64,000 nt of DNA from an uncultured Bacilli bacterium (lineage in GTDB: Bacteria; Bacillota_I; Bacilli_A; RF39; UBA660). A model generated the notes under the pieces. That model made no database searches and was not told the DNA's origin. It saw nothing but the letters and a program-made list of their open reading frames with translations. The stretch is from NCBI GenBank assembly GCA_934096535.1, contig CAKOMC010000001.1:1255-65254 (forward strand). Reading direction: 5' to 3'. Numbering within the stretch: position 1 is the stretch's first letter; every line of letters starts with the position of its first letter. This document shows positions 1 through 64,000 of this stretch, piece by piece. Both the position numbers and the translations under genes were made by a program.

Positions 1-2792
1 ATTGATTGAGCTGCCATAATACCAACAGCCTCACCTGTTTCAACCATATTACCAGTTGCAAGGTTACGACCATAACAATGTTGACATACACCGTTAACGG
101 TATTACAAGTTAGAACACTTCTAATCTTAACGCTCTTAATTCCAGCATTAATTATCTTATTAGCAAGAGTCTCAGTAATATATTGGTTTTTATCAACAAT
201 AACTTCTTTAGTTTCAGGATTAATTACTTTAGTTGCAGTATAACGACCAATAATTCTTTCAATTAATGGTTCAATCATTGTATTAGATCTTTCATCGATA
301 AAGTCTGTAACTTCAACACCATTAATAGTGCCACAGTCTTCTTCTTTAACAACAATATCTTGAGCAACATCAACTAAACGACGAGTTAAGTAACCTGAAT
401 CGGCAGTTCTTAGGGCAGTATCAACAATACCTTTACGACCACCTCTGGTTCCAATAAAGAACTCGGTTACATTACAGCCTTCAATTAAGTTGGACTTAAT
501 TGGGATTTCAATAGTTTCACCAGTAGGTTTAGCAATTAAACCACGCATACCAGCAAGTTGATTGAATTGGTTAGCCGAACCACGAGCACCAGAATTCATC
601 ATCATGAATATTGGATTCATAGTATTTTTCTTAGCAATAGTTTGTAATTCGTTAGAAATATCACTAGTTGCTTTAGCCCATAAAGCACAAACATTTTTAT
701 AACGTTCATCTTCGGTAATTAAACCCCTGGTGAACTCTTTATTAATTTTGTTAACTTTCTTTTGAGTTTCATCAATGATTTGTTGTTTATTATCAGATAC
801 AATAATATCATTCATGGAAATAGAAATACCAGCCACAGTTGAATATTTGAATCCTAAATCTTTTAGTTTATCTAACATAACTGATGTTTCCGTAGTCTTA
901 TAACGCTTAAAGACTTGGGCAATCAACTTACTTAATGTCTTCTTAACAAATGGTTCCGCAAGAGGCATCTTAGCAATTTCTGTTTTTAAATCTGTTCCCA
1001 TTGGTAAGAAATATTTATCAGGCGTAATACCGGTAATATTAGCATCACTTGGTTCGTTAACATATGGATAAGAATCTGGTAAAATTTCATTAAATTTAAT
1101 CTTACCAACAGTAGTAACTAAATACTTATCTTTTTGTTCATCAGTGAATAATTTATGAGTAAAACTGGCAACTGGAATAGCAATTCTAGTATGTAGAGAA
1201 ATATCTTTTCTTTCATAAGCCATTAGGGCTTCGTTGCAGTTCTTATAAGCTTTACCTTCATTTTCTAAACCAGCCTCTTCAATAGATAGATAGTAGTTAC
1301 CTAAAATCATATCTTGTGATGGAGTAACGATTGGTTTACCATCAGAAGGTTTTAAAATGTTATTAGCACCTAACATTAAGATTCTTGCTTCGGCTTTAGC
1401 CTCTTCAGATAATGGTACATGAACAGCCATTTGGTCGCCATCGAAATCGGCGTTAAATGCTGCACATACAAGTGGGTGCAAACGCATTGCTTTACCACCA
1501 ACTAATACTGGTTCAAAGGCTTGAATACCTAAACGGTGTAGGGTTGGAGCACGGTTTAACATTACTGGATGTTCAGTAATTACATCTTCAACAACATCCC
1601 AAACACATTCATCTTTGTTATCAATTAACTTTTTAGCTCCTTTAATATTATGAGCAAGTCCTCTTTCAACTAGACCATGAATAACATGGGGTTTAAATAG
1701 CTCTAAAGCCATATCTTTAGGAAGACCACATTGATACATCTTTAATGATGGACCAACAACGATAACAGAACGACCAGAATAATCAACGCGTTTACCTAAT
1801 AAGTTTTGACGGAAACGACCTTGTTTACCTTTTAACATACTAGATAATGATTTTAATGGACGATTACCAGCAGCAGTTACACTTCTACCATGACGACCAT
1901 TATCAAATAAGGAGTCAACAGCTTCTTGTAACATACGCTTTTCATTTTGAACAATGATAGTTGGTGCTCCTAATTCTAGTAATTTCTTTAAACGATTATT
2001 ACGGTTAATAATACGACGATATAAATCATTTAAATCACTAGTAGCAAAACGGCCACCATCTAATTGAATCATTGGGCGTAAATCTGGAGGAATAACAGGA
2101 AGAGCTGTTAGAATCATCCATTCAGGACGATTACCCGAATCTTTGAAGGCTACTAAACAATCAAGACGCTTAACTAAACGAATTCTCTTTTGACCAGTAG
2201 CACCATCTAATTCTTTTCTTAAATCTTCAATTTCTTTATCTAAATTTACTTCTTTTAATAAGGTTTGGATAGCCTCAGCCCCCATACCTACTTTAAAAGC
2301 ATTGCCATATTTTTCATAATATGCACGATATTCTTTATCAGATAAGGTTTGTTTCTTCTCTAATGGAACATTCCCTGGGTCTAAAACAACATAAGAAACA
2401 TAATATAATACTTCTTCTAAGTCTCTTGGTGACATATCAAGAACAAGACCCATTTTAGAAGGAACACCTTTAAAGAACCAAATGTGAGAGCAAGGAGCAG
2501 CAAGTTCAATATGTCCCATGCGTTCACGACGCACTTTACTTGATGTTACTTCTACTCCGCAACGATCACATATTACATTTTTATATCTTAAGCGTTTATA
2601 TTTACCACAAGCACACTCATAATCCTTAATTGGTCCAAAGATTTTTTCGCAGAATAAACCATCTCTTTCTGGTTTTTGCGTACGATAGTTAATAGTTTCT
2701 GGTTTTTTTACTTCACCATAAGACCACTCGCGGATTTTTTCAGGGGAGGCAATAGATACCTTGATACCTCTAAAATTATTTACATCCATCAT
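1..2792 (-). CDS. rpoC: DNA-directed RNA polymerase subunit beta' (partial; C-terminus lies beyond the window start)
   Basis: Minus-strand translation from ATGATG at 2787-2792 reads [54 protein letters not shown]...[12 protein letters not shown], the canonical beta' N-terminus with its zinc-binding region and the NADFDGDQM catalytic motif. It is open to position 1. The start overlaps the rpoB stop in an ATGA arrangement. Confidence 0.93.
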
Positions 2793-5700
2793 ATAATTTC
2801 ATCCTCCTCTTCTTCTAGAATATTTCCGTCTTCAGGAAATTCTAAATCATCCAAATCATCATCTTCGTCTTCTTCATCTTCTAAATAATCATCATCAGGT
2901 TCTTCTTTTTTTGATTCATTATTAGCATTCTCATTAACTTCATTTGTTAATTCTTTAATTTTTAAAGCATCAACTGGTTCATCATCAGTTTCCATTTCCT
3001 TTAAATCAACTAACTTATCGTTTTGATCTAAAATTTCAACATCTAAACCTAGAGCTTGGAATTCTTTAATTAATACTCTAAATGATTCTGGAATACCAGC
3101 TTCATCAATTGGTTTACCCTTAACTAATGATTCATAAACTTTAACACGACCCATAACATCATCGGCTTTAATAGTCATCATTTCTTGTAGGACATTTGCA
3201 GCACCATAAGCATATAGAGCCCAAACTTCCATTTCTCCGAATCTTTGACCACCAAATTGTGCTTTACCACCTAATGGTTGTTGAGTAACCATTGAGTAAG
3301 GTCCTGTACTTCTAGCATGAATCTTATCATCAACCATGTGATGAAGTTTTACCATATACATAACACCAACAGATACCCTATTTTCAAAGGCATCACCAGT
3401 ACGACCATCGTATAACACAGTCTTACCATCATGGGCAAGTCCAGCTTCTTCCATTTGTTCATAAATTTCATCTTGGCTTGCTCCATCAAATACTGGTGTA
3501 GCATATTTAACTCCTAAGTTTTTACCAGCCATACCTAAGTGTAATTCTAAAATTTGACCGATATTCATACGAGAAGGAACACCTTGTGGGTTTAAGACAA
3601 TATCCACTGGCGTACCATCTGGCATGTAAGGCATATCTTCTTCTGGTAAAATTAGAGAAATAACACCTTTATTACCATGACGACCAGACATCTTATCGCC
3701 GACTTGAATCTTACGCTTTTGAATAATATAAACACGAACTATTTTTGAAACACCAGCAGGTAGTTCATCAGAGTTTTCTTTAGTATAAACTTTAATATCA
3801 TGAACAATACCACCAGCACCGTGTTCTACTTTTAAAGAAGTATCTCTTACTTCACGAGTTTTTTCACCGAAAATTGCATGTAACAATTTTTCTTCAGCTG
3901 TTAATTCTTGAACACCTTTTGGTGTAACCTTACCTACTAAGATATCACCATCTTTAACTTCGGTACCAATACGAACAATACCATTGGCATCTAAGTTCTT
4001 ACGAGCATCTTCACCAACATTTGGAATATCTCTCGTAATTTCCTCAGGTCCTAATTTAGTATCACGACATTCAATATCATAGTGTTCAATATGTAGTGAT
4101 GTATAAACATCATCTTTAACTAATCTTTCATTTAAAACAACAGCATCTTCATAGTTATAACCATTACAAGTCATAAAGGCTACTAACATATTTTTACCTA
4201 ACGCAAGCTCACCATTTTTAGTTGATGGACCATCAGCAATAACTTCACCACGATGAACATTATCACCCTTCTTAACAATGGGATGATGATTAATAGTTGT
4301 AGCGGAGTTACTTCTTTCATAGTTGGCTAAATGATAAGTATCAGTGCCTTTAGCATTCTTAACAATAATTTTTTTACCATCAGCATAATCAACAACACCA
4401 TCAGCCTTAGCAATAATTGTTGAACCAGAATCTCTAGCGGCAATGTATTCAACACCAGTACCAACGATAGGAGATTCACAAGTTAATAGAGGAACAGCTT
4501 GGCGTTGCATGTTCGCACCCATTAAGGCTCTATGGGCATCATCATGTTCTAAGAATGGAATGCAACTTGTCGTAATTGATACAATTTGACTCGGTGCAAC
4601 ATCAATAAAGTCAACATCTTCACGCTTAACCATAACGGCTTCGCCATCTAAACGAGCAATTACTTTTTCATCTAAAATTTCATCACCATTCATATTAATA
4701 GCAGCCGATGCAATATTATAGTCTGCCTCTTCATCAGCAGTTAAATAAACGATTTCATCTGTTGCATGACAATTAACAACCCTACGATATGGAGTCATTA
4801 AAAATCCATATTCATTAATCTTAGCATAACTTGCTAAAGAAGTAATTAAACCGATATTTTGACCTTCTGGAGATTCGATTGGACAAATTCTACCATAGTG
4901 ACTTGAGTTAACATCACGAACATCCATACCAGCACGATCTCTGGCAAGTCCACCTGGCCCTAAAGAAGACAAACGCCTCTTATCAGTAAGTTCAGCAATT
5001 GGGTTAATTTGTTCCATGAATTTTGACAACTGAGAAGAGCCAAAGAATTCTTTTAAAGCTGCTGTAACAGGTCTAATATTAATTAATGTTTTTGGGGTAA
5101 TTGACTCAATTTCTTGGGTAGTCATACGCTCACGAATAACGCGTTCCATACGAGCCATACCAACATTGAATTGTTTTTGAACTAACTCCCCTACTTGTCT
5201 TACACGACGATTTGATAAGTTATCAATTTCATCATCGCGACCAATACCTTCTTGTAAGTCTAAGTAATAAGATACTGATGCATAAACATCTGAAATAGTT
5301 AAACGACGACTATCGATAGTTGGATCATTACCAATAATTTCAATAACTTTAGTTTCATCTTTCTTATTATAAACTTTAACTGTTTGAACTTTGTTATATT
5401 CGTCTAATTCTTCGTTAATCATTACTTCCTTAATGTTGTAACCATTACTAAATATTGGACGAACTTTTTCTAGAACATCTTTAGTTACTAAAGTACCAGT
5501 ACTAGCAACTACATTACCATTTTCATCTTTAATATCTTCAGCTAACGTGCAACCGATTAAACGATCTAAAACATTTAGTTTGCGATTTAATTTATAACGA
5601 CCTACTTTTGCCAAGTCATATCTAAATTTATCAAAGAATCTCGTAATTAACTGATTCTTAGCACTATCAAGAGTTGCTGGTTCACCTGGTCTTAATTTCT

Positions 5701-6418
5701 CATAAATTTCGATTAAGGCTTCATCAGTATTTTTAGTGCTATCTTTTTCAATTGAATTCTTAATGTAAGGATTTTCTCCAAAAAGTCCTAAAATATCTTC
5801 ATCACTTGAAAGACCTAATGCTCTTAAGAAAGTCGTAATAGGTACTTTTCTTGTACGATCAATACGAACATATAAAATATCTCTTGCATCAAGTTCATAT
5901 TCTAACCAAGTTCCGTGATTAGGAATTAACTCTGATGTAATAACACGGCGTCCGTTTTTATCTACTTCTTTTTTAAAGTAAATAGATGGGCTGCGGACTA
6001 ATTGCGATACGATAACTCTTTCAGCGCCATTGATAATAAATGTCCCAGCATCTGTCATCATAGGAATATCGCCTAAGAATATTTCTTGTTCCTTAACTTC
6101 GCCTGTTTCATGAATGAATACTCTTGCTAATACCTTTAATGGTGCTGCATAGTTTACCATGCGTTCTTTTGCTTCTTTAATTGAATATCTTGGCTTATCA
6201 AAATAATAATCACCAAGTTCTACCGTAATATTGCCAGTGAAGCTTTCTACAGGAAATAAATCATCAATAGATTCTTTAATACCTTCGTCTAAGAACCATT
6301 GATAAGATTTCTTTTGAATTTCTAGTAGATCTGTCAATTCTAAGGTGTTTTTAATTTTGCTGAAGGTGCGTCTTTCAGCATGATCTCCAAATTTTTTTGT
6401 CTTAAATGCCACTTGCAT
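2789..6418 (-). CDS. rpoB: DNA-directed RNA polymerase subunit beta, with an unusually acidic ~60-aa C-terminal tail
   Basis: The 1209-aa ORF reads [23 protein letters not shown]...[16 protein letters not shown] and matches conserved rpoB regions throughout. It sits directly upstream of rpoC. Confidence 0.97.
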
Positions 6419-6485
6419 TCACCCCTATACCTAATATTTTTTGAGTACCTTTTAAATACGTCAACAATTTTCGATTTTATAAAAT

Positions 6486-7124
6486 TTATCTAGTCTTGTC
6501 AACATTTTTAGCCTTAATTACATAAAAACCCTTGCACTTTTCAACTAGATTTACATCATAGTCGGGTTTTAGTAGATTAATTATACTCTTGGCTCCTTGA
6601 TCTTTTCTTATAACAAACCACAATTCGCCATCATCATTTAAATGTTTTAACGAATCAAGTAGTATCTTTTCCACTACTACTTTCCCTGCCCTTATAGGAG
6701 GATTTGTTACAATCAAATCATAATTTTTATCGATACTACTTAAAGCATCGCTATAAAAGGCTTTTGCATCCACCTTATTGTTCTTAATATTCATATTGGC
6801 TAAATGAATTGCACGGTTATTAACATCAACCATATCAAATTTACTGTTAAGTAATTTAGAAAGGCTAATGCCAATAAAACCGTAACCACATCCAACATCT
6901 AAAGCGTTAATGTTTTTTTTATCATAATTTTTAAGAAGAACTTTAACTAGATTTAGACTGCCAAAATCTATTTTATCCTTAGAGAAAACGCCATTATCAG
7001 AGGTAAATAAAAAAGGAACATTATTTACTTCATAACTTATTGTGCGTAATTCACTTTTTAAGTTTTCGTTATTTGTAAAATAATGTTCCAACTTTATCAC
7101 CATTCCCGTTTCCCCATAAGGCAA
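6486..7124 (-). CDS. class I SAM-dependent rRNA methyltransferase (RsmC/YbxB-like)
   Basis: Motif I is VGCGYGFIGISL and motif IV is VTNPPI (the NPPF/I type). The 212-aa size and position immediately upstream of rpoB match the ybxB-rpoB-rpoC arrangement of Firmicutes. Confidence 0.75.
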   Translation of the reverse strand: MPYGETGMVIKLEHYFTNNENLKSELRTISYEVNNVPFLFTSDNGVFSKDKIDFGSLNLVKVLLKNYDKKNINALDVGCGYGFIGISLSKLLNSKFDMVDVNNRAIHLANMNIKNNKVDAKAFYSDALSSIDKNYDLIVTNPPIRAGKVVVEKILLDSLKHLNDDGELWFVIRKDQGAKSIINLLKPDYDVNLVEKCKGFYVIKAKNVDKTR

Positions 7125-7170
7125 ATATATCTAAATTATAGTCTATTTAGAAAAAAAATGCAAGTTCTTA

Positions 7171-7200
7171 TTGACAAAAAATGAAAAGTTTTGCTATAAT
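7171..7200 (+). promoter_or_regulatory. consensus sigma-A promoter for tRNA-Met
   Basis: TTGACA at 7171-7176, an 18-nt spacer, then TATAAT at 7195-7200. The tRNA 5' end at 7222 is about 21 nt downstream. Confidence 0.6.
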
Positions 7201-7221
7201 TAAAAAGTGTCAGGAAAAAAT

Positions 7222-7298
7222 GGCGATGTAGCTCAGTTGGCTAGAGCATCCGGTTCATACCCGGCAGGTCGAGAGTTCGAATCTCCCCGTCGCTACCA
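7222..7298 (+). tRNA. tRNA-Met (CAT), elongator type
   Basis: A cloverleaf folds by hand: acceptor GGCGATG/CGTCGCT, D-arm GCTC-AGTTGGCTA-GAGC, anticodon loop TTCATAC, T-loop TTCGAAT and an encoded CCA. The fold is close to the Bacillus elongator tRNA-Met, which has the same ...GGTTCATACCC...GCTACCA pattern. An Ile2(CAT) identity cannot be excluded without checking lysidine determinants. Confidence 0.8.
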
Positions 7299-7309
7299 TT
7301 TGATTATTA

Positions 7310-7333
7310 CTAGGTTTCAGCCTAGTTTTTTTA
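7310..7333 (+). terminator. weak rho-independent terminator after tRNA-Met
   Basis: A CTAGG-tttcag-CCTAG hairpin is followed by TTTTTTTA. Confidence 0.4.
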
Positions 7334-7658
7334 TATCTTCTTATTTTAAAAGCCTCTTGATATTCTCTGAGTTTTCTTCAATCTTCTTTTATATTTTAAA
7401 ATTTTTTACATTTATCCCCTCTTTTCTGTCTTATAAGTCTTAATATACTTTGACCTTTTTTACATTTTAATTATTTTTATTTTAATACATTTTGACATTT
7501 GTATATGTTTTTTTCTAATTTTCTAAAAATCGATATAATTATAAAAACAAAGCTTATTACCTAAAGAAAAACTAAATAAGATTATTTAGCATACTAAAAG
7601 CTATTTTCTCTTATTTAGTTTTTTTGTGTGATTAATATTATTAAAAATTATTTAAGAA

Positions 7659-9254
7659 TTACTTTTCTAACGGTTTAAATTTATTCATTATGGCTTCACT
7701 TACCTTAAGACCATCGATAGCAGCACTAGTAATACCACCAGCATACCCAGCTCCTTCACCACTTGGATAAAGCCCTTCAATATTGGACTCATAGTTTTCA
7801 TTTCTAATTATTCTAATTGGACTCGAAGTTCGAGCCTCAATTCCACAAAGGAGGGCCTCTTTATCAGCAAAGCCTTTTATTTTTCTATCAAAATTTTCTA
7901 TTCCTTCTTTTAAAGCTATGTTCAAATTATTTGGCAGCAACTCATTTAAATTGGCTATTCTGTAACCGCCTTTTATTTTGGGTTCTAATTTTCCAATATT
8001 CTTGGGCTTTTTATTATCTTTATAATCACCATAAGTCTCAGTAGGAATTAAACCGTTCCCCAACTGATAAGCTTTTTCTTCTAAATTTCTTTGAAACTTA
8101 ATGCCCGCAAACAAATTATTTCCATAATCATTTTCATTAACCGTTACAATTAAAGCACTATTAGCAATCCCACTATCTCTTTTCGAATAGCTCATACCAT
8201 TAATACACAATTTATTGGCCTCACTTGAGGCATTAACCACATAACCACCGGGGCACATGCAAAAACTATAAACGCCCTTACCATTACTGGCTTTAAAAGT
8301 TAATTTATAAGAAGCTACGGGTAATCTATCATCTAGAAGACCATACTGATTTTTATCAATTAAACTTTGTGGGTGCATAATTCTAATACCAACCGCAAAT
8401 GGTTTATTTTGCATAGCAACACCTTTAGCATTTAAGAGATAAAATGTATCCCTAGCTGAATGGCCTATCGCTAAAAGGACTGCTGAACAAGGCAAAGTTT
8501 CTTTACCATTTAAAACCACACTTTCTAATTTATTGTCTTTAATATTTAAATCGGTAAGTTTAGTTTCAAATAAAAATTTGCCACCAAGTCTTTCAATACT
8601 TTTACGCATATTAATAATAACTTCTCTTAAAACATCCGTCCCAATATGAGGTTTATTAACATAAGTTATTTCTTTATTAGCGCCAAAAGAAGCAAAAGTC
8701 TCCATCACATACTGGTATCTTCCAACTTTATCATTTACTAAGGTATTAAGTTTACCATCAGAAAAAGTCCCGGCACCACCTTCGCCAAATTGAATATTAC
8801 ATTCCGTATCTAGTTCGTTAGTTTGCCAAAACTTCTCTACTTTAGTAACTCTTTTTGCGATTTCACAACCGCGTTCAACTATAATAACCGGATAACCATT
8901 TCTAACTAAGTTTAAACTAGCAAATAAACCTGCCGGACCACTACCTACAGCAATAATAGGCTTTTTTAAAGGTATAATTCCTTGAGGTCTAAATTCATAT
9001 TTAACATCTTCGCCCATGACGATATCTTTATTATTTGCTCCTAATAATTTTTCTTCTAAATTTTTATCTAGTTCACACAAGACTTCATAAACATAATATA
9101 CATCAGGCTTTTTCCTGGCATCAATTGATTTTTTTACAATTTTATAATTTAAATTATAATTCTTTGGCAATTTTAATTTTTTTAAAATACTTAATTTTAG
9201 ATTAGCAGCACTATCTATATCATATTTTAGTTTTATCTCTCTTATTCTTAGCAT
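7659..9254 (-). CDS. FAD-dependent oxidoreductase (COG2509-type NAD(FAD)-utilizing dehydrogenase)
   Basis: A 531-aa ORF with the dinucleotide-binding motif IIAVGSGPAGLFASLNL and a long C-terminal domain typical of the family. Confidence 0.7.
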   Translation of the reverse strand: MLRIREIKLKYDIDSAANLKLSILKKLKLPKNYNLNYKIVKKSIDARKKPDVYYVYEVLCELDKNLEEKLLGANNKDIVMGEDVKYEFRPQGIIPLKKPIIAVGSGPAGLFASLNLVRNGYPVIIVERGCEIAKRVTKVEKFWQTNELDTECNIQFGEGGAGTFSDGKLNTLVNDKVGRYQYVMETFASFGANKEITYVNKPHIGTDVLREVIINMRKSIERLGGKFLFETKLTDLNIKDNKLESVVLNGKETLPCSAVLLAIGHSARDTFYLLNAKGVAMQNKPFAVGIRIMHPQSLIDKNQYGLLDDRLPVASYKLTFKASNGKGVYSFCMCPGGYVVNASSEANKLCINGMSYSKRDSGIANSALIVTVNENDYGNNLFAGIKFQRNLEEKAYQLGNGLIPTETYGDYKDNKKPKNIGKLEPKIKGGYRIANLNELLPNNLNIALKEGIENFDRKIKGFADKEALLCGIEARTSSPIRIIRNENYESNIEGLYPSGEGAGYAGGITSAAIDGLKVSEAIMNKFKPLEK

Positions 9255-10447
9255 ATATCCTCACTTACTACAATACTTGATAGCCAAGCAAAGCCTAAGT
9301 TAAAGCCCCCACAAATACCATCAACATCCAAAATCTCTCCTGTATAATAAAGTCCAGCATATTCTTTATCTTCTAAAGTAGTCTTTACTCTATTAATAGG
9401 AATACCGCCAGTAACAACTTGTCCTTTAAATATCTCTTTGGTTTCTCTAATTTCTAAAGTTAAATCACTTAAGTTATTAATTAAATCATTTTTTTCTTTC
9501 TTAGTTAAACTTTTATAATGACAATTACTCTTTATACCAGCCTTACTAACTAAAATATAAAGTAGTTTATAAGGAATAATACTTTCTAATAGTTCAATAA
9601 CGGTTCTTTGATACAGGGTATTATCTCGTAAAGTCAACCATTTATCGATATTTTCTTTTTCTATATTAGGTAAAAAATTTAGATGAATTTTAACTTTTTG
9701 CTTTTGGTATAAAGCTTTACTTACAAGCGAACTTAAGTTCATAACGCAAATACCACTGATACCATAATCAGTTAGTTGAACTTCACCTAAATCACTTTTA
9801 AGAAATTTATCATTTTCATAGATACTTACTCTTGCTTCTGCTCTTATACCGGACCATTTATTAAAGAAATCACCATTTAAAACTAGAGGACATAAAGCCG
9901 GCAAAATTGGCGTCATTTTAATTCCTAGTGAATTTAGTAATTCATAATTAGCATTTTCTTTTAAACCGGCCTTACTTCCTATTGCAATAATTATCTTATC
10001 GAAAAGCATTTTCTTACCATTTACCATAATTTGATATTTATTTTCTTTTCTTTTAATATTATTAATCTCACTATCTAAGATAGTCTTAATTTTTAGACGC
10101 TCAATTTCTGTTAAAAAAGCATTTAATACGGAAGTTGCCATATTACTCATTGGATAATAATAACCATTTTTGATTCTAGGTACTAAACCAAGGCTATTTA
10201 AAAATTCTTTAACTTTTAAAATATTTTCTTCATTGACAATCGTTTTTAAAAATTCATAATCACTTGTATAATATTTATCTACACCTATATCTTGATTAAA
10301 ATAATTACAACGACCATTACCAGTCATCAAAATTTTTTTACCCAAAGTACTATTTTTTTCTAAAATAGTTACATCAAATCCCTCTCTATTTAAAAGAATA
10401 GCACTCATCATTCCAGAGGCGCCACCACCAATAATACCAACTTTCAT
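9248..10447 (-). CDS. HI0933/YhiN-like flavoprotein (aminoacetone oxidase family FAD-binding enzyme)
   Basis: The N-terminus MKVGIIGGGASGMMSAILL is a Rossmann GxGxxG motif. Size is 399 aa. It overlaps the upstream oxidoreductase gene by 7 nt. Confidence 0.7.
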   Translation of the reverse strand: MKVGIIGGGASGMMSAILLNREGFDVTILEKNSTLGKKILMTGNGRCNYFNQDIGVDKYYTSDYEFLKTIVNEENILKVKEFLNSLGLVPRIKNGYYYPMSNMATSVLNAFLTEIERLKIKTILDSEINNIKRKENKYQIMVNGKKMLFDKIIIAIGSKAGLKENANYELLNSLGIKMTPILPALCPLVLNGDFFNKWSGIRAEARVSIYENDKFLKSDLGEVQLTDYGISGICVMNLSSLVSKALYQKQKVKIHLNFLPNIEKENIDKWLTLRDNTLYQRTVIELLESIIPYKLLYILVSKAGIKSNCHYKSLTKKEKNDLINNLSDLTLEIRETKEIFKGQVVTGGIPINRVKTTLEDKEYAGLYYTGEILDVDGICGGFNLGFAWLSSIVVSEDIC

Positions 10448-10683
10448 ATTTTAATTCCTTTCCAAGTTTTATAAGATATGTAATCTTGCATTTCTAATAA
10501 TATCTAATAACTATATCTAATTTTTTTCTTTTCTAATCTTACTTTAACGATATCACCGAAATAAAATTATTTTATGTTATTTAATTTTTACAAGTAGCAA
10601 AATATTAAATTGCACTACTTTCCTCTGTTTCGATTATATCATAGCCTTAATTATTTATATATTAAAACATTAGAATAAACAAA

Positions 10684-10710
10684 AAAAGTTCCTATTACAG
10701 AACTTTAATA
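10684..10710 (-). terminator. rho-independent terminator downstream of tRNA-Ala
   Basis: On the minus strand an AGTTCTGTAATAGGAACT hairpin is followed by a run of 7 T (plus-strand text aaaaaaagttcctattacagaact). Confidence 0.6.
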
Positions 10711-10717
10711 ATCTAAC

Positions 10718-10793
10718 TGGTGGAGGATAAGGGATTCGAACCCTTGACCCCCTGCGTGCAGGGCAGGTGCTCTAGCCAGCTGAGCTAATCCCC
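10718..10793 (-). tRNA. tRNA-Ala (TGC)
   Basis: The reverse complement reads GGGGGATTAGCTCAGCTGGCTAGAGCACCTGCCCTGCACGCAGGGGGTCAAGGGTTCGAATCCCTTATCCTCCACCA. The anticodon loop is CCTGCAC (TGC), the G3:U70 Ala identity pair is present and CCA is encoded. Confidence 0.93.
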
Positions 10794-10914
10794 CAGTCGT
10801 CAACAACAAATTAATCTTATCATAGAGATATTATTTTTGCAAGTAAAAAATAACTTTTTTTGTCAATTTTTTTACTTTTGTATAAAATTATATCTTTTTA
10901 TATGCTAGATGGTT

Positions 10915-11241
10915 TTATTGTAGTTCAATTTTTATAATCTGACGCATATCCAAAACCTTGCCATTTTCTAAATAAATCTTTTTTAAGGAATTATCTATCA
11001 TTTTTATCTTATCTATTATTTGATAAAACTTCGGATAACGGTAAAAAGTTAGAAGCACGACACTGCCTCGTGCGTATGCACATTTTAGCGTCTCTTCTAA
11101 CTCATTATATTGGTCAATTGACAATTCCGGCATTTTAGGATAATTTCTTTTATTAACCAGTTCATTTTTTACCTCTTTAGTTTTATATAAAGATTCAAAA
11201 GCTTGCCATTTAATTTGTCCACGATTACGCACTATGACCAC
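10915..11241 (-). CDS. YolD-like protein (partner of Y-family polymerase)
   Basis: A 108-aa ORF overlaps the 3' end of the polymerase gene. Its size and synteny match the YolD/YqjX family that accompanies UmuC-like polymerases in Firmicutes. Confidence 0.6.
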   Translation of the reverse strand: MVIVRNRGQIKWQAFESLYKTKEVKNELVNKRNYPKMPELSIDQYNELEETLKCAYARGSVVLLTFYRYPKFYQIIDKIKMIDNSLKKIYLENGKVLDMRQIIKIELQ

Positions 11242-12469
11242 CTATTTTACCATTTCTGTCGATGGCAGTTGAATCTGAAAGTAAGTTCGATGCTTTAATA
11301 ATACTATTATTACCATATTTTTCTTTAATTTTATCTACAGTCTCATTTAGTTTTTTATTATCTTCCACAACCTCAACATTGTTAAACAAATTGAGCTGTA
11401 AGGAAGTATCACTAGTAAGACTGCCGGCTGCAATACTTACTTTTCTAATTGGCATACCATTATAAAATTTATCAAAAATATTGGTACAAACAAAGAAAAA
11501 TTCATCTTCATCACTTGTTGGATTTACCTTTACGGTATGGTAAAATCCTCCACCGACATCTATACTATACCCAATTTCAAGGCCAATTATACCTGCATTT
11601 TTCTTATTTTTCCGTAAACGCCTACAAACGACTTCGATAGTCTCACGGATAATTATTTTAATATTATTACCATCATAATCTTTAAATAATACTTGACTAT
11701 TAGAATAACTAGAGCTTTTAGGAGGCATTTTAAAATCACTTATAACCGATTCATCAATTCCATTGGCATGTTCCCACAGCTCTTCACCAATGACACCAAA
11801 TTTTTTCTTTAAAAGTTTTTTATCATATCTAGCAATATCACCAATATAATATAATCCTATAGCATTAAGACGAGCTTCCATTCTAGAGCCAATCGACCAC
11901 ATTTTTGATAAAGGCGTTATCGGCCACAATTTTGTTGGAATATCATCATAAGTCCACTTCGCTATCCCATCTTTATATTTCTTAGCCTCAACATCCATGG
12001 CAACTTTAGCTAGTAACATATTTGGTCCTATCCCACAATTGGCTGTAAGGCCGGTCTTTTCTGTTATAGTTTCTAATATCTTTTTGGCTAAATCACGGTC
12101 TGACATCTGATACATTTTTAAATAATTTGTTACATCTAGAAAACACTCATCAATCGAATATATATGCAAATCTTCTTCACTGACAAAATCTAAATATATA
12201 TCAACAACTTCTTTACTTTTCTTAATATATAAACTCATTCGAGGTGGCACAATTTCATATTTCACCCATGGGGGAATCTCATAAAGACGCGTTCGAGATT
12301 TAATACCTTTACTTTTTAAATAGGGAGTAATAGCCAAAGTAATAGCGCCCTTCCCTTGCTTGGGGTTAGCTACTACTAATGGGGTAGTAAAAGGATTAAT
12401 ATTTCTTTCTACGCATTCACATGATGCAAAAAAGCTTTTTAAATCAATGCACATAATATGTCTTTCCAT
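11225..12469 (-). CDS. Y-family DNA polymerase (DinB/UmuC/ImpB-like translesion polymerase)
   Basis: The N-terminus (MERHI)MCIDLKSFFASCECVERN is the Y-family motif (IDxxxFFASVE). The palm, thumb and little-finger regions follow over ~410 aa. The real start is probably the internal Met at about 12454. Confidence 0.85.
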   Translation of the reverse strand: MERHIMCIDLKSFFASCECVERNINPFTTPLVVANPKQGKGAITLAITPYLKSKGIKSRTRLYEIPPWVKYEIVPPRMSLYIKKSKEVVDIYLDFVSEEDLHIYSIDECFLDVTNYLKMYQMSDRDLAKKILETITEKTGLTANCGIGPNMLLAKVAMDVEAKKYKDGIAKWTYDDIPTKLWPITPLSKMWSIGSRMEARLNAIGLYYIGDIARYDKKLLKKKFGVIGEELWEHANGIDESVISDFKMPPKSSSYSNSQVLFKDYDGNNIKIIIRETIEVVCRRLRKNKKNAGIIGLEIGYSIDVGGGFYHTVKVNPTSDEDEFFFVCTNIFDKFYNGMPIRKVSIAAGSLTSDTSLQLNLFNNVEVVEDNKKLNETVDKIKEKYGNNSIIKASNLLSDSTAIDRNGKIGGHSA

Positions 12470-12612
12470 GAATTTTACCTCCCCGCGATTTTCATTTAAT
12501 TTTTTGTTCTATTTACTAAATAATTCTATCTTTTAATTTTAAATTTAAAATTAATCTTCTGCAAACCTGCTAAAAAGCATTTATATTATACTAAATTTAA
12601 ACTCATATATGT

Positions 12613-12646
12613 AAAAATTCATAGATATTTTTGTTTTATCTATGAA
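12613..12646 (-). terminator. palindromic terminator-like element (TTCATAGATA-N9-TATCTATGAA then T-run on the minus strand)
   Basis: The 10-bp perfect inverted repeat, read on the minus strand, is followed by TTTTT. It sits at the 3' end of the P-loop gene. A degenerate direct copy lies at 13921-13951. Confidence 0.5.
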
Positions 12647-13199
12647 CTTTGTCATTGCATATTTCTGCTAAGAGCTTTTTTAAAACCAAATCTCGTTTAT
12701 CACCACAAGAAGTATCTATATATCTATAATTGTATTCTTGACATTCCTTCAAAACAATTTTATTTCTTTCATAAAATCTTTCTACACATTCATCTAGATA
12801 TTTTTCATTAACTTGAGCAATCCAATCTGTTTTCTTAGCATAGTGAATTACATTATATTTAATTTCTTCTTTTGAACAATTAGGATATATTAAGAAATAA
12901 ATATTTTCTTTAGAAAGTTCAGAAATTTTTGCTAAATCATGTGGCAAATAATCATACATATCAATAACAATATTAGTATCTTCGTTCTTTGTTTCCTCTA
13001 ATGATTTATTAACTATAGTTTTAAAAAAGTGGAATTTTAATTCATCAGATAATTCATCAAATTTTATATCTAATCCCTCTTCTAAATATGCTTGTAAATT
13101 ATCCAAGGAAATCCTGCTAAATCCTTTTTTTACCAATTTAAAGGCTAAAGTAGTCTTGCCACTTCTAGCATTGCCTCCTAATATAACTAATTTTCCCAT
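12636..13199 (-). CDS. P-loop NTPase / kinase-like protein (AAA-type ATP-binding)
   Basis: Walker A motif ILGGNARSGKTT near the N-terminus. Size is 187 aa with no other recognisable domain. Confidence 0.55.
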   Translation of the reverse strand: MGKLVILGGNARSGKTTLAFKLVKKGFSRISLDNLQAYLEEGLDIKFDELSDELKFHFFKTIVNKSLEETKNEDTNIVIDMYDYLPHDLAKISELSKENIYFLIYPNCSKEEIKYNVIHYAKKTDWIAQVNEKYLDECVERFYERNKIVLKECQEYNYRYIDTSCGDKRDLVLKKLLAEICNDKVHR

Positions 13200-13888
13200 T
13201 AATTTTTTCTCCTTTTCATATTTTCATCTAAAGTTTTAAAACAATACTTTTCTTCACCAGATTCAATGAAGTAAATAGGGATATTATAATCTTTAAAAGC
13301 TTCAATTATCATTCTTTCATGTTTCTTACTTTTTCTTGCGGCTAGCATATTGTGCATAACATCTTCTTTATTTGGAAAACTTTGAAACCATTGTTTACTT
13401 GCCATTCGCTGTTGCCAAATTTCATCATTTTCTACCATTAAAATATATACATCTATCTCTAAATCGTCTCTATTTGCAAATTTTTCTAAAAAATATTTAA
13501 CAATATCTCCACGACCAGTCCAAATATCATTGTCCTGTCCCTTTATCAAAAGAACATCAGCACTACTTTGCAGAAAATCTAAAGTATCAGTCATAATACA
13601 TGCTCTTCTATTTTTTGCATTATCTCTATTAAAATACTCGTTATCCTCCTGCATTTTACTATCATCATAAATAAAAGCATCAACTATTTTTGGCAAAACC
13701 AACTTATCATCAACTATTGTATTTTGACAAGCAACAATATGTTTATTTTGCAAGTCCAACTCTTCTAAAGCTTTAGCATTACCATTTAAAAGTTTATTTA
13801 TTAAAGTCTTTTTGCCTGTTGCTGATTGTCCGTAAATCCAAATTATCTTTTTCATAAATATAATTCCTTTCTGTTTACATTTTTTCAC
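13199..13888 (-). CDS. P-loop NTPase / kinase-like protein (distant paralog of the preceding gene)
   Basis: Walker A motif IYGQSATGKKT. Size is 229 aa. Its stop overlaps the start of the downstream gene. Confidence 0.5.
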   Translation of the reverse strand: MKKCKQKGIIFMKKIIWIYGQSATGKKTLINKLLNGNAKALEELDLQNKHIVACQNTIVDDKLVLPKIVDAFIYDDSKMQEDNEYFNRDNAKNRRACIMTDTLDFLQSSADVLLIKGQDNDIWTGRGDIVKYFLEKFANRDDLEIDVYILMVENDEIWQQRMASKQWFQSFPNKEDVMHNMLAARKSKKHERMIIEAFKDYNIPIYFIESGEEKYCFKTLDENMKRRKN

Positions 13889-13920
13889 TTAAAAATTCAT
13901 TTAATTATCTTCTGATATAG

Positions 13921-13951
13921 AAAAATTCATGGTTTTTATTTTATCTATGAA
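13921..13951 (-). repeat. degenerate copy of the 12613-12646 palindromic element
   Basis: aaaaattcatggtttttattttatctatgaa aligns with aaaaattcatagatatttttgttttatctatgaa at about 28 of 33 positions, in direct orientation. Confidence 0.45.
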
Positions 13952-14724
13952 TTCTTTTCTATTTTCTTCTGGGCCTTTTCAAAAGGTCTTCTTTGTATTT
14001 TCTTGAAAGTATCACCTATCCAAGTAAAGAATCTAACAATCATACTTATTACTACTAAAATAGCTAAGCCGATAAAGACATATAAAACCATTAAAGCTTG
14101 TTTGTTATAAAGTTCAAAGGAAAAATTAATATTATTAGTTCCTGATACAATATTATCAAACTGCCAAGTTAATGTCTTACCATCTTCACTAACATTTGTA
14201 GCATTATTGCTTAAAGACTTTTGGGGTAAATGCAAAGTAAATTCGTAACTTACCTTTGGTGGTACAACCATATCTGTTAAAGTACTGCTATTATTGGCAA
14301 TGGCATCAGTCAAATTAACATAGAAATCAGCTGTATATTGATTTTTCAATACTTTTTCAGTACGACTAAAAATATAAAGTTCATTTTGAATATCGCTGTA
14401 TAACAAATCATATAAATTAATTTTAATATTATCAGTTTGACTTATGGTATCAATATCTTTGATACTGGCACTAACTTTATAGCCAAAGTTATCTTCATCT
14501 TCATAATCTGTAACGGTATATCCATTATTACGCAAATAATTTATATTTTTACTACTAAACAATTCATTAAAAGTTTTATTGCCTAAATATTCTTTATCTA
14601 AAGTAATTAAATAAGTAATATTCATGCTTTTGTCTTTATTTACTTCCATATTTGTACTTATTGTACTACAACCACATAATATGATTACTAATAATCCTAA
14701 CAACACACTCTTTATTTTTTTCAT
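13945..14724 (-). CDS. lipoprotein with C-terminal transmembrane anchor
   Basis: Signal peptide with lipobox LLVIILCGCST, an extracytoplasmic domain, a C-terminal hydrophobic helix and a basic tail. Confidence 0.55.
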   Translation of the reverse strand: MKKIKSVLLGLLVIILCGCSTISTNMEVNKDKSMNITYLITLDKEYLGNKTFNELFSSKNINYLRNNGYTVTDYEDEDNFGYKVSASIKDIDTISQTDNIKINLYDLLYSDIQNELYIFSRTEKVLKNQYTADFYVNLTDAIANNSSTLTDMVVPPKVSYEFTLHLPQKSLSNNATNVSEDGKTLTWQFDNIVSGTNNINFSFELYNKQALMVLYVFIGLAILVVISMIVRFFTWIGDTFKKIQRRPFEKAQKKIEKNS

Positions 14725-14795
14725 AACTTTCTACTCTTTCTTAATCTTTCTAACTTTTTAGTTTAATCAATAGCTTTAATACATATTTCTTAAAC

Positions 14796-15701
14796 TTATA
14801 TTTTTTTATCTTTTAGTTTTTTTTCTTTAGATAAATCCTTAACTTTAGTTGGTTCAACTTCATTTTCTTTTACAAGCTCATCATCTATCTTTTTATCCTT
14901 TTCAACTCGCAATGTACTTACTTCTAAAGTCTTAGCTTCTAATACTTTATCTTTTACATCTATTACTTTAGTCTTAGCTAACATATCATGAAGTCCAAGA
15001 TGATTTTCATTGGAAACAACACTAACAGCCACAACAATTTGTAAAATATTCATAAATAACGATAAACCACCAGCTACTTTTACTATTAATTCATCTGGTA
15101 TAATATAAGGAATAACAATTTCAATTAAGTAAATAAAATAACCATACGCTACTAAGCTTCTTACTAAATACTTTCCAAAAGTAGCTTCTTCATTATTAAT
15201 AGATACAATCTGTAAACCGGTCATTTTCTTACCTAAAGTTATCCCTTTTGTAATCATATTAAATATAACAAAATACCCAAAATAAACTACTAAATAAACA
15301 ATATATGTATACCAGTTAGCTTTTAGGGTTTCTTTATAGATACTTGGGGCTTTCTCATTATAAATTCTTTTAGCTTCGCTAATTATATAGTTATATTCAT
15401 CTTCACTTATCAAGGAATCATTATAAGCATCAACAATTAGATAGCCAAAATATTCATTATCCTTAATTAAAGCAGCATACTCATCTTCATCTATTACTTT
15501 GTCGTTATAATAAATAGGTAAACTACTTTGAATTAAAGTATTACTCATATTTAAACTTTTTAAAGTATTACTTTTTTCTAAAGCATTATCATAAGTTGGA
15601 TTTAAATATTTAATATTTGTAATTAAAAGGGTAAGTAAAAGTACAATAGTACTATCAATTATATAAGCCAATATTCTTTTATTTAAAATCTTATCAAACA
15701 T
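14796..15701 (-). CDS. RDD-family membrane protein with Lys-rich C-terminal tail
   Basis: The N-terminal KRILAYIIDSTIVLLLT pattern is RDD-like. Multiple transmembrane helices follow. The C-terminus is KEKKLKDKKI. Confidence 0.5.
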   Translation of the reverse strand: MFDKILNKRILAYIIDSTIVLLLTLLITNIKYLNPTYDNALEKSNTLKSLNMSNTLIQSSLPIYYNDKVIDEDEYAALIKDNEYFGYLIVDAYNDSLISEDEYNYIISEAKRIYNEKAPSIYKETLKANWYTYIVYLVVYFGYFVIFNMITKGITLGKKMTGLQIVSINNEEATFGKYLVRSLVAYGYFIYLIEIVIPYIIPDELIVKVAGGLSLFMNILQIVVAVSVVSNENHLGLHDMLAKTKVIDVKDKVLEAKTLEVSTLRVEKDKKIDDELVKENEVEPTKVKDLSKEKKLKDKKI

Positions 15702-15822
15702 ATTTTTTTCTTCTTTCTATAATTTCTTTTCAAGAAATATTATATCATTGTCCATTTTTTAGAACAACTAAAAAAGAAGTCTTTTTTTAAAACTTCTCTA
15801 TAAACCCTTTTTATTCTTTAAT

Positions 15823-16230
15823 TTATTTTCTACTAGCTGTTTTACTTGTTGGAAATTCAATTACATTATCTTCTTGAAGACTTGCAACATAATCTTTAAA
15901 TTCTTTTCCTCTCAAGCTGTATTTTTCTACAATATTAACAATTTCACTTTTAGCAAAAGCTAAGGCATTAAATTGCTTAATACAACTATGTACTTCCTCT
16001 ACAGAACCTCCCTTTCCTAATAATTCAATACATTTTTCAGCAACTACAATAAAAAATTCATAGTAACTATCGCCCTCATAAGCATTTACCTTCTCTTTAT
16101 AATCATCTCGTAACTCTGGTCTTACATATTCAATTGAATTTACTAGTCCATTGTCTCTTAACTTTTTTTCATTTAAAGATTCTTCATAATTCATAATATT
16201 TTTAATTTTTGCCACATTTATATTTTTCAT
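15823..16230 (-). CDS. hypothetical protein (135 aa)
   Basis: ORF only. It may be co-transcribed with the SNF2 helicase. Confidence 0.35.
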   Translation of the reverse strand: MKNINVAKIKNIMNYEESLNEKKLRDNGLVNSIEYVRPELRDDYKEKVNAYEGDSYYEFFIVVAEKCIELLGKGGSVEEVHSCIKQFNALAFAKSEIVNIVEKYSLRGKEFKDYVASLQEDNVIEFPTSKTASRK

Positions 16231-16464
16231 TTTTATTCCCCCTCGTTAGACCAATCTCGTCTTAACGGCTAATAGGTTAACACGAAGTTTGCTTTTTGTC
16301 AAGAAAAAGTTTTCAAGATGTTAATTTTTTTAAGGTAACAAAAAAGAGCCAAATTCTTAGCCTAAAATGCTTTAAATTATGGTTCTTCTTTTTATTTTAT
16401 CCTACCTATTATTAATAGTATTTATCAAAAAATTGCTTTAACTAATTAAAAACTTCTTAATTAT

Positions 16465-19400
16465 TTAGTTACTTTCTTTATCAGTTTCATAGCCAATGCT
16501 TAAAAGATTAGTTAATTCTTCTTCAGTTAAAGTATCAAGAGTCGCTGTATTTTTACCTTCAATCAAATTATCACTTAAAATGCGTTTCTTTTCCTGTAAT
16601 TCAATGATTTTTTCTTCAACTGTTCCTTTATTAATTAATTTTAGAACTGTAACTTTTTTCATTTGACCAATACGATGAGCTCGATCGGTTGCTTGATTTT
16701 CAGCTTGAGGATTCCACCAAACATCTAAGTGAATTACTATATCAGCACTAGTTAAATTAAGTCCAGTGCCTCCTGATTTTAAAGTGATTAGAAAACAATT
16801 TGTTTTATCTTTGTTAAAAGCATCAACTAACATAACTCTATCTTTTCCAGATACGGACCCATCAATTACATAATTAGAAATGCTTTCTTTAGCAAACTCA
16901 TTTCTAACTAATTCTACGGCACTTTTAAACGAACTAAATATTAATATTTTATGATTATCTTTAATTAATTCTTTAACTATTTCTAGTAATCTTTTAATCT
17001 TAACTGATTCTTCAGTATAGTCTTTATCTAAAAGAGCGGGCGAAATACATAACTGTCTTAGTCGGGTTAACAAAGTAACAATTTTAAATCTTGCTTTTGC
17101 GAATCCCTCACTAGAAATAATATTATTTATCTCTTCTTTAGTATCTTCTACCAAACTTTGATACATGGCTTTCTCAGTTTCCGACATATCTAAATACTCA
17201 ATTTGTTCAATTTTATCTGGTAATTCTTTAGAAACTTCCTTTTTCTTTCTTCTTAAAATAAATGGTCTTATTTGGTAATTTAAGTTATCCAAGCGTTTTA
17301 AAGAATCATTATCTACATCTTTAATACCATAAGCTTCTCTAAATCTTACGATGGAATTTAAGTATCCCGGCATAATAAAGTCAAAGATACTCCATAATTC
17401 TAAAACCGAATTTTCCAGTGGAGTTCCGGTTAAGGCAATCTTCGTACGCGCCTTAATTTTTTTAATTTCTTTAGTCATGCCCGCTTGATAATTTTTAATA
17501 GCTTGTGCCTCATCAATAATACAAACTTCAAATTCTTTATTTTCATACTCATCATTATCGTTACGAACTAAACCATAAGTCGTAATAAAGATATTATAAT
17601 CCTCAAAACTTTGCATGATTTCTTGACGCTTTTTCTTATTTTCGGCAACTGCTACATATTTAAGTTCAGGGGCAAACTTTTGAAATTCTTTTTCCCAGTT
17701 ATAAACTAATGATGTTGGCGATACAATTAAAATTTTAGCCTCAGGTTTTTCTTGAAGCAATTTTCTTAAGAAAATAATGGCTTGTAAGGTTTTACCTAAC
17801 CCCATTTCATCAGCTAAAATGCCTCCTAAATCACATTTATAAATTGTATATAACCATTTAACTCCATCTTTTTGATAGTCACGAAGTAATTCTTTTTCTT
17901 CTTTAGTAAAAGTAACACTAGCTTTTTTATAAGCACTAAAATTTTTAATAAATTCATCAAATTTACTATTAGTACTTATCTCTTGATAACGATTATTCTT
18001 TAAACTTTCAATAAAGAAAGCTCTATATTTAGGAATTGTAATATTTTTTTTCTTTAAATCCTTAGAGTCAATATCTAAATCTGTAGTTAAAGCCTCAAAA
18101 TCTTCTAAATCTTGGTTATTAAATAAAGATATAATATCACCACTTTTTAGACGATAATACTTTTTCTTACTTTTAATTGCGGTAAGTAAGGAAGCTACTT
18201 CTTTATTATCAACATTATCAATAGCAAAGTCATACGATAAGATATTATTCTTACCAATGGAGAAATTAGACCTTACTTTCGTATCTTTAAATATTTTCAA
18301 TTTTTTAATTTTTTCTGTCGTAAACACAGTATAATTTTCCGTAAAGTAAGAAAGACCATTATCCAAAAAGTTATAAGTACTATCCATATCTAAAATAACA
18401 AATTTCTTTTTATCTTGAACAAAACCATAATTAATTAAATCATTAACTGCTTTCTTTTCAAATTCATTATCTCTTACAACATCTTTAACATCATCAAAAT
18501 AATTAAACTCTTCGTCCCCATATTTTAACATTACTTTAGCCGTAATACTATCTTCATTTAAATCGAAATATAAATTGATTTTTTTATCTTTAACAATTTT
18601 TATATCCTTAACATTTTCAGCTACTTCTAAAGTATTCATCGTTTTCTTTAAAAGACCATTCTTAAATAATTCTAAGTTTTCCTTGTCAAAAACAATTTCT
18701 TCAATGTCATTTTTAACCAATTTGCGAATTATTTTCATATCTTCTAATTTTAATATATATAAAATATTATTATAGATAATATAATGACATTCATCATCAA
18801 CAATATTAAATTCTGAAAAGTCTTCGACATAAAATTTATACTTATCCTTATTTTGTTCTAAACGATACTGGGTTGGAAAACCATTTGTAATTTTAGTAAT
18901 TAATTGTTCTTTTAAGATGAATGTTTTATTTTGTAGTAATCGTAATAATTCGCTAAATTCACGGCTATTTAGCTTTAATGGCTCATCAATTACTTCATAT
19001 TTATTTATATTAACTTCAGAATAATTAAATAAGTATTCAATAATTTTAGTATTTTCTTCATTAAAGAAATAGTTATCCGGATTATAGGTTAATTTTTTGC
19101 CTAAAACCATATCGTTACTATGGAGATAAGCTTCTCTAAATTCGTTAAATTTATCTCTATTTTTAATGGAATATTTAGTTTTTTGACCAATTTTCAACTT
19201 GACAACATAATTACCAAAAACCATTTGAATTTCTATATCAAGGCCAATTTCTTCTTTAGCTTTATTGGCACTTAGGCTATCTTTACTGACAAATCCGGCT
19301 AAAATGTCTTTCGATTTTTGAAAGGATATTTCTTCCTCGGTAAAAAAGTCATCACGCTTTTTTAAAATACAAGCTAGAACATGTTGACAAATATGATTGC

Positions 19401-19632
19401 ATTTATAATCATCACATGTACAGGTATTAGCGATAATTTTGCCAGTTTCATCAATTTTTATGCCTACTTTAAAACTGCCACTATAAAAAATGTCAATGGC
19501 AAAATCGACACTCTTGAGGCCATTTTTTTCTAATTTTATACTTGTTCGTTTTATGTACCACTCTGGTATTGACATTGCTCGGTAATATAAATAATCACCA
19601 TATTTAGCTCTAATGTTTTCTACAATCCCCAT
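16465..19632 (-). CDS. SNF2-family helicase with N-terminal SWIM zinc finger (YwqA-like)
   Basis: SWIM motif CTCDDYKCNHICQHVLAC. Helicase motifs include GGILADEMGLGKTLQ (motif I), CIIDEAQAIKN (DEAQ box) and helicase-C motifs (SGGTGLNLTSADIVIHLDVWWNPQAENQATDRAHRIGQ). Size is 1055 aa. Confidence 0.85.
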   Translation of the reverse strand: MGIVENIRAKYGDYLYYRAMSIPEWYIKRTSIKLEKNGLKSVDFAIDIFYSGSFKVGIKIDETGKIIANTCTCDDYKCNHICQHVLACILKKRDDFFTEEEISFQKSKDILAGFVSKDSLSANKAKEEIGLDIEIQMVFGNYVVKLKIGQKTKYSIKNRDKFNEFREAYLHSNDMVLGKKLTYNPDNYFFNEENTKIIEYLFNYSEVNINKYEVIDEPLKLNSREFSELLRLLQNKTFILKEQLITKITNGFPTQYRLEQNKDKYKFYVEDFSEFNIVDDECHYIIYNNILYILKLEDMKIIRKLVKNDIEEIVFDKENLELFKNGLLKKTMNTLEVAENVKDIKIVKDKKINLYFDLNEDSITAKVMLKYGDEEFNYFDDVKDVVRDNEFEKKAVNDLINYGFVQDKKKFVILDMDSTYNFLDNGLSYFTENYTVFTTEKIKKLKIFKDTKVRSNFSIGKNNILSYDFAIDNVDNKEVASLLTAIKSKKKYYRLKSGDIISLFNNQDLEDFEALTTDLDIDSKDLKKKNITIPKYRAFFIESLKNNRYQEISTNSKFDEFIKNFSAYKKASVTFTKEEKELLRDYQKDGVKWLYTIYKCDLGGILADEMGLGKTLQAIIFLRKLLQEKPEAKILIVSPTSLVYNWEKEFQKFAPELKYVAVAENKKKRQEIMQSFEDYNIFITTYGLVRNDNDEYENKEFEVCIIDEAQAIKNYQAGMTKEIKKIKARTKIALTGTPLENSVLELWSIFDFIMPGYLNSIVRFREAYGIKDVDNDSLKRLDNLNYQIRPFILRRKKKEVSKELPDKIEQIEYLDMSETEKAMYQSLVEDTKEEINNIISSEGFAKARFKIVTLLTRLRQLCISPALLDKDYTEESVKIKRLLEIVKELIKDNHKILIFSSFKSAVELVRNEFAKESISNYVIDGSVSGKDRVMLVDAFNKDKTNCFLITLKSGGTGLNLTSADIVIHLDVWWNPQAENQATDRAHRIGQMKKVTVLKLINKGTVEEKIIELQEKKRILSDNLIEGKNTATLDTLTEEELTNLLSIGYETDKESN

Positions 19633-19732
19633 AACTGCTCCCCTAACTATTTAAATAGCAAGTCTTTTACTTGACTATCTTTTTTATTTAATTCTCTCAT
19701 TTATATCATTTCTAAATCTAATTTACTCATTT

Positions 19733-20944
19733 TTAAACTACTTGAAACACAAAAAATTTCAAATATTTGGTTTCAGGTATTCCCATTATTTCTGGATGAT
19801 CTGGAGCTGCATAAGCCTTTTTTACTACTCTTAAAGTAACCCCAGCCATAATGCTAGCATTAAATATTGCTTGCGTAAAATCTTCTTCGCTTGCATAATG
19901 TGAACAAGAGGCGGTTGCTAAATAACCACCACGAGGTAGGGACCTCATCGCTAGGTAATTGATTTCTTGATAACCTCGCAGTGCACTTTTAATGGTGTCT
20001 TTTGACTTAGTAAAGGCAGGGGGATCAAGAATAATAAGGTTAAACTCCTTACTTTTACTATCAACTAGTTTTCGTAAGTAATCAAAAAGATCGGCACATT
20101 CAGTTTCAATTTTTAAATTATTTAAAGCAAAATTTTTTCTGGCATCTTCTAAAGCTTTTTCTGAAATATCTAAAGCCACTACTTTTTTGGCGCCACCCAA
20201 AGCGGCATTCATTGCAAATGAGCCAGTATGCGTACAACAATCTAAGACTGTCATGTCTTTAGCCAAATTTCTGATTGTCAAGCGATTATATTTTTGGTCT
20301 AAGAAGAACCCTGTTTTTTGCCCTTCTTTAAAATCAACTAAGTATTTTAAACCATTTTCTTCAATTTCGGTTGTTGTCTTATCTTCTAAAACAGGTACCC
20401 CTTCATACCAACCAACATATTCTTCTAAACCTTCTTTTTCTCTTAAAGCCACATCACATCTTAAATAAATACCTCTAATTTTAAAATACTTACTTACAAC
20501 ATCGTATAAAGCTTTTAAAATAATATCTTTTCTAACATCTATTCCTAAAGATAATATTTGGACAACTAGACAATCGTTAAACTTATCAACAGTTAAACCT
20601 GATAAAAAATCCGCTTCCCCATAAATAAGACGAAAAGCATTTAAATCATTAGGCATAACTTTCATGCGATAATTAAGAGCATACTCTATTCTTCTTTTAA
20701 AGAAATCATAGTCAAAAATATCATTAGCATTCCTACTAATTATTCTTAAAACAATCTTTGAATTATTATTATAAAAAGCACTCCCTAGAAATTTATCTTT
20801 ACTATTTCTAACAACAACAATATCCCCATTTTTTATGGTCTTATCAGCCTTCACAATATCACTAGCAAAAACCCAAGGGTGATTATTTAAAACTTTCTTT
20901 TCTGCTTTTTGATTTATATAAACATTTAATTTTTCCACTGGCAA
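19733..20944 (-). CDS. 23S rRNA m5C methyltransferase RlmI-like (PUA + class I SAM MTase)
   Basis: SAM-binding motif VLDCCTHTGSFAMNAALGGAKKVVALDIS and motif IV ILDPPAF. Size is 403 aa. Confidence 0.75.
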   Translation of the reverse strand: MPVEKLNVYINQKAEKKVLNNHPWVFASDIVKADKTIKNGDIVVVRNSKDKFLGSAFYNNNSKIVLRIISRNANDIFDYDFFKRRIEYALNYRMKVMPNDLNAFRLIYGEADFLSGLTVDKFNDCLVVQILSLGIDVRKDIILKALYDVVSKYFKIRGIYLRCDVALREKEGLEEYVGWYEGVPVLEDKTTTEIEENGLKYLVDFKEGQKTGFFLDQKYNRLTIRNLAKDMTVLDCCTHTGSFAMNAALGGAKKVVALDISEKALEDARKNFALNNLKIETECADLFDYLRKLVDSKSKEFNLIILDPPAFTKSKDTIKSALRGYQEINYLAMRSLPRGGYLATASCSHYASEEDFTQAIFNASIMAGVTLRVVKKAYAAPDHPEIMGIPETKYLKFFVFQVV

Positions 20945-21216
20945 ACACTCTTCCTAATTACTAATTTATCCTAACATAGCAATTGATTTTTCGCAACTAT
21001 ATTAAGTGATTATCTATCAATTTTTGTTAATTTTATTTTTTAGTAATATATTATTTTTTTATTAGCTAAGGTAAATAAAAAATAAAAAAAGAAGTAACTA
21101 TCAAAATCACTTCTCTAAACATATCTTTTAAAAATTCTAAATAATTTAATTACTTATATTTCAAATAATCTAATTTATATTTTTACCTAAGTTTCTTTAA
21201 GCTATTTAACATTATC

Positions 21217-22683
21217 TTAAATAGTTTTCTCTACTTTTTTAAAGATATAGCACATATCATCATGATAAACTAATTCATATTCACTACTTGCTTCTAAATA
21301 ATAATGTAGGGTATGAGAATCCGTAGTAAGTAAATAATCAAAATCATATCTATCAAGTATTTCTTGAGGATTAGTCTTTAAATCTTGTAAATTCATAGTA
21401 TCTGGTAATAAGTCCTTACTAAAGACATCTCCTAGGCCATAGCTAAATATTTTTACTTTATCTAAGGCATTTAACTCATCTAATTTATATAACAAGTAAC
21501 CACCTTGTGAATAGTCATTATATAAGCGTTTGGGTTCTAACTCTATAACCTTAGCAACAGCCTCATCACTATAAAAACCATCATTATCTATAATACCCGT
21601 ATTAGTAAATGACTTTATTTGTTTATACCCAACCAAAGCTGTCCCTAACACTAAAAGACCACAAGTTAAATAATAGATTGGTTTTACAACTTTTTTAAAA
21701 GGTTTCTTTAAATAATCGTACATATCATCAGTAACAAAGAAGTATTTACCAACATTCCAGCAAGAATAAATACCATACATCCCAATAAATCTTTGACTCT
21801 TTAAAGCCATAAATAAGAACATTAATTGAAAACCAATTTCATACATTTTCATATCTTTTTTTTGTACTATTAAATTAAATAAAGGAAAAGCTATCATTAT
21901 AAAGATATATAAACCTAGAAAATTATGAAAACTGGGACTATTCCATTCTAAAATATAACTAGTCATCGAATCATCTAACATATTTGTAAAAGGATATAAT
22001 AACATCTTGGGACCAAAGGGATTCAAACAAGAAGCCAAAATCGTTAAGATAAGTACTATTCCTAAAGTTCTCATCTGTTTTTTATCTAATTTAAAGGTAT
22101 TCCATCTATTAGGTTTAAATTTAAATATTTTAACAAAAATATCACACATGAAAACACCAATTATAAAAAGATAAATCAAACTGCTAGACCCACCATGAAA
22201 ATTAACCCAAAGTATTTGTAAAACAGGTAAAGTATAAATTAGTTTTTGCGCCCATTTTTTATTATCTAAATAACTAAATAAAACATAGACTAAATAGGCT
22301 AGAAAAACAAGACTAATAATATAAGGACGAGGTCCGGTAACTTTAAAGAAGACAGTCATTAAAAGAAAATAACATAATTTAAAATCAAATAATTTTTGCC
22401 ATTTTAATTTTAACATTTTGGCTATCAAGACATATAAGATTAGGAAAATGGCTAACATTATGATTATACAACCCATATCACCAATTTTATACATGATAAA
22501 TTCATTTAACCATTCATGGGCTACCCAAGCTTTACCGCTTGCCCACGAAAACAATTCTTTACTAGGAATAATATGATTATTATTTATCCATTTGCCCACC
22601 ACCACATGCCAAAAATAGTCATTATCCGTAATTGGCTCAAAGGCCATAAAAAGTCCTAGTAATATGCAAATAATAATTCCCAT
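21217..22683 (-). CDS. polytopic membrane protein, putative GT-C-type glycosyltransferase (GtrC-like)
   Basis: More than 10 predicted transmembrane helices over 488 aa. It lies immediately downstream of a GtrB-like GT2 gene, which is the synteny seen in GtrABC-type glycosylation loci. Confidence 0.4.
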   Translation of the reverse strand: MGIIICILLGLFMAFEPITDNDYFWHVVVGKWINNNHIIPSKELFSWASGKAWVAHEWLNEFIMYKIGDMGCIIIMLAIFLILYVLIAKMLKLKWQKLFDFKLCYFLLMTVFFKVTGPRPYIISLVFLAYLVYVLFSYLDNKKWAQKLIYTLPVLQILWVNFHGGSSSLIYLFIIGVFMCDIFVKIFKFKPNRWNTFKLDKKQMRTLGIVLILTILASCLNPFGPKMLLYPFTNMLDDSMTSYILEWNSPSFHNFLGLYIFIMIAFPLFNLIVQKKDMKMYEIGFQLMFLFMALKSQRFIGMYGIYSCWNVGKYFFVTDDMYDYLKKPFKKVVKPIYYLTCGLLVLGTALVGYKQIKSFTNTGIIDNDGFYSDEAVAKVIELEPKRLYNDYSQGGYLLYKLDELNALDKVKIFSYGLGDVFSKDLLPDTMNLQDLKTNPQEILDRYDFDYLLTTDSHTLHYYLEASSEYELVYHDDMCYIFKKVEKTI

Positions 22684-22685
22684 AG

Positions 22686-23663
22686 CTACTTATCCTTCCT
22701 AGTTTTTTCTGTTTCTTTAACAATGTAGATAGGGCGTTTTTTCGTTTCTAAGTAAGTCTTAGCTAAATATTCACCGATAATTCCTGTGCAGAATAAGTTA
22801 ATTCCTCCAACAAAGAAGATAATACAAGCTAGGCTTGGCCACCCCGCAACCGGATCAGACCAAATAATCGTTCTTACGATAATGACAATTATCATAATAA
22901 ATGCAATTAAGCAAAAAATCAAACCAATAAAAGCAGCAAATAACAAAGGTTCGGTTGAAAAACCGACAATTCCATCAACAGCATAGGAAAATAATTTCCA
23001 GAAATTCCATTTTGTCGTACCGGCACTGCGTTCTTGATTTTCGAATTCAATCCACTTAGTATCAAAACCGACAAAAGAAAATAACCCCTTCGAATAACGA
23101 TTGTATTCTTTTAAAGAAAGGATAGCATCTACCATCTGACGAGTCATCAAACGATAATCACGGGCTCCTGCCACCATTTCGGTCTTGGAAATACGACCAA
23201 TTATATCATAAAACCACTTTGTAAATAGTTTTCTTAAAGGTGAGTACCCGTTACGAGAGGTCGACTTAGTGGCAACACAATCATAGCCTTCTTCGGTAAT
23301 TCCTTTATACATTTCTTCAAGCAAGGCTGGTGGATCTTGTAAATCAACATCCATCGTTGTAACAAAATCCCCCGTTGTTGCTTCTAACCCTGCATACATT
23401 CCTGCTTCTTTACCAAAGTTACGAGAAAATGATACATAACGAACTCTTTTATCTTCCTTAGCTATTTTACGCATAATTTCTAAACTTTTATCTTTTGATC
23501 CATCATTTACAAAGACAATTTCAAAATCCACATAATCCATCTTTTGCATTTGTTTAGTCATTGCCTCATAATATAAAGGAATCGCTTCTTCTTCATTATA
23601 ACAAGGAACAACAATGGATATTAAATTTTTTTTCATAACTACTCTCTTTCTTCTAGCATTCAC
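22686..23663 (-). CDS. family 2 glycosyltransferase, bactoprenol glucosyltransferase GtrB/CsbB-like
   Basis: ISIVVPCYNEEEAI, then DGSKD and the DVDLQDPP region. Two C-terminal transmembrane helices match the GtrB topology. Size is 325 aa. Confidence 0.8.
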   Translation of the reverse strand: MNARRKRVVMKKNLISIVVPCYNEEEAIPLYYEAMTKQMQKMDYVDFEIVFVNDGSKDKSLEIMRKIAKEDKRVRYVSFSRNFGKEAGMYAGLEATTGDFVTTMDVDLQDPPALLEEMYKGITEEGYDCVATKSTSRNGYSPLRKLFTKWFYDIIGRISKTEMVAGARDYRLMTRQMVDAILSLKEYNRYSKGLFSFVGFDTKWIEFENQERSAGTTKWNFWKLFSYAVDGIVGFSTEPLLFAAFIGLIFCLIAFIMIIVIIVRTIIWSDPVAGWPSLACIIFFVGGINLFCTGIIGEYLAKTYLETKKRPIYIVKETEKTRKDK

Positions 23664-23665
23664 TC

Positions 23666-24109
23666 TTAGAATTTACTTTGAATTTTATTAACGATATCGA
23701 TAACTAAAAACATAATAATGATAGCTGAAAAAATTATTAAACCGGATGTGGCATTAATTTCATTAATAATTAAAGTAACATCCATAATACATAAACAAAT
23801 ACATATTATAATAGCGCCCACAATTCCCGCAATATCGCCTACTTTATGGAGTTTTCGCTGGCGAGCTTTATTTTCTAAATAACTTCTAAACAATAATTTA
23901 TTATTTTTAGAAAACATCAAAGCCTCGGGCGTTGTCTTTAAGTTTAAAGCTATTAACTCAGTTAACTCTAGGGAAAAATCCTTTTTTCCTCTTAAATACT
24001 CTTTTAGTTCTTTCTCGCTCATAAACAGACTTTCAGCAAAACTTTTTTGATTAAGTCCTAAAAAGTGCATTCTATCTTCTACTGCCAAACCTATTTTCTT
24101 ATTATTCAT
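23666..24109 (-). CDS. XRE-type HTH protein with C-terminal transmembrane segment
   Basis: An N-terminal helix-turn-helix-like region (LNQKSFAESLFMSEKELKEYLRG) and a C-terminal hydrophobic stretch of ~45 aa. Confidence 0.45.
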   Translation of the reverse strand: MNNKKIGLAVEDRMHFLGLNQKSFAESLFMSEKELKEYLRGKKDFSLELTELIALNLKTTPEALMFSKNNKLLFRSYLENKARQRKLHKVGDIAGIVGAIIICICLCIMDVTLIINEINATSGLIIFSAIIIMFLVIDIVNKIQSKF

Positions 24110-24132
24110 AATATTCCTCTTATTCTTTTTTA

Positions 24133-24168
24133 GATAGTGTGAATAGTTTTACACACTATCCTTTTTTT
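24133..24168 (+). promoter_or_regulatory. 9-bp inverted repeat GATAGTGTG-N10-CACACTATC followed by a T-run (operator or plus-strand terminator)
   Basis: A perfect 9-bp inverted repeat sits immediately upstream of the HTH/TM gene start at 24109. CTTTTTTT follows on the plus strand. Confidence 0.4.
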
Positions 24169-24263
24169 ATTTAACTTTTTTATTTTTAATTTAACTTTTT
24201 ATTTTTTATTTTATGTTTTATATTTTTCTATTTTTAATTTTATATCTAATTTTCTTTAAGCAA

Positions 24264-25268
24264 TTAAATATTTTTTCTTTCATAGTTCCAAGCACTACTT
24301 ACCATATCTTCTAGATTCTTTTGGCAAACAAAACCTAATTCTTCCTTGGCCTTACTTGGATCACTATAACAAGTGGCAATATCTCCTGCGCGTCTTTCGG
24401 CAATCACATAAGGCACATCAATTTTGTTAACTCGTTTGAAAGTTTCAACCATTTCTAAAACACTAACACCTTTACCCATACCTAGATTATAGATAAATAA
24501 ACCACTATGCTCTTTTTCTAACTTTTTTAAAGCTAAAACATGACCACGAGCTAAATCCATAACATGGATATAATCCCTAACCCCAGTACCATCTGGCGTA
24601 TCATAGTCATTACCATAAATACTTAAATGATCTAACTTTTTACTAGCCACACGGCAAATATAAGGCATTAAATTAGCAGGTATGCCGTTTGGATTTTCTC
24701 CTAAAAGACCAGAATCATGAGCACCAATTGGATTAAAATATCTTAAAATACAAAAATCATTCGTTTTATCAGCATTATATGTATCTTTAAGAATTTGCTC
24801 TACAAATAACTTACTAGTTCCATAAGGATTAGTTGTTCCACCAGTCTTACATTCTTCAGTAATTGGGACAACCTCAGGATCCCCATATACTGTTGCTGAG
24901 GATGAGAACACTAAATTCTTAACATCATATTCCTTCATAGCTTTAAGTAAATTTAAAACTGAAGAAACATTATTCATATAATATTCAATGGGTTTACTAA
25001 CAGACTCCCCAACAGCTTTATAAGCCGCAAAATCAATAACGCTAGTAATTTTATTTTCGCTAAAAATCCTTCTTAAAACCTCAATGTTTTGCATATCACC
25101 TTCATAAAAAGTAATTTCTTCATTAGTAATCATAAAAATTCTATCTAAAACATCTTTTTTACTATTAGAAAAATTATCTAAGCCTACTACTTCATAACCT
25201 GCTTTTATAAGCTCTACGCAAGTATGACTTCCTATATATCCACAACAACCTGTAACTAAAACTTTCAT
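24264..25268 (-). CDS. galE: UDP-glucose 4-epimerase
   Basis: The N-terminus MKVLVTGCCGYIGSHTCVELIKAGYEVVGLDNFSNS (Rossmann fold) and the YxxxK region in a 334-aa protein follow the GalE pattern. Confidence 0.88.
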   Translation of the reverse strand: MKVLVTGCCGYIGSHTCVELIKAGYEVVGLDNFSNSKKDVLDRIFMITNEEITFYEGDMQNIEVLRRIFSENKITSVIDFAAYKAVGESVSKPIEYYMNNVSSVLNLLKAMKEYDVKNLVFSSSATVYGDPEVVPITEECKTGGTTNPYGTSKLFVEQILKDTYNADKTNDFCILRYFNPIGAHDSGLLGENPNGIPANLMPYICRVASKKLDHLSIYGNDYDTPDGTGVRDYIHVMDLARGHVLALKKLEKEHSGLFIYNLGMGKGVSVLEMVETFKRVNKIDVPYVIAERRAGDIATCYSDPSKAKEELGFVCQKNLEDMVSSAWNYERKNI

Positions 25269-25705
25269 TTTTCTTCCTTCTTTCTAAAAACAAATACTTT
25301 ACTTAATATGTAGTTACCAACAATTACTAGGACTTGACTAATTAATTTCATAATCTTATCATTACCATGTAATATCGTTACGCCAATTCCCATGATAGCC
25401 ATATCTAGAAGTAATGTTGTAATTCTAGCTCCTACAAATGAAGTAAATTCTTTGATCTTATTTGTATTTTGGGATTCAAAGACAAACTTGCGATTAGTAA
25501 AATAAGCAAATAAAACGCCAGCAATCCAAGAAATAACATTGGCAACTTGTAACATTACAGCGTTATCGGGATTAATTATTGTATAAGTTAATCCATAGTA
25601 AACAATCAAACTAATTACGGTTGTCAATACTCCAAAAATCAAATAATTAATAATTTCTTTGTATTTTGTATACATTTTCTTTATCATAACAAACCTCGAT
25701 ATCAA
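25265..25705 (-). CDS. GtrA-family polysaccharide-synthesis flippase-like protein
   Basis: A 146-aa protein with four transmembrane helices in the GtrA pattern (INYLIFGVLTTVISLIVYY...). It overlaps galE. Confidence 0.7.
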   Translation of the reverse strand: MISRFVMIKKMYTKYKEIINYLIFGVLTTVISLIVYYGLTYTIINPDNAVMLQVANVISWIAGVLFAYFTNRKFVFESQNTNKIKEFTSFVGARITTLLLDMAIMGIGVTILHGNDKIMKLISQVLVIVGNYILSKVFVFRKKEEK

Positions 25706-25910
25706 TATACCATATATCTTCTGGTTTTTCCATTAGTTTAAATATTATTAAGGGTTATTTTTATAATTTTTTTAATATAAGTTTATGTTTTCTTCCCACC
25801 CTCCACTCCCAGAATAGTATGTTTTATAAAAATAGTATTAAAAATATATTTAATTTTAGATAACCAGCAATTACTTCAACTAAAAAAATTAGGTAATTAG
25901 CCTAAATTTT

Positions 25911-27113
25911 TTAGTTATCATTAAGTATCATTGTTATTCTAGCAAAACCATTACCATGATTACCCGTCATTTCAGTATTATCTATATGTGATGGCATTTT
26001 CAAATAATCATCTTTTTCGGTTGTCCAGTTATACCCATTACCATCAATCATTACGGTATTTGTAAAATAAAGTCCCGAATAATGAATACTCCCGCCAGTA
26101 TGAATTATATTATCTTCAGTACTTTCTTTTTTTATTGCATCGCAACCATTATGCCCAGAAATGAAAGATGAACCTCCGGCTCCCGAAGAAACATTTGCAA
26201 ATGTACTTAATCCGGAACCACCGCCGTAATATCCGCCACCACCAGTTCCATAGCTATCACAAGCATCAACAGCATAACCGAATTTGCTATTACAAGTAAG
26301 ATTAGAACCAACTCCATAACTAGTTTGACTACCACCAGTTGCAACTTTATGAATATGGCTATAATCTCCACTTCTAATATTACCACTATAACCAATTAAA
26401 CCACCAGCAGCACCACCAATTAAAGAAGAATTCAAATATTTTCCAGTTCCTGCGCCACCTGCCGCGACCATAATTCTTGATTTTAAGGAATTAAAATCAT
26501 TCCAATTACCATTAACTATTCTAATATCGGTGGCACCACCGCCACCCGTATATTTTCCATCGGTTCCAGAGCCTCCAGCGGCTCCACCATTATAACCACC
26601 TTTAATGGAAAAAGTGGAACCACCAACATAAATATATAATTTTTGATTTTTTTCTAAATTGATTGTTCCCGAAGTATAACCACCTAATCCACCTTGATAA
26701 GTTGTATCACTAATAGTTACATCACCACCACTTGCTCCCCAAGCTTCAATTTTATATGTCCCCTTAATTGGAGCCGTAAAGGCTTGAACATTACCAGTAT
26801 AATCAAAATTAAATACGGTATCGCCATTATAAAAATATAAATTACATTTAACCTTTTTAGTTAAATTTTTTAATAACAACCCCCAAGACTCATTATCCCA
26901 CACTGCCTCAATATTTTCATCATCACATACAGCCTCATCAAATATAGCTTCCCCTTTTTTAGGAAAATCATCTTGCCTAACATTATTCATAAAAACGCCA
27001 AGTTCAGAACTATTTAATAACTTATTATCTTTATCATTAAATTGAATATTTCTAAAAATTAAAAGAATACCAACTAATAAAAGCACCCAGAAAAATCTTT
27101 TCATTATTATCAA
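25911..27113 (-). CDS. secreted glycine-rich protein, member of the 'C..W.L..KKxKCNLYF' N-terminal-module family
   Basis: Signal anchor, then AVCDDENIEAVWDNESWGLLLKNLTKKVKCNLYF (the shared module). About 250 aa of Gly-rich repeats follow (GGAAGGSGTDGKYTGGGGATD..., AAGGAGTGKY...). Confidence 0.75.
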   Translation of the reverse strand: MIIMKRFFWVLLLVGILLIFRNIQFNDKDNKLLNSSELGVFMNNVRQDDFPKKGEAIFDEAVCDDENIEAVWDNESWGLLLKNLTKKVKCNLYFYNGDTVFNFDYTGNVQAFTAPIKGTYKIEAWGASGGDVTISDTTYQGGLGGYTSGTINLEKNQKLYIYVGGSTFSIKGGYNGGAAGGSGTDGKYTGGGGATDIRIVNGNWNDFNSLKSRIMVAAGGAGTGKYLNSSLIGGAAGGLIGYSGNIRSGDYSHIHKVATGGSQTSYGVGSNLTCNSKFGYAVDACDSYGTGGGGYYGGGSGLSTFANVSSGAGGSSFISGHNGCDAIKKESTEDNIIHTGGSIHYSGLYFTNTVMIDGNGYNWTTEKDDYLKMPSHIDNTEMTGNHGNGFARITMILNDN

Positions 27114-27166
27114 CCTACTATCTTCTTTATTTTATCATCTATTGGACCCTCTGTCCATATATTTTT

Positions 27167-27430
27167 ATGGATAATTTGTCCATACTATTCTTAGGATGTG
27201 ATAAAATGTTACATGATGATACTTACTATTTTGATATAATAAGAGCTAATATTAAAAAAGAGCGGGAAAAGAAAGGCTTAACTCAACAACAACTTGCTGA
27301 CAAAGCCGGTATTACTATGAATTATTTAGCCAAAATTGAAAGTCAAAAGATGGGTCGGGGCTTTACTATTGTAATTCTTGGCCGCATTGCTGATGCTTTA
27401 GAAATCGACATAAAAAATCTTTTTAATTGA
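27167..27430 (+). CDS. XRE-family HTH transcriptional regulator
   Basis: LTQQQLADKAGITMNYLAKIE is a helix-turn-helix. It is divergent from the Gly-rich family gene. The true start may be the Met at ~27209. Confidence 0.7.
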   Translation: MDNLSILFLGCDKMLHDDTYYFDIIRANIKKEREKKGLTQQQLADKAGITMNYLAKIESQKMGRGFTIVILGRIADALEIDIKNLFN

Positions 27431-27449
27431 CTTAAAATTAAAAAAAGAA

Positions 27450-27977
27450 TTAATCTCTTTTCAAGGTTAATTCTTTATTTTTAGGCTTACTTTCTTGAAC
27501 TACAATTTTATCATACAAAGCATTGGGAAAACTAATTAATGTTTTTAAACCCGATAGTTCATAATTTTTATCTTCTGTATAATGTTTAGGAATAACTACA
27601 TAATCATGATAATCAAAAAGTTCATTTAAACGATAAGCTAAAAAAATCCCATCTTTCTCATAAAGTGCTAAGTACATTGAATAACGGTTTGCCTTGGTAT
27701 AATTATAATCTAGACAATCATCATCATCTTTAAGAGGCATAGTTCTTTGAAATTGTCTACCAACATATTCGGAACTTTTTAAAAATTCTTCTAAGCTAAT
27801 AAAGTATTTATTTACTTCATCTAAACTAGCAAACTCTTTTCTATAATCTTCACAAGTTAAAATATAGCCATTTTCCATTTCTTGTAAATGCCAAAAGCCA
27901 TTCAACCCACCAATGTTAAGAGAATACTTTTCTTCCTTTCCGTCTTTATCTCTTTTAATATAAATATTACTCTGCAT
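27450..27977 (-). CDS. hypothetical protein (175 aa)
   Basis: ORF only. Confidence 0.4.
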   Translation of the reverse strand: MQSNIYIKRDKDGKEEKYSLNIGGLNGFWHLQEMENGYILTCEDYRKEFASLDEVNKYFISLEEFLKSSEYVGRQFQRTMPLKDDDDCLDYNYTKANRYSMYLALYEKDGIFLAYRLNELFDYHDYVVIPKHYTEDKNYELSGLKTLISFPNALYDKIVVQESKPKNKELTLKRD

Positions 27978-28153
27978 AAATAATCCCCCACTTTAACTAG
28001 TACTCATTATAACTTCAGAACACCAATATACTATATTTTAAGTTTTCTCGCAAGTAACAATCTTTAAATTTAAGCCTTTTTTTGGTTTTTTCTAAAAAGA
28101 TTTTTCATATTATTCTTATCCTCCCAAGAAAAAAAGAACCTTAAGTTCATTTT

Positions 28154-28510
28154 TTATAGTTGGACACCATATTTATTATCTTCAGTAACGCTTGGACTAC
28201 ACATAGCAACTAAAACTAAAATCCAACCAATTACAGGAATAATATCCATTAGAAGATACCAACCGGATTTATTAACATCATGCATTCTTCTAACAGCTTG
28301 GGCTAGACATGGAATTAATAATATTAAAGCATAAATTGCTGCAAAAATATCATAAATTTTTAATTTAGTAACCTTAGCAACAAAGCCAACTATTAAAGAT
28401 AATACAAAGCTTACTACTATATTCATTAAAATAGCTACCCAAAAATCTTTTCTCGTTGTTCTATCTTTAAAATTGAAATAGTTAATAAACATTTTTTTAA
28501 AAGACTCCAT
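28154..28510 (-). CDS. DUF805-family inner membrane protein (YhaH-like)
   Basis: RKDFW...RRMHDVNKSGWYLLM...IPVIGWILVL is the DUF805 signature. Confidence 0.75.
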   Translation of the reverse strand: MESFKKMFINYFNFKDRTTRKDFWVAILMNIVVSFVLSLIVGFVAKVTKLKIYDIFAAIYALILLIPCLAQAVRRMHDVNKSGWYLLMDIIPVIGWILVLVAMCSPSVTEDNKYGVQL

Positions 28511-28589
28511 ATAAACTCTATCCTTTCCTATTTTAATATAGCACTATTTTATAATTTTAATCAAGCATTAAATAAAAATTGATGCCCTT

Positions 28590-29078
28590 TTATCGTAAGT
28601 TATATACACCCTTATTTTTATAAATAATCTTGGCCACATTTCTATTATCATTTTTAATTAAGTAATCATTACCACTTTTTTCAAGATGATAATTTTTATT
28701 TTCAGCCATTATCTTTTTTACTATGCTTTCCAAACTATATATTTGTCCTTTATAAAAACAAATTGGATATTTAAAATTACTATCCATTGCTGGATAAATA
28801 TCATCTATATCTTGTAAATATTCTTTATTCATAAAATTCATATTACTTCTTAAATTAACATATTTATTTAAAACATTGTATCTCGTCTCATAATCATTTA
28901 ATTCTAAAAATAATTTACCAACTTCTGTCAAAAAATATTTACATTTATACTTCCTTTCTTGTAACTTTGAAAGTTCAATAATCATCTTTTTTTGATAAAG
29001 ATAATCAAAATCCGTATTTTGGATATCTAGATCTTTTACTAGATAACCGCTAACATTATTAATAATATATTTTTGCAT
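28590..29078 (-). CDS. hypothetical protein (162 aa)
   Basis: ORF only. Confidence 0.35.
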   Translation of the reverse strand: MQKYIINNVSGYLVKDLDIQNTDFDYLYQKKMIIELSKLQERKYKCKYFLTEVGKLFLELNDYETRYNVLNKYVNLRSNMNFMNKEYLQDIDDIYPAMDSNFKYPICFYKGQIYSLESIVKKIMAENKNYHLEKSGNDYLIKNDNRNVAKIIYKNKGVYNLR

Positions 29079-29277
29079 ATTTCATCACCTAAATATTATT
29101 TTAATAATTATCTCAGTTTTTGCAACTACTCAAATTTTAATTTTAGTGTTATTTTCCTTGCTAAATCTTAAATTTGGTCTATTAATATTTCATGTTTTGA
29201 AAAAAGGTTTTAAAAAAAAATAACTGTTAAGAAGTTTGAAAACAAATCTATAACAGTTACTTTTATTAAAATATAAA

Positions 29278-30171
29278 TTACTCCCAAAGATTAGCAGGAT
29301 ATTCGCCATTATCAACTAATTCTTTTAGGGCTTGTCTTACAGTATCAGCATCTTCTCTATAAGTTACACCATACCATACACTAGTTGTATCCATTACTTT
29401 AACGGTGATATCTTTTTTGGCAATATGTTCGCAAACAACATCAGGAATCAAAAATTCACCTTCATTTAAATTATCTTTATGTTTAGCAAAGTATTCTTTA
29501 ATATCTTTATTTAAAATATTAAAAATATCTTTAGTAAATAAAAACATATTCATTGATACTAAAGTATCATTACTTACTTTAAATGATGCCTCCCCATTTA
29601 AAGGACTAGCAGTTATAACGCCATTAATTTCTTCAACTTTCGATTCAATAAGACTAGTTAAATAGCCATCACTTGATGAACAAACACCACGCTTTACAGC
29701 ACCGTTAGCCGTTAAAGTATTGCTAGCTCGGTACCCAACCATCCCAAAATCATGACCAGTAATGCCACTTTTTAAGAATTCGGCTGCTTTAAGATAAGCA
29801 TCTCTACCATAAAAATCATCAGCATTTATAATAGCAAAGTTATCTTTTACAACATCTTGACAACAATAAATAGCATGGGCTGTTCCCCAAGGTTTAACTC
29901 TATCATTTTTTAAATATTCTTTGGGAATATTATCCATATCTTGATATACATAACTTACAGCAATCTTGCCTTCAATTCTTTTTCCAATTGTTTCCTTAAA
30001 TACTTCAGCATTTTCTCTTTTTATAATGAAAACAACTTTATCAAAACCAGCTTTAATGGCATCATATATCGAATAATCGATAATAAATTCGCCATTTGGT
30101 CCCATTGGTTCAATTTGTTTTAAGCCGCCAAATCTTGAACCCATTCCAGCAGCCATAATTACTAATTCCAT
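29278..30171 (-). CDS. sugar-phosphate nucleotidyltransferase family protein
   Basis: The N-terminal MAAGMGSRFGG resembles the G-x-G-(T/S)-R nucleotidyltransferase motif. Size is 297 aa. Confidence 0.55.
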   Translation of the reverse strand: MELVIMAAGMGSRFGGLKQIEPMGPNGEFIIDYSIYDAIKAGFDKVVFIIKRENAEVFKETIGKRIEGKIAVSYVYQDMDNIPKEYLKNDRVKPWGTAHAIYCCQDVVKDNFAIINADDFYGRDAYLKAAEFLKSGITGHDFGMVGYRASNTLTANGAVKRGVCSSSDGYLTSLIESKVEEINGVITASPLNGEASFKVSNDTLVSMNMFLFTKDIFNILNKDIKEYFAKHKDNLNEGEFLIPDVVCEHIAKKDITVKVMDTTSVWYGVTYREDADTVRQALKELVDNGEYPANLWE

Positions 30172-30172
30172 A

Positions 30173-32299
30173 TTAATCTACCTTTCTTATCCCCTTAAAA
30201 TTCTTCATAATTTTCTTTATTCCGAAGCGACTACTAAAAGCTACGGTATAAAATGTATTATCCATCGCTACAACTGTTCCCCTACCATATAATGAGTGCA
30301 TTAAATGGTCGCCCACTTTAAGTTCTTGCATCGCTGTCTCATTATTATAAAAACTGTTCTTATTAGAAAATGTAGGAATTCTACCGACATTTTTACTTCT
30401 TAATCTTTCTAAGCTTGTATTTTTAACTTTAATATCTAATAAATTTTTATCAATTTCTTTAATAAAGCGTGATGGCGGATTTACTTGTTCTCGACCATAA
30501 AGAATACGACTATGAGCATTTGTTAAATATAAAACTTTGCGGGCTCTTGTAATACCAACATAGCATAATCGGCGTTCTTCTTCGATTTCCGATTCACTTC
30601 CAAAGGCGTTTTGATGAGGAAAAATTCCTTCTTCCAAACCGCATATGAAAACACAATCAAATTCTAAGCCCTTAGCGCTATGAACGGTCATTAAAGTTAC
30701 CGCATCTTTTTCTTCTTTATGTTCACTCATATCAGCAACTAAAGATATTTCTTCTAGAAAATCGCTTAAATTTACTGACCCAGTCCTCTCTTCAAACGAA
30801 GCGGTAACAGATTTAAATTCTTCTAAGTTGTCTAATCGCAAATCATTTTCTAAAGATTTTTCTTCGGTAAGGCTAGCTCTAATACCACTCTTATCTATAA
30901 CATAATCTATAAATTCGGTTAAAGATAAATCTTCTTGGGCTTTAACCATATCTAATATTAAATCTTTAAAAGCCAATTCCTTACCCTTAGTAATGGCTTT
31001 AAACATACTACTACCATTTGTTGTTGCTTCATTACTTAGATTTTCAATGGCTTTCTCACCAATACCACGCTTTGGTTCATTAATTACTCTTCTTAAAGCA
31101 ATATCATCATCTTGATTATTAATAAGTTTCAAATAACTTAATAAATCTTTAATTTCTTTTCTTTGATAGAAGTAATAGGCCCCAACAACATTGTAAGGAA
31201 CATTCTCTTTTAAGAAAACTTCTTCTAATAAACGCGATTGCCCATTGGTACGATAAAGAATACCAATATCTTTATAGTCATAACCTTGGTTATATAACTT
31301 TTTAATTTCTTCAATAATTGTTAAAGCTTCAGCTTTCCCATTTTCACATGTAATATACTGGGTTTTAACTCCTTCACCTATCGTTCCTTTTAAATTTAGT
31401 TCTTTGCGTTCTTTATTATTTCTAATAACACAGTTAGCACATTCTAAAATGCTATTAGTACTACGATAGTTACTCTCTAATGTAACAACATACGCATCTT
31501 TATAATCTTTTTCAAAATTTAGAATATTTCTAAAATTAGCATTACGAAACCCATAAATTGACTGATTAGCATCACCAACAACAAATAGATTACGATATTT
31601 ACTAGCAAGCAACTTATTAAATTGATATTGAACTTCATTAGTATCCTGATACTCATCTACTAAGATATATTTAAAATGTTCCTGATATTTATCCAGTATT
31701 TCGGGATATTTTTTAAATAATTCGACTGGTAAAACCAATAAATCATCAAAATCGACTGAATTATTTTTATGAATTAATTCTTGATATGTTTCATATATTT
31801 CTAAAATTTGCTTTTCAGCTGGGGTATTAAAAATATTATCCATTTCTCTTTGACTTAAATTTTCATTTTTAATAAAACTAATTCGGTTCCGAACATAAGA
31901 AGGCGCTAACTGTTTAGGGTCTATCTCCTTATTTTTCATAATTCTTTTAATTAAACTTAAAACATCATCACTATCTAAAATAGTAAAATTAGGACTTAAG
32001 TTACATTCACTACAATTTTCTCGTAAAATTCTTACGCCCAAGGAATGAAAAGTTCCTACAAAAGCATAGTTATCGGGAACTAAAGCTTGTACTCTTTCTT
32101 TCATTTCTTTAGCGGCTTTATTAGTAAAAGTTATAGCTAAAATATTATAAGAAGGAATACCATTATCAATAAGGTAAGCTATTCTTGTTGTTAAAACTCT
32201 GGTTTTCCCAGAGCCAGCTCCTGCTAAGACTAAACACGGTCCATCAAGATGCATGACAGCTTTTTTTTGCTCGTCATTTAAAGTATTTAAGTAATCCAT
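30173..32299 (-). CDS. pcrA: ATP-dependent DNA helicase PcrA/UvrD
   Basis: LNDEQKKAVMHLDGPCLVLAGAGSGKTRVLTTRIAYL (motif I), then DEYQDTN and VGDANQSIYGFRNA. Size is 708 aa. Confidence 0.92.
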   Translation of the reverse strand: MDYLNTLNDEQKKAVMHLDGPCLVLAGAGSGKTRVLTTRIAYLIDNGIPSYNILAITFTNKAAKEMKERVQALVPDNYAFVGTFHSLGVRILRENCSECNLSPNFTILDSDDVLSLIKRIMKNKEIDPKQLAPSYVRNRISFIKNENLSQREMDNIFNTPAEKQILEIYETYQELIHKNNSVDFDDLLVLPVELFKKYPEILDKYQEHFKYILVDEYQDTNEVQYQFNKLLASKYRNLFVVGDANQSIYGFRNANFRNILNFEKDYKDAYVVTLESNYRSTNSILECANCVIRNNKERKELNLKGTIGEGVKTQYITCENGKAEALTIIEEIKKLYNQGYDYKDIGILYRTNGQSRLLEEVFLKENVPYNVVGAYYFYQRKEIKDLLSYLKLINNQDDDIALRRVINEPKRGIGEKAIENLSNEATTNGSSMFKAITKGKELAFKDLILDMVKAQEDLSLTEFIDYVIDKSGIRASLTEEKSLENDLRLDNLEEFKSVTASFEERTGSVNLSDFLEEISLVADMSEHKEEKDAVTLMTVHSAKGLEFDCVFICGLEEGIFPHQNAFGSESEIEEERRLCYVGITRARKVLYLTNAHSRILYGREQVNPPSRFIKEIDKNLLDIKVKNTSLERLRSKNVGRIPTFSNKNSFYNNETAMQELKVGDHLMHSLYGRGTVVAMDNTFYTVAFSSRFGIKKIMKNFKGIRKVD

Positions 32300-32363
32300 A
32301 TTATGTCCTCATTTCTTGTTCTTATTATACCAAAGGTTAACAATAAAGGAAAGAAAAAAGCAA

Positions 32364-32651
32364 CTATAGATACTCTACAATTGCAATATTTTTCTGTAAT
32401 TTATCAACTAAATCAGCTTGGTCATATTTATTAAATATTTCAGTAAAAGCACTGTTATCCATTAAGAACATACTATAGTAATTATTAAATATTTCTTTAT
32501 AATTTAATACACCTAGATTTTTTAAATATCCAATATTAGCGCCTACTAATTTTTGTTCTTCTGTTAAAGCTTTTTTTAATGTTTGACAAATATTTTCTTC
32601 TAACCATTTTATTTCAGTTTCTTTAAAACCATAATTTTCTAAATAAAGCAT
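32364..32651 (-). CDS. hypothetical protein (95 aa)
   Basis: ORF only. Its stop abuts the upstream gene. Confidence 0.35.
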   Translation of the reverse strand: MLYLENYGFKETEIKWLEENICQTLKKALTEEQKLVGANIGYLKNLGVLNYKEIFNNYYSMFLMDNSAFTEIFNKYDQADLVDKLQKNIAIVEYL

Positions 32652-32652
32652 A

Positions 32653-34968
32653 TTAACCTCTGATACTTTCTATAATGTTTTTAACATCATCTATAGTTTT
32701 CGTTGAGTTATAAAGAAGACTAGCTATTAAAATATCTTTATCACTTATATCATTTTCATTATTAATTAAAGTAATTAAATTGCGTTTTGTATTTTGATGT
32801 GAAAAATACAAACCATCAATTATATAAGCATTACCTTTGCAAACACAAATACTTTCTAATTTTTGTTCTAATCTGGTATATTCATCAAATTTTTTGGCAT
32901 CTTGTAGTTTTATGTTAAAGATATCGTCTAACTTATTATCTAAAATATCAATAACATTGCTAGAAACTACTTCTTTTAGATTATCAGTTAATACTTCGCT
33001 ATCTTTATCAAAATTAACTTCTTTTTCAACTAATTCTTCTAAAACATCTTGATTAAAAACATAACTATTAAAGGTTAAGATATTATTTTTTTCTTCTGTA
33101 TAAGGAATATTATATTCTTTACAAAATGCAATTCTCTTTAAAATAGTCTCAACATCTAGGGCAAGGGCAGCAATATCATAAGTAATTAAATCACTTTGAT
33201 TATTTTCAATAATAAGATCAATTCTTCTAATTAGTTCTTTTGGTTCTACACCTAAAACATTGAAAGCTAAATGTCCATTGGTACTCTTCAAGTCTATTTT
33301 ATAATCTTTCAAAGTTTTTAAGTTTTTATTTAATTCTTCATTACTAATTAAACTTAAAACGACACCATTTTTTTCTATTTCCATCTCATTTGGTTTATAG
33401 CCAAACTCTTTTAATGTATCGATATTTGCTAAGTAATTTTGAAGACCATTTTTATAAACAACTAAAGGAATTGTCTGTGGTTTAATATCTTTTTTTGCAA
33501 GTTCGGACTTAATTTTGTTACTATCTAACTTGCTAGTATCAAAAGGCTTAATTAAAGCAATATCTTCAGCTGATTTTCCTAAATCAATTAAAACTTGTTC
33601 ATCAAAATCTATTGGTCTTTCTTCCGTTTCCTCAGTATTTACAATATTTTCGATATCTTTAGAATCTTCACTAGTAGTTTCATGAATATCTTCAACTTTG
33701 GTATTTTCTAAGGAATTACTTTCAGTACTATCTTCTTTAATACTACTAGATTCTTCTTCATTTAAGTCTTTAAAGATATCATTCATTTTATCTTGTAACT
33801 CATCTAGGGAAATAATATCATTATTAGCTGAATCTTCGGCATTTTTAGCATTTACTTCATTAGTAGAAGTATTTTTATCTTCGGTATTTTCTTCAAAAAG
33901 ATTTTTTAACTCTTCAAAAGAAATTGGGGTTTCATCTTCTAAAATCTTTTGATAATCATCACTAGCAGGTTCTTCATTATCTTTAGTTTCATTATCCTTA
34001 GATTCTTCTTTTAAATTCTCATCTTCTAATTTAACTTCTGATGATAACTCATCTGGTTTTTGACTATCCGCATTGCTTGTATTTTCATTCTCTTTTTCAT
34101 TTTCTGAAGAACTTGGCTCTGTATTATTTTCTAATGTTTCTGTACTTGCTGGATCATGAATAGATTCAAAATCAAAAACATTAGTATCAAAACTACTTAA
34201 AAAATCATCCGTTGGTTCTATAGATACTTCTTTTTTAGTTTCTAAAGTCTTATCATCATCTAATTCAACTTCTTTTAGGGCATCAACAATATTATCTAAA
34301 TCAACATAAGTTTCATTATCATCTAATTGTTGAGTTATTTCAAATTTAAAATTTTTAAAGAATGGCATTAACTCGTCTTCTGGGAACATAATTAACTTGG
34401 CTGCTGCATAAGCTTCGTCATTATTAAATTCTAAGTTTTTTAAAAGTTCAATTACTTGATTACGCGTTTCGGTACAACTACCACCACTAGCGTCTTTAAT
34501 TAAAACATTCAAATTTTTTTGATTTTCTAAAGCTATATTTAGTTTACTTTCTAAATCAGTAATATTACTATGAGCAATATCTAACTTTTTCTCATCTTCA
34601 CTAATAGCTTGCTCTAAATCACTAATATCATTATTACGAATTTCAATTTGTAGTGGCAATTGATTAATTAGTTTATTTAAATCCTTATTAACATCAAGAT
34701 TTAATTTTAAAACATTAGTAATCAATTTTAAATCTTTATCTTTTAGAGCATTAAAAGCTTCTAAAAGTACAGCATTTTCTTCATTTAAGCCATTTATTTC
34801 CGTTTCGATGTTGGCAATCTTTTGCTTTTTATCGCTAATACTTTTTTCTTTTTTCGCTACGGTACTAGTGTTATCATCTATTTTTTTATGTAAATCAACC
34901 AAGATAGTTGACTCTGGCTTTAGTAGATTTTCTATTTTCTTTAATATACTTTGGTTATTTTTCATCAC
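32653..34968 (-). CDS. large coiled-coil / acidic low-complexity protein (771 aa)
   Basis: Long heptad-like Lys/Glu/Asn-rich stretches and an acidic Ser/Glu/Asp-rich central region. No catalytic motifs recognised. Confidence 0.45.
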   Translation of the reverse strand: MMKNNQSILKKIENLLKPESTILVDLHKKIDDNTSTVAKKEKSISDKKQKIANIETEINGLNEENAVLLEAFNALKDKDLKLITNVLKLNLDVNKDLNKLINQLPLQIEIRNNDISDLEQAISEDEKKLDIAHSNITDLESKLNIALENQKNLNVLIKDASGGSCTETRNQVIELLKNLEFNNDEAYAAAKLIMFPEDELMPFFKNFKFEITQQLDDNETYVDLDNIVDALKEVELDDDKTLETKKEVSIEPTDDFLSSFDTNVFDFESIHDPASTETLENNTEPSSSENEKENENTSNADSQKPDELSSEVKLEDENLKEESKDNETKDNEEPASDDYQKILEDETPISFEELKNLFEENTEDKNTSTNEVNAKNAEDSANNDIISLDELQDKMNDIFKDLNEEESSSIKEDSTESNSLENTKVEDIHETTSEDSKDIENIVNTEETEERPIDFDEQVLIDLGKSAEDIALIKPFDTSKLDSNKIKSELAKKDIKPQTIPLVVYKNGLQNYLANIDTLKEFGYKPNEMEIEKNGVVLSLISNEELNKNLKTLKDYKIDLKSTNGHLAFNVLGVEPKELIRRIDLIIENNQSDLITYDIAALALDVETILKRIAFCKEYNIPYTEEKNNILTFNSYVFNQDVLEELVEKEVNFDKDSEVLTDNLKEVVSSNVIDILDNKLDDIFNIKLQDAKKFDEYTRLEQKLESICVCKGNAYIIDGLYFSHQNTKRNLITLINNENDISDKDILIASLLYNSTKTIDDVKNIIESIRG

Positions 34969-35045
34969 ACTAACTCTCCTATTTTCAAATTTATTATATC
35001 AAAACTACTACTTAAAGTAAATTATTTTTCTTATAACTTCGCTTT

Positions 35046-36041
35046 TTATTTCTTTTTTACTGGTATATGTAAATGGTTGTAGGCTTTTTCGGTAGCAATT
35101 CGTCCTCTTTGACTTCTTTTTACAAAGCCTTCTTGTAAAAGGAAAGGTTCAACTACTTCTTCAACGGTTGTTACTTCTTCCCCAATCGAAGTGGCAATCG
35201 TCCCCGCTCCAACTGGTCCGCCATTAAATTTAGTGATTAAAGCATCTAAGTACTCTAAATCTAAAGAGTCTAGACCATACTCATCAATTTTTAGTCGGGA
35301 TAAAGCTTTTCTAGTAGTATCTAAGCTTATCATTTGATCACCCGCAACTAAAGTAAAATCGCGAACACGCTTAAATAAACGGTTAGCAATACGCGGCGTT
35401 TTTCGACTTCTTTTTGCTAGTTCCATTGCCGCAAGCTCATCAATTGGCATTTTTAAGACTTTAGAGGTACGCATTATTATCTGTTTTAATTCTTCATCAG
35501 TATAATAATTAAGTTTGGAAACAATTCCAAAACGATCACGAAGGGGACTAGAAATATTCCCTGCTCTAGTTGTAGCTCCTACCAAAGTAAATGGGGGCAA
35601 ATCAATCTTGATATTACGGGTATTACCATCTTGACCAACTACAATATCTAGTTCAAAATCTTCCATCGCGGGATACAATATTTCTTCAATAAATCTTGGC
35701 ATACGATGGATTTCATCAATAAATAAAACATCGCCTTCTTCTAAATTCGATAAAACGGCTGCTAAATCCCCCGGCTTTTCAATTGAAGGTCCGGAGGCGG
35801 TTTTAATGTTTACGCCCAACTCATTAGCAATAATATGAGCTAGAGTCGTTTTTCCAAGCCCCGGAGGTCCATATAATAAAACATGATCTAAAACTTCATT
35901 ACGCATTTTGCAAGCTTTAATAAATACTTTTAAATTTTCTTTTATTTCTTCTTGCCCAACATAATCATCTAAAGTCTCGGGTCTAATATTTTTATCAAAT
36001 TCGTCTTCTTTTAAATTAGCGTTGTAAATATCATCTAGCAT
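35046..36041 (-). CDS. ruvB: Holliday junction branch migration helicase RuvB
   Basis: [20 protein letters not shown] (Walker A), then DEIHR. Size is 331 aa. Confidence 0.93.
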
Positions 36042-36609
36042 TATTCCACTTCCTTATTGTATTATATATCTCTTGAAAATTTTTAGCTCTTAATCCCTTA
36101 TATTCCTTATTGTACCAAGTATCTACTAATATAGTCTTAATGCCATAGCTATTAACATCTTCGATTTGACTAACAGAATCATCAATGAATACATCTATTC
36201 CCAGCCTTTTACAAGCTTCCCCTTTTTTAGATAACCCAATTTGACAATCTTGATATTTAAAACCTTTACTAGTTAAATCATCTTTAGTAATACTTAAAAT
36301 ATCTAATTTTTCATCAGCACTTCTTCGAGTCAAAAAATATATTTCATACCCTTCGTTATATAACTTTTCTAAGTAATATAGGGCATCACCCTTTGGTCGA
36401 GCTTCTAAATATAATTTATTCTGACGGAAAAATTTAAAAAATTCTTTCTTTTCTGCTGAACTCCAGTAAAACTTTTCATGAAAGTCGTATTTACTTTTAT
36501 CTTGATATCCTTTTCCATTTACAAAATTTTTATCAAAATACAAAGCTGCCTCATCTATAATGACCTGAGTATCCATTACTGTATCATCTATATCAATCCC
36601 TATTTTCAT
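36031..36609 (-). CDS. HAD-superfamily 5'(3')-deoxyribonucleotidase-like protein (NT5C family)
   Basis: [11 protein letters not shown] carries the DxDxT HAD motif I. Size is 192 aa. It lies between ruvA and ruvB. Confidence 0.55.
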
Positions 36610-36621
36610 CTCTTACCTACT

Positions 36622-37179
36622 TTATCTACTCATTAATAGTTTTAAAGCTTCTTTAATTTGACTTTCTAATTCTTTTGTTGCATCTACTTTAGGTAAAATC
36701 GCCTTAATATCAGCTTTCTTATAACCTAAAGATTCTAAAACACTAACTAATTCATCTAAGTCATTAACAGCAAACAAGTCTTGATGGTCAGCAAGTTTGC
36801 CTTTTAAATCCAGAATAATCTGTCGTGCTAATTTATCGCCAACTTTAGGAAACTTCGTTAAATAAACTAAATTTTCTCTTTCAATTGCTTCAATTACATC
36901 ACTTGTATTACCTGTTGAAACCATTGGAATAGCCATCTTAGGTCCCAAGCCTTTAACATTTATTAGCCGTAAAAATAAGTTTTTTTCTTCTTTTTTCTTA
37001 AAGCCATAAAGAGTATACTCATCTTCCCTAATATAATTATACAAATAAATTGTATATTCTAAGTTCTCACGATAAACATAAGGATTACCAACAAATATTT
37101 GATAACCAATGCCATTATTTTCTAAAACTACATAGTTACTACCAATTTCTTTTATTATTCCAGTTATATAATTTAACAT
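36622..37179 (-). CDS. ruvA: Holliday junction DNA helicase RuvA
   Basis: MLNYITGIIKEIGSNYVVLENNGIGYQIFV is the RuvA domain I OB fold. Size is 185 aa. Confidence 0.88.
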   Translation of the reverse strand: MLNYITGIIKEIGSNYVVLENNGIGYQIFVGNPYVYRENLEYTIYLYNYIREDEYTLYGFKKKEEKNLFLRLINVKGLGPKMAIPMVSTGNTSDVIEAIERENLVYLTKFPKVGDKLARQIILDLKGKLADHQDLFAVNDLDELVSVLESLGYKKADIKAILPKVDATKELESQIKEALKLLMSR

Positions 37180-37391
37180 ACTGATACTTCCTTTTCTTTC
37201 TCATATTATCAACCACTTTCTTCTTTGTCAAGGCAATCTGCTAAATTTTTACAAGCTTTACCAAACTTCTTTTTTAGATGCATTTTTTGATTACAAACAG
37301 TGGATTTTTATCTATTTTTTAGTTCTTTTTCCGTTTTTAATTTTCTTAATTATTTAATAATAGATTATTAGTTTTAATTTAAAAGACCTTT

Positions 37392-37937
37392 CTATCTTAT
37401 ATAGTAAAGGTCTAAAAAAGCTTCAATTGTCTTGGCATCAGTACTACCACTAAAAGTATGGGTAACATTTCCATTTTCAATGATATAAGTGATAGGGGTT
37501 CCTGTAACTACTATGTATTTACCTAAACTTTCATTTTGCCCTAGATTACTCATATTAACTTCATAAGCACTTATACCTAAATTACCTAAAGCGCTCTTTA
37601 ATTCTGGCAAAAACTCTTCACAATAACTGCAACCAGTTCTGGTTACTACTAAAACACTTCTTCTACTTGTTTGAAATAATTTCGTAAAATCTTGAAATTT
37701 TAGTTCGGTTAGAACCCCATCGGTCTTTGGTAAAGTGTCTAAAGTTACTTTACTATCAATATCTTTGATAGGTACTTGATCAATTTGCTTAGCGTGCGAA
37801 GTAGCCTCCTCAAATTTAGTGGTTACTTTATTGGTATCTTTATTACTAATTAAATAGTAAACTGTAAAAACAATTAACCCCACTGCTAAAAGTGTTAATA
37901 CGACCACACTAATTATTTTTAATTTATTATTTTTCAC
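37392..37937 (-). CDS. membrane-anchored thioredoxin-like thiol-disulfide oxidoreductase
   Basis: An N-terminal transmembrane helix and a CxxC motif (RTGCSYCEEF). Confidence 0.6.
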   Translation of the reverse strand: MKNNKLKIISVVVLTLLAVGLIVFTVYYLISNKDTNKVTTKFEEATSHAKQIDQVPIKDIDSKVTLDTLPKTDGVLTELKFQDFTKLFQTSRRSVLVVTRTGCSYCEEFLPELKSALGNLGISAYEVNMSNLGQNESLGKYIVVTGTPITYIIENGNVTHTFSGSTDAKTIEAFLDLYYIR

Positions 37938-39238
37938 TACACTCCATCCTTTACTTTTAATGATTTAAAGACTTTTTTCCATAAATCTTTGCTTGAATAA
38001 TTTAAAATGCCAACTTTATATACTCTAATTCCATATTTAAATAGAAAAATACAAGCTATAAGTAAAACAACAGCTGATATTCCAAGGTCAACTATCGTTG
38101 TCTCTCCTAAAATATAAGTTATAGGGGCAACCATCGACGATAAAAAGGGAATATAACTAATTATGCGAATAAAAATTGAACCTTTAAAAGCCGCCGCCAT
38201 AATACCAATGTAATAACCTAACATTAAGACTATCATTAAAGGTGTTTGTAATTGTTGGAAATCTTCGGCCGAGGTTGTCATAGATGCTAAAACTCCTGCT
38301 AAGGTTGCATAAATAAAGAATGATAACAAGAAGATAACTATTAAGATAGGAGCTCCTTTAGCCAGTAAATCTAGGGTGCCACTAGCTTGTAAGGAAGCAA
38401 ATAAATTACCAATAATATTTGACTCTCCAAGACCAGTACCAATACCACCATGAATTAAAAAGCCAAGACCACTATATAATAGGAGTAATAAAGATTGAGC
38501 AATAACAAATATTGTCGAGCTTGCAATTTTACATAAAAAATGCACTTTGGCCGGAACATTAGAAATAATTATTTCCATCCCTCTTGTCGTTTTTTCATCA
38601 TTAATCTCCGCCCCAATCATTTGGACCAATAAAACAATTAGCATAAAAAATGGTACCAAGAATACTACTAAACTCATGTTGGTAGCATCTTCACTAGCCG
38701 TTATTTCTTTTTCATTAGTAACCACTCTATTAATACTAATAGGACTAGTAATCTTAGCCATTTCTTCACTCGATACCCCATTATAATTTAAGGCCATACT
38801 AGTTTTCATACCTGTTAAACTAGTACTTAAAAGATTATAAGTTATAGTATCTATTTTATTATAAGAAATGATATCTGCTTTTAAATACTCAGTCGTATCC
38901 AAGTTAATATTTACAACAATGTTATTTGTATCCGCAATTTTTTCTTTTAAAGTATCAATACTATCGCTAGAATATGCTATCTCATAAGTTTTTTCATCAT
39001 TTACTATTTTTTTATTGGTTAAAAAGTAAGCATTAAAACCTTCTAAATAATTATTATCCCCCGTTAAATAAATATTTATGGTATCTTTAAAATTTCCCCC
39101 AAAAACATTAATAATTTTATCAATATTAATAACCCCAATTAAAAGAAGACAAATCAAAACATTAACTATTTTAAACCATTTCGTATCCATCTTTTTCTTA
39201 AGACTTTGTTTTATCAAAAACCACGCTTTATTTTTCAT
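37937..39238 (-). CDS. ABC-2 type transporter permease
   Basis: An N-terminal transmembrane helix, a large extracytoplasmic loop and a C-terminal cluster of about five transmembrane helices. It is adjacent to the ABC ATPase. Confidence 0.65.
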   Translation of the reverse strand: MKNKAWFLIKQSLKKKMDTKWFKIVNVLICLLLIGVINIDKIINVFGGNFKDTINIYLTGDNNYLEGFNAYFLTNKKIVNDEKTYEIAYSSDSIDTLKEKIADTNNIVVNINLDTTEYLKADIISYNKIDTITYNLLSTSLTGMKTSMALNYNGVSSEEMAKITSPISINRVVTNEKEITASEDATNMSLVVFLVPFFMLIVLLVQMIGAEINDEKTTRGMEIIISNVPAKVHFLCKIASSTIFVIAQSLLLLLYSGLGFLIHGGIGTGLGESNIIGNLFASLQASGTLDLLAKGAPILIVIFLLSFFIYATLAGVLASMTTSAEDFQQLQTPLMIVLMLGYYIGIMAAAFKGSIFIRIISYIPFLSSMVAPITYILGETTIVDLGISAVVLLIACIFLFKYGIRVYKVGILNYSSKDLWKKVFKSLKVKDGV

Positions 39239-40133
39239 ATGCTTCCCCTACTTTACTGATAAATATTTCATTTAATGTTGGCTCCTCAACATTAAATTTG
39301 GTTACATTATCGAATGTTTTAACAACTTCAAAGACCTTTTTAATAACATCTTCACTTTCAATCTTAATAATGTATTCATTATTACCAATTTCTTTAGTAA
39401 TTTCTAATACTCCTGATATTTTTTCGATTTTTTTCATATCGCCATCAGCCTGCAAATGAATATTTTTCTTCCGATACTGTTTCTTTATATCTTTTAAGTT
39501 ACCTTGTAAAACACTCTTACCATGAACTAAAATAACTAATTCATCACAGAATAATTCTACATGTTCCATTCGGTGGGACGAGAAAATTATCGCTGTCCCT
39601 TTTTTCTTTAACTCATTAATAGTTTTCATGAATTCTTCTACATTAATTGGATCTAACCCACTAAATGGCTCATCTAAAATCAAAAGTTTAGGTTCATGCA
39701 AAATAGCTGTAATAAACTGTACTTTTTGCTGATTACCTTTACTCAATTCTTTAATTTTGCGATTTTTATATTCGCTAATATGAAACTTTTCTAATAGCTT
39801 ATCCAATTTTTCTTCAATAGTTTTCTTATCTAATCCTTTTAAAGTTCCATAATAAATAGCTTGTTCTAAAACTGTAAGCTTTAATAAAAGACTGCGTTCT
39901 TCGGTTAAGAAACCTATTTTATCCGTAACGCTATAATCTATGGGTTTACCATCTAATAAAATTGTTCCTTCCGTTTTATCTAGTAAGTTAATTATCATAC
40001 GAAAAGTTGTAGTCTTTCCTGCCCCATTAACTCCTAATAAACCAAAAATCTTTCCATCATCTACTTTAAATGATAAGTTATCTACGGCTTTTATTTTGCC
40101 ATAGTATTTTGTTACATTCTTTACTTCTAACAT
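39228..40133 (-). CDS. ABC transporter ATP-binding protein
   Basis: GLLGVNGAGKTT (Walker A), LSKGNQQKV (signature) and ILDEP (Walker B). Confidence 0.88.
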   Translation of the reverse strand: MLEVKNVTKYYGKIKAVDNLSFKVDDGKIFGLLGVNGAGKTTTFRMIINLLDKTEGTILLDGKPIDYSVTDKIGFLTEERSLLLKLTVLEQAIYYGTLKGLDKKTIEEKLDKLLEKFHISEYKNRKIKELSKGNQQKVQFITAILHEPKLLILDEPFSGLDPINVEEFMKTINELKKKGTAIIFSSHRMEHVELFCDELVILVHGKSVLQGNLKDIKKQYRKKNIHLQADGDMKKIEKISGVLEITKEIGNNEYIIKIESEDVIKKVFEVVKTFDNVTKFNVEEPTLNEIFISKVGEAYEK

Positions 40134-40162
40134 TTTTACTCCCTAAGTTAAGGCTAATTATC

Positions 40163-40624
40163 CTAAAAATTATTCTTTTCTAGTAAATAATATTTTACTA
40201 CTTCTAATTCCTGTTTAGATAAATTAGCATATTTCATTATCTTATCTAAAGATATCTCATCTTTCATCATCAAATAAGCCACATATATTGCACTTGATTT
40301 TTCCAAGGATTCAGTCTCATTTTCCGTAAATGATTTAGCTAAAGTCATAATGGCTTTGCCTAACTGTTCTTCGGGGGCTTCAGTTTGGACTTTCAAATCT
40401 TCTTTGCACTTCAAAAGCTTTTTTACTAAGCCTATTTTGGAAATAGACTCTTTTTCTACTAAAAAATCTTGTTCTTCTAAGACGCTAGTTAAAGTATCAA
40501 TAACTTTTTCCCTTAAAGTATCATCGCTTGCATTTTCTAAAGATAAAAGCACTTTAATATCTTTATTGTTACCTTCTTCCTTTGTTTCTTGTACTACCCA
40601 TAATTTTACCTGCTTTTTTGCCAT
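40163..40624 (-). CDS. hypothetical protein (153 aa)
   Basis: ORF only. Confidence 0.35.
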   Translation of the reverse strand: MAKKQVKLWVVQETKEEGNNKDIKVLLSLENASDDTLREKVIDTLTSVLEEQDFLVEKESISKIGLVKKLLKCKEDLKVQTEAPEEQLGKAIMTLAKSFTENETESLEKSSAIYVAYLMMKDEISLDKIMKYANLSKQELEVVKYYLLEKNNF

Positions 40625-41029
40625 AAAGGCTCCTTTCTAAAGACTGCTACTACCAATTTCTTCATAAATATTTATTTTCAAAACCTTGCTTTTCTTGTAG
40701 CCTAATCTATTTCACTGTAAAACATGACCAACAAAATAATTGGAAGTTAGCAAAGTTTTTCACTTATATAATAACACACAAATTCCCTACTAAACAATTC
40801 TAAAATGCTATTACTCTCTATTTTTTTAGCTCTCAAAAAATGCCAATTTTTCTTTAGTAAACCTTAGCACCTATTAACCCTGCAAAACCGATTTTTTTGT
40901 CTTTTCTATAATTTAAATGATTAAGTGCTACTATCTATTTTTATTTTTTCTAAAACTTACTACCGGCATTTATCTTTATACATAATTTTTTAAAAAGTTC
41001 ATAAAATTTATTAAAGAAAGAGGAATTTT

Positions 41030-41524
41030 ATGAACAAACAAAACTTATGGTTTATCACTTTATTTAGTATTATTTTAGTCTTAAGTATTTATTATATTAG
41101 TATGCCTTCCAACATTTTAGAAGAATATAATTTACCAACTACAAGTGCCAATGATACTGCTGCTAATGCTACTATTACGCCTTCTACTTCCCTAGTAGCG
41201 CTCCGTGTTGCCGCTGATGAAGAGCTTTTAAATAATATTAACAATTTGCAAAGCACCATTACCGATAAAGAAAAAACTGTTGTCGAGAAAAATAATGCTT
41301 ATGAAGAATTAATGACTTTAAATGAAAATAAAGGTCTAGAAGAAAATATTGAAGCTAAACTAAAAGAAAAATTTGAATATGACTCCTTTGTTAAAATCAA
41401 CAAAGACCAAATTAATATTGTTATTTCTAGCACTAAGCATGATAAGTTAATTGCTAATAACATTATAAAGGAAGTTCAAAGTATGTTCGATACCAAAAAA
41501 TATATCACAATCAAGTTTCAATAG
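41030..41524 (+). CDS. SpoIIIAH-like membrane protein
   Basis: The N-terminus MNKQNLWFITLFSIILVLSIYYISMP matches the SpoIIIAH signal-anchor pattern (MLKKQTVWLLTMLSLVVVLSVYYIM). The C-terminal ...INIVISSTKHDKLIANNIIKEVQSMFD region matches the YscJ/FliF-like domain of SpoIIIAH. Confidence 0.6.
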   Translation: MNKQNLWFITLFSIILVLSIYYISMPSNILEEYNLPTTSANDTAANATITPSTSLVALRVAADEELLNNINNLQSTITDKEKTVVEKNNAYEELMTLNENKGLEENIEAKLKEKFEYDSFVKINKDQINIVISSTKHDKLIANNIIKEVQSMFDTKKYITIKFQ

Positions 41525-41573
41525 TTAACTAAATAATAATAAAACATAAAATACTATAGAAAGTTGGTATATT

Positions 41574-41774
41574 ATGAGTTTATTAACAAAAAGAGAAAAA
41601 GAAATATTTAGCCTTCTACTAAAGACCAAAACAACTAAAGAAATTGCAAGTATCTTACGAATTAGTGAAAAAACCGTTCGTAATCATATTTCTAATGTCA
41701 TTCAAAAACTTGGGGTAACTAGTAGAAGCAGTGCGATTATTGAACTATTAAAGTCAAAAGATTTAACTCTTTAA
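41574..41774 (+). CDS. LuxR-family HTH regulator, GerE-like (66 aa)
   Basis: LTKREKEIFSLLLKTKTTKEIASILRISEKTVRNHISNVIQKLGV is the LuxR/GerE helix-turn-helix. Confidence 0.7.
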   Translation: MSLLTKREKEIFSLLLKTKTTKEIASILRISEKTVRNHISNVIQKLGVTSRSSAIIELLKSKDLTL

Positions 41775-41835
41775 GACCATGGGCTTTTGGTCTTTTTTCA
41801 TTTTAATAACTATATAATTTAATAGGTGGTTTTTT

Positions 41836-42747
41836 ATGTTTAATAATATTAAAAGAAAGTTACTTATTTCTTTTTTAACTCTATTCGTCCTTACTTTAGT
41901 CTATATTTTTCCAACCAACAAAAGTTACGAAGAAACCTTAAGTATTAAAAATGGAAATTATCACTCTATTTATCTTCTGAATAAAAATATATTAGTTGAA
42001 ACTAAAATTGTTAGTAATAATGACAATGATATTTTAGCCAAGATTAATGATATTCTAACTTCTCTTACCATTGACAGTCCTAAATCTAAATATATCGATG
42101 ATAACTATACTCCTCTTATTCCCAAAGGCACTAAAATTCTTAATCTTACTTTAGAAAATAATCTTTTGAAAATTAATTTTAGCAAAGAATTTTTAAATGT
42201 TACTATCGATACGGAAGAAAAAGTCATTGAATCAATTGTTTATTCTTTAACAAAATTAGATGAAATTAAAGAAATAATGATTTTTGTAGAAAACGCTAAG
42301 TTAGATAGTCTTCCTATCTCCCAAAAAAAGCTTCCTCTTACTTTAACTAAGTCTTATGGTATTAATAAAGTTTACAATGTTAATAATATCTTTACGATGG
42401 ACATCTTAAATTTATACTACTACATTAATATTAATGACGAATATCACTTAGTTCCGGTTTCTGTTTTTACTAATGATAGTAAGGATAAAGTGGAAATAAT
42501 CATTGAAGAGTTAAAATCTTCACCTATCCATCAATCTAATTTAATGAGTTTTTTATCAAGTAATGCTAAACTTTTAGATTATGAAATTAAAGAAAACACC
42601 ATCAAGTTAGAATTCAGTAGTTATCTTTTAGATAGTTTCTTAAATGATTCTTTAATCGAGGAAGTGAAATATGCAATTAGTAAATCTTTTGAGGATACTT
42701 TAGGTATAACTGATGTTGAATTAGTCGTAAACGGAGAAGAAATCTAA
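41836..42747 (+). CDS. GerM-like lipoprotein (tandem GerMN domains)
   Basis: An N-terminal signal anchor followed by two repeats with the GerMN pattern (…LNLTLENNLLKINFSKEF…, …IKENTIKLEFSSYLL…). Confidence 0.5.
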   Translation: MFNNIKRKLLISFLTLFVLTLVYIFPTNKSYEETLSIKNGNYHSIYLLNKNILVETKIVSNNDNDILAKINDILTSLTIDSPKSKYIDDNYTPLIPKGTKILNLTLENNLLKINFSKEFLNVTIDTEEKVIESIVYSLTKLDEIKEIMIFVENAKLDSLPISQKKLPLTLTKSYGINKVYNVNNIFTMDILNLYYYININDEYHLVPVSVFTNDSKDKVEIIIEELKSSPIHQSNLMSFLSSNAKLLDYEIKENTIKLEFSSYLLDSFLNDSLIEEVKYAISKSFEDTLGITDVELVVNGEEI

Positions 42748-42857
42748 GTTTTTTAAGCAAAATCCTCCTAAAAAAACAATTTTTACTTGTTTGGCTTAAT
42801 TTTTCTCTTGCAAATACCTGACTTTTAGTTTATAATTTTATTTGTGCTGATAAATAT

Positions 42858-42934
42858 GTTTCCATAGCTCAGCTGGATAGAGCATACGCCTTCTAAGCGT
42901 ACGGTCGAGTGTTCGAATCACTCTGGAAACACCA
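42858..42934 (+). tRNA. tRNA-Arg (TCT)
   Basis: GTTTCCATAGCTCAGCTGGATAGAGCATACGCCTTCTAAGCGTACGGTCGAGTGTTCGAATCACTCTGGAAACACCA. The anticodon loop is CTTCTAA (TCT) and CCA is encoded. Confidence 0.92.
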
Positions 42935-42947
42935 GTATGAATAAATT

Positions 42948-42970
42948 CCCCGTAAATACGGGGTTTTTTT
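42948..42970 (+). terminator. rho-independent terminator after tRNA-Arg
   Basis: A CCCCGTA-aa-TACGGGG hairpin followed by TTTTTTT. Confidence 0.8.
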
Positions 42971-43158
42971 AATGTCAAAATTGCTTGAAACACACTTTGA
43001 AACACACTTTTTAACAAAAGTAATTTATTTGCTTTAATGTTAAAATATTCCCAATTTTGCCAAAATAAAAACTCGTCTTAAAGTTTATCCACTCATTGTG
43101 GTTATCATCAGACTAGTTTTTTCTTTTCTAAAATAGTAAACTTTGTTTCTTACTACAC

Positions 43159-45000
43159 TTATCTTTTAATACTTACTTGAGTCTCATTATCAAAGGTATT
43201 TTCTATAATATTACTAAGGATATCTAAATTCATCGAAGTACCGTGATTTAATTCATAGCCAGTTCCATAATCGCCATCAATTTTATTTAAGTCAGTCTCT
43301 GCTACTTTATTAATAACTAAGCCGTAAAATTCGACTTTTTCTGGTTCTTTTAAGGCTGATAAATAAGACTTCAAAGTTGTTAATTGTTGTGGTGTTAATT
43401 TAGAAGGTAAATATATATTCATTACATCGCCTTCTACAACCATGACGATTTCTCCAACAGCCGCTAATTTAATACTGGCATTATTTATATCATTAATCCG
43501 ACAACCATACTTTTTTTCAATATAAGATGCTAAAATAGGAGAATGATGCATATCCTCTGCACTATAGGTTTCCAAGATGCCATCTACACCCAAAAACATA
43601 ACAGAGGCTTCATATTCATTAAAGAGTTTTTCTCTGATATGACCGTACGGACTTATTCCCAATTTATTTTTTTGAGAAGAATTTTCCTTTAATAAGCCTT
43701 CTTTTAACTTTTGCATTATCTCATCAATAGTTAATGGTCGATTTGTAACTGCTGGCATAGTAAACAAATATTTTATAATTAGGATGTCTTGCTTTGACAA
43801 CTCACTCTTTTTCAATATTTCTTTAGTTAATTCCGGATAATACACAACAAAATTTAACACATTTAGGAAATACTCATTTCCTATTTCTAGTTTTTCTATT
43901 ACTTTTAAAGCTTCTTCCTTAAAAGTAATGTATGTGCCATTGACTAACAAAGTTAATATTAATTTTCTATCTTCATAGGAAGCATAAGCAAATCTTGAAA
44001 TTGCCTCTCTTTTTAATGTTGGTTCCATTTTTTTAAAAAAATGATTAAAAAAACGGCTCGTTAACAATTCAATATCAGTAAAATGTGCAGTTTTTCCTAA
44101 CAATTTTTTGGTACCGTCATCAATATTTAAAATATTTAAAGGATTTAAAAAAATATTAAGTGAAAGATTAGCGAAATGAGCTATATATTCCGGTCGGAAT
44201 TTATCTATTAATTCAAAAACAAAAATGTGGTCGCTGAAATTTTCAACATCACCATTTGCTTTTACGGTATCAGTGGTATCTACTAACTTTTTAGAAATCC
44301 CCCATTTATGATTTAAGGCACCAGGACTAGTTAGTATGCCCACATGTTTTTCATTTTTTAAAATTTTCTTATATTTTTCAAAAGAATTTGTATTTAGATC
44401 TAAAATAAGTTCTGGCAATACCTCTAATAACTCAGCTAGTTTTTCCTCGTCTACAGAATAATCTGATACTCCATATTTTTTTGAAATTTCTAAGAAATTA
44501 TCTTTAAAATTATCATCTTTAACTAATTTTTTTAAAACAGCTGTCTTTTTATTTATAAGATTACCTATAGACACACTGTCTAGTTTTATTTCATTAAATA
44601 AAGTCGCTTTGCTAACTTTATCATCCACATCAAATAGTAATATTGCATATAAAAGTAAATTATCATTACTTACTTTGTCTCTTAACATTTTTGCTAAAAC
44701 ATTATTATCTTTGATAACATTTGCTACCTGACCGTTATTAAGTAAAATTATATTTTTTATTTCTGGACTAAAGTTACTTTTAACAATTACTGATAACTCC
44801 TCTTCGCTTAAATTATTTAAACTATCTAAATAAGAAAAGCGTTTATAAAAATCCATCATCAATAAATCAATTTTTTCTAATATATCGACATCTAAACTCA
44901 ATATTTTATTTAATATACCGTTAGTAACTCCCTCTTTTTTTATCCTAGCTCGAAAATTATTCAATTCTATTTCTTTAATTTTTTCTTTTATTAAATTCAT
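43159..45000 (-). CDS. large hypothetical protein (613 aa)
   Basis: ORF only. No recognisable catalytic motifs. It lies next to tRNA-Arg. Confidence 0.45.
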   Translation of the reverse strand: MNLIKEKIKEIELNNFRARIKKEGVTNGILNKILSLDVDILEKIDLLMMDFYKRFSYLDSLNNLSEEELSVIVKSNFSPEIKNIILLNNGQVANVIKDNNVLAKMLRDKVSNDNLLLYAILLFDVDDKVSKATLFNEIKLDSVSIGNLINKKTAVLKKLVKDDNFKDNFLEISKKYGVSDYSVDEEKLAELLEVLPELILDLNTNSFEKYKKILKNEKHVGILTSPGALNHKWGISKKLVDTTDTVKANGDVENFSDHIFVFELIDKFRPEYIAHFANLSLNIFLNPLNILNIDDGTKKLLGKTAHFTDIELLTSRFFNHFFKKMEPTLKREAISRFAYASYEDRKLILTLLVNGTYITFKEEALKVIEKLEIGNEYFLNVLNFVVYYPELTKEILKKSELSKQDILIIKYLFTMPAVTNRPLTIDEIMQKLKEGLLKENSSQKNKLGISPYGHIREKLFNEYEASVMFLGVDGILETYSAEDMHHSPILASYIEKKYGCRINDINNASIKLAAVGEIVMVVEGDVMNIYLPSKLTPQQLTTLKSYLSALKEPEKVEFYGLVINKVAETDLNKIDGDYGTGYELNHGTSMNLDILSNIIENTFDNETQVSIKR

Positions 45001-45078
45001 TTTATTACACCTACCTCTTTAGTATATCATAACTTACTGTCTAATATTTTTTTTATTTACTTAAAAGTTAAAAAAGAA

Positions 45079-45615
45079 CTATACAGTCATTAGTTCTTCT
45101 TCTTTTTCTTTTTGTTTTTCATCCACAATTTTATTATATTTATTAATTAAATTTTGAACATCATTAAGACTGCTCTTCTCTTGGTCTTCTGGAAGTTCTA
45201 ACTTTTTAATTTCGGCATTTGCATCTTGACGAATATTTCTTAAAGCTACTTTAGCATCTTCACTTAAAACTTTAGCCTGTTTAACATATTCTCTTCTTTT
45301 ATCTTCAGTTAAAGTGGGAATAGTTATAATAAGCATTTCCCCATTATTAGTTGGATTAATTCCTAGGTTAGCAGCAATAATCGCATGTTCAATATTTTTC
45401 AAAGTGCTTCTATCAAATGGTTTAACAAATAATTGGCGAGCCTCAGGAACAGTAATATTAGCAATGCTACTAATTGGTGTTGGTGTTCCATAAAAATCAA
45501 CCATCACGCCATTTAGCATGGAAGGATTAGCGCGCCCTGCTCGGATATTTATATATCTTTCTTCCAGATTTTCAATTGCTTTCATCATCTTTATTTCAAA
45601 TTCATCTAAGTTCAT
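45079..45615 (-). CDS. frr: ribosome recycling factor
   Basis: ...NIRAGRANPSMLNGVMVDFYGTPTPISSIANITVPEARQLFVKPFD is the RRF signature. Size is 178 aa. Confidence 0.92.
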   Translation of the reverse strand: MNLDEFEIKMMKAIENLEERYINIRAGRANPSMLNGVMVDFYGTPTPISSIANITVPEARQLFVKPFDRSTLKNIEHAIIAANLGINPTNNGEMLIITIPTLTEDKRREYVKQAKVLSEDAKVALRNIRQDANAEIKKLELPEDQEKSSLNDVQNLINKYNKIVDEKQKEKEEELMTV

Positions 45616-45657
45616 ATAGTTTTTCTAATCTTTTTTAAGACTAGTTCCTTTCTTTTT

Positions 45658-46362
45658 TTAATTAATCTTTACAGTATCATTATAAGTGATATCCCCACTA
45701 TTTACAAGCAAATTCATAATGGTATTACCATATTTATCAATGTATAGTTCATAAGTTTTTATAGTTGTATTTTCTTTATCTTTTAAATAATTTTCTTTTG
45801 CTTCTTCGATACTATTATTTGTTATTTTACCAGCACTTTTTATTTCGTCCAGACTCATTATATGACCATCTTTTTTACTAAAGGTATAATATTTTAAAGT
45901 GTTATTATCTTCATCACTTGTTATATTTATATGTCCTTTAATAGTTCCAACCGTTATATAATTATCACTTTCTAATATATCATATTTCAAATAGTCAGCT
46001 TCATAAATCTTATTATCATCATCTAATTCATAAACAATATCTTTTTTATCAATAACAACTTCATCTATGGTTTTAATACTTTTTTCAGCCTTAATCATTT
46101 CTTCATTTAATAAGTTTTCTAATTCCTTAGCGTCCTTACTATCAAAATTAAGATGAATAGTATTATAAACTAAGTCTAAATCTTCGGATACAGTCTTGAT
46201 ATCAGTAAAATAAACATAATCTTTCGAGTTATCCATTCTTATATCTACAATTTTAGTAGTTGGCTTTTGACCTTTATTTCTAATTAAATAGTTACCACCT
46301 AATAAAAGTACAAAAATAATTAAGACAAACATGGTAACACTAAGATAATTCTTTTCTTGCAT
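45658..46362 (-). CDS. membrane-anchored hypothetical protein (234 aa)
   Basis: An N-terminal transmembrane helix followed by a soluble domain. Confidence 0.4.
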   Translation of the reverse strand: MQEKNYLSVTMFVLIIFVLLLGGNYLIRNKGQKPTTKIVDIRMDNSKDYVYFTDIKTVSEDLDLVYNTIHLNFDSKDAKELENLLNEEMIKAEKSIKTIDEVVIDKKDIVYELDDDNKIYEADYLKYDILESDNYITVGTIKGHINITSDEDNNTLKYYTFSKKDGHIMSLDEIKSAGKITNNSIEEAKENYLKDKENTTIKTYELYIDKYGNTIMNLLVNSGDITYNDTVKIN

Positions 46363-46940
46363 TAGTTATAATCCGCCTCACTTAAATAAGTATTTATTTT
46401 GTTGTGAAAACTCGTAATTGCATCTTCATTCCAATAAGTATCGGGTCTCATATCAAAAGATACTAAAGATGTTTCGTCATCATAATTAATAATTTTACCA
46501 TCTTTAACAAATATTAAAGCCGGTGTAAATAGGTATTCTGCTCCCATATCCGTAATTTTTAAATATTTACTAAGTAAATCTTCTATTTGTCTAAAATTTT
46601 TCGTCTTTTTAGTTCTATCTTCTATAACATCATAATAATAAACTTTCGTAATATTATTTTCTTTTAAAACGGGGTATAGTTCCCGAACATATTCTTGCAT
46701 CCACGCATTACTAGAAAACCCTACTAGGATAATTCCCGTCTCATTATTTAAAATATTTAAAACTCGATTAGAATTAACATAAACAAAGGGATTATCCGTA
46801 TCAATAGTTGTATATTCTTTACTAAATCGTTCCGCATCAGTTATGGTACTACTAAAATCTTTTTTTCCTAAGTAGACAAAGCACCATATCAAAAAAGCAA
46901 ATAAAACTAAATATATAAAATTTCTTGTTATTTTTTTCAT
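46362..46940 (-). CDS. membrane-anchored hypothetical protein (192 aa)
   Basis: An N-terminal transmembrane helix followed by a soluble domain. It is translationally coupled to the upstream gene. Confidence 0.4.
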   Translation of the reverse strand: MKKITRNFIYLVLFAFLIWCFVYLGKKDFSSTITDAERFSKEYTTIDTDNPFVYVNSNRVLNILNNETGIILVGFSSNAWMQEYVRELYPVLKENNITKVYYYDVIEDRTKKTKNFRQIEDLLSKYLKITDMGAEYLFTPALIFVKDGKIINYDDETSLVSFDMRPDTYWNEDAITSFHNKINTYLSEADYN

Positions 46941-46954
46941 TAAATCATTACTTC

Positions 46955-48229
46955 CTAATCTTTGAATTTAAAAACATAACCCTCAATTTCAATGTCATCA
47001 TTTAAAGTTGCCCCAGCATTAAGCAAGGCTTCTTCAACACCCATACCTTTTAATTTTCTAGAAAATCTTGCCACGGACTCATCTTCCGTAAACTTGGTCA
47101 TCTTAAATAATTTACTAATCTCAGTTCCTTCAACACGCCACATGCCATTAACTTTTTTTACTGTAAAAGGTAGGACATTTTCATATTTGTAAACAACATG
47201 AGAAGCATAATCTTCTTCTGAATATAGCTCATCTTTAGGAGTTTTCTCGATTATATCCATTAATCTAGTCATGGCTTTATCAATTCCGTCTTGCTTAATT
47301 GCTGAAATTGGTATTACTTCAACATCAGGATATGCTTTTTTAAATTTTTCTAAATTAGCCTTGGCATCTGGCAAATCCATTTTATTAGCTAATACAATCA
47401 TTGGTTTACCCGTCATTTTCTTACTATATTTATTAATCTCGGTATTAATAATTTTGTAGTCGCAGATGGGATCGCGGCCTTCACTACTTCCCATATCCAC
47501 TACATGGGCTAAAACTTTGGTACGCTCAGCATGTCTTAAAAATTTAAGTCCTAAACCAACGCCATCGGCGGCTCCTTCGATTAACCCCGGTAAATCTGCC
47601 ATGACAAAACTACGACCGTCATTTAATTTTACCACCCCTAAATTAGGTGATAATGTTGTAAAATGATAAGCAGCAATTTTCGGTTTAGATGATGATATTA
47701 CTGATAAAAGAGTAGACTTACCAACACTTGGAAAACCAACTAACCCCACATCAGCTAATACTTTAAGTTCACATTTGATTAGTTTTTCTTCCCCTGGTTC
47801 CCCATACTCACTAGTTTTAGGTGCAGGATTTTCATGTGTTGCAAACGCTTTATTACCACGGCCCCCACGACCACCTTGGCAAATCGTAAAACGCTCTTTA
47901 TCATGAGTTAAATCAACTAAAACTAAATTGGTATTAGCATCATACACAGTTGTTCCTTCCGGAACTTTAATGATTATATCTTTAGCATCAGCCCCCGTAC
48001 GATTAGACCCTTTACCATTATCGCCCTTTTCGCCTTTAACAATTTTATTATATCTTAAATCAACTAATGTTCTTAAACCTTTATCAACTTCAAAAATAAT
48101 ATTTGCTCCATGACCGCCATTGGCCCCATCTGGTCCTAAATTAGGCATACACTTTTCATGATGAAAAGAAGTACAACCATCTCCACCTTTACCTGCTATT
48201 AATTTTATTGTTATCTCATCTACAAACAT
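46955..48229 (-). CDS. obg: GTPase Obg/CgtA
   Basis: MFVDEITIKLIAGKGGDGCTSFHHEKCMPNLGPDGANGGHGANI is the Obg fold. G1 is GFPSVGKST and G3 is DLPGLIEGA. A C-terminal OCT domain is present. Confidence 0.92.
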   Translation of the reverse strand: MFVDEITIKLIAGKGGDGCTSFHHEKCMPNLGPDGANGGHGANIIFEVDKGLRTLVDLRYNKIVKGEKGDNGKGSNRTGADAKDIIIKVPEGTTVYDANTNLVLVDLTHDKERFTICQGGRGGRGNKAFATHENPAPKTSEYGEPGEEKLIKCELKVLADVGLVGFPSVGKSTLLSVISSSKPKIAAYHFTTLSPNLGVVKLNDGRSFVMADLPGLIEGAADGVGLGLKFLRHAERTKVLAHVVDMGSSEGRDPICDYKIINTEINKYSKKMTGKPMIVLANKMDLPDAKANLEKFKKAYPDVEVIPISAIKQDGIDKAMTRLMDIIEKTPKDELYSEEDYASHVVYKYENVLPFTVKKVNGMWRVEGTEISKLFKMTKFTEDESVARFSRKLKGMGVEEALLNAGATLNDDIEIEGYVFKFKD

Positions 48230-48379
48230 TATAATGCACCTTCATTTCTTCTTTATTTTATCAAATTACTTATAGTATGTCTAACTAAATTAATTCTATT
48301 TACAAGATACTTAACATTTTCAAAGTTATTCATTTTTATTTTCAAACTCTTATCTTTAAGCTTTAAAAAAACTATGCTT

Positions 48380-48589
48380 TTACATAAATCTGTTCATTTG
48401 ACGCATAGTTTCTTTTATTTGTTTCTGTGAAGGTTTCCTTCCCATACTACTAAACATAACTTCGATCATTTTCTCATTAATTGGGGGATTTTTCTTCATT
48501 TCTTTTTGGACTAATTTTCTTGTTACTATAAATCCAATAACAAAGCCAATAATAAGTCCTAAAAGAATTAATAATATATCATGTAACAT
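48380..48589 (-). CDS. UPF0154 (YneF-like) small membrane protein
   Basis: ILLILLGLIIGFVIGFIVTRKLVQKEMKKNPPINEKMIEVMFSSMGRKPSQKQI matches the YneF family pattern. Confidence 0.7.
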   Translation of the reverse strand: MLHDILLILLGLIIGFVIGFIVTRKLVQKEMKKNPPINEKMIEVMFSSMGRKPSQKQIKETMRQMNRFM

Positions 48590-48631
48590 AATAATTCTCC
48601 TTACGAGAAGATTGTACTAAAAAAAGTATTT

Positions 48632-49054
48632 TTAAGCAATACTTTCTATCCAAAAATAATCCTGATTTTGAAAATCACAAGCAAAAAGATTACTATTTGT
48701 CTTTAGTTTACTAAAAAACTCTGGTTTAGCAGCTGTTGTTTCCATAACTAAATAAGCATTGCCAATTTTTAGTTTAGTTTCTTCATCATTATAGTAGTTA
48801 TTGTAAATATGCGTATTCATAAATTTTGTATAATGGTCATTATTACGATAACTCGTAAACAAATAATTATTTAGTTCTAATTTGTTAATCGGGCTAACCA
48901 TCTTCTCATACATATTTATCCCATATTCTTGTTCATTACTATTTAACATGTAAATATTTTGAAATGACTTAAATAAGTTATAGGGACAAACTCTTGTCAT
49001 TTTCTTAAACTCATTATTAATATTAAAAATATAAAACTTTCTCAAATTTATCAC
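48632..49054 (-). CDS. hypothetical protein (140 aa)
   Basis: ORF only. It is divergent from variable-family gene 1. Confidence 0.35.
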   Translation of the reverse strand: MINLRKFYIFNINNEFKKMTRVCPYNLFKSFQNIYMLNSNEQEYGINMYEKMVSPINKLELNNYLFTSYRNNDHYTKFMNTHIYNNYYNDEETKLKIGNAYLVMETTAAKPEFFSKLKTNSNLFACDFQNQDYFWIESIA

Positions 49055-49141
49055 CTATTAAAAGTATATATGATTACTTTGAAAAATTATGTCGAATTAT
49101 TAGACCTGTTAAAACTTTTTTCAGGTCTTAAAAGCTCAAAA

Positions 49142-49166
49142 TTCATAGAGTATAAAACTCTATGAA
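49142..49166. repeat. recombination-site-like element (9-bp palindromic arms + 7-bp core TATAAAA)
   Basis: Seen directly in the sequence. Confidence 0.7.
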
Positions 49167-49394
49167 AGCTAATTTTCGGTATCTCTATTTAACTTATAAC
49201 TTAAATATACCATAGTTTTTCTTCTTTTTAAAGGAGATTTTTTATAGTTTTATAGTCAAATTTCTAGTCAAGAGCTTTTATGTCAAAGCCAGTATTTACC
49301 TTGTTTTCAATCCATTTTTTTAGTCAAATAAAAATAAAATTTCTGGTCAAAATTATCGTCAAGCGCCTAATTTTACTAGGTTTTTCCTACTATT

Positions 49395-49419
49395 TTCATA
49401 GAGTTTTATACTCTATGAA
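49395..49419. repeat. recombination-site-like element (core TTTTATA, reverse complement of the 49142 site core)
   Basis: Seen directly in the sequence. Confidence 0.7.
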
Positions 49420-49451
49420 GCCTAAAGTTCGACAAATAAGGAGTTTTGACT

Positions 49452-50612
49452 ATGAAAAAGAAATATCTTATAACGAGGTTTATAATAATTTTAGGAACAC
49501 TTGTTCTCTCAAGAATAAATATAAGTAACAATAAAGACTTAGCAGTTTATATTGAAAACGAACTAAATTCATCAATTCCTGCTAGTAACGAGAATCTTTA
49601 TGTAAATAAAATAGATTGTGATAACAATGTAAATGCTTATTGGGATAATGATAAATGGGGTTTATTTATTAGTAACTTTTCTAAAAAAACTAAGTGTAAC
49701 TTATACTTTATCCATGATACTGAAAAGCCTTATTGGCAAATGGAAAGTGTTGAAAAAGTAAATGTTTTATCAACTGATATCTTGGAATTTAAAATTGCTG
49801 GCACCGATTCTTTAGGCAATGTCTCTTCTAATCTTGATATTAGTAATTTATCCTTCTATGTTAATGACGAATTAGAAAGTCCAATTAAAGTTGAACTTAC
49901 TAAGTTAGAAGAATTAAATAAAAAGATAACCTACTCTATAAAAGTCCACATGGTTGGAGGAGCCGGCAATCTAAAAGTTAAAATCAGTAGTGGTACTTTA
50001 ACTGATACTAGTAATAATCAAAATGCTGAAATAACTTTAGATACTGGAATTAATGTAAGTAAAAATCCGGCTAAAATTTTTAATTTTTATACCGATAAAT
50101 TTCCAGAAAATTCTGTCTGGCCGAAATACTATCGAAATCTATTAAATAATTATTACAATGATGTTACGCATAGTAATAATCCTACTCTAGATGAAATAGC
50201 TTCTGGAGATTATGATTTAATATTTTTTAATAATGATTGTTGGACTGTACCACCCGTAGCAAATTATATTTTTAGTTTGGGCATTAATGTATTTAGCGTT
50301 GGAAATGACAGCACTTCTGCTCTTGACATAATTAGCACATTTACCGAAAATAATAAAGTTGGTAACCATAAAAAAGTAATAAATAATGGCTTGACACACT
50401 ACTTACCTGATTTATTCGCTGGTAGCGAAGATAATTTAAATTTAATCAAATTTTCAGAAGAGGCTACTGTTCTTTACAAAAACGAAACTAACAACACAGA
50501 ATATGACAGTATTGGTTATATGATTAAAAACAATAAAATATGGTTGCATTCTCAATATATATCGAGTAATTATGTTATTCCTATGATACAATTTGCGCTT
50601 GGACAACTATAA
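49452..50612 (+). CDS. variable-family secreted/membrane-anchored protein 1 (conserved N-terminal module + divergent C-terminal domain)
   Basis: RBS AAGGAG lies 8 nt before the ATG at 49452 (the ORF-track start at 49446 is a TTG). MKKKYLITRFIIILGTLVLS is a signal anchor. The module is ...NKIDCDNNVNAYWDNDKWGLFISNFSKKTKCNLYF. Confidence 0.8.
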   Translation: MKKKYLITRFIIILGTLVLSRINISNNKDLAVYIENELNSSIPASNENLYVNKIDCDNNVNAYWDNDKWGLFISNFSKKTKCNLYFIHDTEKPYWQMESVEKVNVLSTDILEFKIAGTDSLGNVSSNLDISNLSFYVNDELESPIKVELTKLEELNKKITYSIKVHMVGGAGNLKVKISSGTLTDTSNNQNAEITLDTGINVSKNPAKIFNFYTDKFPENSVWPKYYRNLLNNYYNDVTHSNNPTLDEIASGDYDLIFFNNDCWTVPPVANYIFSLGINVFSVGNDSTSALDIISTFTENNKVGNHKKVINNGLTHYLPDLFAGSEDNLNLIKFSEEATVLYKNETNNTEYDSIGYMIKNNKIWLHSQYISSNYVIPMIQFALGQL

Positions 50613-50638
50613 TTAATTTATGACCAAAAAAGCAAAAT

Positions 50639-50663
50639 TTCATAGAACATATTACTCTATGAA
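50639..50663. repeat. recombination-site-like element (core CATATTA; one arm mismatch)
   Basis: Seen directly in the sequence. Confidence 0.65.
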
Positions 50664-50903
50664 AGCAGAAAATCGACATTTATTTTTAATTTATATGTTA
50701 ACTATATCACAGTTTTAAGGCTTTTAAAAGAGTCTTTTTTTATCTATTATAGTCATTTTTGTAGTCAAATAATTTTGGTATAAAGTCTGTAAATCCAAGA
50801 CTCTGTAGAAAAATTTGTAGTCAAATATTCACATTCTTTTGTGGTCAAAATTCATGGTCAAAATTTTTCAATCCTCAATAAATACGGGCTTTGCAAGCCA
50901 TTT

Positions 50904-50928
50904 TTCATAGAGTAATATGCTCTATGAA
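50904..50928. repeat. recombination-site-like element (core TAATATG)
   Basis: Seen directly in the sequence. Confidence 0.7.
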
Positions 50929-50960
50929 GCCTAAAGTTCGACAAATAAGGAGTTTTGACT

Positions 50961-52121
50961 ATGAAAAAGAAATATTTTATAACGGGGTTTATAATAATTT
51001 TAGGAATACTTGTTCTCTCAAGAATAAATTTAAATAACAATAAAGACTTAGCGGTTTATATTGAAAACGAACTAAATTCATCAATTCCCGCTAGTAATGA
51101 GAATCTTTATGTAAATAAAATAGATTGTGATAACAATGTAAATGCTTATTGGGATAATGATAACTAGGGTTTATTTATTAGTAACTTTTCTAAAAAAACT
51201 AAGTGTAACTTGTACTTTATCCATGATACTGAAAAGCCTTATTGGCAAATTGAAGAGGTTGAAAAAACAAGTGTTTTATCTACGGATATCTTTACTATAA
51301 AAATTTCTGGTAATGATTCATTAAGTAAAGTTACATCAAGTCTTGATACAAGTAGTTTATCATTTTATGTTAACGACACTTTGCAATCACCAATTAAAGT
51401 TGAACTTACTAAACTAGAAGAATCAAACAAAAAAATCATCTACTCTCTCAAAGTCCATATGATTGGTGGCGAAGGAAATCTAAAGTTAAAAATTAATAGT
51501 AACACTTTAACAGATAATGAAACCAATCAAAATGATGAAATTACATTAGACACAGGCATTACTGTAAGTAAAAATTCGGCTAAAATCTTGCATTATTATA
51601 GTACAAACGAAACTGAGGCTAGTATTCACTCCAACAAAGAAACACTAGATAAATACTATAATAATGTTACACATACAAACAACTATACACAAGAAAAAAT
51701 CATTTCCGAAAAATTTGATTTAGTATTTTTAAACTCTTCCGTTTGGGGAGTCCCTTCTACAGCAAACAATATTTTTAGTGCCAATATAAATTTGCTTAGC
51801 CTTGGCAATGATACAAATGACTATTTGGATATAATTAAAACCAGTGCTTCCAGCAAGTCGTCGGTAAATTCTTCGATGAAAGTATTGAATAACAAACTAA
51901 CATATTATATGCCTGATTATATTGCAGGCAGCACCGACAGTCAAAGACTAATTAAATTTAATAGCGATGTTAATATTTTATATAAAAATACTACAAATGA
52001 TGTCGAATATGATTCTATTGGTTACATTGAGCAAAATGGAAGAACTTGGCTACATTCTCAAATTGCTGAAAGCCAATATTACATTATTCCAATGGTGCAA
52101 TTTACGCTTGGTCAACTATAA
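50961..52121 (+). pseudogene. variable-family gene 2, interrupted by a single in-frame TAG (TGG to TAG in the conserved W of the ...WDNDN-W-GLFISNF motif)
   Basis: ORFs 50955-51167 and 51210-52121 are in the same frame. The stop codon at 51165-51167 replaces the Trp codon that genes 1 and 3 carry at the equivalent position (gataaatgggg vs gataactaggg). The downstream reading continues GLFISNFSKKTKCNLYFIHDTEKPYWQ... Confidence 0.7.
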
Positions 52122-52144
52122 TATTATTAGTTAACCTCTTATTT

Positions 52145-52169
52145 TTCATAGAGCTTATAACTCTATGAA
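52145..52169. repeat. recombination-site-like element (core CTTATAA)
   Basis: Seen directly in the sequence. Confidence 0.7.
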
Positions 52170-52409
52170 AGCAGAAAATCGACATTTATTTTTAATTTAT
52201 ATGTTAACTATATCACAGTTTGAAGGCTTTTAAAAGAGTCTTTTTTTATCTATTATAGTCATTTTTGTAGTCAAATAATTTTAACTTAAAGTCTATAAAC
52301 TCAAGGCTTTGTAGGAAAATTTGTAGTCAAATATTCACATTCTTTTGTGGTCAAAATTTATGGTCAAATTTTTATAAGCTAAGGTAAGCACCGACTTCGA
52401 AGGCCATTT

Positions 52410-52434
52410 TTCATAGAGTTATAAGCTCTATGAA
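52410..52434. repeat. recombination-site-like element (core TTATAAG)
   Basis: Seen directly in the sequence. Confidence 0.7.
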
Positions 52435-52465
52435 GCCTAAAATTCGTTAAAAAGGAGTTTTGACT

Positions 52466-53629
52466 ATGAAAAAGAAATATTTTATAACGGGATTTATAAT
52501 AATTTTAGGAATACTTGTTCTATCAAAGGTAAGCATAAATAGCAATAAAGACTTAGCAGTTTATATTGAAAACGAACTAAATTCATCAATTCCTGCTAGT
52601 AACGAGAATCTTTATGTAAATAAAATAGATTGTGATAACAATGTAAATGCTTATTGGGATAATGATAATTGGGGGTTATTCATTAGTAACTTTTCTAAAA
52701 AAACTAAGTGTAACTTGTACTTTATCCATGATACTGAAAAGCCTTATTGGCAAATTGAAGAAGTTGAAAGAACTAGTGTTTTATCTACGGATATCTTTAC
52801 TATAAAAATTTCTGGTAATGATTCTTTAAGTAAAGTTACCTCAAGTCTTGATACAAGTAGTTTATCATTTTATGTTAATGATACCTTGCAATCACCAATT
52901 AAAGTTGAACTTACTAAATCAGAAGAATTAAATCAAAAAATCACCTACTCTCTCAAAGTCCATATGGTTGGTGGCGAAGGCAATCTAAAGTTAAAAATTA
53001 ATAGTAACACTTTAACAGATAATGAAACCAATCAAAATGATGAAATCACATTAAACACAGGCATTACGGTAAATAAAAATCCTGCAAAAATCATGCACTT
53101 CTATGACTCCAGTTTTACTAGTGCATCCTATCAACTTAACTTTTATAAAAATCTCCTAGATAATTATTATAAAAATGTAACTCATAACAGTAATCCCTCA
53201 TTAGATGAACTAGCTTTAGGAAATTATGACTTGATTTTCTTTAATAATGGTTGCTGGACAGTTCCAACCGTAGCAAATTATATTTTTAGTTTGGGCATTA
53301 ATGTATTTAGCGTTGGAAATGACAGCACATCTGCCTTGGATATAATTAGCACATCTATCACAGATAGTAAAGTTGGTAACCATAAAAAAGTAATAAATAA
53401 TGGCTTGACATACTATTTATCTGATTTAATTGCAGGTGGCGAAGATAATTTAAATTTAATTAAATTCGTTGATGAAGCAACCGTACTTTATAAAAATAAT
53501 ACAAACAACATTGAATACGACTCACTCGGTTATATAAAGAAGAACGATAAAACTTGGCTCCACTCGCAATACATTTCCAACAAATATATTATTCCCATTA
53601 TCCAATTTACTCTTGGCGAACTTAAGTGA
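52466..53629 (+). CDS. variable-family secreted/membrane-anchored protein 3 (close paralog of gene 1)
   Basis: RBS AAGGAG lies before the ATG at 52466. The N-terminal module is near-identical to gene 1. The C-terminal half (…FFNNGCWTVPTVANYIFSLGINVFSVGNDSTSALDIIS…) is a paralog of gene 1. Confidence 0.8.
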   Translation: MKKKYFITGFIIILGILVLSKVSINSNKDLAVYIENELNSSIPASNENLYVNKIDCDNNVNAYWDNDNWGLFISNFSKKTKCNLYFIHDTEKPYWQIEEVERTSVLSTDIFTIKISGNDSLSKVTSSLDTSSLSFYVNDTLQSPIKVELTKSEELNQKITYSLKVHMVGGEGNLKLKINSNTLTDNETNQNDEITLNTGITVNKNPAKIMHFYDSSFTSASYQLNFYKNLLDNYYKNVTHNSNPSLDELALGNYDLIFFNNGCWTVPTVANYIFSLGINVFSVGNDSTSALDIISTSITDSKVGNHKKVINNGLTYYLSDLIAGGEDNLNLIKFVDEATVLYKNNTNNIEYDSLGYIKKNDKTWLHSQYISNKYIIPIIQFTLGELK

Positions 53630-53857
53630 TTTTAAGAAAAAATACTTGCTTACTCAATAAAACTAGCGTATTATATCCTATATCTTATAAACATAATAAG
53701 TCATAATAGTTTTTTTCCTTACTATATATAGAACTAAAACTAGTAAAAAGTATGTTAAATTAAAAAAGCATACTTTTTTTTATCATTAAATAAAACTTGC
53801 CAATTTAAAATTAACTCTTTATCTTCATAGCCAAAATCAATATAAATTAATAACTTT

Positions 53858-53873
53858 GGGGTGGGTGGGTGGG
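53858..53873 (+). other. G-quadruplex-forming motif GGGGTGGGTGGGTGGG
   Basis: Four G3+ tracts separated by single T loops, in a genome that is otherwise about 25-28 % GC. It lies in the convergent intergenic region after the tandem variable-gene cluster. Confidence 0.6.
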
Positions 53874-53929
53874 AAGTAATACTAAACAAAAAGAAAATTA
53901 AAAAAAGATTAACTAATAATCAAGCTAAC

Positions 53930-55357
53930 CTAATTTTTAATCTTAATAATCTTATGTCTATTATCCCATAACTTAAGCAACTTATTTATAACAACACTAC
54001 CTAATATAAAAACTGTAACATTAATAAAATAAGTATATCGAGGCTGAATTTCTATTAACATATACACTAAAGTATTCGTAATAAATAAAATATAAAAATA
54101 AAATAAATTACTATTTAAAATATCTTTTTTCTTTAAATACACTCCTACTACTAAACCTAGTATCATAAAACCATAAATAACTTTATTAACCCCTGATATT
54201 AAATCTTCTAAAGTTTTATAAGCTACTTCTAGTCCTAGTACTTTAATCTTCTTATCATTATAAATACCACTACTTGATTCTAAAGAACCATTTAAAACAA
54301 AATTATTAGTCTTACATAAAAGAAGTTTACCTACTTTATATGGATTATTAATTCTTTCTTTAATAACTTCTAACTCTCTAGTTTCGTCCCCTAAATAGAT
54401 TTCATCATTGGTATCATATCTACCACAAGTATCGGGATTAGTACCTAAAACAAATTTCCATAAGGGATTATTATTTTTAAGACCATCTTCATTAATATTA
54501 CTCTTAACTAAATATGTAGAAACTCCTATATTTACTAAAGAATAGAAACAAACAAAAATACTACATCTTACTACTGTAATTAACCATTTTTTACTTTTAA
54601 GAATATCTTTTTTAGTTAATTTTAAAACTCTATATAAAAGATAACTAAAAATGATAACAATACCTTCGGGTCTTAAAACATTAGAAAGTCCTAAAATGAT
54701 ACCAGCAATAATATAATTTGATAATTTATCTTCTTTATTATTTTTTAAAAGAAAATAAATACTTAAATAACTAAGCAAAGCACTTAAATGATGATTAGAA
54801 ATAACTGTTGCTGAATATATGGAAAAGGGAAATACAGCATATAAAGCGGCTGTTATTCTAGCGGGAGTTTCTCCTACTAACGCTTTAACGGTCTTATAAA
54901 TAAAATAAGTTAAACCAATTTCATAGAAAATATTTAAAAGTTTTAAAAATAGCTCGCTATTAACTATTTTTAACATTAAGGCCTCATATAAAACAAAACC
55001 GGTCTGATAAGGCCACATTGCAAAGTAACCACTCTTACTAAAACTGTAGTCTCCTAATTTAAACTTTCTTGCAGCCTCTAACAAAACCGCAAAATCACTA
55101 GTCTGGGGGACATTAAATACAATAATACCCACAATTCTAACTAAAGTTGCTATTAAAAGTAAATAAAAAACAAAGTGTTTTCCTTTATACTTTCTAATAA
55201 TAAAAATAATGCTAACTATTAGAAATAGTCCTAAAAGTAAATTATTACTAATAAGAAAGACTAAACTTAAAAATACGGGAATAACAAGACTAACATTCAT
55301 AAAAAACTTATCTAATTTAAAATTATTTTTAAATATATTTAATTTATTTTTTAACAT
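53930..55357 (-). CDS. polytopic membrane protein, putative GT-C glycosyltransferase (ArnT/PMT, GT39-like)
   Basis: About 11 transmembrane helices over 475 aa, with an N-terminal region resembling the GT39/PMT_2 fold (…YFAMWPYQTGFVLYEALMLKI…ITAALYAVFPFSIYSATVISNHH…). Confidence 0.45.
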   Translation of the reverse strand: MLKNKLNIFKNNFKLDKFFMNVSLVIPVFLSLVFLISNNLLLGLFLIVSIIFIIRKYKGKHFVFYLLLIATLVRIVGIIVFNVPQTSDFAVLLEAARKFKLGDYSFSKSGYFAMWPYQTGFVLYEALMLKIVNSELFLKLLNIFYEIGLTYFIYKTVKALVGETPARITAALYAVFPFSIYSATVISNHHLSALLSYLSIYFLLKNNKEDKLSNYIIAGIILGLSNVLRPEGIVIIFSYLLYRVLKLTKKDILKSKKWLITVVRCSIFVCFYSLVNIGVSTYLVKSNINEDGLKNNNPLWKFVLGTNPDTCGRYDTNDEIYLGDETRELEVIKERINNPYKVGKLLLCKTNNFVLNGSLESSSGIYNDKKIKVLGLEVAYKTLEDLISGVNKVIYGFMILGLVVGVYLKKKDILNSNLFYFYILFITNTLVYMLIEIQPRYTYFINVTVFILGSVVINKLLKLWDNRHKIIKIKN

Positions 55358-55456
55358 ATAAACCTACCTTTCTTATCCAGTATAAAATAATTAGCTCATT
55401 TTCGCAACATTTCTATTGGCAAGAATAAGATTTTGCGTTAAAATGTTTATAGGAAT

Positions 55457-55532
55457 TGCCTAGTAGCCAAGTGGTAAGGCATCAGATTCTGACTCTGACA
55501 TTTCGTGGGTTCGAGTCCTACCTAGGCAGCCA
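55457..55532 (+). tRNA. tRNA-Gln (CTG)
   Basis: TGCCTAGTAGCCAAGTGGTAAGGCATCAGATTCTGACTCTGACATTTCGTGGGTTCGAGTCCTACCTAGGCAGCCA. It has a 3-bp D-stem with the GCCAAG(Y)GGTAAGGC D-arm typical of tRNA-Gln, anticodon loop TTCTGAC (CUG), discriminator G and an encoded CCA. Confidence 0.85.
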
Positions 55533-55543
55533 TTATGTTTATT

Positions 55544-55567
55544 AAGACCTTGAGGGGTCTTTTTATT
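55544..55567 (+). terminator. rho-independent terminator after tRNA-Gln
   Basis: An AAGACC-ttgagg-GGTCTT hairpin followed by TTTATT. Confidence 0.55.
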
Positions 55568-55728
55568 GTAATTTTTTTGCTTTATTTTAAAATTTAATTT
55601 ATTTATAATTAAGTACTATATTATAAAGTGTTAGTAAAATTAATATAAAAAATGAATTTAGAAATATTTAAAAACTCTTTGAAAATAAAAGAAACTATAT
55701 TATAATAGACAAAGAAAAGAGGAATATT

Positions 55729-57366
55729 ATGACAAATAAAGAATTAGCAGACATTTTACTTCCTAATGTCTTACATGATTATAAATATTATGAAGAAAAA
55801 TATCCAGAAAGAAATCTAAGTGCCGGAGCTTATGTAACTCGTTTTGCTCCATCTCCTACTGGTTTCGTTCACATGGGAAGTTTATATACTTCTTTTGCGG
55901 CTTTACAGCTGGCTAAACAAACTAAAGGGATATGTTTCTTAAGAATTGAAGATACTGATGGTAAAAGAACCGTTTTAAATGGGGTTCAAGGTATTATTGA
56001 TGATTTTAAAAACTTGGGGATTACTTTTGATGAAGGCCAAGGTTTTGGTGGTGAATATGGTCCTTACTTACAATCAGAGAGAAAAGATATTTATCAAGCC
56101 TATGCTAAAAAATTAATTGCAGAAGGTCTAGCTTACCCATGTTTTTGTACCCCAGAGCATTTAGAAGAAATAAGAAGTTATCAAGAACATAAAAAGTTGC
56201 GTTTAGGTTATTATAAAAAATATGCTAAATGTCGTGACTTAACGATGGCAGAAATTAAAGAACATTTAGATAAGGGCGATAAATATATTATTCGTTTCCG
56301 TAGTCAAGGCGATTTTGAAAATAAAATTATTTTGCATGATGCCATCAAAGGCGATATTGAAATGCCGGAAAATGATATTGATGATGTTATTATTAAAAGT
56401 GATGGTCTACCTACTTATCATTTTGCCCATGTTGTTGATGATCATTTAATGCATACAACCCATGTTACTCGTGGGGATGAATGGGTAGCTAGTTATCCTA
56501 AACATCATGAATTATTTAAACTTTTAGGTTTTAAAGAACCTGTTTACGCTCATATTGCCCCAATTACTATTAAAGAAGGAACAACAGTTCGTAAATTAAG
56601 TAAAAGAAAAGATAAAGAAGCTGCTATTAGTTACTATCAAAAGTTAGGTATTCCAACGGAAGTTATTAGATTATACTTAGCTACTATTGAAAATTATGAC
56701 TTTGAAGAATGGTATAATGCTAATCCAGATAAAGGTATTGATGACTTTACTTTTGAATTTAGTAAAATGCCTATCGGTGGTACTCTATTTGATATGGAAA
56801 AACTACAAAGTATTGCTAAAATTTACTTTAGTCGTTTAAAAAACTATGAATTATATGATATGGCTTTAAAATATACTAAAGAATATGATGAAGAATTTTA
56901 TAATATTTTAGTAAATAATAAAGAATACGCTCTTAATGTCTTTAATATTGAAAGAGATATTGAAAGACCTCGTAAAGATATTGCTGCCCTAAGTGATGTA
57001 AAAACCGAATTTAGTTATATGTTTAATGATTTATTTTATAAAGATACTAATCCTTATGCAGAATGTAGGGTATGTGATAAAAATATTGTTCTAGATTATA
57101 TTAATAATGTTTATAATGAAGCTGATACTCAAGAAGAATGGTTTAATAATTTAAAAGAATTTGCGGTAGAAAATAACTACTCAGCAGATAAAAAGGCTTA
57201 TAAGGCTGAGCCCGATAAATTTAATGGTATGGTAGCCGATTTCTGTGCCTTACTTCGTATCATTATTTGTAAGAAAAATCAATCCCCAAATATTTATTAT
57301 TTAATTAAATATCTAGGTAAGATTGAATTAGTTAAGAGAATTAATAAGTTCTATGAAGAAAAATAG
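55729..57366 (+). CDS. gltX: glutamyl-tRNA synthetase-like class I aaRS
   Basis: RFAPSPTGFVHMGSLYTSF is a HIGH-region variant (HMGS), LRIEDTDGKR is GluRS-specific and VRKLSKRKD is the KMSKS variant KLSKR. Size is 545 aa. tRNA-Gln lies about 200 bp upstream. Confidence 0.85.
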   Translation: MTNKELADILLPNVLHDYKYYEEKYPERNLSAGAYVTRFAPSPTGFVHMGSLYTSFAALQLAKQTKGICFLRIEDTDGKRTVLNGVQGIIDDFKNLGITFDEGQGFGGEYGPYLQSERKDIYQAYAKKLIAEGLAYPCFCTPEHLEEIRSYQEHKKLRLGYYKKYAKCRDLTMAEIKEHLDKGDKYIIRFRSQGDFENKIILHDAIKGDIEMPENDIDDVIIKSDGLPTYHFAHVVDDHLMHTTHVTRGDEWVASYPKHHELFKLLGFKEPVYAHIAPITIKEGTTVRKLSKRKDKEAAISYYQKLGIPTEVIRLYLATIENYDFEEWYNANPDKGIDDFTFEFSKMPIGGTLFDMEKLQSIAKIYFSRLKNYELYDMALKYTKEYDEEFYNILVNNKEYALNVFNIERDIERPRKDIAALSDVKTEFSYMFNDLFYKDTNPYAECRVCDKNIVLDYINNVYNEADTQEEWFNNLKEFAVENNYSADKKAYKAEPDKFNGMVADFCALLRIIICKKNQSPNIYYLIKYLGKIELVKRINKFYEEK

Positions 57367-57393
57367 TCCCATCAAAGACTATCTTTTTTATAC

Positions 57394-58887
57394 CTAATTT
57401 TTAGTAATAACATTTCTAAACGAAACATCATCATAATCTTTTCCACTACCATTTGTTGATAAAAAAATACCAGCCCTACTTCCGGATAAATAGCTACCAC
57501 CTCTTGCCATTGCAGGTCCATTTTCCCATAAAGCGTAAGATGTATCATTATACCAAGTTGAAGAAGTTGAACTTCTAACCTCTTTAGTAGCATCGCCAAG
57601 AGAATACATCTCAAACGAAGTATGATTTAAAAATATATATTTATCAAAATACTTATCTAAAGGAATATTGTCATCATTAAAGCCAGTATCGCTATACAAA
57701 TTTTTATTTTGATTGCCATCAATCAACAAAACCATAACAGCTTCATAAGAACAACCACTTAAATCATATATTCCAAATACATTCCCAGTAGTAGAAGCAT
57801 TAACGCCATTTTCATTCCACCTAAAATTAGTTGGGCATAAATCATTTTCTGAAGCTTCGGAATCAACGCTTGTTCCAGAACACCCAGTAACATAACTTGC
57901 ATTATTATTAATCCAAACCTCACATCCACTTTCAATACAGTTATTTTTATCAATATATCGTCCATATTTAGAATTAGTAAGATAAGCAACCGCTCCCCAG
58001 TCCATATTTTTCATCATATGACTATCAATTTCAGTAGTGTTTAAACCATATAATAAATTGTTAATTAATTCTATATTTCTTGATATCATAAATTTACTAT
58101 ATAAATTTATATTTTTAATACTAACTAAATTAGGCTTTATCGTTGCCAAATCAGTCGTTCCTGTCATTTCAAACTTTCCTACCCAAATACCCGACAATTC
58201 TGTATCGCCAAAAGTAAAAGCTGGGTGAGTTAAATACTCGCCATTTTTGTTTCCATTTGCTTTTGGTCTTTCTGTACTTTCAAATATAATATTAATCATT
58301 TGTTCATCACTAACACCATTTTCGGCATTCCATAATCTATAACGATATCGTGGTATCCAAACATACATTTGTAAAATGTCATTCATATCTATAATTTGTC
58401 CGACCATATCTGGTTTTAAATTCATATTACTATCAAAATATTTATTTTTTACTGTGGTATCGCTACAATTAACCAAAACAGCATTCCCCCACTTATGATT
58501 TTCATAATCATACCAAAGAGAATTTTCATCAGCAATCAAAATATTTCCAGTATCATCATAAACAACAGGAATAAACCCTTGATAAAGTTCAGGCTTCGTA
58601 ACATCTTTTATTGTCTGAAAATACAAATTACACTTAGACTTTTTAGATAAATTACTAACAAATAGCCCCCACTCTTCATCATTCCAGGAAATATTAACAT
58701 CATTATCACAAACAGCCTTCGTAAAAACAGACTCATTCTTACTAGGAATTTTATCAGTTAATTCACCATCAAGATAATTAGCAATATATTCCTCTTTTAA
58801 TAAAGACTTACCAAATAATACATTTGCTGTATATAAAATCATTAATCCTATTATCACTATTAAAATCATCTTTTTTTTCATAATCAT
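57394..58887 (-). CDS. variable-family protein 4: conserved N-terminal module + C-terminal FGE-sulfatase (SUMF1/DUF323)-like domain
   Basis: The module is AVCDNDVNISWNDEEWGLFVSNLSKKSKCNLYF. The C-terminus carries …AMARGGSYLSGSRAGIFLS…VSFRNV, which matches the RGGSW…GFR signature of FGE-sulfatase domains. The likely start is ATG at 58881 or 58887, downstream of an AGGAG RBS. Confidence 0.75.
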   Translation of the reverse strand: MIMKKKMILIVIIGLMILYTANVLFGKSLLKEEYIANYLDGELTDKIPSKNESVFTKAVCDNDVNISWNDEEWGLFVSNLSKKSKCNLYFQTIKDVTKPELYQGFIPVVYDDTGNILIADENSLWYDYENHKWGNAVLVNCSDTTVKNKYFDSNMNLKPDMVGQIIDMNDILQMYVWIPRYRYRLWNAENGVSDEQMINIIFESTERPKANGNKNGEYLTHPAFTFGDTELSGIWVGKFEMTGTTDLATIKPNLVSIKNINLYSKFMISRNIELINNLLYGLNTTEIDSHMMKNMDWGAVAYLTNSKYGRYIDKNNCIESGCEVWINNNASYVTGCSGTSVDSEASENDLCPTNFRWNENGVNASTTGNVFGIYDLSGCSYEAVMVLLIDGNQNKNLYSDTGFNDDNIPLDKYFDKYIFLNHTSFEMYSLGDATKEVRSSTSSTWYNDTSYALWENGPAMARGGSYLSGSRAGIFLSTNGSGKDYDDVSFRNVITKN

Positions 58888-58911
58888 TCTCCTAAATAAC
58901 CATATTTCGGC

Positions 58912-58936
58912 TTCATAGAGTATACAACTCTATGAA
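58912..58936. repeat. recombination-site-like element (core TATACAA)
   Basis: Seen directly in the sequence. Confidence 0.7.
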
Positions 58937-59176
58937 AAACTGACCGTGAGACCCGTATTCACCTAGAAGTAGTAATTAATTGACCAGAAATTTTGACGAG
59001 AAAAAATTAGATTTATTGACTACAAAAGGTTCTTAGACTCAAGGTAACTAAAGACTTAGAAAGAAAATTAATTGACTATAAATTTGACTATAATAAAATT
59101 CAAAATCATCTTTAAAACATTTAAAAACTATGATATATTTAACATATAAGTTAAAAATAAACGCCGATTTTCCGCT

Positions 59177-59201
59177 TTCATAGAGTTGTATACTCTACGA
59201 A
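59177..59201. repeat. recombination-site-like element (core TTGTATA; one arm mismatch)
   Basis: Seen directly in the sequence. Confidence 0.65.
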
Positions 59202-59322
59202 AAAGTAAGTTTTATAGTCAAAAAAAAGGCCTTGTATCATCTAATCGATTTTAGGTCTTTTAATTATTATAATAAAAATACAATTCTAAATAATCTTTTT
59301 ATCCTTTTAAATAAATCTAAAA

Positions 59323-59712
59323 TTATTTGGTAAAATAAACACTACACTTAGTTTTAGCAACATCATTAGTTATAGTAAGACTCCAACTACTAGTATCAAA
59401 AGTAGCGGTTGCCCCATTCGTACAACTAACACTTTTTAAAACTAGACTAGTATCTTTACTAGGAAATCCCCCACTCACATAAGTATCATTAATAAAAGCA
59501 ATTTTCTTTATTGGTTCGTAAGTAAACTTGGCAACTGTCGTTCTTATAACCTCTTCTTCAGCGTGCGCTGTAAACTTTGAAAAAGCAAAATAAACCACCG
59601 TTGATAAACATAAACATAATGATACAGTGCCAATTCCATACTTCAAATATAAAACTCTATTTTTTTTACGCTCTATTTTTTTTAAAACTTTATTATAATC
59701 TTTACTCATCAT
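59323..59712 (-). CDS. short family member consisting of the N-terminal module only (129 aa)
   Basis: A signal anchor, then …SVSCTNGATATFDTSSWSLTITNDVAKTKCSVYFTK, which follows the same C…W.L…K.KC.(L/V)YF pattern. It ends 3 residues after the motif. It lies about 120 bp outside the distal site of switch 4, in the same orientation as gene 4. Confidence 0.5.
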   Translation of the reverse strand: MMSKDYNKVLKKIERKKNRVLYLKYGIGTVSLCLCLSTVVYFAFSKFTAHAEEEVIRTTVAKFTYEPIKKIAFINDTYVSGGFPSKDTSLVLKSVSCTNGATATFDTSSWSLTITNDVAKTKCSVYFTK

Positions 59713-59814
59713 AATAAAACCCTTTCTATCATACCTAAATTATAGCAAAAAATCCCAAAAGATAAAAGATAAACTTAAATTCTTGCAAGCAAAAAAAAGA
59801 TAAATGCTTGTGAC

Positions 59815-61215
59815 CTAGTATAAAGCACTTACCTTTTCCTTATATTCTCTTAAAATTTCTTCATTAGGAACCATAACATATAACTTACTTATCGGATAAG
59901 AGAAAGTATAATCTAAAGCAGAAGTTCCATTTAAACTAACCGACTCTATTTCATAACTAGATGGTTTACTAATCTCTTTCTTTATAAAATCCGTAATTTC
60001 TTTTTTAGTCAAATTAGTAATCATTGCATCATCTAAAACATCTAAAAATTTTGTATAACTAGTAATTATCTTCGGGCTCATAGCCTTTTTAATCAAAGCC
60101 TCTAAGACTATCATCTGATTTTCGCCTCTGGTAATATCCCCATCAGCAAAAGAATGTCTTTCTCTTACAAAGGATAAAGCCGCATCACCGTCTAAATGAT
60201 TAAGACCTTTCTTAAATTTATAAGTCTTGGTCATAGTCGAATCATAAATACCTGTTTCAAAAGCATACTTACTTTTAACATCAATACCTCCAAGTAAATT
60301 AACAATTTTAATCAAAGAAGTAAAATTAAGTCTTACATAATAATCAATTTTTACACCCGTAAAATTTTCTACTGTCTTCATGGCCGTATCAATTCCATAT
60401 AAAGAAGCATGAGTTAGTTTGTCCTTACTATTCTTACCGTATAAAGAAACATAATAATCCCTTGGAATATGAACCATAACAATTTTTTTAGTAACAGGAT
60501 TAACAGTTAAAACAATATTAACATCGCTTCTTGTCTTTGTGGCAATCTTATTATAAGTATCAACCCCACTAATATAAACGCTAAAAGTATTCTTCGTTAT
60601 ATCAATATTATTTTCTTTTACATTAGTCTTAACTGTAATTTCATAATTATAAATGCTCTTCGTACTACTTGCATAAGCCGCATCATTTTCTCTTAAAACA
60701 GTATCCGTTGCATTATCAATCAAAATAGCGGGAATTTTTTCCATTAAAAGAGCCGAAGTCAAACTAGACACATCATCAAAAGCAACAGTTTTATCGATTT
60801 TTTCCTGTATCTCCTTAACTGCCCTCGTATAACCTTCATCAGTATTTTTTAAAACCCCAATCTCTTTTAAATCGGAAACAGCTGTTTCTAAATTATTTAA
60901 AACAACAACTTTATAAGCTTCAATTTCGGTTTTCGTATGAATTTTATCTAAAAAACTATTCGTCTTATTTAAATAAACACAACCAATTATCTCAATTACA
61001 AACAAAACTATCCCTAAAAATAAAGCCCACATATGCTTATTCTTAATATTTCTGATTAAAAATAAAGCCAATCCAACTAAAACTGCACTAATCAAACCAA
61101 AATACAACAAATTTAAAACATTAGTAAAATAAAGTAATATTAAAAAAATAATATTTACTACTAATAATAAAACATTAAAATATTGATAAAACTTCTTTTT
61201 CTTTTTTTTCTTCAT
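59815..61215 (-). CDS. LCP-family (LytR-CpsA-Psr) cell-envelope phosphotransferase
   Basis: An N-terminal transmembrane anchor, then the LCP-domain pattern …NIVLTVNPVTKKIVMVHIPRDYYV…GGIDV…. Size is 466 aa. Confidence 0.7.
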   Translation of the reverse strand: MKKKKKKKFYQYFNVLLLVVNIIFLILLYFTNVLNLLYFGLISAVLVGLALFLIRNIKNKHMWALFLGIVLFVIEIIGCVYLNKTNSFLDKIHTKTEIEAYKVVVLNNLETAVSDLKEIGVLKNTDEGYTRAVKEIQEKIDKTVAFDDVSSLTSALLMEKIPAILIDNATDTVLRENDAAYASSTKSIYNYEITVKTNVKENNIDITKNTFSVYISGVDTYNKIATKTRSDVNIVLTVNPVTKKIVMVHIPRDYYVSLYGKNSKDKLTHASLYGIDTAMKTVENFTGVKIDYYVRLNFTSLIKIVNLLGGIDVKSKYAFETGIYDSTMTKTYKFKKGLNHLDGDAALSFVRERHSFADGDITRGENQMIVLEALIKKAMSPKIITSYTKFLDVLDDAMITNLTKKEITDFIKKEISKPSSYEIESVSLNGTSALDYTFSYPISKLYVMVPNEEILREYKEKVSALY

Positions 61216-61602
61216 TCATCTCACCCTTTTAAAAATCATATTTTTTCTAAAATTTTATTTATCTAAAATCATTTAACCCTAAAATATCATTTAATCTTAA
61301 AACCATATTCATTTACAATCCTAAAATATCCTAAAGAATAAATATCATTAGGTAATCTTGTATAATCTTTTAAATAATTTTATAAAGCTTTTCGCTTCGA
61401 ATAAAATTATAACACATTTATATTAAGATACCAATTTTATCATCATTACTTGACATCTTTTTTACTTTTTTTACAATTATAAATTTTTTCGTATTTTTTT
61501 CTTCTACTCTCTATTATTATAAAGCTAATTATTTACCAAAAGAAAATATTGTTAAATTAAACCAATTAGGATATAATAAAATAGAAAATAAGGAGACCTC
61601 TT

Positions 61603-63561
61603 ATGAATAAATTTATCCAAAAATTAAAAAACAGTAACAAAGTTTACTTAAGTATTTTAATAATAACTCTAATCGCATATATAATAGGTTATACAATTTT
61701 TGTAAAAAACATCGCCGTCCTGACGGGTATTGAAACCTTAGTCCGTATGATACTTATTATCCTCTTTGGAATCTGGTTTTTGGTATGGCTAATCATGGGT
61801 CTGGTCTATGTCATTAATAAAAAGTATTCTAGTTTCATTATCATGATTATATTTACTCTTTTGTTTAATGGTATTTTCTTTGTAGCTGGTTATTATATTG
61901 ATACTATTTATAAAGAAATAGATAATATTAGTAAAGATACCATAAATTATACAACCTACTTAATCAGTCTTAAAGATAAAGATTTCGATAGTGATAGTAA
62001 AATTGGTATTATTAGTGATACTTCTAATATTGAGGGAAATGTTTTAGCTAAAGAATTGATAGCTAAAGATAACTTAGCTAATAAATTATATCAATATGAA
62101 GATTTTTATGTCATGTTAGATGATTTATATAGTGGTAAGATTGATGCTTGTTTTGTTTCAAGTAACTACGCTATTCTCTTTGCTTCGGAAGAAAAATATC
62201 AAAATATTAAAGATGAAACTAAGGTAGTTTTACAATATAGCAAAGAAATGAAAAATCAAGATAATATTAGCTATACTAATAAAAAGTTGACGGAACCATT
62301 TACTATTTTAGTAATGGGAGTTGATAGTGAAGCCAATGGTCTTAATGCTAATGGAGCTTTTAATGGCGATACTTTAATGATGGTAACTTTTAATCCTAAA
62401 ACTTTATCAGCTTCCATGTTTAGTGTCCCAAGAGATCTTTATGTTCCTATAAAATGTCGTAATAATGCCTTAGCTAAGATAAATTCTTCGGCGGCTTATG
62501 GTACTAGTTGTGTTATTAATACCATGAAACAACTTACGGATATTGATATTGATTATTATGTTAAAATGAATTTTAAAGGGGTTGTCGATTTAGTTGAAGC
62601 TCTAGGGGGTGTTACGGTTAATGTTGAAGAACCTTGGAGTTGGTATAATGCCGGGGTTAACTATGGTGGCAAGGTTTGTGAACAAAACTCTAACCGAGAA
62701 TTTGGCGATAAAGTTGTTTGTATGGATCCAGGAGTTCAAACTTTAAATGGTGAGCAGGCTCTAGCCTATGCCCGTAATCGTCATCAATATATTGGTTCTG
62801 ACTTAGACCGAATTAGACACCAGCAAGATGTTGTGGAAGCTATCGTTGAAAAAGCTAAAACCCTTCGTAGTTTTGATGATTTTAAAAATGTTTTAAATGC
62901 TGTTCAAAAAAATATGGATACCAACATGACTACAGACCAAATTTTATCTTTATATGATGTTGGTAAATCTTTCCTTGTAAATACTATTAATGGTAATGAA
63001 GTAAAATTTTCTATTTACAAAACCACTTTAGAAACTTATAGTCTACCTGTTTATCTCGGTTATTCTACTACATCAGCCCTAGGTTATTATAAAGATAGTT
63101 TAGAAGATATCAAAAAAATGATGAAAACTAATTTAGAATTAATTGAAAAAGTTCCTAATAAAACATTTAGCATTGATTATAATGAAAATTATACATTAAA
63201 ATTTTATGGCAAAAAAATCTATGGCGCCAAGTCAGTTGCTACGATGCCAAATTTAATTGGTTCTTCGGCTCTTTATGCTAGTAACTGGGCTGCAAGTAAT
63301 GGGGTTAACTTAACAAAAGTAGAAGTTTATGAAGGTGATGAGCATTTCAACTATTTATATGCTGATGGAGTTGTTGCTGACCAATCAATTCATGTTAATT
63401 CGGTAATTGAGTCAGGTACTAATTTAACTCTTTATGTTAATAGAAGGTCAAGTAATATTGATAATTCTAATACTAATGATAATAACAGTAATAGTGAAAA
63501 TAATGCTAATGATACGCCTACTCGTGGTGAAAATGATACAGTAATTGATAATGAGGAGTAA
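61603..63561 (+). CDS. LCP-family protein with extra C-terminal domain and Asn/Ser-rich tail
   Basis: N-terminal transmembrane helices, then the LCP core (…GDTLMMVTFNPKTLSASMFSVPRDLYVPI…LGGVTVNV…LAYARNRH), plus an additional ~250-aa C-terminal region. Size is 652 aa. Confidence 0.7.
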   Translation: MNKFIQKLKNSNKVYLSILIITLIAYIIGYTIFVKNIAVLTGIETLVRMILIILFGIWFLVWLIMGLVYVINKKYSSFIIMIIFTLLFNGIFFVAGYYIDTIYKEIDNISKDTINYTTYLISLKDKDFDSDSKIGIISDTSNIEGNVLAKELIAKDNLANKLYQYEDFYVMLDDLYSGKIDACFVSSNYAILFASEEKYQNIKDETKVVLQYSKEMKNQDNISYTNKKLTEPFTILVMGVDSEANGLNANGAFNGDTLMMVTFNPKTLSASMFSVPRDLYVPIKCRNNALAKINSSAAYGTSCVINTMKQLTDIDIDYYVKMNFKGVVDLVEALGGVTVNVEEPWSWYNAGVNYGGKVCEQNSNREFGDKVVCMDPGVQTLNGEQALAYARNRHQYIGSDLDRIRHQQDVVEAIVEKAKTLRSFDDFKNVLNAVQKNMDTNMTTDQILSLYDVGKSFLVNTINGNEVKFSIYKTTLETYSLPVYLGYSTTSALGYYKDSLEDIKKMMKTNLELIEKVPNKTFSIDYNENYTLKFYGKKIYGAKSVATMPNLIGSSALYASNWAASNGVNLTKVEVYEGDEHFNYLYADGVVADQSIHVNSVIESGTNLTLYVNRRSSNIDNSNTNDNNSNSENNANDTPTRGENDTVIDNEE

Positions 63562-63769
63562 AATACTTCTCATTTTTTATGTCTTAAAAAGCTTTAAATA
63601 TTCTAGATACTTAATTGTTTTTATCGAAATCACTCCTATTTATAAAACTATTTACCTTTGCATAAAACTACTAATTATTATGTTAAAATAGCTTATCTTC
63701 TTAATAAAAAAATAATTTTAAAAATTAAAAAAAGACATTTAAAAAGAAAGAAATTATTAAAAATTCTTT

Positions 63770-64000
63770 CTATTTTTTAGTATTCTTGTTATCTTTATTA
63801 TTTTCAACTGGTCCATAGGCTACAACACTATATTTATTATCCTCTTTAGTTAAAATAACATCAACTTTTTTATCATAACCTAAATCACTTACATAGGTAA
63901 CATCTGCCGTTACTTCATAGGCAGAGACACTCTCTTCCCCCATTTTATAAGTAGTAGTTTTAAGTTCATTCACTACAACATCACTAACTTCTGGTAATAA
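63770..64000 (-). CDS. hypothetical protein, probably partial (reading frame stays open upstream to the window end)
   Basis: The ORF track shows 63770-63973. The 27 nt between 63974 and 64000 are in frame with no stop. Confidence 0.3.
   Translation of the reverse strand, partial: LLPEVSDVVVNELKTTTYKMGEESVSAYEVTADVTYVSDLGYDKKVDVILTKEDNKYSVVAYGPVENNKDNKNTKK

Follow-up and report, generated by a model that had tools for sequence, protein, structure and literature searches.

The segment between positions 58912 and 59201 of the window, the 64-kb stretch of DNA that was analysed, is very probably an invertible cassette that carries a promoter and switches a surface-protein gene (57394 to 58881, minus strand) ON and OFF. 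Each end of the cassette is a complete core site for a recombinase, consisting of two 9-bp inverted arms and an asymmetric 7-bp spacer, and the cassette occurs in both orientations in nature. The locus comprises the following features.

57394 to 58881, minus strand: gene 4, the switched gene, 495 aa from the ATG at 58881; the recorded protein P0121 is 100% identical
58882 to 58911, minus strand: leader of 30 nt with the ribosome binding site (RBS) AGGAG (58889-58893)
58912 to 58936, no strand assigned: gene-proximal core recombination site, consisting of the arm TTCATAGAG, the 7-nt spacer TATACAA and the arm CTCTATGAA
58937 to 59176, no strand assigned: invertible interior of 240 bp, homologous to ~100 cassettes of related genomes
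58980 to 59088, plus strand: five copies of the TTGAC(C/G/T) repeat, paired at 58980 and 58993 and again at 59072 and 59084, with one unpaired copy at 59016
59111 to 59139, plus strand: candidate promoter, with a -35-like TTTAAA (59111-59116), a 17-nt gap and the extended -10 element TATGATATATT (59129-59139)
59139 to 59172, plus strand: conserved block TTAACATATAAGTTAAAAATAAACGCCGATTTTC
59177 to 59201, no strand assigned: gene-distal core site, consisting of TTCATAGAG, TTGTATA and CTCTACGAA
59224 to 59262, no strand assigned: hairpin immediately beyond the distal site that has a T-run on each strand

When up to two mismatches are tolerated, the 9-7-9 palindromic pattern TTCATAGAG-N7-CTCTATGAA occurs eight times in the 64-kb window, compared with an expectation of 0.00 derived from 100 shuffles. 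The eight sites form four pairs (49142/49395, 50639/50904, 52145/52410 and 58912/59177) with four different spacers. The three pairs other than the one under study delimit a cluster of cassettes.

49142 to 49419: cluster cassette 1, spacers TATAAAA/TTTTATA, of the same element type and in the same orientation relative to its own gene
50639 to 50928: cluster cassette 2, spacers CATATTA/TAATATG, preceding a gene broken by a TAG codon
52145 to 52434: cluster cassette 3, spacers CTTATAA/TTATAAG

A preliminary description of this DNA had reported that gene 4 is preceded by the same 9-bp arms as the cluster genes, with spacers that are exact reverse complements of one another and differ from the three cluster spacers. 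The site search of the window bears this out (TATACAA and TTGTATA are exact reverse complements), with a single mismatch located in the outer arm of the distal site. The same description held the cassette interior to be homologous to those of the cluster, quoted a conserved block and TTGAC repeats within it, and proposed an alignment of the four interiors. Aligned in the direction of the downstream gene, the four cassettes have a mean column identity of 82%, the quoted block is present at 59139-59172 as its reverse complement, and all five repeats are there. Orientation relative to the downstream gene is identical in the four. In a larger alignment of 98 cassettes the arms of the core sites are conserved at ~0.99 and the spacer columns at 0.5-0.8.

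The evidence for inversion at this locus comes from two short Logan contigs of different runs, L119 (SRR29981081) and L120 (SRR29980986), both of which encode P0121. Compared with the window as it stands, the DNA upstream of the gene in these contigs matches over only 77 nt, from the proximal site onward. Once window positions 58921-59192 are reverse-complemented in silico, an inversion made between the two spacers, L119 is identical at 182 of 184 positions and L120 at 85 of 85 (full length). The proximal site is the breakpoint of the natural inversion in both contigs. Both also end inside the cassette; such ends are expected of a sample that contains both orientations, but an assembly interrupted by repeat copies could produce them too. 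Orthologues of gene 4 (L121 and L122, 87-88% identical) carry the spacers TTCCAAA/TTTGGAA and not TATACAA/TTGTATA. A metagenome scan for the site with the cassette 4 spacer returned four unrelated contigs and no copy of this locus.

The cassette belongs to a large class. A scan for the site in reference genomes, one per species, gave at least 105 loci, most of which, among the matches listed, lie in uncultured gut Bacilli (Hadza MAGs, 'Mycoplasma sp. CAG:956' and 'Tenericutes UMGS735'); the window and the Hadza MAG CAKOMH share 96% identity over 3.2 kb. In at least 101 pairs of neighbouring sites the two spacers are exact reverse complements; the genome CAKOSN has at least 24 pairs and CAKOMH at least 20. 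Among the matches listed, the spacing of the pairs falls into two classes, 252-255 or 262-266 bp, with none between, and the unpaired sites are nearly all found at the edges of contigs or blocks. In at least eight orthologous or tandem-paralogous comparisons both flanks keep the same order (73-98% identity) while the ~290-bp cassette between them aligns as its reverse complement (80-93%); the orientation breakpoints in those eight comparisons coincide with the sites, and neither spacer has moved. The 98 cassettes among the matches listed divide into 72 in the window orientation relative to the adjacent gene, 8 flipped and 18 ambiguous.

Among the matches listed, the N-terminal module of gene 4 recurs in ~60 of the ORFs that flank the cassettes, and most of the others belong to a second family of ~500-680 aa with an N-terminal hydrophobic segment; no Pfam family was found for the switched-protein families. 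The sites are arranged as isolated cognate pairs around a non-coding promoter segment, and not for the mutual shuffling of coding segments that characterizes a shufflon. The position of the cassette is fixed relative to the downstream gene, unlike insertion at unrelated positions. The same core sites also bound two segments of 0.57 and 1.1 kb in Lachnospiraceae, one of which adjoins a glycosyltransferase operon. Toward one end of these segments are paired TTGAC(C/G)-N7-TTGACGG repeats, and toward the opposite end is a canonical TTGACA-N17-TATCAT/TATGAT promoter. Because the paired repeats are kept with the core site across classes, accessory (arm-type) recombinase sites fit them better than promoter elements do.

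Within the interior, the best-conserved element is TnTGnTATAtT, at ~0.9 per position in the 98 cassettes. Its form TRTGnTATAnT is found in all four window cassettes, each time facing away from the gene (59129-59139 on the plus strand; 49214, 50711 and 52217 on the minus strand). This extended -10, or '-16 TRTG', promoter form is typical of low-GC Gram-positives, and the window contains 11 copies of the motif where 3.5 are expected (~3-fold); besides the four cassette copies, some sit just upstream of genes. A generic sigma-70 scan gave no enrichment in the region (93 found vs 73 +/- 10 expected), nor did a generic terminator scan over shuffles. The candidate promoter at 59111-59139 is directed away from gene 4 in the window state, and the 30-nt leader is too short to hold a promoter of its own. 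In L119, by contrast with the window, the promoter is next to the proximal site and faces the gene, and the block 59139-59172 directly adjoins that site in the same direction; this block would begin the transcript once the cassette is inverted.

The positions of the TTGAC repeats are conserved in the 98 cassettes as T.GTCAAAtTTaT.GTCAAA, with a period of ~11 bp and paired copies 11-13 bp apart. That the pairs are phased in the cassettes and present in distant lineages suggests accessory sites, and the repeats are candidates for arm-type binding. The bimodal 253/265-bp spacing of the core sites suggests a helical-phase constraint. A terminator inside the cassette near the proximal site was considered and rejected: a small GC hairpin is present in cassette 2 only, and folding of the four regions gave z-scores from -0.7 to +1.3. 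The hairpin outside the distal site has a folding energy of -14.0 kcal/mol on the plus strand (z -4.05) and of -8.1 kcal/mol on the minus strand (z -2.0), where it is followed by U8. It is likely to be the terminator of the upstream 129-aa gene, from which it separates the cassette, and it probably also halts outward transcription from the cassette in the OFF state.

These elements can be combined into a model of the switch. In the window orientation the sole conserved promoter, TTTAAA-N17-TATGATATATT, points away from the gene and toward the distal hairpin, and this state would be OFF. In the inverted state, which would be ON, the promoter would lie ~40 bp from the proximal site and read through that site and the 30-nt leader into the gene. 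The ON orientation would be the one present in L119 and L120; given the position and direction of the promoter in L119, we infer that the flipped state is ON and the window state OFF, and all four window cassettes are probably OFF. The inverting enzyme would be a chromosomal tyrosine recombinase of the Tn1549/Tn916 type, encoded elsewhere in the genome and acting on dozens of cassettes. The paired TTGAC repeats would probably help to bring together core sites that are only ~265 bp apart. The cassette-specific spacer would probably favour recombination with the cognate partner over the sites of other cassettes, since tyrosine recombinases generally need matching overlap sequences.

The spacers themselves constrain what recombination can do. 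As a 7-nt spacer is never its own reverse complement, every site is directional, and as the two spacers of a pair are reverse complements, the sites are inverted and recombination between them can only invert the segment. Changes in the spacer are mirrored in both sites of a cassette, as at the two positions that distinguish cassette 2 from cassette 3, and the spacers evolve fast, with both partners changing together. There are 35 kinds of spacer among the 98 cassettes of the matches listed, without homogenisation; with the exact match in at least 101 pairs, this gives indirect support to the idea that sites with different spacers may not cross-react.

In the preliminary description, the recurrence of the cassette with a fourth 'private' spacer was taken as an argument for a dedicated system. 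This argument is weaker than supposed, a fourth 'private' spacer being uninformative by itself. Spacer sharing amounts to 3.4% within a genome and 3.9% between genomes (permutation P = 0.35), and among 26 same-locus cassette pairs one has a spacer in common, roughly as chance would give; the 98-cassette sample thus gives no evidence either way on selection for spacer uniqueness within a genome. As sharing is no lower within genomes, four different spacers out of four is a chance outcome, and 'private' spacers follow from high diversity. The informative feature is the exact reverse-complement pairing inside each cassette. It is plausible that spacers insulate cassettes from one another. However, Tn916/Tn1549 integrases tolerate mismatched overlaps, and for this reason partner choice by the spacer is unproven.

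The 64-kb window yielded no homologue of the candidate recombinase, and a Pfam scan of 20 window ORFs revealed no recombinase. The field searched for one consisted of at least 105 blocks of 8 kb, chosen by the site motif alone. In one of these, from the Clostridia MAG L019, core sites with the spacers TAAACCC/GGGTTTA flank the gene for a 383-aa tyrosine recombinase. A tblastn search with this protein identified homologues beside sites in L002, L096, L105 and L060, and in all five blocks the recombinase is ~70-300 bp from a core site. Two of the five (L002 and L096) are from the Bacilli clade, where the recombinase is 355 aa long and its gene starts 160-200 bp from a cassette; the other three are from lineages outside it. 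Across lineages the homologues are 35-38% identical to each other. This recombinase family, with the flipped copies and the at least 101 homologous pairs, supports the view in the preliminary description that the locus is a dedicated invertible switch and not a chance palindrome or operator.

Members of the family combine the Pfam domains Phage_int_SAM_3 and Phage_integrase with a conserved N-terminal extension of ~65 aa that contains invariant residues. The best solved relative is the Tn1549 integrase (6EMY), with an E value of 1.4e-15 for a single sequence and 2.8e-32 for a profile. The top PDB match of the extension is the arm-binding domain of Tn916 Int, which its GES..RKDGRY motif resembles, the match being weak (E 0.41); neither the family profile nor Pfam recovered an arm-binding domain in the recombinase. 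At this E value a Tn916-type arm-binding domain remains a lead.

The recombinase gene in L002 looks insulated from the adjacent cassette, because the two are separated by a hairpin with U6 as well as by a TGCTATAAT promoter. In L110 the gene is located between bacA and rmuC/RNase J, a housekeeping context and not a mobile element. We had also considered that the recombinase is always beside a cassette, and this is false for P0003 and P0016. P0003, a close homologue (74% identical), is encoded among housekeeping genes with no site within 10 kb, and so the link between enzyme and site is one of association only. The 9-7-9 core and its 7-bp overlap are consistent with a tyrosine recombinase. In the organism from which the window derives, the candidate would be expected to be a protein of 355 aa starting MGRKGESIFKRKDGRYEARY.

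A more far-reaching interpretation, which we put forward tentatively and consider possible rather than probable, is that a single domesticated integrase of the Tn916/Tn1549 type serves as a master invertase, that the TTGAC repeats act as arm-type sites on which the synapse is built, and that the 7-bp overlap is an address that confines recombination to the cognate partner. As part of this interpretation, the same pair of core site and recombinase would be common to uncultured Bacilli and Clostridia, including capsule-type loci of Lachnospiraceae. If it is true, the system would represent a naturally occurring equivalent of the heterospecific lox sites made by engineering, and ~20-40 surface-protein promoters could switch independently while a small chromosome stays unscrambled.

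Several other explanations of the locus deserve consideration. The switch could be real and of opposite polarity, with the window orientation ON through a weak gene-directed TTTAAA-N18-TATAGT and the flipped orientation OFF. A sigma-70 scan does find gene-directed TTTAAA-N16/18-TATTAT/TATAGT in all four window cassettes, and ~90% of assignable cassettes are in the window orientation, which is expected if most of the genes are normally expressed. We nevertheless consider this unlikely. Large variable surface-protein families are usually mostly silent, and the A at position 2 of the gene-directed '-10' is unconserved (~0.4 in 98 cassettes), whereas TnTGnTATAtT is conserved at ~0.9 and matches the promoter type upstream of other window genes. 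The canonical promoter of the two Lachnospiraceae segments likewise faces away from the adjacent glycosyltransferase gene as assembled. A slightly smaller chance attaches to inversion by a different enzyme, such as an Xer-type or other tyrosine recombinase, with the Tn1549-like recombinases found adjacent to sites elsewhere being coincidental. The absence of a recombinase from the window and the close homologue with no site nearby would agree with this, but blocks chosen by site motif contain the same recombinase family close to a site in five cases (of at least 105), three of these are from outside the Bacilli clade and one has sites on both sides of the recombinase gene, and the architecture of the core also suits a tyrosine recombinase.

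Two further possibilities would dispense with a switch. If the cassettes were miniature mobile elements with 25-bp terminal inverted repeats, differences in orientation would reflect independent insertions, and the high number of homologous copies (at least 20-24 per genome), their terminal inverted repeats and the frequent ending of contigs in or beside cassettes would all be accounted for. However, the breakpoints fall exactly in the sites with the spacers in place, in eight comparisons and at this locus, and re-insertion in the opposite orientation at the same base is not credible so often. Moreover, no direct repeat indicative of target-site duplication was found flanking the four window cassettes, each cassette precedes a gene for an anchored surface protein by a constant distance, and nothing similar was found in phage and plasmid collections; we judge this explanation very improbable. 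The idea that the 9-7-9 sites are operators for a dimeric transcription factor around an ordinary promoter, with no recombination, draws on the fact that 9-bp inverted arms with a fixed gap, invariant in the arms and variable in the centre, are typical of the operators of dimeric repressors. It neither predicts exact reverse-complement spacers in at least 101 pairs nor accounts for cassettes inverted with breakpoints at the sites, and it leaves the tyrosine recombinase genes beside sites unexplained, such that we assign it almost no weight.

A promoter-carrying inverton is in keeping with several known systems. The invertible elements of M. penetrans are ~135 bp long with 12-bp inverted repeats; those described here differ in their length of 253-265 bp, full 9-7-9 core sites, variable spacers and internal TTGAC repeats. 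Their hosts also differ in being wall-bearing, spore-former-like gut Bacilli (with SirA, GerM and LCP genes), and the candidate recombinase is of the Tn1549/Tn916 integrase type where that of M. penetrans is Xer-like, the two systems being likened by description. The resemblance is to the mpl (P35) lipoprotein genes and their individual invertible promoters (Horino et al. 2003, via PMC2268961): in both cases dozens of surface-protein genes, clustered and separate, each have a short promoter-containing invertible element, and in both tyrosine recombinases encoded elsewhere are proposed to act globally.

The fimS element of E. coli is similar in being a ~300-bp invertible promoter element of a surface-structure gene, with short inverted repeats and ON and OFF states, that is flipped by tyrosine recombinases (FimB/FimE) and contains sites for accessory proteins, for which the cassettes here have candidate sites. 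There is only one fimS locus; its inverted repeats are 9 bp long, its dedicated recombinase genes adjoin it, and its accessory proteins are IHF and Lrp. Here dozens of loci employ one type of site, and the recombinase would be encoded elsewhere. In C. difficile the switches number fewer than 10 and have mutually dissimilar inverted repeats, whereas here the arms do not vary, the cassette is conserved in its entirety as a module and there are at least 20-24 copies per genome. The two systems share a Firmicute host and, on the model proposed here, a single tyrosine recombinase that inverts several regulatory segments genome-wide, RecV in the reports on the cwpV, flgB, cmrRST and pdcB switches (e.g. 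PMC5903667, PMC9286219).

The system also resembles that of B. fragilis Mpi, in which a master invertase of a gut commensal acts on many promoter invertons of surface structures. Mpi is a serine recombinase and acts on one shared inverted-repeat sequence, whereas the enzyme family here is of the tyrosine type and the 7-bp asymmetric overlap differs between cassettes; serine invertases in general (Hin/Gin/Mpi) have a 2-bp crossover, unlike the 9-7-9 site and associated tyrosine recombinase found here. Cre/loxP and Flp/FRT share the organization of two inverted recombinase-binding arms and an asymmetric spacer that sets orientation. Engineered heterospecific lox variants with different spacers do not recombine together, and the many spacer variants observed here may, by analogy, resemble such a set. 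lox and FRT sites differ in having 13-bp arms and an 8-bp spacer and in needing no accessory sites, and spacers here are sometimes shared within a genome.

The Tn1549 and Tn916 integrases, to which the candidate recombinase is most closely related among solved structures, catalyse the integration and excision of mobile elements. The presumed substrates here are instead inverted site pairs with perfectly matching overlaps upstream of chromosomal genes. A role in the integration or excision of a mobile element does not agree with the inverted chromosomal sites, the housekeeping gene context or the lack of phage or plasmid similarity. What sets the system apart from mpl, fimS, RecV and Mpi is the combination of palindromic core sites with variable overlaps, a modular cassette with phased repeats, the integrase type, the copy number and the host clade. 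The literature searched, inverton surveys included, contains no description of this site or system.

A poorly known group of uncultured human-gut Bacilli that appears in public records as 'Mycoplasma sp. CAG:956' and 'Tenericutes UMGS735' thus has dozens of loci for the reversible switching of anchored surface proteins, which suggests that phages or host immunity exert strong pressure on it. The system is also legible, with invariant 9-bp arms, a variable 7-bp overlap, a module of fixed length, one promoter and a candidate recombinase that has a solved relative, and this legibility would allow a direct test of how one tyrosine recombinase avoids cross-recombination among many sites with identical arms. 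The natural spacer variants number at least 35 and, if orthogonal, could allow one enzyme to carry out multiplexed DNA inversion. In addition, the cassettes break short-read assemblies and may mislead the annotation of such genomes.

The gene under control was itself revised in the course of this analysis. The preliminary description placed it at 57394-58887 and in one family with the cluster genes. The end at 57394 stands, but the start is more likely to be the ATG at 58881, which follows the RBS by 7 nt; the 497-aa translation had no exact match, and the 495-aa form on record was found by homology search. Family membership holds for the N-terminal ~100 residues (43% identity, E 4e-21) but not for the remaining ~400, which are unrelated. 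The shared N-terminus consists of a membrane anchor and a Cys-containing module of ~70 aa, both common to the cluster genes, and the same module makes up the whole of the 129-aa gene just upstream of cassette 4. No Pfam family was found for gene 4, even at E <= 1. An AlphaFold model of the protein, based on 34 homologues, has a mean pLDDT of 47 and is confident only at residues 1-170. As a separate observation, one distant homologue of gene 4 bears PF03781, which we note as a lead only.

Among the matches listed for loci L001-L105, which were found by scanning reference genomes, one per species, the spacing of paired core sites has a bimodal distribution. Pairs lie either 252-255 or 262-266 bp apart, with none between. 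The two classes amount to about 24 and 25 turns of the helix, and synapsis may therefore be subject to a phasing constraint.

In the tandem array of the window, the promoters of cassettes 2 (50639-50928) and 3 (52145-52434) point, in the inferred OFF state, into the genes before them at the 3′ end, with a spacer of only about 25 nt and no terminator. Antisense transcription of the upstream paralogue is therefore possible in this state. Gene 2 of the cluster (50955-52121) carries TAG at about 51165, a codon that is TGG in its paralogues, and is therefore a pseudogene preceded by an intact cassette. A different tandem arrangement occurs at L013, where two cassettes (8-296 and 1893-2181) in opposite orientations have an identical spacer (GTTAAAA/TTTTAAC). 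The gene between these same-spacer cassettes could also be open to inversion or deletion.

In a goat-gut Clostridia MAG (L019, 3906-5396), the same core sites, with spacers TAAACCC/GGGTTTA, flank a tyrosine recombinase gene on both sides, and therefore the gene for the enzyme itself would be invertible. At L002, the stretch between a cassette and the divergent recombinase gene (2291-2487) contains a perfect TGCTATAAT extended -10 as well as a hairpin with U6; together these apparently shield recombinase expression from the cassette promoter. The same core sites are also found on 0.57- and 1.1-kb segments in Lachnospiraceae MAGs (L088, 6653-7248, and L032, 4250-5394, respectively), which have TTGAC repeats in pairs as well as a sigma-70 promoter of canonical form. 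Because the L088 segment adjoins a glycosyltransferase operon, it is probably a capsule-type phase switch.

Leaders 3′ of many cassettes contain a conserved motif, for example at these loci:

L002, 2776-2800 (also present in L008, L023 and L041): GTGTAAA-N4-5-TGTAAA leader motif

The leaders in the window belong to a different class, GCCnAAA...

Two other genes in the window have features in common with cassette-controlled genes:

59323-59712, minus strand: 129-aa gene immediately upstream of cassette 4
25911-27113, minus strand: 400-aa protein with a Pfam match to the ALK/LTK glycine-rich domain (E 7.8e-45)

The 129-aa gene, which is without a cassette of its own, encodes a membrane anchor and the small Cys-containing module common to gene 4 and the cluster genes, and nothing else. 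Glycine-rich C-terminal regions also occur in some cassette-controlled proteins elsewhere (L055).
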